This document shows positions 1 to 64,000 of a stretch of 64,000 bases of DNA, piece by piece. Position 1 is the first letter of the stretch; each line of letters opens with the position of its first letter. The DNA comes from Lingula anatina (lineage: Eukaryota > Animalia > Brachiopoda), in contig CM120640.1 in NCBI GenBank assembly GCA_051362555.1, positions 34,677,967 to 34,741,966 on the forward strand. Reading direction: 5' to 3'. The notes under the pieces are model-generated. The model was not told the origin of the DNA. It did no database searches and was given only the letters and a program-made list of their open reading frames with translations. Position numbers and translations under genes: made by a program.

Positions 1-577
1 GGGGTCCTTAGTCTATTAAAACTGTATGGCCTGGTGGAGGCTGGATTTTATGGGGATCCAGGTTTTTAGTTATGTCAGGTAGTGTAGGTTTTTTTGGTAT
101 TTGTCCAATGCTGGATGAGCACCGAGTGGCAGACACGTACGTTGGCTGTCGTCGTGTGCATATTGATAGCCACTTGGTGATGACGTTCTACGGCTGAACG
201 CGACACTTAACGAGTAGGCCTTGTTTCCTGTCTTAGCACAGCACGCTTGTGTCGCTGTTAAAGCGCAGCCACTGAGATAGGGTTGAAGGCTGGGAGAGGC
301 AGGACTTGATGCTATTTCAGCTTACCATCGTCTACTAACTAGGAGGATAGTCGGGCTTCTTTCCCGCGTACTGTTTGATTGAATCGATTCTGATGTGTTT
401 GTGTAAATATCGTATGTCATTCATTGAGTCACGGGTTGGCCTTGCGTAGCCTTTTTGCCGTCCGTGCCCTTACGGTCCGCCTTGCACGCCCTGCGGCACT
501 CAGCCAGTCTGAACCTACAGCTAAATACAGAGGATTCTCGGAGGGGTTGTATCTGTATCATCTGAACAATCGTTGTT

Positions 578-595
578 ATGCATTTGCCAATGGAG
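578..595 (+). CDS. TFAP2: Candidate proximal first coding exon of AP-2 (MHLPME)
   Basis: ATG at 578 follows an in-frame TGA at 563. ATG CAT TTG CCA ATG GAG is followed by donor GTACGT at 596. Phase 0 joins the next exon to give MHLPMEDRRTD, resembling short alternative AP-2 N-termini (...AMDR/AMER). The intron would be 157 nt. Other first exons may lie upstream of the window. Confidence 0.55.
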
Positions 596-752
596 GTACG
601 TAGGTCAGCCCGCCCTCCAGCCAACAACATTCATAGATCCAAATTAAGACTACTTTACTGGTCCTCATAATAGATTGCTGTTGTTTTGTTTCGGGGGGCT
701 ATTTGGCAATCGATGGTAAATTTCACGTTGTGTTTTTGTTTCTGTTTTATAG

Positions 753-1205
753 GACAGGCGAACCGACTTTGTGGCTCACACCAGTTTAGCACAGCTGGGG
801 GTGAGCTCCGTAGGATCTTCATCTTTCTCCACGGCTCCCCGTCTCTCACACAACCCCAGCACGGACTTCCAACCGCCTTACTTTCCACCACCCTACCACA
901 ACCTACCGCCACAACAGGACTTCCATCACCATGCCGTGAATGCAGCAGACCCCTACTCTCACTTCGCCAACAGTTTTCAACCACACCACCAGTACCCACA
1001 GCTCCAAGACTCCAGGAGTGTACTACGGCGGGATGACCCGCTATCACAAATGCACCCCGCCCTGCCGGGACCCTACGACCGCAGGCTGTACAGTGGACAC
1101 ACCGTACCCCGGCCCGACCTTCACGGAGCTCATACACACGGCCTAGACCAGGAAACTGCTCTTAGTCTTCATGGATCCTCCATGTTGGGAATCGAGGATG
1201 GACAG
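753..1205 (+). CDS. TFAP2: AP-2 exon 2, Pro/Gln/His-rich transactivation domain with PY motif
   Basis: Acceptor tttctgttttatag at 751-752. Encodes DRRTDFVAH...STDFQPPYFPPPY...DPYSH...GIEDGQ, with the hallmark AP-2 motif FQPPYFPPPY. Donor CAG|GTAAGA at 1206. 453 nt, phase 0/0. Confidence 0.95.
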
Positions 1206-4200
1206 GTAAGACGGGGATTTTATTATTTTGCAGCTGATATTTATTCATGTAGGTCATGCTTCTAGATTTTTTATTTTTATTGCTCTGGTATGAAAAAAGG
1301 ACACTTAAAGAATGGTTTCCCAAACGGTTACTTAACACACAAAAAATGCCGTAAAAATTAGTTAATTTGGAAAAAAACCTCCTAAAAGAAGACAACCATA
1401 TGTATTAGAAAACTACCCTTGAATTGTTGGACGTATGTAGCATTAAGTGCCCAGATTGGAGTGACTTCAGTGGATGAAAGTGGAGTAATTTTTAAATCCA
1501 GCCCTCACCCCCTTCCATACCAACTTGTGTAACTTCAGACCTCGACGAATAAAAATAGTTTCTTGGCTGTGAACTTGTCTGAAGATAACCAAGAACAAAA
1601 AATATCTATGCAGGAATTCAATATGGCCGCTCCATGCCTTTGACCTCAAAAAAACTCCAAGGTGTCTTATTTATGGATATTTTCCTTTTTATCTGATAGG
1701 GTTAAAATACAGTCTCTGTGTACGAAAAAAGTGCGAGTGGTGGTGCGACGTTGTTAGGCTAAAAGTCTGATTAATTCTGTCAGCAGCAAGGGAGAAGTAA
1801 TTGTTGAATTGAACTAGTTGTTATTTGAATCCCCTCAATTAAAAATATTCAATTCTTACTGATTTCCCTCCTCTGTATAAACTTATAAACACGATTCGAT
1901 TCAACGGAGAATAATTTGAGGTAGACCACGCGTCTTATGTCGCATGCAATATCCATGAAATCCGAAGAAAAACATGGTTTTATATTTCTTTCATTTTGTG
2001 TTATTTTCACTAATTGCATGAAGTGTGATGTTACATGGCATCATGTCAGAAAGTAGGATAAGTTGTATTTTCCTTCTTTGCTTCTTCGCTGTTTAAGTCT
2101 TGTACTCCCTACGATTCAAAATTATTATAATTTAGGCAGGCAAATAATCGGAACGATAAAGGCACACGCAGACGCTATCGAAAGAACCCTTTAACTGACA
2201 GGAAGCGGCCATTTTCTTTTTTGTACACAACTTTTATTTGATAACTCTGAATTATTTGGTTGTAAGAAAATATTTGATATCATTAGCGTACATGGAAACA
2301 ACAATGTGGTGCCCGGGTGTTAGAGAAATATCCCGAGGTTGGAAGGGATAATTAACTGGGGGAGGTGAGAAACTACCTGTCTGTGGTTTCATAGTATCAA
2401 TGATTTCATTTCTCGATAAGATGTAATAACGTAGTGGGGCGCTTATTAAACCAGATAAATATTTTATAATATTAGATTAGGAAGATGACTGATCATGACA
2501 GGTTGTAGCGTTCAATTTACCTGTGTTTTGGTATCAAGAGAGATGACAACATACTGTTTCGGAATTAAAAGCTATTCGTCCGTAACCGATTTTGTATTAA
2601 TCTGGGTGAAATCTACCCTGTCCGGGGGTTCTCACGGTGATCTGATCTTAAGACTGTCTTGTCCGTTAATTATGCTTACGTTCTCGGAGTTGATCAGACA
2701 CACATGCGTGGGTCAATCAAAAATTTTGATCACCTTTCATGATGTGGATCAAGCCTATAAAACTAGAGATATAAAATAAATAAAACGAGATTTAAATTGG
2801 CATATAGAAATCAAATCAGAACATTTTAAGACTTATTGAAAAAGTCACAGCTTATCATAATAAAACAAAACTTATTTAAATATGTATATTTTTGGAAGCT
2901 TGTGGACGGCGAAAATCTTAATTCAGTCCGTTCTTATCACTCAACCTACCAGGCAAGTCAATTACCCAAAATTACATCCAGATATTTACAGAGTGTCGAG
3001 ATTCTCTCATGTGAAAAAATTCGGATTTTTGATTGATCGTTGAGGGGATCAGGTGACCAAGACTTCAAAGGAGAAATAGGCATTGTTTTAAGAAATGAAC
3101 ATTTGATCCAGTTCGAAATCTAGCTCAAACCTCTTGAATAAAGCCGTCGAGTTTTTGCCCTGTGTTTATTTGTGCGTGGTGAGGCCGGGCATACAGATAT
3201 GTGGGGCCCACTTTTAACTTTCACTTCTAGATTTACTTGAAAACCCAATAACTGATGTAAGGTGAATGTCGGACGTCTAATCAGAGGTGTAAAATATATA
3301 AACGCACTGCTCAGATCAAAGCCAAAATTAATGGCGGTTTAAGATCTCATCTGGACCTTTACCTAAATGTTTTCGCTTTTTTTCGCTCTTTAAACGTCCC
3401 ATAAATTTGTGCTGCTAGTGAGTAAGTATATGTTATGCTTACTTTTACAGACGGGCGGGTTTTGAGTCAGATATATAAATTCGGGTAGGCGACCGAACAG
3501 GATCTCCTAATTACGGTGTGTTACGCGAGGTAAAGCCCAAATTAAGTGAATTCAATGGCAGGCGCATCGAATTCAAATAAGAGGTTCATTCCGAATTTTA
3601 GACATTGGCATTCTTTTTTTCTTGTCGAAGAGATGCATAAACAGTCGCAATACTTGTAATAACATTATGTGTGGCAACTTTTCTGTATTTTATAAGGCTG
3701 GTAATTGCGTTTATTGTGGCTTGCTTTGAGTAACACTACGCCGAAGAGACACACTTCTCTCAATTCTTAATGAAAAGTGCAAAAGGCCGGATACTCGAGA
3801 ACAGAAGAATGTTATTTTTATTATTATTTGAGCGTAGATAAACCTTGTTTAATAATAGGACATCTAGCAATTAGAACCACAGTAGTGAAAACATGGGTAG
3901 GTTGGGGATTTTTTTGTAAAAAATAAGTTTTTTTTATTGTTTTATTACAAGAAACGCGTTTAAATTTATGTTCTTCATCAAAATACGATCATCTTAATTC
4001 GGCGTGAAATATTTTTGAACTAAATAAAGTAGATTGTAAACCACTCATTAAATATTTATTTTTATGAACCTGGAAAATTAAGTTTTTGCACAATATTTAT
4101 TCGCTTATAAATTCAACGAACATAATTTAGAACTCATTTCAACAAAGGTCAAATTGAATAGTTTAAGACATGTTTTTATTTATATATTTTTCTGTTCTCA

Positions 4201-7200
4201 ACTTGTTGGCGGGGTAAGGATATGTATTTAAAGATTGGAAAATTGCAGTGTGATAAATCTGATCTTAACTATTCTCATTTTATTCAAAATAGATGAAGAA
4301 TAAATATTAATAGACAAATAAATACGTGGAAAATTGCAGAAAGCTGCGAAAGAAAAATAAAAACGGATAAAAGTTGATTATTATGTCTAGCGTACTAAAA
4401 CCCTGCATTTGATCTCAAACAGATGGCAATAAGTCTCCTTGAAAGGGTAACAATTTCTTGGACAATAGTTTGTGAACACGTCAGGTGTTACACAAGAGCA
4501 TGCCTCCGCCTTACCAAGGATTACATGGTAGTTGTCCAAAATAAGAGGGCACAATAGCTTTTCATCGGAGGTGTTGAAAACTGTAGTCTAACAGCAATGA
4601 ACTGTTAGTAGCAGTGAGGAAGAAAAACAAAGCATTGCTCAACTCTCAATGCCCAGGTTGAAATTAGGTGTTTGCAATTACATTTGAAATGTAATGCAAC
4701 CCAGCTTATCCGCCCCTACCTATATATAAATGGCACCGAAACATTGAAAAACACAGTGCATCGGGGGCTGGCAAACATATTCTTGTATTGACAGTGAAAT
4801 CAAGTTTAGCCGTAGTGCGTTTTCACTGTTAAATTGTTAAACCACGGCATTTTGTGTGGCTTATCAAGTTATTTCCCTGATTTAATAAAACTCGAGTAGT
4901 ACATATTTAATAAAGTCTTTGATAAGCAGAATTTCATGAGCCGTGGTGCATGAAAGAGGCGAGATCGATTGCTTTGTTTTATTCTCAGATCGACCAGATG
5001 CATCTTTCAAACATGGTAAAAAGTATGCAGTGTTGACATTTGAACCTGGGTAACTGTATAACTGAATAAAATGTCTAGACAGACATTGCCAATAATTTTA
5101 TTCTGCAAAATGAAAGCGAGTGAGATTTTTATCACGTGACCAGGGACGCTGATCTACAAAATACACAGTCAAATGCATTCAAATGTTGGTATTTCTTTAT
5201 TTCATCTGACTGGTAATTTTCTTTGAGAATTTCCTCCTTTCACTGGAAGACTTAAGCATGCACATTGTAGTGACAGTAAAATCGTTGTAAACTGTCGCCC
5301 TTCTGTTACCCAGATGGTGCGAATGTAGCTTGTAAAATAACGCTAATTTGACAAACTCTCTAGTTAATGATTAATATTACACAACACGCTTGAGCAGGGC
5401 TAATGTTGAATATAAGAATCAAATCAATAGAGCCGGGGCTTTATCTCCATTAGAAGCAATTGAATGAGCCCTTGATTATTGTCTGTTTCAGCGAAATGAT
5501 ATAGGAAAGGGAAGAGAAAGTTCATTCAAATTTTACGCATTGATTGACTGATACTCTCAATCTCGATGAAATGATATTTAGGAAAATCAGGAGTAAATTA
5601 AAGGTCGACGAACCTTACTGATATGATCTTTGTCTGTTAGACGAGCGATTCATTATTATCATCTGTAAATGACTGAAGGAGGAAGGAACACTATCATTCG
5701 TAAAATTGATCACATCTAGATAGAGGGATACATCTAGATAGAAGGATTTAATTATTGACGACTTATATAGCTTCTGACAGAAAATAATTCAGATATCCCG
5801 TTTTTGTAATTTATAGCATGTAGTGTTCGCGTATTGATAGCAGAAATGAACATGGGAAGCCAGTATGTTTTTGGTAATGGTAAAGTAACATGTATTTGGT
5901 TGGTTACATTTGACAGCAGCTATCAAAACAAAAACATAGCCATCGGGGAATCGGGAAGATAACTCGGATTTCTTTGAGAAGGCAGTCGGTGCAAATTGTA
6001 TTCGAAGCCATGAACAAACCCAACAAAATATTATTCCAATATTATTACATCAGTGTCGTTGAATGAAATTTTTAGGTTTAAATTCATGTTTGCAATGATT
6101 TGATAGGGGTGCCATTTTACTTTGTTCCTGGAATTCTTGGATATATTTCTGGCATTTAGTGTGTCACTACAACATGCTGTTAGTATCCAGATCTAAAATA
6201 GCATCTTTTTGGCCTGAAGCAGACGATCGTTCGCTTAGTATTTTAGCCTGGGTGAGGGAGTGCATTGCGAGCTACCTGCAGTTTTAACATCAGTGTTTTG
6301 GTCCACGATCAACCCTCCTTTTGTCTGCGCTAATCCCCCTTTTCAGTGCTTGTGTATTTTGTCAGATGATGAATAATTAGACTTGATCGACGAGGTGGAG
6401 ATAGCCCAATCTTCCTCCTACATCAAAGTAACGCGCCGTACCACGGTTTTTGTACGCGTTCTCCCTAAAAAATTCGAATTATTTTTCTTCATTGAGGAGA
6501 TAAAGTTTAGACCCCTGCAAAGAGCCTATTACGCTAATTAAGCTTTCAAAACAAGGAACAGAAGGAGAGTAGGCCATTCGGTACACTCAAGTTTTCTTTT
6601 ACCGTCAGTGAAATCACATAAAAAATCCAATTTCATACGTCTGTAGTCCTAATCTGGTTATGAAGGATGTACATACGAGTAAGGTTTTATAATTGGGTTA
6701 AGTACAACTTCTGAAGAGTTCTATTACAAATACGTATTGCCCCTTCTGTGGTGAATTTAATCACCAACAAGAAGATACTTTTCCGAAGTTTTAAGTAACA
6801 CCGAATATTGACACAAGGTCTGTCTAAATAGAAATCGGCCGGATCAACTGGCCACTAAACGCTGCCCAATTAAAGTGGACACACTTAATTAATAGGTCAT
6901 ATGGCACTGATTCAAGTTCCAGACTGATATGAAATACTTTTGAAACGCACAAAACATTGGTTTGATTTCTGCGCTCCTTGGGACAGATGTATAAAAAACA
7001 ATATTGTAGAAAAACCATAGCGTCTCGGTATCGGTAGTGTGAGTCCGTAGCAATTTGCGAAAAGAAAGGTAATTAAACTGGCACCTGATCTAAGGCTTTG
7101 GTTTTAATGCCAATTAAATACGAGAGATACATTTTGCATAAGAAGAAGCTCGAGTTTCCAGGGATCAAAGAGTGACGGGGTGCTAGAATGACGACCCCAA

Positions 7201-7913
7201 TTTTCGAAGATTTAACCCCGATCCATCGACAAATAATGGTGTCAAAACTTATTTTTATTAACAGAAGTTTGATTTTCAGCCGTGCAAGCCCCTGTTGCCT
7301 TAACATGTTGCACGCTGAAAAAGTGTATATTTTAGGTGCTTTCTTACTCGTATAGTTGTTATAGTTCACAGAGGAATTTTGTTAGGCAAACATTAGGAAT
7401 GACAATGCCCCCGGGATGTCAATTAATATCGAGGTTATGAAAAACAGTACAATGTTTCAATCTTAATGATTCCCATGTTTCTCAGAAGGGTTCTTAATTC
7501 CAGTGCAAAAGACTGCTGTATTTTTATGACGAATCACAAGACACATATATCGGTTCACTGTCAAAATATTTTTAATTATTCACGAAATCAATTTTTTTGG
7601 CTTGCAGGTAAATGCGTGTGAAAAAGTGTACTAAATGAAATAGCACGTAACATTAACACGAAACATTATTCATTTGATAAATTATGAGAAAAATGGCTCT
7701 GACTAAAATCAAGCGATGAAAATAAATGGTCAATACTCATTTTTGATTAAGATAGTAATTTTATGTATCAAAACTTTTACCTATACTCAAGTTATTTTAT
7801 TTATCCTAGCTCTTAATTTATAGTCAATATCAGATATCTATCGTGCTCTTAAAATACAAAAATTATTTTCTTCATAACTTTTCGTATCTTAATTTAAATG
7901 TACTTTTTTACAG

Positions 7914-7974
7914 GGTTCAGTCGATGACTCTGGCAATTATATACCAGGCGATCATAGCTCAGTCATTCGCAAAG
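7914..7974 (+). CDS. TFAP2: AP-2 exon 3 (GSVDDSGNYIPGDHSSVIRK)
   Basis: Acceptor tactttttacag and donor AAG|GTAAGT. 61 nt, phase 0 in and phase 1 out, matching both neighbours. DHSSVIRK resembles the AP-2 exon-3 motif DQ(S/T)VIKK. Not in the ORF track. Confidence 0.85.
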
Positions 7975-10900
7975 GTAAGTGGAATTTAGTCTTGCATCAG
8001 TAGTTTGGTATTGGAAGTGAGCCATCGGAGCAACTGCACCATAAGTTAGTCATATCCTGTGGTACTTTAGGAGGACTGAAATCGGTTCTCCATAATTATT
8101 GGGCTATTGCAATAAACATTTTAAGCTTGAGGACCATTTTTAGGCATACGAATTTTTCATCGCCAAAGTTTTACATGACACAGTTAAATACAAATTTACT
8201 GAGTAATTTAAACAAACTTGAGAGGGATATTTTGTTAATTTTTTTTTTTTTTTGCGATAAATTAATATCTACAATATCATTTTGGTGTACGTCCGATTTA
8301 AACCAAAGATACCTGAGCTAAAATAAATACTGTTAGAATAAGATAAAAATTTATTTAACACAGCCGGTAGCTTTCCCTCGTCTTCCCAACTGCTCGCTAT
8401 TGTCCGTTCGTTTTGTCCATCCAAATAGGCCTCTCCTATGCTAACATGACCTTGCGGTTGTGTCACGTCCATTCTTTATAAGCAAAAATTCCCGAAATTG
8501 GAATCAATGATTTTCAATATTCCAACCCAAGTAGAAAACTATGTTATGTCGATACCACTAGACGTTGTTTGGAATAAAACTCGTCTGCATACAGATAAAT
8601 ATACTTTTCGCTTTTTAAAACGCTGGGAGTTCACAAATGCCACGATGATTTATTGGTCTTTCCTTTTATATTCAGGTTTTACTTTTGAAACGTCTGCTAA
8701 TGTTTGAGTAGATACGCGGTTTCTATGAGCTAGCATAGGTTTTTATTGATTTCGCTCATCCAGATCTTCCTCCTAAGATTAGCACAGCAATTTGCTACCG
8801 TTGTTGTAACATAGGTGGATCTTAATGCACTAGCCTTGCAACAAGAAGCGCGCACTATGTACAAACAAATGGCAAATCCATGTTTGAGGAATCACGGTGC
8901 AAAATGAGACACAATAGATAATCCCCTTCGTATTGTACTCGATTGAGGGCTCTTGTTATTTCGGTAGCCTCCTTTGGCATAAGGGGACATTTTGATGCCA
9001 CATGTGTATTCGAGAGGCAGTTGTTAATAAAGTTGCTTAGAGATATTTGTTTGTCATCGAGGTGGCGTGCGCCTATTCACGATTTGGCCAATGAGCGGGA
9101 AGAGGGCGTTTTGAATCACTGAATCATATTATATGCAGTCGTCACAATTGACTTTGATTATGGTTGGAGAAGGTGCCTAGTATGTATGCCTCTTCTGCCC
9201 CGCAGCCTGCTTAAACCGCGTACTTGGTACCGACAGGTAGCATTGGGACATATTACGATCAAAACTATGTTAATGGTGACCTCTTGATTCTCTGTCATTC
9301 TTCGAAAGGCAGACGAACATGAATACAATGTGGAAAATTTGCCTGTAATTATGATAACTGTACAATGGTTAGGGTCCCTCTCCTGCCATACACAGGCGTG
9401 ACCTTTGGTTTTACATGTATTGTCACTTCCCACGTGCATAGAAATCAACTAGATACGTTTATTCTTCAGCCGGACAAGTATCCAAGGCACCGTCAGACCC
9501 CTCTGCTCTTACAAACAAAACTAGCATAGTTGTATTGTTAATGGAAATAACTATCTATAGTTCTTAAATAAAGGACTGTAGTACGTGTGGTCATGCCTTC
9601 CAGCATCTTTCCAGCCATTGCAATATTTCCCAATTTCTATTTGATAACTTCATTACAAGTCCATTACACTCCTCATGTTTATTCTGGAAATGTTTTTTGA
9701 AACCCGCCGGACCACACTGGCCAATTACATCGATGAATGAAAACTTCTGGGGTGTTCGCCTTTGATAGAACTGACTCTAAGGCAATTTTTCATATTGTAC
9801 TTCACAAGGAAAACATACAATTTGACGGGCCGGCTATCTACCCAAAGGCGATTGCACAATCGCATACTACAATCAATGAAAGTAGTTAAAGCATCGTTGC
9901 CCGCTGGCGTTCGAAACGCTGGGGTTACCTATTTAACAAAGCATCTAACTGACCAAAATGAAGTCTATGGGGAGAGTCTCACAATAGCCAGCGTGTTTTT
10001 AAGGCAATGAACAGGAGAAAGTTAACTTGTATCGTGTTGCAAAATTTGCTGTGGGAGGTATAGGCAGTGCCTCTGCGGTCGAATAGAAAACACTTCTAAA
10101 ACTTGCTCAATTTTTTTGCGGTTCTGTACTGGAAGATAGTGAATCAAGGTTACTGGAAAAAAGATATAAACCTGATTATTTTACCCTGACCTCAAAACCA
10201 TTGTAGAACCTGGGTCTATGTCGGTTGCCAAGATACACAACTTGGCAGACGTCAATGCACACAGTTGTACCAAATTTTGGGAACCCAATTGGCTCTGGTA
10301 AGAATTTCCTGACCTATCACAGCAAGCGGTTCCACTGAGTCCTGGTTAGGTCCCTTTGTGTATTAGCTCTGATGTAAGAACCGAATATCTCGAATAAATG
10401 CTGCTGTTTTTGCTGCCAGGCACGAATTCAGCAAAAATTATCCCCCTGCCAGTGGCATTTTAACCAAAGTTACCGATAGTTTTGATTGGATAATGCCATT
10501 TAGTGTCCCAATAGGTCAATGCAGCGAATCGCTTTTGATTTGCAATATTTTTTTCAAGAAGAAATTCTCGACCGTACCTCTCACTGTTCCCATGCCCCGA
10601 AGGAGGTAACGCGAACCCGAAAGGTGTGATTATTCAATGAATTTGGCAGTTACGTATGACTAGCAAATTCGTATGACTTAGGTGCAAAAAGCAGATGGTT
10701 GTTACTAAAGCCATATGCAATAACGTCGTTGAAATGTACCCATATCCGATACCTAATTTGGACATGTTCCTTAGGGTCTTAAGCTTAAGGTGAATGCCTT
10801 TCGAAATAAAAATGGCGACTGTAGTACGAGTCAATAACAAGGATGGCAAATTAAAGTGAAATTAATTTTCAACGAATTTTAGACTTAAGGTGTACTGATG

Positions 10901-11476
10901 TGAATACAATTGTAAAATATAGATTTATAGAAATTGAATTACTTTATCGATATATTTTAATAGAAATGAATGATATTCGTTTGAGCAACAAAATACTAAT
11001 GCAATATTTTAGTAGACAATTTTCAAAATGCTTATTTACATGAAATCCGCCTTGAGCAACGACTTTTCTTTCTTTCTGTGTTATATAAGTTTGTTTGCAA
11101 TTCAGACAGGAATATGACCAAACAGTGTATGTCTAGAAATAGTCTAATCGATAACGAACTCTAGTTTAATATTAAGCTGTTCATTTTTGTTAATATCAAC
11201 GAAAACTTTGTGACCATTTAGGTAAATCGTTGTCATAAACGGAGTGAGATGCACTGTAGACGAATTATTTAAATGAGGTTTAGAACCCCAAAACATTTTT
11301 TGTCCAAACGAATACATTGTATTTAAATTAATCTCCAAATAATTTTGGAATATTTTCAAAATACGAAAAAAAAATAAAGAATAGAATAATTACATGTTAA
11401 TGATTTTTAGATGCCAATTTTATGTTATTTTAAAAAATAAAAATTGACAAGACATCTTATGTTCTTTTCCAACCAG

Positions 11477-11678
11477 CGGGTAACAGAATTAAGAGCGACA
11501 CCAAAGACATCGTGATCTCAGGGGTAACAGCACCTACAGACGTGTTCTGTTCAGTTCCCGGGCGGCTGTCATTACTTAGCTCTACGTCAAAATACAAAGT
11601 CACAGTGGCAGAAGTGCAACGAAGACTCTCTCCCCCAGAATGTTTGAATGCTTCCCTATTAGGAGGCGTCTTAAGAAG
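11477..11678 (+). CDS. TFAP2: AP-2 exon 4, N-terminal part of the DNA-binding domain
   Basis: Acceptor ttcttttccaaccag. Encodes ...[46 protein letters not shown](R), essentially the invariant AP-2 sequence. Donor AAG|GTAGGT. 202 nt, phase 1/2. Not in the ORF track. Confidence 0.97.
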
Positions 11679-14600
11679 GTAGGTGAAGCAAAATAAAACT
11701 GTTTAGAATTTTTTTTCGTTAATTTTCCAACTTGTATTTCAGGTTTTTGCAGCCATTTTTAATTAGTCGTTGCTAAAATTATTTTAAATATTTTCTTAAA
11801 AAACCTTTGAAAATTCTTTTGAATGGCACCCATACCCTCCCCGTTGGAGCAGCTTAGAAATAATATTCTTTTGATATAGTTCGTTCTTTTAAGGTCCAGA
11901 AAAACGGACCATGCAAAGAAAAAAGTTTTGTAGGTGAAACAATGTACGAATTCTTAAGTTTGTTTTTCTATTGGTTGAGTTGTCGAGAACAATTCCAATT
12001 GACTGGCAGGAAATAAGAACGGTATTCTGTAAATAACGAATCATTCACCACCCGCTCTCCATTTCTTTACAAATCCAGGGGCATGACACCATAAATAAAT
12101 TTAAACCAAAGTTGCTGAGACATTCGTCAGCTAAATGTACAAATAAAGTAAAATGATATTTTACAAAATAATTATGGTACTGTATGGCCCTGTGGAATTT
12201 TTGGTAAGCTGATATCTTCGAAACAATTACATGCTTGCGCGGATCAGTAACTCCGATTCCTAAATTGTCTTCCGCCATTTGCAAATTATGGGGGATAAGT
12301 CTTAGCCAATTTTCTAGGTTTGAAATTTAGTTCGTACCTGCCGACGTTTCGGTGAACGTTGAGCTGCGTTCGGATTTAATAAAAGGAGTGGTGTATGTTT
12401 AATCCTTTTCCACTCGCCTAGTTGAGAAAAATGCGCCCAAATTGAGACATTTTTGAACACAGACACAGGGCTTTGTCTGAACTAGGTACACCAATTTACC
12501 TTTGATTTCCACTGCTGCCCTTGCTGACCCTTCAAAACCTTTTCAAATGCTACTAATACTCCCGACTATGTAGCCAAAGAATATTTGTATTAGTGGCCAG
12601 CTAAATACTTGAACAAATTGGCGCTTTTTTGGGCCCTGGATAGAGCTCGGGCCAACCCGACTACATTTTAATATTATCTTTCGGCATCATTCCATTACTA
12701 TCTTTTTTATTTGTATAAATCAAGCTGATTTAATTTTATTCAAAGTGACCAGTTGAATCATAAATTATTAATTTATTAATTTAAACTTCATTAATTATTT
12801 TTTGATTTTTTTAAAAATAACTTAAATAAATCTTTTTCTCCCACCCAAGTTGCAGAAAGCATAATTTTTTCTCCATATGAAACTGACCCTAATATTTGCA
12901 TAATCAGTCTTTTCCCTAATCTGGTTAACGAACAAAAACAACCACTTACGGAGAAAAAATAAAAGCACAGGCATCGAGTGGGTCCCGGCCAAAAACGGGA
13001 TTAACCATAAGAGAGGACCACGCAACACCTTTAAACACACAGTTTCTATAGTTGTGAAGTGGAATTAACACCCCTGCCCACTCCACTTCATTAGTTAGTC
13101 TGGGATGCGGCGGGACATATTTAAGTTATTAAACCACAACAATATTTGGGGCAAAACAAAAAGTTCAATAGGGACTTTTGCCCCAGAGGGTGGATCTTGT
13201 TCTAGTATCTCACTGCTACTCCAAACTCAGACATTAAGTAATCAGGTACACACTAAAAGTAAACGACAAGCCCGCCAATTACTACCGATTGAGCGCACAG
13301 AAACAGTGGACAACTGTCAAGAAGTTTTCTTGTTTTGTACTTGGTAATTTTCGTTTCGAATGCCACCCAATTCGTCCTTTATATAGGCCCATTTCTTTGT
13401 GTAAAGTATTACGGAAAGCACACACAGCATTCTTGTAAGGTAAATTTACATTAAGGGTCTATTTAGCGTTTATTTATTGGGTAAGGATCGGTGCTCCCTT
13501 GCAGCCATTTTTGATTGTGCAAACGTCACCATTATGTATTCTTGCGCCCCTTTGCTCTTTGAAGTGGTATCTAACATGCTCAGCTGTTTATTGTGCACAT
13601 GTTTCCAGTTTTTCCTTTCTCTATATTTCACCCTTCCAATCGATGAACTGTTTACTTTGTTCTGTGTTTTTGCAAACTCGACTGGCGGTTATTGTAGGGA
13701 CGCTGTCATCACCACTAAGCAGTGACTCCGTGAACCTAACATTGCAAACGCTTTGTTTGCTGTATATGGTAATTTTTGCTTCGTGAGCAGCTAAAGCATT
13801 AAGTAAACTCCAAAATAATGTAGCCTTCTCAGTCCTTTTGCCACAATCGCGGAGTATTGTGAAATCTCTGGATACCTCCTAATAAAGCTAGAGGATTTGG
13901 TTTGTGTAGGAGCATTATAATGAATTGTTTATACACTTCCAATATTATATGCAGGTTGCATTCAAAGCGGTTGTGCATTAGGTTTTAGTGGATGGTGCTC
14001 CCGTGATCTTTTACCTGAACACCGTGAGTTTTTACAATACCCCTTCTTAGTCATGTTTGAAAGAAGCGATCAGTTCCATTGAATTAAGTCCCATTGGAAT
14101 CGAAAGGTAACCGCTTTTTAAAGGATTCATCGACGCCACGTTTTTATCACTGTGAAACTTAAAGCTGTTTACAAAACCAACGTTTTATTGCTTAATGGAT
14201 TTGACTGTAAATTTCATTCATATTTCTACTCTTCGTTCATTTCAAAGGAGGGCTTCCTCCCCAAAACACGCAGTTGGCCCCAGGATGGGGCTTCTTCAAT
14301 ATCTCTGTTGACACTGACTACTATTGGTGAATAGAAATGTTGTTCCATTTAGTTTTGCCTTTTGTTGACCGGGACTCAAGTGGCATAGGCATGCTTTCTT
14401 CGACAGCCAACCTGGGCTTTGTACCCCTTTACAATTTACAGAGTATCAATCGCTTGCTCCTTTTCCCTTCACTAAAGTCAATTGCTGTTTTCCCCCAGGG
14501 TTTGCTAGGGGTTTTTATGCTTCATTGGCCATTCTTATATCTACCATCCAAGAGGTCCGAAGTTTGCGTTCCGCTGACCAGTAGCTAATTCAACTATAAA

Positions 14601-15672
14601 TTTCTTCTCCTAGTTTTGGAGTAATCCGGCATGAAATGCATTAATAATATAATGCCTTCTATGGGATGTTTTTCATAAAGATTAGAGATTTGTTATGAGG
14701 GCCATTCCATGGACTGGACAGGGGTATTGTCCGTGAAAACAAGTGGTCACTTTTATATGGGATATACGAGGAGTTTAATCAACCGCGGGACTGGACATTA
14801 CTTAAATCTCTCAATTTGATGGATCTTGCACCTACTTGAGTTGGATAAGAGGGTTCGGGACCGCTTTGATGCAGCTCTTTACTTTAACCAAACATTTGAA
14901 ATGCCTTAGCCACACAATTCTATATATTTAATAAGCTTAAACCTGACTATTATGCTTTTGCGGCCATTAAATATGTAATACATTCCTACACAACCCTACT
15001 TTAAATATCTACGCTGCAATTTCGTAACACTGAAATATGGCGTATAGAAAATAGAGAGTTTGATATACTGGAATCAAATTAATTAAAACGTTTTAAGATA
15101 TATACAGTAGCAAATTAGCTTTTCTTTTATTCCCACTTTTCGGTCAAGGGTCATGGTTTTAATGAAAAATTTAAATTGTTTATCCCAAGAAATTCAAAAC
15201 CTGTAATGAGTTTCGCTATCGTAGATTGCAATAGAGGCATTTAGACCCAATTATTTCAGAAAACCTATCTGTCGCGAAAAGATTAATCAAATTTCTCTGA
15301 TTACGTTCAATTTACGGCAACTGCAAATTAACGAATCTGATAATTTGAGATGACAGTGGATGAAATTCCTCTTTGTCAAATGATCGATTAGGTGGCAGTA
15401 AACCGAGACATTGTGTTTGTTTAATCAAAATGTGTCAGTTTTGGAATATAAGAACCATTTTGGTGAACAAAAGTGCTGCAATTATTACACTGGGCTTAAG
15501 AACCATATAGTTTAGGCACGTACATGTTGATTTTATGTTTATTTAATTGTTATTCGTTTAATTGTATTTTCTTTTTGACCAAGCCTTATATTTATATTTT
15601 ATGACGTATGTAGTAAGATATTTTATATTAATTGTTCAATAGTTCGTATATATTGAAATGCTACTTTTCTAG

Positions 15673-15791
15673 AGCAAAGTCTAAGAATGGGGGTCGGTCA
15701 CTCAGGGACAAATTGGAGAAAATAGGTTTGACTTTACCAGCTGGCCGCCGTAAGGCAGCTCCAATAACTCTCTACTCCTCGGTGGTAGAAG
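15673..15791 (+). CDS. TFAP2: AP-2 exon 5a, basic region and start of helix-span-helix (mutually exclusive copy A)
   Basis: Acceptor ctacttttctag. Encodes (R)[39 protein letters not shown](G). Donor AAG|GTAAGA. 119 nt, phase 2/1. Confidence 0.93.
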
Positions 15792-16482
15792 GTAAGAGGT
15801 CACGTGACCTGCGTGACGTAGTGGGCCAATTGCAGTGACGTAGACTAGCCCAGAATTCACTAAAACACTTCGTCATCACAATTTTTTGCATAATCTAGTG
15901 CGATATTGATTACTGATTCTCTTTCATTAAAAGAGCATTAGACTACTACTATTCTGGCACCCTTGGTTTTTATGTGTTTGAGTTGCACTCTTACTACCTG
16001 TGTTTCATTAATACCTGAAATTCTGCCACGTTTTTTCTTGCCAGCCAGCAGGCTTAAACCCTAACTGAAAACACCCCCTGAACGAATGATTTTTAAGGTC
16101 AGCCGAAAGGTTCGGCTGCAAAGGGAGCAGTGCTTCTATAGTAGATGCAAATTGAAAAAAAAGTATTTTTTGCCGTACGAAGCAGAGCTTGCCATTTTTT
16201 AAACCTTATCTTTTGTGAAAAGAATGGTTTTGGAAAGTACTATATGTGATGATGGGTCTAATTTTTTTGACCATGCAGTATAGCCCACTGCAGCGGTTTT
16301 TGCCAACACATGGTAAATTTGGCTAGTCTCGTCTCCTGTTTTTGTCCCCTCTACATGTCTCTAGTGAGGACCAACCCCCGGAGGAATGGGAATATCACAG
16401 TCAATCTATTAAGTACTGCCAGAAAATGACTCAGATTATCGTTATTATTTGGGTACATGTCTTGTCCTTTTTGTCCCTACAG

Positions 16483-16601
16483 GGCCAAAAATAAAGATGG
16501 CGGTCGCATGTTACGCGATACTTTGGAGAAAATGGGCATGAGCTTGCCGGCTGGTCGTCGAAAAGCATGTGCTGTCACATTACTAACATCACTCTGTGAA
16601 G
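16483..16601 (+). CDS. TFAP2: AP-2 exon 5b, paralogous basic-region exon (mutually exclusive copy B)
   Basis: Acceptor tcctttttgtccctacag. Encodes (R)[39 protein letters not shown](G). Donor AAG|GTAGGT. 119 nt, phase 2/1, the same length and phase as 5a. Confidence 0.92.
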
Positions 16602-19600
16602 GTAGGTTCTTTTTTCAATCAATTTGCTGTGGTTTTTACATATTATACATCTTCTCTTACTATGTAGTACTGAATATTAATGATTTCACCCAAAATCACC
16701 TTTAACCTGCACATTGGTAGAATACTTCATTTAGCTGATTGTGATAAGCTGTTTAGTTTTGATATGTTTATTGTTGCCTTGTATAATAGTCATGTGTCGT
16801 TTTAACGACAGTTTAGTGCCACGTTTAGAATATTTTGGGCGTGGTTGTATGTCGGGGTACCAAAAGAACAATATGAACGATCCAACCGTGGGTGAAATAT
16901 GGCGGATGAAATGAAGACTTTTATAAGATTTATGACCCTTTGACTTCTTAAGGAAGATATTCACATTGCGTGGCCGAATCGAAATTCGATATTTATTTCT
17001 AAAGGTGCACTTACTGATTTTAAAGTTAAAAAGTAAGACTGGCCAAGGTGACTGCTGTATTTCTTACCAAAGTCTAAAATATTACTTAAAAGATTAAAAT
17101 TGACCAAAGGACGAAAATATCTCCCAAACTGTCGTGCAGAATAATCATTCACATTTTAGCTGACCTTGCCCAGTATCCAGCACAGCAACAGGCTTTTGAA
17201 AAAGACATTGAAAAAACATTTTCAAAAAAGCTGCAGAAGTCCCCCGTGTTCTATCTATAGACCCAACCTTGTCCCGCACCTGACTCTTCTTTGCAAGCGT
17301 GTGTAATGCACCACTTTGATGTTCTGTCCTACCCCGCACCCAGCTGTTCGGCTTATTACTTTTTGTGGGTAGAAAAAAACGATGACTTTTTAATTCCTGG
17401 CAATGTAAACGTTCGGCCCGCTCCCCTACATAAAGCCGCATACCTATCAGTCGCCATGCGAACAAGATCAGCGCTGGGAAGCACACGCTTTCAAGTTTAT
17501 TAAAATCCTTTTGATATAACCGTTTTCTTTCTTCGTGAGACAAGTGGAGTAATATTGGGTTTATCAAAATGTGATTTCTTTGGATTAAAAAATAATTGTG
17601 AATCGCATTACTTGGTATATAATCATGTCCTCACTTACACTAAACAGCAGTTTTTTTTAATTTGCCATAAACTTTTGTGCTTTTTTCTTATCTCATCCCA
17701 CCTGTTTCTTTACTAAGACCTTTGGTAATTGTGGATTGATTAGTGGGAAAAATGTTAAGGAAAAATCCTGTTCTATCAGAGCAAAGACTCATTTTACCAA
17801 GTGGCGGGATGAGTGGCGACCGAAAAGGGTCTCCTCCCTGGGTCGTTCCCTGATGCGCCAGTCAATACAAGTGCAGCGACAGTGAGTTTGATATGATTCG
17901 ACTTGACGGGACATTTCCAGTTTTGCTATGAAGTACAATGTGTTCAATTTCATAAATTTATAATAGCGATGCGCACAAATAGTAGCACAGCGAGAGGGAA
18001 ATGGGCACTCGACTCCTACTCCTCTTGCTTACGACAAAGTGACTTTTAACAATGCCATCATTTACTCCGTCGTTTGAGCGGAAAGTTTAATTAAAGAACA
18101 ACAAGAGGAGCTTAATTAGAGCACTAATAGTCTCTTCTCGGTCTCAGTAGTATTTCGCGAGGAGAGAGTCTTAGGTTCGTGTGGCAGATATCAATGTGTC
18201 TCAATTATCGAAGCACACGGAAAGTGACGGATGATTAGTCGGTATGTTGTGACACAGCCGAGGAGTGTCGTTATATGTGGTCATTATCCCATCCGTCTGC
18301 GGAAAAAAAAATTGTGGACTTGTTTCTACCCCGTGATTTCTTTAATGATTGTCTGAGAATTAGGATGTGTTTTGTGTGTTTTGCAAAGCGTATAACAGGC
18401 GCCATGAAGGGGAATTTCGTGCCGGAGTAATTGACGTGATTAGTGTGTTCCGAGTTGATATTATGGCATGTTCGGTACACGTGGAACACGCTTGAAAAAA
18501 AAACGATGATTGGAGAAAACACGTAGATATGTTTAGTAAAATATATACATATATTACGAATGGCCATTTTTCTATGACCCTTTTATTATTGTAACTATAT
18601 AATAGCTGTGTAATAGGCACTGGAAAAATTCCGCAAGAGATGGATTATTACAAAAATGAATTGGAAAAGAAACGGACAACTTGGCGTTGACCGCTTTGGT
18701 AACAGATGTATAGTAAAAAAAGGAATTTTAGAATAAAGAAATATTAGAACAGTGACAGATTAATCAGCATTTCCCTATTTTTAATCACCTCTCAAGTCAT
18801 CACCCAATATTATAATTGCTTGAATTTTTATTGTCACATAAATAGAGGCCAATCCAAACAAAGCGGTCAGCCGCGGTTTACGGGGGTGACTAGGAGTGTT
18901 TTAATACTTAGTAGTGGTTACGAGGTTGACACCTCTGTGCTAAGTGGTCGGCAAACAACACTACAATAACGGAGTGTTAAGTAATTAGCCGTCCTCGCAC
19001 TTTTCTTTGGCCTATCACCCCAAAACTAATAAGATTAAACACACAAGGTAAACATTGGTATTTATCTGTTTCTATTAATCTGCGGCAGTGCCGTTGACCA
19101 GATACGACACAAAGGTGAAAAGGTAAATTACAGGAGAATTTAGCGTCCTTCTTGGTCACCGTAATTTCTCATTACACGACTTCGGCCAAGCATGAAGTTT
19201 ACCCCAGTGGAAAATTCTCGCAGGCGCCATGCCATAGGCAGAAGACAATGTTGATCAAATTTGGCGGTATTTTGCATTGATTGCCGTCTGCCAGCATTGT
19301 TTTCTCAATTTATTCTATAAATTTGATGATGTTGAATCAGCCAATACGGCAGAGTTACAGTCTCATAACTTCCCTTTGTTGTGGGATGGGATTTTTAAGA
19401 AAGGTGAATCCTCTAAAATAAGCCAATGGTAGTTTCATGTTTCTTTTCCGGCATGAAAGCGTGTTTTTCTCATCTGTATTTAATGGAAAAATCTGCCGAC
19501 CTTTTATTATGAAAACACGAAAGATGCTCGCCATTTTGGGGTAAATGGACACCATAAAGGAAAGCAGACCTAAAACAAGGCCGTTCCCATCCCAAACTAT

Positions 19601-19796
19601 TCACTTCACGTTGGGTCGTTAATATGTGCAGATTAAAATATCACGGTACAATTTGATCTGTTAACATTTTTGAGGGCGAGTTCGTCAGTTTGATTACTTT
19701 TTAAAACGGATTTTTTTACGTGATATGTTTATTTTCAAAATGAAAACTTACCATGTATGGTGCTTGTTTGTAAATGGTTTGTTGCTTTTTTTGCAG

Positions 19797-19938
19797 GTGA
19801 GGCAATTCGTTTGGCAAGAGATTTTGGTTACTTGTGCGAGACAGAATTTCCCGCCCGACAATGTGGAGAATACGTCGCCAGGCAAACCACCGACCCATCT
19901 GACTGTCATAACAGAAGAAATATGGTTCTAGCATCTAG
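19797..19938 (+). CDS. TFAP2: AP-2 exon 6, helix-span-helix
   Basis: Acceptor gcttttttttgcag. Encodes [47 protein letters not shown](R), matching the AP-2 motif GEAxHLARDFGYxCETEFPA. Donor TAG|GTGGGT. 142 nt, phase 1/2. Confidence 0.96.
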
Positions 19939-20624
19939 GTGGGTTATTTTCCTTAACTGGAGACAAACATAACATTAACAGCAATAATAACCTTCTTATG
20001 GATGTTTTGTCAAATTACTTTCTTTTCCTGTCACAAAAGAACAAAGTAACAAGAAAATGGAAAAAGTTGACATTTTAATGCGGGCGCTATCTCCTAACCA
20101 CCGCCATTTCTGGCTCATTTCTCATACTTACACGCACCGACCTCGGCTCACTTCCATTCATTTAGTCTAACCTATGTCGATTCGCCGTTGCTATTATTAT
20201 TATCATACGGGCTCAAGTCGAAAAATATCTGGTGTGCTTTATTTCTCGAGGCCAAAAGTACTTGACTGCCCAGCTTGACCACAGGTAAACCACTGTGCTG
20301 AGCTAGAGTACCAACGGTCAAGCTGCGGAGAAAGTATCTGGCAGACTGGGAGTCGGTGCAGACGACAAGGCTAGTGCATGCCATTGTCCAGTGGGTCAAA
20401 CAATTCAATATGGTGTGCTGGAGTCGATGCTTTGCCATTTTGATTTTAAAAATGTTGTTTTTAAACGTTCCTTAAATTTCATCGTTTTGTTTAATGAAAA
20501 AAGACACAATTTTAGAGCCTTACGTCAGCGGACTTCGTCTAATATACGAGTAGATTTTGCTTAAAATATGTAATGGAATTTTGTTTCGTTTATCTTACGC
20601 ATATTTTTTTTGCTTTTTTTTCAG

Positions 20625-20931
20625 ACAAATTCTTAAAGAATTGACTGATCTCCTAAACCAGGACCGGTCGCCTCTTGGCAATACGCGTCCACAGATGATA
20701 TTGGATCCAAGCATACAGCGACACCTGACGCATTTTAGTCTAATCACACACGGGTTTGGTTCTCCAGCAATAGTAGCAGCATTGACTGCTGTTCAGAATT
20801 ATTTGACTGAAATGCTCAAATTTATGGACAAAAATTACCCCAGCTCTCAAGGACCTACGTTAGGGGGCGGTGCAACTTCACTCGATTCTAGCGGTAAACC
20901 AAAATCTGAAAAAGACGATTCGCGAAAATGA
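20625..20931 (+). CDS. TFAP2: AP-2 last coding exon, second helix and C-terminus
   Basis: Acceptor ttttttttcag. Encodes [65 protein letters not shown]...DDSRK*, with the motifs DRSPLG and FSLITHGFG. Exons 2-7 with one exon 5 total 1284 nt, or 427 aa plus stop. Confidence 0.96.
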
Positions 20932-22787
20932 AGAAGAAAGGAGCACACACCACCACTGTTGGGAACTTAACGGTGCCAGCTAGTGGTTGTCTTTGAAAAT
21001 GCAGGGATATTTTCTTACGTACGCAGCAGACGCTAAAGCTCTACGTCTTTACAGGGTCCTTTGACCTTTCACTTTTTTCATTATTGGATAATGTCGAGAT
21101 TGGCTTCATGGGACGACTCAACATCAAGTTAAATTGGTGCTGCCATGTTATGCAAAGGACTATTTGCGTCAGAACTTGTGAACGTGGTGTGACTGTAGAT
21201 ACTAGGTATTTAGAAAAACGGGGTAATTGTATAGCGACAGCCTCCAAACCATTCCACAATTTGCAGACTTTATGTGGACATTTATTCTTTCCCAAGTAGG
21301 GAGACAGACTTTCTTCCAATCCGATAAAGAATTTTAAAATTCCACAAAACTAAGTTATCAAAACAAGAGAGTAAGTGGAATCAAGAGAGCGATGAAACAA
21401 TCAAAACATTGTTTTTAACAGTTCATGACACTTCAGGGCTATTCGATAAACGTGTAAATATTGTGACTGTAATTCTGAATTCTCACTTTTTACGTAGTGT
21501 GCTTGCATATAAGATGATGGTCCATGTTGATATAAAATATATCTATTACAAAGAGGAATTAGGGATAGATGCCATTTGAATTTGCTACAGGTAGTTTGGC
21601 GATTTAAGAACAATCTGGAGTCTTTTTGCCAATGTGCCTTTAGTAGGAGCAAAGTGAGTTCCCAACTTTATTTTAGTTTGTACATCTTTCCCAGAAGATA
21701 CTCAGCAAACGACGTTTGCGCATGCGTCAAATGGTCTCAGTCCCACCGTGCTTTTTGTCGCAATATTCCCAATAAGATGTCTGCTGCCTTGTTGCCTTTT
21801 TATTTAAGTTGTTATAGTCATAAAAAGATGGAGGAAGTTCTGCTGTTTAACCCCCAAATTTGACCTGCCGAAATGTGTTCTATCACGTCTTGGTTTGTTT
21901 TGATGAAGTGACCAGTAGCTCAGTTCGCGCGCCAAAGATGGCGTTGAATATGAAGAGAGCTATTGGTGCTGATATACAACGATTTGTATTTCTATTTATA
22001 TATGGTAGATGAAGTTTGGGGGCTGAATCAGGGAGGTATTATACCACGAATGTCTTATCAAATGATTCTAGTCGCATAAAGTTAGATATTTTGATATTTT
22101 CAAATTAAGATACAGTATGTCGTATCCAGTCGATCTAGCCAATATGTACAATATTTGTTTTTTTGTTTTATTCAGAGTCGGTCTTTGACTGAATGTTTTT
22201 TCTTAAAACAATGTTTGTAGACATATCACATTTGAAGGTGCATCTCTTCTAATAGCGAACTTTTTTGAAGTTCATTTGACAAAGATAAATATATCAATAA
22301 ATATAATCTAGTGAATGACAGACCATTTACCCCAAAGTGGGGGAAACAGCGAGTCCGAAGACCGTACGTAACAATGACGTTACTTTGCTTTGACTACATA
22401 AGAAATTGTGGGCAAAAAAGGGACTGCCCATCGTTAAGACTTTGTGAAAGTGTACGTGTATGGCAAACCTCAAGCTCATGTAAGTGAGGGTATAGTAGAT
22501 AGCAAATGGGCTTGAGCGGTGTGTGTTTATTAGTGTTACCACCTTGTTTTGTAGAGGGGGTTGAGATTTAGTCCTTTTTTGTGCAGTTTTCACCCAATCC
22601 CTATATTGTCTGCAATTCGTAAGCTTCCAGTTGTACTATTAAAGGGCCTGTGTTTAAGAACACTTGGGCCGGGTGACTACGTATATAACAGTGCACACAA
22701 CGATCAAATCGTACTTAATGTTGACTATATTTATATTTGTAGACTTTGTAGATTGAGGAATAATACTACAAATTCGTGTTGACTTGT

Positions 22788-22793
22788 AATAAA
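22788..22793 (+). promoter_or_regulatory. Candidate polyadenylation signal of AP-2 (3' UTR about 1.9 kb)
   Basis: AATAAA followed about 25-55 nt downstream by a T-rich tract (tattttgctttatttcttaagttttt). Another AATAAA lies at 22296-22301. Confidence 0.4.
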
Positions 22794-25700
22794 ATATTTC
22801 GGGAACAACATGATCCATATTATTTTGCTTTATTTCTTAAGTTTTTACACATTTACCTTGTCCGCTGATATGTGAAAACGATTTCTTTGATGCTGGGCAA
22901 TTCCTAAATTAGACACTAAAAAGACAACATACCTAACGACAGAGTGCGCCTCTATTAAACAAAATTTTAATATCTTGGATAAAGCCCCTATATATCAATA
23001 CCGCGCAAGATTAACTTTGCCCGTATTTCTTCAGTACGATTGTCCGCCTTGATTATGATTTCAACATCATGTTCCTATACTAATAGCTTTTGATGTCAAT
23101 GTGATTACCACTTGAAGGTTTACGAGTGTGTTTTGAATATGCCTTGAATATCAAATCGCTCGAACAAAAGTTAAGACAGCATGATCAATGTCATCAGTTA
23201 ACAATAATATTGATTTGTCATCCCTTTAGAAACCATGAAACATAACACTTAATATGTATGCTATGATCCAACGACCTCGTGTTAATCATAAATGCATTAT
23301 TTTCTGTATCGAGATTGTTTATTGAAAGAACAACCACTTTCACTACGGGGCTGGGACTATAAAACTATAAAGCTATAAAACAGGAAAAGCGATTTTATAT
23401 CGTAATAATCCCTTTTTTTATAGTGTTTCACTTTTAATATTATCAACTAGCATTTTAAAGCATTAAAATTTAAGAAAAACCAGAAAAGTTTTGAAGATCG
23501 GTATGTAAGTTTTCATTATTTTGTCATTATATTCATATTCCACTTAATGACTCTTTTATATACCATGCATACTTTCTCTTAATATGGGCAAAGGTTTCTT
23601 CTACACATTCGCTGGGTTGCAACATTTTCAGCTTCGGGGGCTTGAACTCCAGAGATTTACCAACAAACCCTACATGTACCAGTGTAATGTTTTTGCCTCA
23701 GGTCGACCTATGTATAAGGTTTATAATATACCTCGGTTCACTTTGCCTACAATTTCCATATAAAATATGCTTACATTTTAATTTACCGATTATTCCAATA
23801 TCACATTGAAATATTAATGTGTTTTTTTTTTAATTAACAGAATACTGTCTTATACAAATATATAGATATACTGATGTTTTTATGGCAAACTATAAGTTGA
23901 TACATTTCAAATTTTCTGATCTCCAAGAATACTGGTGACGTCAATTATTAAAAATATATATCAAGATCCCCTGTATTTACCTGCAGTATATTTCAATTCT
24001 TCTTATACCTTGTATTTGGAATTCCCCAGGGGTAGCACTTGCCATCACGGCATGTTCTGCCCTCTGAGGATATTACTCGACATGGAAATGTGTGTCGTCT
24101 TTCTACTATACTGCTTGTATGGCCTCGGGTATATCGGAGTGAGAAACAGCGGGCCCTTCACTCTACTATACAACACAAATCATGATTTATGAAAACCGCA
24201 GCAACCTGGCCCATGAAAAAAAAACTAGTTGGAAGTAAACAAACATGTGACTGTTAACTTTATTAAAAGGGGAATAGCCTTTGTGATGTTTTATACATGG
24301 AAATTGGTGATCAAATTAAATACACTACACAATGCTAGAAGTTTTTCACTCTATTGATAGAATGATAAAAGGATTATTCTTAACTTGGAGACTGAATAAT
24401 ATGAGTCAAATACTACAGAAATACACGTTGTTTTGGAAATGATACAAGTAGTTATTAATCTTTTTATGGATGAACGGAAATTGAAATTAGAAGTAGAGAA
24501 AAATACTAAATTCATTGATAGCAGTGATAGTATGAATGGAGACTATTTTATTTGTCCTTATGACAAGATGGTTTACTATTGAAAGCCATAGATTGTGAAG
24601 GCATTGACTGTTGTAAAATGAAGAAATGAAAGAACAGAAGTTTCATCTACATTTTCCCAATTGTGTATGTCCCATGTTTGCTGCATAGTGCCGTGGAGAC
24701 AGAAAATAAAGACCCCAAAATTAACGTTGGCATTAGACACTACAAAATTAGACCAAAAAAAAAAAACACACACACACACACAATTGTATGGCAAAAAGTG
24801 CACTTCGCGATAATTAACTAAGTAACAAAGGGGGAGTTTAGGTCCTCAGAGTATGCAAGAATGCGTAGTTGTGTTGAACAGCAATTTTAGTATGCATATC
24901 CCAAATGCCAGAGCGTATTACTGTCATGTCTGTGGGCCATATGATTGATAATTGTCATCAATTCTCCTGCTTCCGTCGTGGCACCGGGACGTCTTCTCAT
25001 GACCAGGGAGGAGGAAAAGTGAATTTTTGGTGTCTTTTTGGCAACGGGTCAGTCCTGATTACTTCCCCTTTGGCCCGGGGCCCACTCCAAGATGTCACAG
25101 TCCTATAGCTGGCAGACATTCAGTCTCGCGTCCCTTCCACCTGTGTGCTCAACCAAAACCTGAAATTAGACTGATAGCTCCGAATCATGTCACCTAATTT
25201 CTCCTGCCAATTACTCAAGGAGGATTCCCACGCTAAAACAGAGAGAAAGGTCAGATTTAGCAAATGTGTTGATCAGGTAAGGCCAAGAGCAGTGTTTGGT
25301 CCGAACTTGTCGAACCTTCAAGGCCGGAAACAGACAGATACATAGAATAGTGTCATCTTGTGACTAGCTCTCGCTGCATTATCCTCTAGCTAAGGTGACA
25401 TCTTCATAAACCCCTCCCCGGTGATTTTAAATTGTGACGCCGTGACGTAACAGCACTTCTTTTTAGACACCGTGTAATGAACATGCTTGAAATTAACATG
25501 AAATGGACAACACACGTGATGGAGTTATCCGGTGCGGGAGGGGTGGAACCCTCACATGATGACCGGGACATTTTAATAGTCTTATCTCCCCCTTTTGTTG
25601 CGCAAAAATGGCCCAGATAAGAACGGTGGTGTGACTTTTACAGTGACAGATGTGTGAGAAAAGAAAGAGGCAATTAATTTTATGCGACAACTTTGACTTT

Positions 25701-39385: not shown

Positions 39386-39960
39386 TTTTGTTCCTCGTTT
39401 TTGTCAATGTTGGGTCTGGTAAGCAAGGGCATCTCATATATGAGATTCATTAGAAAACATGCCATATTTAGCATGACATGTTGCTCGCTTGTCTCTGTCT
39501 CTGTGGACGGGATTTGACCATTGACATTATCCCTTTTAATTACCAGTTTCGTTTCGCAAAAAGTCGCCGACCTGAAGACGTAATGGATTGTTTTGACTTA
39601 TCAGCTATTAACTTTGGCTCTGTGAAAGCAATCATATTTGGTCTGTATCTTTTGTAAGTATTTGTAACTCGATATTGACAGTACTCTTTCAAATTTTTCA
39701 ATCGGATGCACCCCAGTGGATATAATTTGACATAAACTTCATTCCGCTTTGATATCCTAGCCCAGAGTTCTTATCATTTGTGTCGTTAGTTCTATTATTA
39801 CAACTCTCATGCGTTTCTGGTGAATATTTTTTGGGTGCAAGAAATCGTCTACCGTGGTAGAAAAGAAGCTGTTCACTTTTTTATCATTTCAATTTTTTCT
39901 GAATATATGTCTATGAATATTTTAGAATTTATATACATGTAGATGTACTTTACAGGGGAA

Positions 39961-39964
39961 AGAT

Positions 39965-40014
<50 letters not shown>
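39961..40014. repeat. (AAAG)n(AGAT)n tetranucleotide microsatellite
   Basis: agatagaaagaaagaaagaaagatagatagatag... Confidence 0.9.
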
Positions 40015-43000
40015 TTGCACACATACAGCAAAGTCCACAATAAAAGATACTCCCACATCAAATGACCGCGGTGTTAGGAGCATGTTAGACTATATGTTTT
40101 GCAATGCAACAATAAATTTGTGCAGAACTGTAGGCAGTCTGCTATTTAAAATCAAGGGGAAGTTATTGAGCGATTGCACTCGCGGTGAAGAGAGAAACGT
40201 GTTCAAGCAACAGAATACTAAGAACTATTAGAGAAACATCGTGCATCTCGTCGTTCCAATCATTTCCGTCGCCTGCCAGTTTGAATTTTGAAAATACCCG
40301 TGAATTCATTTCTTGCCTGGCGTCAAATCGGATTAATTCCAGTAATCAGGAAAGAATCTCAAACAGAGCCACTTATTTGCACAATCCTAGATAAATGCTT
40401 TTTTCTCCAAACAATAACAATGACATAAAACGCCGTTAGATGGCCTTCATTAAATCCATAAATCGTAGTTGTTATTATTGAACATTATCTCGTCCATTTG
40501 TCTCGGCCTGTCTCTCTGATTGTCTTGTCTACTTTACTTTTCAGGCTTCATCGTATTCCAGTTGGGTCTTGAGGAGGCTTTTAACTGTTTTCTATACTGT
40601 AATGGTCCGTCACAGGGGAGATGCAGAGGTCTGTGAAAACGCGAGGGCGATTACTAAAAAAACTTTGTTCAACTCTCCTGAGGGAAGGGAGGTATCCCTA
40701 TAGGGCAAAAAAATCTATGTCTTCGAGATTGGTTTTGCCAAGCATTTGGTACACATATCGAAACAGTGTAGACACATTAAGATGGTTCATATTGCGTCTC
40801 AACTTATTTTATTTTGGCATATTTTTTTTAAATTGAAAATCCCAGATAAATTGCTTTTTAGATCCCTTTGGTCCGAAACTCAATCGTAGAATCCCAATGA
40901 TTGCAGTTAGGGTACAGATTAGGTTATTTTATCATATTTTGGGCAAAATCTGTCACCTGTGATTGGGCAATTAAAGAACCTTGCATTCCGTGGGACAGAT
41001 AGCTTAGTCTATGACACGAAAAAGCAGTCGATATATTTGTCTATAGTAAAACGATGCTCTGATCGACACACCGGTCAAAGCAGGGACTCAGAACTGACTC
41101 GATTATGGGAAGAGTAAACGGCGCCATATACTTTGCAGGTTGTCGATGATCTTTACATTACAATATCGGCATTAGAAACCCTTCCGTCCCTGTACGAAGA
41201 TTTACTATGCTAATAAGCTCTACAGCTGTTGGATAACATGTAGATTTCCAGCTTGGGTGTCTGACGCTTCTCTTCGATGTGAAATGCTTTAGAAACGCGC
41301 TTCTCAGGTATGAATTATGTGTGGTGCATCTCTTTCATGTATGATGGGGTGATGTTGCAGGGGATATTACCAGGTGCAATTATGTTTAAAGGCGCTAGAA
41401 GCAAGAGCAAGATGTTTGGATTCCCTTTCCAAATATCAAAGATCAGGAGTCGTTCCTCTAAATTTACCATCTAAGTAATTACGCACCAAAAATCAAAATT
41501 GAGAGGTTAAATGGGGTCCAAAAGTACCTTAAGTCAACTAAGGAGCCGTTATATAAGGGGTGTAGTGGAATGTGATTTGATTCCGCGATTTTTCCGCATC
41601 ATGTGAAATCAGAGCGTTCTCAGTGTGCTGTAATTAAGTGCACCACTTTGGTTAAGACAAGTGTTTGAAATGTGAGCTCACCACATCAAAAACAGAACCA
41701 TCAAAATGAAATTTCTGAAGTACATATTACTTGTAGCAAACCTTACAGTACCATGAAATTCAACTTACATTTCTCACCTTAAACTTTTGCGAGCACAATT
41801 ATTTCATAGGACCAAAAAAAAAAAAAAAAAAAAATTGTTGGGGTATGATACACCCCGCTCTCACGAGGTCGATTTGGTTTTGTAATAGCGATGCATACAT
41901 ATTTCTTCGGGGATACATTAGTGCATTCGCCAGGCACTATAATTTGCAAACCCAGTTATTGGAATCGCAATCCCAGAACCCGACTGTGCTGGGGCGAAAT
42001 TCCAGTAAGGTCGCGCACTGCTAATAAGACCTCATTCTTTAGGTCACTTAACACCAGCTACATTTCTAAGATTCAAGAACCAATATATCAAACAAAAACT
42101 CATCATTTGATTTTAAAAAAATCTATATCCTGGTAAAGCATAGAGAACAAAGCACAATTCCCCGTCTGTCTACACGAGCTTAATAAGGATTCTTTCACAT
42201 GAAAGACAACTGATAAGACCAAATGAATTCTCCGACTTATCCGTCCTACAGCGGTTTTGGTTTGTACATTTGGGTTCTCCGCTGCTTGATACTGTGCGGA
42301 ACTTAAATCGCAGCGGGTAAGGGAATGGCTTGTCAAAGGATGGACGTTTTTCAATTCTTATTAAATCCTCTTCTCCCTTTCAATCGTTTTAATCAATTGA
42401 GTGAAGGATGACTTCATTCCTCATAGGATTCGGTCACTTAAGACCCAATGTCGTTGAGGCGAATGTAATTACATCTCGATCACGTATCTTTTTTTCCAAG
42501 AGACATTCACTCAGTTAAGAAAGACACTTTCAAGATCAATTTTCTTCAAGTGTCTTCATTATTCCTTTTTGATAAAGGAGTCACTTGCCATTTTCTTTGG
42601 TGGAACCTTCTTTGCATATACTGTGCCATGGTGCCGAGTTTATTGCATATTACCTCTAAAGAACTGTGACAGAACGTTCGTTCTTTCTGCCGAGTGGTTT
42701 TATTTATTTTAAAGTTATTAACAATCGCCACTTTTAGATATCTGACCACTGTTAGTAGATTTGTTTTGACGGTCGTCATCAATGTTTGTCATCAAAACTT
42801 ATATCTTATTCCCGACTGTTTATTGGAATCGATTATACATATGGCATCAATATGTGAAATGCTATCGAAAATTCAACACGCGGCCATAAGCAAAAAAAAA
42901 AGAATGTTTTAGTGTTTATTTTTTCCAACTTGATTAATTCAAAATACACTTTGGAACTACATGCATGTGATATGTTCGCCAATTTAGGCTGTTAGAAGCC

Positions 43001-46000
43001 GCATAAAAATAAAGGTGGTTAAAAGTAGCCAAGTCCTATATTTTACAGTTTTGCCCAACGGTTTACTAGGTCATAGTTTCGAGTTACCCCAAACGAGGTT
43101 CTCTTTTTCGAAAATACGGCCATGCGGAATGAGTGCTGATGAAAATGTGACTACTTGATGGCATTTCTCGTAGAAGTTTAGCTTTTGGTAGCTCCGTTCC
43201 AGTGACGTCTGCTGCTCTACTGGAACGAATATTCTTGTCTTATAGAGATGAACTTTTAGGATCCAGAAGCCGTACGACGTACAAAATGTATTGTTACTTT
43301 TCTGTTCTTTAATGAGTGTTAGGGATCAAAGTACTTGAAAGTTTTCTACCGGAATCGGTGGCGCAGTTGACATTATTTCACGACCAAAACAGTCGCGTTG
43401 TCTTCGTATGAATAAGAAGCCAACAGTCTGTGCCATATAGTCATATACTGATGATGTATTCTTTCATGAAATAAAAATATTAAATAAAAAAAACATAGAT
43501 ATATGTAGGTTAAATTTCCATTTCTACCGTTTTTATGTGCCCACAGTGTAACCAACTTTTCACCTATAGTTATTTCAAAAGTCACGTTTATACGCATTTT
43601 GATTGTTTTAGTTTTGTAAAAGATATTTCTAAAGTGAAAGTTAATCCTAATTCTATTCTAAAATAATGGAAATTAACGTGATTCTTTTATAAGTGAAAAT
43701 ACAATAGTTTGAGCTAATTCTCATAGCTTCATGCAGTTGAAAAAAAGGGTGGCAAAAGATATGGCGACATCTTGCGTGTCTTTGGTCGGTCATACGTAAA
43801 CCCCAATGAGCATGGTAATCTTATTCCATTTGTGTTGTGATAAACTTTAAATAAAAAAAAAAACTTTTGAAAATCAAAGTGCCAGATCAGTTTTTAAAAA
43901 CCCTAATACAATAACCAATTTGTGACTTGGGTTAGGCGCAGAGCGTAATCAATATCTTTGATTTTCTGAGTAAACGTGCAAACGTGGAGGTCAAAGATGA
44001 TGGAATCGCGTTCGGTCTGCATGCCAAATCTCACGAATTTTTCTTCAATTTATAACCAAACTAATAACCAGTAGCGTAAAAAGTAAGAGTGGCCCTTTCT
44101 ACTTTATTCCAATCCCAGGCGTCCGCTCTGTGGGACTTGTAAATTGAATTTATGTCTAACAGTCTCGGTAGTCGTTAACAGTATTGTATAAGTTTGTCTA
44201 TTACTGACAAAACAAAACTTGAAAAGGATGACTCACCGTATACTTGAAGTGGTTATTCAAATATTCACTTCTCCGTAAGTGATCTGTTTTCAAGAATGTC
44301 CGTCTTTGCCTCGAGCCGGGACAGTAGATTTCACATTTTATTTCCTGTATTCCTTATTTTTAATAAGACTTGAAGGGATCCATCTGAAACGCGTTCAAGA
44401 TAAACTAGGACTGATAATTTCACAATAACTTGCAACTTTCCCCCAAGGCCGAAAGATTGTCGACTCGCTCGATAGTTGTAAGCTGTATTATTGTGCGTGT
44501 CTTCTGTAATTGACAAAGGATACCCAAGGGTTAAAATAAACTCTTTTGCACACTATTCTATCTCCTTTTCACTTAATACTTCACAATAGCGTTCATTGCC
44601 CCCAAAATTTTACATTGCGTCCCTCGACACAATTGCGATGGTGCCTGGGCAAACGTTTCGTTTCATTGGTGCGTCGATCACTTTCTGTTGCTTCGGTCTG
44701 TGATTCTTAGTCCTTTTTTATTTGTTTCGTGTATTGTTTATCATGATTTTATCTTGTATCTGTTGCCACGTATTGGGAATAAGCCATTGTTCAAAGATAT
44801 CTGTCTTACTAAATAGTTCTCTAAATTTGCTATTGACTTTGTAATATTTAATGCGCACAGCTGTGTTCACGAAAAAAATGTCCCAATTTATTGGCCATTA
44901 CTGCTGATATCAAACTCCAATATAACCCTATTACAGACATCTGGTTGTTGAAAGCTTTGATTTTTAGGCATAACTCACAATTTCCTTATCCAGAAGACCT
45001 ATTGGTATTTATACGGTGCATCGCCATCATTAACATTTCTATTTAGCTGTCAGTCGCACAGCTTTAAGCCAAGGAACCATCATTAAGTCTATTCTTCACT
45101 GTTGGTCCTTATCACTCCTGTGGGGCCGTTGAATTGATGGTGATGAATAGGAACTCATGAGCGCGTGGGGTATTGCATAATCACCTTTTAATTAGCCACA
45201 AAAACAGACTTCGTTTTGATGTGTGTGCGTATAAAAAACTGACCTTGAAGCCGAATGGAGGTTGGCTTCAGAAACAAAAGACGGTCTTGTAAACAGGACA
45301 TTGCATGATTATTGTACATAATAGCTGCAAATTAAGACATCTCTTCATCGACTTGGTTACAGGCTACCCAAGCTGAAGAGTGTGACGTGGCAATTTGTAT
45401 CGGGTAAACTGATGGTAATGACAAAATATTCGATTTAACGACGGCTCGTCATTCTACCCACTTTTCTTTGGGCAGGCAACGTAATAAAGTTGTCAAAAAG
45501 ACAATAGTGTTTGGGAATAAGGGAGTACGAAAATTGTATAATCGGCGTTGAATAAGTCATATAAAAGACGTTTCGTATTGATGTGACCAAAACCACCACA
45601 AGGACATACACCATAGTCCATGTTTTGCAGTTAATAAGATGCCAGAACGGAAGAGAATCCGACAAGTAGAAAGCATAATTGCGATTCTTATCCCTTAGAA
45701 AGAGAGAGCAGAGCTAGAGGACTTTAGATTGGAGAATTAGACCGAAGTTAAAGAACTTTCATGTAAAGCTACAAATAGGTGTCACAGGCAAAAGAAATTG
45801 CGACAACCTGAAAAAAAATTATTCGATGAGAAACGTTTGGTGATGTAAACGCAGCCTTTTTACTTGCTTCTAAACTTCAGTAGATTTTGGCATACTGAGC
45901 TAAAATATGTTCTGGCACACCGGGGGAAGATTAATTATTTCTCAATTGCAAAATGAAAACGATTTAGATCAACTAATTATGCTTGACTAGTCACAGTGCT

Positions 46001-46918
46001 TGAGTAATGGAGTCTAAAATGATGTATATTCTATGAATAAAAACGACAGATCACACTTCAGATCCGATTAGTTTGTAAATATAAATAAACGAAACAAATA
46101 ATAATGGGAAAGTTAGGAAAAACTACGGAAAATGTCCTCAGATGACGCCTACGCCAATTGTTGTGTTAAAATGCATCCTTGAATGCCCAGGACAGCAGAA
46201 CACGAGCAATTCAATAGAGGTTGACGAAACTTTGACAAATACCAACGTCATTGGCACACTGATCCAACACAGGCTCTAATGGTCCCTTAACTTGAAATGG
46301 AAAGACCATTAGATAATCAAACTTTTAGAATGCCACGCCAGCTTTTTCAAGTGCTTTCTCATGTTTGTTTCATCGTTTTGCTATCTGCTTGGCACCGTAG
46401 GCGACATTCCAAGTTCTCACCGCGAGCCGTGCCTAACGGAGATTTCTGTGGCAAACCCCCTTGGGAGACATTTGTATAAGAACACAGCCTTAAATGTGCT
46501 GTTAAGGACCTTAAATGAGACGACTAGAAATCATTAAAAAGTGCAACAATTCTTTTAAAACGCCCCGTTAATGGGGTTCCTTTTGGACAAAGCTCGATCG
46601 CATCTTCGCACTTTAATCTACCACAGCAGGAAAGAAGTGTCTAATAGCTCGAAGCTTGGTTGTATTCTACCTTTTGAAACTATCGCGTGTTTCTGAATCT
46701 TCCCGTCTCGTATTATCTAGTTTATACAAAGAGGTTCATTAAAACCATGAACATTGCAATTCGAGTGGAAAGTAGTAGGCTTTAGCAAGTTAACCGGCGG
46801 TTTCGGTGGTTTTAGAGATTCGCGTGTTTGAGTATCTCAAACAATCTTAACCTTAAGCCCTTAATGTCACGAATGAGTTCTTAATATGTAATCTACCAGG
46901 AGTCAATGAAACACCTAC

Positions 46919-47314
46919 CTGTAAATACTTGACGATCTTGCACATGATCGGGCCCATGAAAAAGGTGTAGGTGATGTCTTCTAAACAAGTAGATGGGAGG
47001 CAAATCAAAATAACCATGAAGTCCGCAATGGCCAAATTTACAAGGAAAATGTTTGTAACGGTTCTCATGTTAGGGTTCTTCCACACGGCGTAACACACAA
47101 GGAAATTGCCAACCAAACCCATGACAAAGACAATGATATAAAACGCTATAGCCACCCATTCAAACGTCGTAGGAAAGATGTACGCTTCAATTTTGTCAAT
47201 GTAGTCTTCGTCACTTGTACAATATACATTGTAGCATATTTTTGAGATGTTCTTCGTCGCGTTTGCTGCAGTCAAGTTGTCCATGCCTTCGTCCGTGATT
47301 TCGCTGTCTGCCAT
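46919..47314 (-). CDS. HCRTR: Orexin/allatotropin receptor first coding exon (N-terminus, TM1 to start of TM3)
   Basis: Encodes MADSEITDEGMDNLTAANATKNIS (three NxS/T sequons) ...YIFPTTFEWVAIAFYIIVFVMGLVGNFLVCYAVWKNPNMRTVTNIFLVNLAIAD...CKIVKYLQ. YxxPxxxEWV and MRTVTNxFxVNL are orexin/allatotropin-receptor hallmarks. Donor CAG|GTAGGT. 396 nt. The five exons total 1293 nt, or 430 aa plus stop. Confidence 0.95.
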
Positions 47315-47706
47315 AATGGTTAATAAATGCTACGTATATTGAAACGCTCGTCCCCCAGGAATGAAGTTCAAAGCACTTCGCGCTTTTTGAAGCCTTATCG
47401 AGAAAACTGTTGGAAGACCTTCGAATTCACTGACTTTTTCCTCAATTTCTGGATCAATGATAAAGGTTCAAAAGTCCTCAGTCGGTACTAAATTGCGGCT
47501 TCTAATTGCCTCGTTGTTGTTGCAGTTGTGGCATGCACGGCAGTTAGTAAGTTTGAACCATTCAATGAAATCCAACACAGCATTCAATGAAATCCAACAC
47601 AGCGGCTGTGCGCAACCTCATCTAATTCTCATGCGTCAGTTAAGCTCGGAGCAGAGTGGTTCTTCTCTGACTAGCTCTTCATCCCTTGATTTCACCAATC
47701 AATCCC
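47315..47706 (-). other. Putative 5' UTR portion of the receptor's first coding exon
   Basis: A good minus-strand acceptor (cttcctatttgtcatttcag, AG at 47708-47707) suggests the exon starts at 47706 and that a non-coding exon lies further upstream. Confidence 0.45.
47559..47602. repeat. Perfect 22-bp tandem duplication
   Basis: CATTCAATGAAATCCAACACAG occurs twice, back to back. Confidence 0.95.
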
Positions 47707-50700
47707 CTGAAATGACAAATAGGAAGTTTTATTTTTACAGGTTGTACGATTTAGCATAATTGTGGTAATTACGTGAGCAACGCGTAAGTAACGCCGGTTC
47801 TCGTCATGCAAGAAAGTCAAGAGCTGGAAATTAAGGATACGTCTTGCAGGGGCTATTCTTCGTTCTGATAAGGCGAGAGAGCTATAGTAATATAGAAAAA
47901 GACATTTTTCTCGGTGGATGGTACAATACTGTTAAATCAAATGCTACGTTAATGTATTTCAATAGTTTCAATCTTCGTTGCTGTAATGTAAAGTAGGACT
48001 ATAGCGCTAAAAGATTGCCAATAGATTTCGAGTGTTCGTTTCAATAATGCACCGTGACTTTAGAAAAAGATCATTGCTACGTGTTTTAGAAGCAGTTAAC
48101 TTTTTGCCATTCAAATTCATGCGATTTTCTACCTAATATATTTAGTATCGACGGGAGTACGCCTCCGTGCTAGGCAAAAAAGCGACCACGCAGGGTTTTT
48201 CAAACCTCAACCCATTGAATATGTACTCATATTCATCGGAATCGCATACAACTGATGAATGTCAGACTTACGTGTTTGTTTCTGCTACATGTAAGCAAAA
48301 TATATTTTAAAATAAACATCCACTGATATTCCGTTTGGTTCAGCATGACTTGTCAATAATCCATAGATCTTTAAACTTTACCACCTTTTAAATCTCTAAA
48401 GTTCAGTTTAGTGTATGGATCGTTGTAGTAAACGTTAAATGACAAAATGCATGCTAAGATCACGACAGTTGTTCTCATCCCACTATAAACCCTCCGTGAA
48501 GCAGATTGATATCTATTAACGGTTAGGAAAAAAATAAGTATACACGCGAAACTGGAAAAAGCGTGTTCTGCCTGTTGAGGTGTGGAGCGTGTTGAAATCC
48601 ATCTCTTTTATCAGAACGCCTATATTTTAAAAACAGACCGAAACATTTGGAAGAAGCAACGTTTCTTTACTGAGTTTCTTTGCGCCATTCACCACATGAC
48701 ATCAGACTCATCTTCGCTAAAATGAGCATGTAGGTGATAAGCTAATATGGCCATGTAGATAATAAGCCGGCTCTTTTAAACAACAGTTCAATTTTCATAA
48801 TCTACTTCGCCTTATTAAGTGGCGCGGGTCAACTCCTGGGCAGCTAGCTACTTCTCCCGGAGAAAGGAAATTGTTTGTTCAAGATTAAGGAAACAAAAAC
48901 ATCAGCCACTAAATGCGTTAGCCCAGGGTCAAAATTGCACTTTGATGTAGATGGAAGATATTCGGCAGTCAGGTGTATTTGACGTATCAACGCACGTATA
49001 TAGTAAACAGCAGAAGTACGGAACGTCTCGTAACTGTCAGTTAATTTTATACATTTTCCTTCTGAAGCGATTTTCCAATCACGCAGTCAAGTTGCTTGAC
49101 TCATGAAAAGTAGAAGAAAATGAAGAAATTCCTAGGTTCTAACGTTTTGATTATTCATATAAATTGTGAAAAACTGCACATAGTCTAGCAAGGCTGAAGT
49201 GATAAGAAATTCTGTCTTCAGATTTTTAAAAAAATCTTCATTATGTTTAACATACCCCCGGTTTGATAGTAAAATAGATCAATAGATCAAATTTTGATCC
49301 TCTCAACAACATACTGAAACATATTGCAAAAAAAAGGTCGATTGAAGAATGTAAGAAAAGACATAAACCTTGAAGACTGATGACCAGACATGCATTCAGT
49401 GCGAGAAGCCTGTATACGCTCTATCGCCAATGCGACAATGACGAACGTTTGGAAACGCTTTTAACCCTCTTACAGGTCTATGATGTGTATTTCGACCCAT
49501 AAACTGCGTGTCAGAAACCGATAAGAGTTTCTTAAATGGATTTCCAGGCACTTACCTTTCCAGTTGAGGCCATTTTCACCTGAGTTGATTAATTTTGTTT
49601 ACATATTCCGCAGGAATCTCTAAGACTCAATATGCTGTCATCATCTCTATAGCTCAATCTAACCAAGTCTTAAACAGACTCACGCTTTCGCCGGATCAGT
49701 CTGACTAGATATCAATAACAAACCTCAAGACACGCTTTTATGATGTTTTCCGTGCGCACCATAGGGTGGGTGGTGCTCTTTAGTCGCTGTAACACTTTTC
49801 ATTTTAGTTTTGAAATATTTCTCTCCTACATGGGGCATAACATTTGGCCAATGTGTGCCCACTATGGGGAAGGGCCAAAGTGGTGGGAAATTTGGTTGAT
49901 TGGTAGTGGTGGTGTTGGGGAAAGGGGGTGGATGACGTATTGGATATTCTCACATGCGACATTTATGTCCAAGGCTCTCTTAATCTACTTCTGAGGCCTT
50001 ATTCTTGCCGCCCACCATTCCAACTAAATAATGACTGGGTAATCAATCCAGTGTCCTCTAAGAAAACAATTGGATAGTAGGATACAGCATTTAAGAAAGA
50101 GGGTTTATTATTTTTTTGCAACAGATAGCCAAAAACAAACGAATATATTACAGTTGCAAACACAAGAGTTACTGAGAACAACCGTTTCTGCACTAAATGG
50201 GTGCGTCTTGAAAACCTGTTGATGAAACACGTTTGTAATTAACTTACCGCCATCTCCAAACTGATACAAACCTCAAAATCAAACCTTTTCTTAAGTTTGT
50301 CTCTCAGCTGACAAAAATATCATGCTGAAAACCTGATGATTCTTCATAGGATCTGTTTGTCGAAATCAAAAACCTATTTTGCTTATCCGGAAAGTAAGAA
50401 AGTTAAATTACATCTCTGTATACTTAACGCCAATAATGCTTTACCTTTGCTGAAGAAAACTCGCCCGTTTCCGCGCAAGCACTAATAACGTCTGGCCGGT
50501 TATTTCTCTTTACTGTGTAAATCATTGGGGAGAAACACAGACAATCCCACCAAGTGAAGAGGCAAGTACAACTGGCCTGGTTATAAGATGTAATAGGTCT
50601 ATAATTGGGAGATAAAAATGAATGGCAATAAATGATAAATCCCCAACAGAGACGGTTCTCGTCAGCCATGTTTCACGCTGAACGGCAATCACGGGGTCTG

Positions 50701-52089
50701 CTAAAGGCATAAGAAAGAGCATCAATTACTTTTATCTTTGTGAGGTCAGTCCGGAGTCAGCTGCCTCCTTTAATACTTTTGTGATGCTCATGCGTATTTA
50801 TGCTGCTAATATTGTTATATCTGACAAACAGGCATTTGTTCTACCCAATTCATTTGACTCTCAGATTTATCAGTTATTAAGCTTGGACGCTTTCACGTTA
50901 AATTTTAGTTGAAACGGAAATCACTTTTATGTATTTGACAGGATGATTTCTCTTAAACAACCCTAAATGAGAAAACACTTTCGCCCTTTCTTCTTTTTTA
51001 AAACGTAATTAATAGCACGTCAGTCAACAATCTAACTGTGCACTGATGAAAGCTACTTCATTACTGACTGTCAGGAGCGATTGCACGCTTACAATTGCAG
51101 ACGACATTTCTGTGATTTCTACAGAGAAACACGGACAGCAGACGACCCAAGCGTGAACTGAGGCAACAAGTAGTGGCCCCCGCTATCAGATATTACCAAC
51201 TGCCCCCTGGGAACTGGGCCAGGAATTACTGCTGCACGACAAGTCTCAAATAACGATTTTTTTATCTTGACCATATTGCGGACATTATCGGCCCAAACTT
51301 TGGCTTCCAAGGTCAATAAAGCGGACAAGGTTTTGTGGGAGGTTGGGGGGGGGGGGGGGGGGGGAGGGGGAGGGCAGTGGAGGGGATACATATAAGCAAA
51401 TATACGTAAAATCCGAATACTTTGCATCTGGATTTGGAATGGAATTCTGAGTATGGTTTATGCTAATGCTACTTTGAGGGGTTAATATGATTTTCTGCTA
51501 CATAGTTAATTGAAATTCAGATTGTCTGTATTGAAGGAGTAATCAGTTAACATGATCACGGCATCTATTGCCACTTCTGCCTGTTGCCATGGCATAATTC
51601 AATGGTCTATCTATATATATATCTGTCTTTGACACCAGGCATGCTGAAATGAATGTCATAATTGACATGTGCTTTAAGGTGGTAGTTATATGGACATGTC
51701 TCATACCATTTGAGCTGAAACTCGACCTTGCCCTATTTTTGTTAAGAAATTGTATAAAAGCAAAGCACGTTTGTTTGTCTCAGTGTTCTTGAAGGACAAC
51801 TAACTCAGTTCATAAACAAATCGTGAAAGGAATAAAATTGAATTTGCAATTCTTGACATTTGAAAGCAACATCACTGTTCACATCATACACATTAGTTTA
51901 ATCATTCATCTTAAAAAGACGGATATTTTCCACTTAGCCATTTCAATTTAGATGCAACAAAATGAAAATCAAATGTATATATTACTAAGTAGATTGTTTT
52001 TATTGACAATGAATTAAGGATCCAATTGCTCTCATTCAAAATGAATATTGTTAATATCTTCTTACAACTGAGCAGTTTACCCAATCAAA

Positions 52090-52092
<3 letters not shown>

Positions 52093-52153
<61 letters not shown>
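52093..52153. repeat. (TA)n microsatellite, about 30 units
   Basis: Uninterrupted TA run. Confidence 0.97.
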
Positions 52154-52156
<3 letters not shown>

Positions 52157-55100
52157 TTAACACAGCTCCTATCAATAAGTTACACTGCTTATCTGTTCGG
52201 AATGGATTATTCATGATATATCCTGAGGACGGTTTGGTAAAGAAGATGCGGTATAACACACGAGAGGTACTTTTTGCCATATGTTTTTAATGAATATTCA
52301 TTTCGTATGAAAAGAAAGTATTTTATGCCTCTTGTTACTGTGATAGGGGTTCTGAAATATTGAGCCTCTACTGGTTACAATAGTAGATATTTAATGAAGT
52401 TTTGTATGACGTTTGTGCATTGAAGATTTGAAGACGGCAAGTTATGGGAATCGCCAGATGGGGAAGCTATTGGAATCTACCGGAAGTAAAAAAAATGCGT
52501 GCATATTTTTTATATGATTAAAGGCTGCTATACTACAAAATTGTCATGATATTTCTTTGTGAAAAAAAAACACAGTTTTGGTTTAAAAAGCACTTAGTGT
52601 ATCTCTAAACTAGACTAGGCTTTCTTGTTGTCCATAAGATTATTTAAATTACATCCAATATCCATCTATATACCTCTAGTCTATGTTGAAGAATTCTGCT
52701 AAGTGCCGAGTCTTTAATTATTTACTAACATTTATGTCTTCATGGAAACTATTATAACGTGGACATGTTGCAAAGACCAGCTTCCTACTGCTTGTTTTTT
52801 TTTCTTTTTAGTTTGTCTAAATAACCGTAGATGAAGTGTTTTGATGAGATAAAGCTATATGTCCGGCCTTTTTTTCTTCTTTTTTTGCTTCCTAAATGTG
52901 AAACGTTTACCAGGTGCATTGGCGATTTTCAATATAAAGTTTCTTACGTGAAATGAAATGTGAAATGTTGCACACTGAACCACCCTATCTCTCAAATTCA
53001 CATAAGGTTTTTGTAACCCATTATTATCATCCGTATACCGAAAATGAGTCTTTTCCAATTGCAGTTAAAATGTCAGTGAAAATGACCGTAATATTTAGCA
53101 TGCACTTTCACTCTATCCTGCCGAAATCACTAGTTAATGTACGCATGTTAACGTTTTTGCATAAGGAAACAAGAGTGTATCGAGGATGGGGTGATTCAAT
53201 GATGCAACTATCTTTGCGCTGATTTTAAACAATGAAAAAACCCTCGAAAATATAAATTTCGGCGTTTATATTTTTTTCGTTGCAATGTATAAGCATAGGC
53301 AACTCAAAGCTTTAATCGTCCATTTCACACCTTTCTATTTTAAGGTGAGAAAGCAATCGGTATGGGACGTAACTTCATCCTTGAACAAGATTTCATCACG
53401 AAAATTGGCAGAGTTGACCAGGAGAGTATAGGCTACAACTCCGTACCGTCATTTTGGTTTAATGTTATTGTCATGGAGTTATGAGCCCTTTATTACAGAT
53501 TTTCATTAAACAAAGCTATTATTTTGCTTTATCAACAGTAAAATCTGAACTAAAAATTTTAAGAAAAATCACTGGTAGGGTTTTGGAATACTAAATGGTG
53601 TAATTAAATCGGCGTTAAAACGGTGATCTTGGGTGCTCAGGTAAAAGAGAAATTTGAGAAACCAATTTTTTTACCCCAAAATAGCAATTATGACGTCACC
53701 CGTAAGATGACATATGTGTAAATGTTAATTAATTTAGTAACTGAACACTGAAGATTTATTTATTACCCAAAAGTACGTATGTAAACTAGTAAATAAGGAG
53801 TTATGGGCGAATGGTGACAATATCCTTAAAGTACTCACAATTACTCTTAAAAGCCCAATCTAACTAAAAGCTTACGAACAGCATCAAAACTGTAGATACT
53901 AAACAGCTTTATAGATGTTTGCGGTTGTTTACAATTAGATTATACGTTTTGAAATTGGTTCCTAATCAAATACTAATGACAATATTTCTAGAGCTGTCAT
54001 TTGTAAAATTGGCATTGGAAGCAAAAAGACAGTGATTGTCGTGTGATCAATATGCAGGCAGAAACGACGACGCTATTAGATATCTTTGATTTGTAGCGAT
54101 AACGAAATTAGAAACCGAATATTTTTGGAAACATTTGTGAAACATTATTATGAATAATGTTGCACAAAACAATGATATTATCTTTATAGAAATTGCATTT
54201 TGAGGATGAACAATAATTTCATTTTCTTGTGATGTATTTCAATGCTGCTTTTTTATGACGGCATACATAGGTGGATTTGTCCTCGCTTACATTCAATTGA
54301 TTGATAGATAGATTAATTAATTTTTCAAGAGTTACCCAGTGGATGAGAGGAGATACAATTATGCAATCAAGACCCTTTTACCGTAAAGAAAATCAGGTTA
54401 AAGTAAGTCAGGTAATGTTCTAGACAAAGTATTCTTAACATTCCCAGCTTACAAAATATTTGCTTTGCGATTACTAGAGTTCACACCGACCCTCTTCTCA
54501 ATTTATTCAAATTCTTGTTCACAGTCAAAATGGCTGAATTTCTTTGAACACAAAAATGTCACAGTTCAGATAAATGAGAAAATTTATTAGAAAAGATGCT
54601 GGTTTGCAAATTATATGTGGAAGATACACTTAAACATCTGTGCTTCCTCCACAAATTCTTCAGTAAGAAAAAAGATTGTTTATGATCATAATAACACTGG
54701 CAAGCACAACGACATATGCTTGTTCGGCTCTCCTTAAAAGACGCACTTGTAAATCATGGCTTTGAAATTTCTCCACTTAACTTTTGCCCAGCACCCACCG
54801 AAGTCACTGTCCTCAAATATAGATAATCTTACCAACTACACTAGCTTCTCGAAGATGATTTATGACTATTCGACTTTCCTTTTCATGCACTGCACTTATA
54901 AAACAAAGCTTTCGCTATTCGCATACTCAGTTTTTTCCTAGCATTTGCCAAAGTGTAAAGCTGCGACTATTGACTGATCAGCACATTGCGAGATTTTATT
55001 ACGTACCAATGGCCATCGATTATTTAATCTTAAGCAATCTAATCCAATCAACGTGGTTAATTTGAGTATGACTAGGACGTGAAAGAGATGGCAATATCTA

Positions 55101-56775
55101 TGACGGGAGAACTGCCTAACCCAGCACGCCATTTAATGCACGCTTCCCACCCAAAAATTAATTTAATCTTTCTCTGTTACAACTTCAACGCCCACTTTAG
55201 CGTGCCTGAACATCTTGGCAAAGGTGCGCCAACGTGCATATCCGTGCACGTGCGCTTACGATCGACAGTTACACATGGGCTCGTACGCGTTCAGTGCAGA
55301 TAAAGACGACAATTTACTAACATTGCTCCATCAAACCCGTACATGATATACCATAGATCAGTGTCTAGTGTGCTCCTTACTATTTCGCAGTAGGTATAAT
55401 AAGCACTGTGCAAAACCACAGCTGTTCGAAACTGGTCCTGATGTATTTACTGGGCAATTCAAATGATTTAAGTATATTGATTAAATGCCAACACATTGTC
55501 TTTTATTTAAGGACTCTTGTATAATAGGTGTGCAACCTTTAAAAATACCTGTATAGCATTGTGAAATTAGAAATAATGTTATTTGGAGAGCAATTTTGAT
55601 ATTAATAGATAATGGTTTCATGTCAAATTATAGAATTCCGTACACCTTAAAACATCTACATGTGCATAACGTAAACTCCTAATATTCAGGTGGATTAACA
55701 GACCATTTCGTACTAGGCCCAGATATAATAACCTAAATGGCGTTTTTGTCAGGTTTTTAAAAAATCTATCGACGTTGTTCACATTCAATGTATTTTTACC
55801 TTGATGTTAACCAGCTCGTGCGACATTGCGAAATAAATTCACCTCCGTCGGTTAAGTGTATTTTCATTTTGATTATATCATTGAAAGATGGTACTATAGC
55901 TTACCTCCACAACAAACCTTAGATTTTCAAGTATAGTGGAGGGGAGGTCGTTTTAGCAAGCGCTTGTTTCCCTAAAACGGGGTGGGGTGGGGGGGGGGGG
56001 GGTAGTAGTAGTGGTGGCGGAGTGGAGGTTGGATGGGACCGAATCCGACCATCGCTTCAACACTATTTAGTAGGATTACAAGCAAACTGTACCTTAACTA
56101 TTCAATTGCACTCAGCCAAAGGTAAAGCAATCGAATTTTTTGGTACAATCAATTTTGATTTGTTATTACAAACTGTATATAACTTTAAAACATCGAAAAA
56201 CAAGATCACCCATTGAGGGGGGGGGGGGGGGGAGAAATGTCAAATACCAGCTGTAGGGCAGAACGGAATGAAAAAATCAATGTAGAAAAACACGTTTCCA
56301 CACATGGTTTTGAATCAAAGGAGTCATGAAGTCGACGTTTTCGGGGTAGAAGTGTTGTGATTTCAATCCAAGGAAATTGGCTACCTTATCTTAAACGTCT
56401 TAACGTTTTGCGATAAAATTACATATACACAATCCCAGAAAAACACCTTGTTGATCATGATGAGGCAATTTGTCTCCGTTTAGGATAACGAACATCGACC
56501 AAAAGTGGGGTATCCATTCGAATGTCTTCAAATCGCATTACCTATTCAGCAGTGCTCATTCTAGAAATTGACACTCAAAAAGCTGATTTCACAGATTCGT
56601 TTGAATGGGAATAGAACACGGTATTAATCCTACTAACCCAGGTGTCAGATGATTTACAGACTGGTAGGGCTAATTCCCACTGACACCATCGGTCTACGTA
56701 GATCGATCCCACTCGATCGATCAGCTTAACAGATAAACACGCCTCCTCTTGGCGTAGATTAGAATACAGGATGTA

Positions 56776-56982
56776 TTCCCAGAGCTTTTAGATCGATCTA
56801 TCCCCGCGGGGGGTCTCACTAGATTACTGTCAGATAATCCTGGCTGAAATGTCCGTCCCGCCTACTACAAGCTGTAAGGGGGTAATAACTTTCGTGTCCG
56901 CTCGGCTGACAGCTATTTAGCGTGAACCCCCAGGGAGTTAGGTCGATCTAAAGCAGATCGATCTAATCTCTGGAAATGGGGT
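56776..56982. mobile_element. MITE-like non-autonomous element, copy 2
   Basis: Same orientation as, and highly similar to, 34103-34308. Shared blocks include gtctcactagattactgtcagataatcc and ggctgacagctatttagcgtgaacccccagggagttaggtcgatc. TIRs are TTCCCAGAGCTTTTAGATCGATCT ... AGATCGATCTAATCTCTGGAAA. Confidence 0.72.
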
Positions 56983-57288
56983 CACAGAAAAGCTGGTGTT
57001 TATACGAGAGCGTTGGAAACAAGGGGAGGCGTGTCATTCAGTCAAGCTAATTGCACCCAGCGAGAGACGCTGCAGAGCTGGATCCATTTACGTATAGGCT
57101 CTACCGATGGTGTCTATGGGAATGAAACCTTGGGTGACGTTTTCTCCACGGAGACACCGGCCAGTGACGAATGCAGCCGATGCGCATGCGCGATACGCAC
57201 GTTTTCAGGTAGCATCTGTCTTTCTTTTATACAAAGCAAAATGTCAAACAAAGTTCACTGTTACTAGTATATAAGAGAGCTTGCAGTG

Positions 57289-57660
57289 AATTGTCCTACA
57301 TGATTGGCATACATGCATAAAGTTGTTTTATGTCTTATTAAAAGACATAAATTGGTCAAAATGGCTGAAATCTGTTGTCATACACTAATAGTGCATTCAT
57401 ACTTCTCAACTCACTATCTAACCGACTATGATTAAAAAAAAAATACCACTTGGCTTTGTTATAAAATTTATATTTTGCGCAAAGCAGCAAATTGTCATAC
57501 AAGATAAACATGCATACATAACTTTTTACGTTAAAATTAAAAGATACAAAGAAATCTGTTGTCAAACACTAAAAGTACATTTACACTTTCCAACTCGTAA
57601 TCAAACCGACTTTTTCCAGAAAAAAATGCCACTGGGCTTTGTTGTAAAATGTATATTGTT
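57289..57660. repeat. Degenerate tandem duplication, unit about 185-200 bp
   Basis: gaaatctgttgtca(t/a)acactaa occurs at 57367 and 57551. Both units share aaccgact...aaaaaaat(a/g)ccact(t/g)ggctttgtt(a/g)taaaat. aattgtc.taca.gat occurs at 57289 and 57490. Confidence 0.8.
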
Positions 57661-60600
57661 TTTAAAGCTGAAACCATTGGCGTGACTGGAAATTCGACTA
57701 AGCGGATCATGAGGAGAGGGAGGAAGGGGCGCTAACCAATCACATGTGCCGTAACATGTTAACCTGCAAACCATTCCATGATACACTTGCATCATTGGTG
57801 GCATCTTTAGCCAATCAGGTAGTCTAGACTGTTTTACTATCTTATTCTTTTTTCTCCTTTTTTGACAGGTAAATACACCAGGAAAGTTATATAGCTGTGT
57901 TTTCAAATGTTGAAAAACAACACGAGAATCGGGCCAACAACAGTAAGTGGGTTATTCATGTAAAGTCTACAATGACACTTTCACAATACATAAGTTCGAC
58001 TACCACTATTTAGCTATTTGTTGACTGAATAGTTAAAATTGTCTTATCATGCATCATATGTTGACCAAGCTATGGTTTACCCCTGACTTTAAAGATTGCA
58101 AAGCTTTTTTTTCTTTTTGTAAAATTCTACGCTTAGTTGTTCGTGGGGTCGACACCACGATGTTCGCATTTTTTTCTGAAATTTTCTTCAGTTGAAGCAG
58201 TATTTTCACACTGAAAAAGTTGGGCATGTCGCCTGTCTGATGTAAAAAGTCAATAGTTGGGAATTTTTCAATATCCTCTAAAATGAGCTTTTTTGTACGC
58301 GCAGCCCACTTAGCATTAATAGTTGTCCCAACCAGACTTCTTGACTTCAACAGCAATGAAAAGAATCTGCGGGATGTTGGGTTAAAACTGCAGACGACTT
58401 GCAGCTAGGGATAGGCCAATGGGCTACACAGGTCAATGTCTTTTCCATGTTTACTCCACTCTGACATTTCAGAAATCTCCAGTGAGTGTATGGCTATATA
58501 TGTATATACACGTATCTTGAAAAGGCCTCTATTTGCGAAGACGGGTATATTGATTTTTTCTTGTGATATAGGGTCCGGTTCCCATTAATTTGCACAGGCA
58601 CCTGTAGGCCCCGTTCTAGACTGTGACTAACTTACGTCATGTTAACCTTTACCTGTATAAATCCAATAGAGGACGGGCACTTTGATACGTGCGGACCCCC
58701 AAGTACCTTAACATCGGCATTTTAGCCTGCATTGTCGCTGTAAAGCTATTCCAGGGCCTATGGCACATGTTGTATAGAGATACTTTTCCAGAGTTTATAG
58801 CAAACTTTGTAAAGAGATAATAGTCTAGTGCCTATAGCACGTGGTAAGATTATTTGGGTCCGATGTAACGTGACAAAGAGTCCTCCATGATAGAGACTCC
58901 GCTTGTTATTCATTTTTACAGGTACATGTAATCTAGCCCTAGATTTTGACCCACTTAGGTCAGGTTAACCCTAACCATTATAACTAAAATGTTGACAGAC
59001 TTTCTGTTACACAGATCTTTACTTTCGTTACACCGGTACATATAACTACGTATACCACGCGTTGTAAAAAAAAAAAAAAAAAGATTAAGTAGTTCTATGG
59101 ATCCTGTGGTATGCAGTTAAAAGATTCCAGTCCGAAGCCGATGGCAAGTTGTAAAGTTATTCCAGTCCAGGCCCTGTGGCCTCATACAGGTAAAGGGTTC
59201 CTGCTGGGGCTGTAAAGGAATTGCAGTACGGGGAAAATAGCAGACTTAAAAATGGGAGGACGATATGGGACCAATTGCAGGTATTGTAAACGGATGCGGG
59301 ACCTGTTTCATAAGCTATTTTGTTTTGTTATTTTGTTAATTCAACACTGGTTGTTCATACATAACATACTCTTCATTCTGTAAAAATAAATAAATAAATA
59401 AATAACGTGAGGTTATCATGCTGTAAAAATGAAACTCAATAATGCCAACTTGACGCCATCCCTTGGTTTGGTTAAGAATATGTTCAGTAAGAAGTCAACC
59501 CACTTTGAGTACACCCTGTCAAACCTCGCATATGCCTGAAACATATACAGACCCATGTGCTATTGGGCACGGACATAAGGGCGGATCCAAACCCAGTCGA
59601 ACGGACACATGATGTTTTAGAACAAAAGCCCACTATTTGTTACAGGGGACATTAGGAACATCAGCCAAAAGCCTGATCCAACCCCTCCCACCCACTTAGA
59701 GTCTACAGCTTGTCGAACGGGGTTGGGGTTTAATAGGAGGTTATGCGAAAACCTGACGCAACCTCACGTATCCTAACCTAATTATAACATGAACCGGGCA
59801 TGAGAAGTAAGTTTCCAGTTGAGATTTGCCGACTTAATTTTGCACGACCGCTACGAGACAGCCTGCTGAAATGAGACGTGCTGAAGTAAGTTACCTGTAG
59901 ATTGGACTGGAAACGCGCCCTCCGACGCAATTTGGTCATCTGCTATCAGTTGGATAAAACTATGCCAAGGAGGTTATGCTGAACACGATTTTCAAATTAA
60001 ATAAAGGGGTTGAAACTAGAATCCTACATCTAAACTGCTGTATAATATAAACATATAAATTATTTCTTTGCCATCTGCCTCCTAGAATGTCATGAATAAT
60101 TTTCATCATTTCCAGTTCAATGCCACAAGACACAGAAAAGAGATAAAATCACAATATATTACCCGAGCCTATGATGGTCACAATGATAGTCACTTATATT
60201 ATTTGGGCCTACATTTTTTCAGTTAGGTCCCACTTAATCTTCGTTTAAGGATACAGCAATCAAAAGCTGAAACACTTATTAATCAACCCCACTTTCGGGA
60301 AAAAAAAACTAACGTTTTTGAAATATGATTAGAAATGGCCTCGTCAGTCAGTGCGGCGATAAAATTTTCTATTGACCGGGTAGGTTTTATTAGACTTAGG
60401 ATATCCCCATGTGTGTTGCGTTATTGTAATTAGGGGGCTACTTGCACGACCGAGCCATACCTGTAACTGCAGATTGATTAAATACCCATTAATAAGTAAA
60501 CCTGTCGCAACGATGCTCATTAAGTACCCGCTAAAACACGGCCTGCTCCGCAATCGTTTTAATATGCTATGGCAATCGTTAATAGGTCTACCGTTCATAT

Positions 60601-61799
60601 CACATGGAATGGAAACAAATGCGACTACTCTAAGGAAAGCGTGTGGTCGCAGTCCGTGCCAGTATGTCCCACCCTCCATAAAATAAATGGTGATCTTAAA
60701 TCGTAAATGCACGCAATCTAGCAATACACAATTTGTAACAATTATGGTGGCAGTAACAAAGAAACCCAATTAATTGCTATGGTTCAAGTTTAAAAGGTCG
60801 GTTTTAAAAGCACAAAAAGTGAAAAATTTTGATTGTGCCCTGCCACATTTTGTCTTTGCATTTGTCTTTTATCCGTGACAAAACATGTTTTCTAATATAT
60901 TTATATATGAAAATGCTGTTTCCTACTATAAAAAAGTCGAATTTATGCTGCGGGTCATAATTTCATTGCAATATTGCCTTCGATTTTGGCTATAACTTAG
61001 CAGGGAAAGAGACAGGCCAAATTAAACGTTCATGAGAAGTGGCTGCGCCCTCCCCCCTCTCCAGGTGGAATCTTCTTTGTCAAAACACACAATTGCTTCC
61101 TAGACACATGTAGGCAAGTCTAGATTCATGATGGTCTACTGAGAAGAAATTTATTTGGAAGAGTTTCTCGATCTAAAAACCCTGCTTATTGATTTTTAAT
61201 CAAAGTATTACCATTAGACCTTAAACATTAGATAATGACAAATAGCCACATATAAAATACCCAAAGATACTGATACCTTATGAGCCTCTGATTGCGTCTA
61301 TTCATTCCAATTTGCATCACATTTACTTACAGTTATTATATTCCAGTGACGGCTGAAGAAGACTGACACACTGCTTTTCAATGATACATCTGCTGGTACA
61401 CTATTTAAAGTTGAAGTTCAAACGCATTTCTCCTTCACCCAATGGAAAATCAACGCACGCGCAACACGACCCAAATTTCATTAACAAATCATAACGTGAT
61501 CAAGCGTTCCTACAACTGGCTCTTGAAATTGGATAGGTATAGATAAGCAAAAGATATTGTTCGTGTGTGCGCGCGTGAGTGCGTCCGCGTGTGTGTGCCA
61601 GAGTGCAATGATGCATCTTGCATAGATACGCCATATGAAGCATGTTTGGCGGCCAAGCATTCCTTTTACGACAAACTTTATAAAGGGAGTAAACTTAGAG
61701 GCATAGATCAAGGGGGTCCGGATAAAAAAGGAGGGGGGGGGGGGGCTTGTGTTAGCAAACATGTCGATGACTTACTTTCTGTTTCCTATGTCTGGATCT

Positions 61800-62330
61800 T
61801 CAGAGAGGGGATACAGGATATTTCTATAAATTAGTGATGACTGATGCCATGATAATATAACTTGATTGTTGCATTCATCGCTTATAAAAGAGATTCGATG
61901 CAATAGCGTTTGGCAAACCGAGCCTTGTTTTAAGGAAGGACTGTGTGGGAGTAGGGGGAGGTTCTTGATGATACTATGAGACAGGCAGACAAAGGGTTGT
62001 TCATGAAACAATCAGACAGAAGGTAGATGGACATAACAGAGAGGAATCAACTGGTTCGATTGGTGAGTTTGATATGGAATTCCTATTCTGGCGATTAGGA
62101 GAACTGGACATGGGGAACTACACGTATCGCCTTCAATACCCTTTAACTGCAGTTGGGTTTTGTAAACTGCCATGGGTATATATTGTTGGGGTCAGATATG
62201 ACCTTCTTTCTATGCCATCTTGCACATGCAAGGTCCATATTCGTAAGATCTAGCAGCAAACAGTACTGGACTTGATGTGTTATGAGCAGAGTTGCATTAT
62301 TATGGCATATATTCGAAAGTTTTCTGGGCA
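61800..62330 (-). mobile_element. Probable decayed non-LTR retrotransposon (RNase H-bearing LINE) fragment
   Basis: Interrupted minus-strand translation LDLTNMDL..KKVISDPNNIY / EFHIKLTNRTS*FLSVMSIYL / IIKNL..SPSLKQ / LLHRI...NNQVILSWHQS. The order resembles the tether and RNase H segments of I/Nimb-type LINE ORF2. Stops and frameshifts are present. Recognised by eye only. Confidence 0.4.
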
Positions 62331-64000
62331 TTCAAGTACAAAGCAAGGGCGGCATCAAAAATGTGAATCCAGATGGTTGCTGAGATGAACGGTGTCTGAG
62401 ACATGAAGGAACCCGTGTCGGAAGAAGTGAAGAAATGGTCTCTTCTGGAACCCTGGATCCAATCTGTTTTTGTCAAGAACAATGCAAATGCACCACGGTA
62501 GAGTTGAGAATCGTTTTCCCGCCGTTCGTTAAGTGTGATAAATGACTCAGATATGCGTGCACTATTTACCTGTTATTCAATTACTATGATTTAAATTGAT
62601 CTTGATTTATAATGTAACCCATTGTCGGTACATCAATGTAATCTCAAGAGAGAATCCCCGCTAATTTAATGTAAATAAGAAGGCCACTAAATTTATTTTA
62701 TTAAATAAAAAATGTTCGTCATTGTATTACTACTTGGGCACTATTCGCTGTCATACAATGTACGTGTATAGTTACATGCACGTTTCGATTTGCATTGCAT
62801 TTTCAAAACAAAATAGACTTACATGTATTTCGGACGTAACGTAATTAAAAAATCAGCAAATCGCTTTTATTTTAAAGTAAAGTAAAGAAGTTAAGAATTG
62901 ATTTGTCTCTTTAGAAATAAGGGATAAATTTAGATAAACTCCACGACCTGTCACAATCCGACATGCGAGAGTGCCTTTTCTTCCAGTAATTTGAGATCTT
63001 TTTTTCTGTTTTAGAATTATCATTGCGTTAATGTGTTATAGACAATTTTGACATGGAAATGGCATTATCAGTTAAGAGGTTTCCGGTACTCGAAGTTGAA
63101 CGTCACTATTTGCTGAACAATTTAAATAACTGTCCGATTTCGAGGGAGACCCTTTAATTGTCCCGTTACGCATTAAAGCTAGCAGAAGACAGGAAATGGG
63201 ATCACAGAAACGTACCAAAGTGCTTATAGTAAATAGACAGCCACATAGCATAGATAATCCTTGTCTAGACTGACAAAAATCAAACGAAATTTGTCTTTTC
63301 GTGCAATCATCGCCTCGAAAGAGATTCATTTACTGAAGCGTGACGCTAAAAATAATGCATTATTTAGTGCAGAAATGCTCATATTTCGTGTTGTTATCGA
63401 AAAAATGAAATGACTGTCATGGAAGGGGTCACTCAGTGTATTCATCACTAAGGGTTTCGCATGTGTGTGTGCAAATATGTATGTGAGCGTGTCAGTCTGC
63501 GAGGGCTCGGGGGTGTGAAGATGTGCACAAGAATGTGTTTATGTTTCAATCCAAGTAATTTGACTCGTCTTTGGGAATATACTATGCAAGACCCTTTTTG
63601 GTCGTACGGCCCACTTATCCAAAACGCAGTACTTCAAGGTCAAGCTTGGACCAACATTACATTATGTACAATGGGCCCGAGGGTCTAAATGAGCATATTA
63701 TTCTTAATGTTTTACTGTGGTCATGGTATGGCTTCTTGTTTTCCATTAATTTTGTGAGTTATTGCGTTGTCTCTATGCCTTATCTGTGTTAATGATAACC
63801 GACCTAATGCACTCACAGCAATGTTTTTTCTTTAAAATTACAAATCATTATGCCGAGTTATGAAGTGTGTATAGACGGATAACATAATAGGAATTAGATG
63901 GTCAAAAACATTCTGGAAGATCAATTTGATCCTCACCTCCAACACCTTATAAGTGTCAACTCCGTGATGTTTGGTCCAAGACTAGTGATTTTTTTAATCA

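Follow-up and report, generated by a model that had tools for sequence, protein, structure and literature searches.

The closest described system is the E12/E47 pair of TCF3/E2A. Exons 18a and 18b of this gene are similar, lie in tandem in the DNA-binding region of a dimeric factor, and are used one at a time; they encode the bHLH region, the choice between them changes dimer preference, and hnRNP H1 and PTBP1 act as regulators (available text of PMC6795145). Duplicated exons that alternate within or next to a DNA-binding domain are also found in MEF2C (alpha1/alpha2; PMC7140685, in the part available) and in FOXP1-FoxP (in the accessible supplement of PMC9741552). In a more general sense, the accessible portions of two surveys (PMC5740500, PMC9741552) describe tandem duplicated exon substitutions as homologous exons of the same length and frame, not divisible by three, that lie inside a folded domain; one copy is the default and the other is minor, and convergent origin in orthologues is common. 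For AP-2 itself, human TFAP2A-E form homo- and heterodimers among the family (PMC10450164, available text), and an alternative product, human AP-2B, is a truncated splice form without the dimer domain (PMC7140685, available text).

The AP-2 gene of Lingula anatina carries an alternative exon in old tandem duplicate, comparable to that of TCF3 E12/E47 and new for AP-2. As in TCF3, two similar exons, probably used one at a time, lie in tandem in the DNA-binding region of a dimeric factor, and as in the surveyed exons one copy is the default and one is minor. Unlike the TCF3 exon, the AP-2 exon encodes Loop2, helix 3, and the linker, and the dimer domain is common to both forms. Unlike the human paralogs, which are separate genes, the two Lingula versions are exons of one gene. 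The window, i.e. the whole stretch of 64,000 nucleotides that was analysed, contains the following features of this gene; residue numbers are those of human TFAP2A, and those of the duplicated exon (256-294) were taken from PDB alignments.

753..1205, plus strand: exon 2, N-terminal region rich in proline and glutamine (RefSeq isoforms match at 100% identity by tblastn)
7914..7974, plus strand: exon 3 (RefSeq mapping; its end equals the loose RNA end that precedes exon 4)
11477..11678, plus strand: exon 4, encoding S222, S247, and R254 in the first half of the DNA-binding domain, present in both forms (RNA joints)
15673..15791, plus strand: exon A, the minor copy, 119 nt, residues 256-294 (sequence, spliced reads, RefSeq X2)
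15792..16482, plus strand: A-B intron, 691 nt (sequence and RNA depth)
16483..16601, plus strand: exon B, the dominant copy, 119 nt, residues 256-294 (RNA joints 11678-16483 and 16601-19797, loose ends, RefSeq)
19797..19938, plus strand: exon 6, start of the helix-span-helix dimer domain, present in both forms (RNA joints)
20625..20931, plus strand: last coding exon, remainder of the helix-span-helix to the stop codon (joint 19938-20625)

Both copies are bounded by AG and GT, are in phase 2/1, contain no stop codon, and have the same length. They are identical at 69 of 119 nucleotides and at 25 of 39 residues, and 18 of those 25 residues use different codons. The reading frame is kept whether exon 4 is joined to exon 6 through A or through B. 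Joining A to B leads to a TGA at 16539-16541, 60 nt before the end of B; if both are skipped, exon 6 opens with a TGA, 138 nt from its end. Both stops are therefore upstream of later junctions. The initial annotation had described this layout and these frame outcomes from the letters of the window, and both were reproduced. The copies are thus adjacent, homologous, stop-free, and equal in length and frame, as is characteristic of tandem-duplicated mutually exclusive exons. A lenient profile search of the 64-kb window found exactly two copies and no third. It had also been claimed that the pair is neither a recent duplicate nor an assembly artefact, and this held. The flanking introns have no common repeat beyond a 16-nt exon core, synonymous sites are saturated, and RNA reads fall on both copies; an artefact was rejected on these grounds. 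Chance similarity was rejected as well, because the Pfam model TF_AP-2 (PF03299) scores 256.7 bits with A and 252.8 bits with B against a cut-off of 23.4. AP-2 structures in the PDB (8j0q/8j0k) match at E < 1e-100, and exon B is a 100% match to a Lingula anatina RefSeq protein.

The RefSeq isoforms map onto the exons of the window by tblastn. Isoform X1 (XP_013408010.1) is the B form and isoform X2 (XP_013408011.1) is the A form; both are 481 aa long and they differ at 14 positions, all inside the exon. The RefSeq cluster comprises eight isoforms (P0003, P0124-P0130, the A form being P0128), seven with B and one with A, a ratio that is not a measure of usage since the seven B isoforms differ in their first exons. 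The eight proteins have seven different N-termini, which points to many alternative first exons upstream of the window; tblastn found none of these first exons within it. The initial annotation had presented the two isoforms as novel, and to that extent it was anticipated by RefSeq, an automated annotation that is silent on mechanism, usage, and function. No account of duplicated AP-2 exons was found in the searched literature, which consisted mostly of papers outside subscription, nor was there an entry for TFAP2 in the main text or searched supplements of Hatje 2017 (PMC5740500) and Martinez-Gomez 2022 (PMC9741552), catalogues that cover human, fly, and worm and have brachiopods outside their range. 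The pair stands in RefSeq without comment and is apparently not described in searchable papers.

Usage of the two copies was assessed in seven of nine raw RNA runs of the same species, each sampled at about 6-26%. Five runs had coverage (X1, X2, X3, X7, and X8; these run labels are distinct from the RefSeq isoform names), and two (X4 and X5) yielded no reads. The region 11300-21200 was read in runs X1, X7, and X8 and the region 15400-16900 in runs X1, X2, and X3. Joints were listed at three or more reads, mates may have been counted twice, and read numbers are tiny. In runs X1, X7, and X8, respectively, the joint of exon 4 to B (11678-16483) is covered by 6, 13, and 13 reads, that of B to exon 6 (16601-19797) by 8, 23, and 14 reads, and that of exon 6 to exon 7 (19938-20625) by 11, 16, and 13 reads. 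Loose read ends at B in runs X1/X2/X3 number 6/18/15 before the exon and 8/17/7 behind it. For A, three reads in run X1 carry loose letters that match the end of exon 4. Depth in run X1 is about 7 on A and about 9 on B (15400-16900), and in run X2 it is 2 on A, as expected from a pair of reads beginning at the acceptor (70 = 2 x 35 base-depth). There are no reads on A in run X3, and the A bin is empty in run X8. Therefore, B is the default copy, and A is minor and is spliced at its acceptor in some samples. The A:B share is 3:6 in run X1, at most 2:18 in run X2, and 0:15 in run X3. The sample-to-sample difference in A share is borderline (Fisher p = 0.05 for run X1 against runs X2 and X3; 0.024 against four runs, with depth-based guesses for A).

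Several joints stayed below the three-read threshold. These are the A-B joint and, at low depth, the A-exon 6 joint in all five covered runs, the exon 4-exon 6 skip joint in runs X1, X7, and X8, and the exon 4-A joint in the scan of 11300-21200 in those same three runs. No loose end was listed at the A donor in runs X1, X2, and X3 (15400-16900). The junctions by which the initial annotation proposed that the pair be judged were consequently seen in part: exon 4 to B, B to exon 6, and exon 4 to A at a low level were present and A to B was not listed, as expected, whereas A to exon 6 was not listed either. That one copy is never spliced, which was to count against the pair, is not the case, since exon 4 is spliced to both. 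For the joining of A to exon 6 the one source is the RefSeq model of isoform X2, which suggests that it occurs, and mutual exclusivity of A and B is not fully validated. Intronic reads are present throughout the region 11300-21200 in run X1, and depth of about 2 runs beyond the A donor into 15808-15858 in that run. Within the A-B intron, 15910-16113 has a depth of 4-6 in runs X1 and X2, which may represent read-through mates or unspliced RNA. A further stretch in the exon 4-A intron, 14610-14940, has a depth of about 5 in run X1, with no exon-like copy at that place.

The splice signals suggest how B could be preferred. The acceptor of B has 17 pyrimidines in 20 positions and that of A 12 in 20, and the donors are alike with 7 of 9 consensus matches each. 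It is reasonable to suppose that B wins by default via its stronger acceptor. Steric exclusion is tied to distances of less than 50 nt (Hatje 2017, PMC5740500, available text); with an intron of 691 nt whose branch-like motifs lie far from the A donor, simple steric exclusion is not suggested. Transcripts that contain both copies or neither would be removed by nonsense-mediated decay, which is the simplest safeguard. In Hatje 2017, reads that join the two exons occur in just 83 of 377 clusters of this kind, from which it follows that the spliceosome as a rule keeps away from the joint by means other than decay. For exclusion by competing RNA pairing of the Dscam type, the best candidate, between exon A and the B acceptor, did not exceed chance, as it was matched by 76 of 300 synonymous recodings and by 5 of 127 tiles; Rfam gave no match in 11679-19796. 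Directly after the A donor, at 15798-15841, lies a cluster with a perfect 12-bp E-box palindrome that occurs once in the window, two TGACGT, and one CCAAT. A similar cluster lies behind the second copy in L001, a metagenome locus with a tandem pair (see below), and is absent from its relatives L002 and L004; an intron element common to the 3' side of the copies was not supported.

The consequences for the protein can be read on the solved structure of AP-2. According to Liu 2023 (PMC10450164), the base readers are K257, S222, and S247, the backbone contacts come from A256, S258, and N260, and K259, R263, R266, and K282 make up a charged surface. The loops serve as a ruler for the 3-bp spacer, and the helix-span-helix spans residues 293-422 with dimer residues V307, F379, V391, and L398 (PMC10450164). 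The duplicated exon covers Loop2, helix alpha3, and the linker that precedes the dimer domain. In A, Loop2 and alpha3 are near-canonical and the changes lie in the linker (N285P, V286I, L289Y, T290S, L292V). B is changed in Loop2 and alpha3 (S258N, N260D, S264M, K268T, I272M, L274M) and also at A284C, N285A, and V293C. Base-reading and disease-critical residues are kept in both forms (K257, A256, G262, L265, R266, R281, T287, S222, S247, R254), as are the four charged-surface residues and all disease-linked positions of the exon. All 151 other distinct peptides that were compared have K257. Among these 151 peptides the residues of B are found 2 times (S258N), 43 times (N260D), and once (K268T), and those of A 3 times (N285P) and once each (L289Y, T290S, L292V); T290 and L292, altered in A, are near-invariant (150/151 and 147/151).

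Based on the sequence, A and B are predicted to recognise one motif, GCC-N3-GGC, and to differ in the affinity or geometry of binding. The unchanged K257 of the exon and S222/S247 of exon 4 would preserve specificity. B would differ in its backbone grip, with two backbone contacts altered and one lysine lost, and A in the linker between the DNA-binding and dimer domains. Since N260D is common in other AP-2 proteins, the effect of B on affinity may be small. A second, divergent AP-2 gene of Ostrea edulis (P0289, XP_048762263.2) encodes a full-length protein that has the D260 of B together with the P285 and V292 of A, and such changes therefore appear to be tolerated. The initial annotation had proposed that exon choice alters DNA binding or dimerisation. 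The differences lie at backbone contacts in B and in the linker in A, and dimerisation is weakly supported: the named dimer residues lie outside the exon and the dimer domain is common to both forms, so partner choice is not expected to change. An AlphaFold model of the B form was set aside on account of its mean pLDDT of 45.5.

Comparison of the copies gives pS 0.89 and pN 0.27, i.e. synonymous sites are saturated, and this agrees with the proposal that the duplication is old and that purifying selection has acted on both copies, although it comes from a single genome and recent relaxation of A is possible. Set against 64 other exons, A has a median pN of 0.13 and B one of 0.20, at pS 0.83-0.86. 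Relative to the molluscan peptide, A has 6 changes, none of them in residues 256-274 and five in 285-292, and so keeps 33 of 39 canonical residues; 220 of 20,000 shuffles were as tight, for an eight-residue window that was picked post hoc. Of the 9 changes in B, six lie in 256-274. The changes of A and B are complementary across the exon (Fisher p = 0.028), a pattern that fits functional divergence better than even decay. An intact exon is in itself of limited weight: after neutral drift of 0.05-0.1 per site it was still intact in 43-64% of simulations, so that A could have been relaxed recently.

The same exon occurs in tandem elsewhere, and the arrangement is not peculiar to this lineage. 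In a metagenome scan that favours pairs, as its query alignment was led by a two-copy ORF, and in which the best 80 of 283 confirmed loci were kept, four of these 80 (L001, L002, L004, and L036) have two tandem 119-nt copies with AG/GT ends, separated by introns of 75, 59, 65, and 44 nt, respectively. Four ORFs from other animals (P0004, P0005, P0155, P0156) also contain two copies; a further two-copy case, P0006, was dropped as a fused two-gene fish model. By comparison, 24 of the best 80 loci reach from exon 4 to exon 6 and have a single copy in between; three of these look intronless and many are near-duplicates. Among the annotated isoforms listed for abalones, snails, oysters, tardigrades, an acoel, a sea anemone, and vertebrate TFAP2B there is one exon version per species, though further copies may have escaped annotation; those of the acoel that are of equal length differ only in the N-terminus. 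Two AP-2 proteins of 399 aa, P0448 and P0449, differ solely at two adjacent residues in the exon and may be alleles or another exon pair. A search among proteins of 73-2000 aa gave no B-like relative (1 hit in 23 candidates), which is weak evidence.

L001, L002, and L004 come from related species. Their first copies match each other at 98-103 of 119 nucleotides and their second copies at 97-108, compared with 88-92 across. In a tree of 66 exon DNAs, the first copies group together and so do the second copies, with support of 95 and 84. In L001 and L002 pN is 0 in both copies, with pS of 0.51 and 0.36. Conserved non-coding blocks lie 600-1100 nt upstream of the first copy (L001 4148-4393, L002 3802-4449, L004 596-900) and may be splicing or enhancer elements. 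The tree is saturated at depth and was put aside as a guide to deep origin, as it cannot separate one origin from several. Copies within pairs differ at position 264 in 8 of 9 cases, a position that is variable in AP-2 peptides anyway, at 289 in 8 of 9, and at 285 in 5 of 9, where four of the nine represent one clade. Y289 is present in 3 of 14 tandem peptides and in 0 of 136 single-copy peptides. The different intron lengths and diagnostic residues and the opposite order of the copy with Y289 would favour several origins. From these comparisons, tandem AP-2 exon pairs are probably recurrent in other animals.

Other roles for A can be envisaged. It might be mainly regulatory or truncating, with read-through yielding a short protein without the dimer domain or an unstable RNA, and with B providing nearly all functional AP-2. 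Exon 4-A reads are present and A-exon 6 reads are not listed, depth continues past the A donor in run X1 and over 15910-16113 in runs X1 and X2, read-through would meet a stop after 15 codons, and an ATTAAA stands at 15926 in the A-B intron. There is also a precedent, as human AP-2B, which lacks the dimer domain, inhibits AP-2 (PMC7140685, available text). Yet a full-length A isoform is modelled in RefSeq, the A donor matches the consensus as well as that of B (7/9), and, run X1 being intronic throughout, the apparent read-through may be unfinished splicing. Retention of 33 of 39 canonical residues together with both splice sites argues in the same direction, and we consider a chiefly truncating role unlikely, even if human AP-2B, as we presume, arises at the same exon boundary. 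Low use of A (three junction reads in one of the five covered runs), its weaker acceptor, and its rare residues at near-invariant sites could also mean that B has displaced the original exon, A, which is now decaying and whose splicing is residual noise; the intact frame of A would be compatible with a short neutral drift. Decay fits less well with changes that are clustered, none of the six falling in residues 256-274, or with N285P and L289Y, which require three and two base changes, respectively, from the codon present. Moreover, the P285/V292 pair is also found in the oyster gene and Y289 recurs in tandem copies at the frequencies given above. Decay of A is thus quite unlikely.

A different question is whether A and B switch DNA sequence specificity or spacer length and so select different sets of targets. 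The switch between exons 18 and 18b of FOXP1 changes sequence preference. B alters both loop neighbours of the base-reading lysine, S258N being found in 2 of 151 peptides and the other change being N260D, the loops are the ruler for the 3-bp spacer (Liu 2023, PMC10450164), and the linker differs in A. The three residues that read bases are nevertheless common to A and B, unlike in the FOXP1 switch, and the five human paralogs bind similar motifs (PMC10450164, available text). A switch in specificity is, in our view, very unlikely. The explanation that we prefer, and regard as fairly probable, is that of two tandem, diverged exons, with B as the default and A as the minor copy, which are likely alternated to give two full-length proteins that are predicted to read the same motif with different affinity or geometry. 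In line with the RefSeq model, A would continue into exon 6. As the dimer domain does not differ, AA, AB, and BB dimers would be expected wherever both forms are expressed.

Further downstream in the window, at about 32400-47330 on the minus strand, lies a multi-exon gene for a receptor of the rhodopsin family (Pfam 7tm_1), which we take to be orexin/allatotropin-receptor-like.

Alternative exons within DNA-binding domains are few and are often developmentally important, as in E12/E47. The DNA-reading loop of AP-2 is nearly invariant in animals, and the dominant form in Lingula has nine changes from the molluscan peptide, two of them at backbone contacts. A and B constitute a natural two-variant experiment on a solved structure, in which 14 differences fall into a DNA-interface set and a linker set. 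If duplication of the AP-2 exon is recurrent, a transcription factor would join the convergent cases; those in the available part of the published catalogue are enriched in ion channels and membrane proteins. More tentatively, AP-2 may harbour a hidden splice switch that was re-evolved independently across invertebrates, with pairs that differ at the same positions giving tissue-specific dimers of tuned DNA binding; we regard this as possible though rather doubtful. If it is true, splicing would do for AP-2 in these animals what gene duplication does in vertebrates and oysters.
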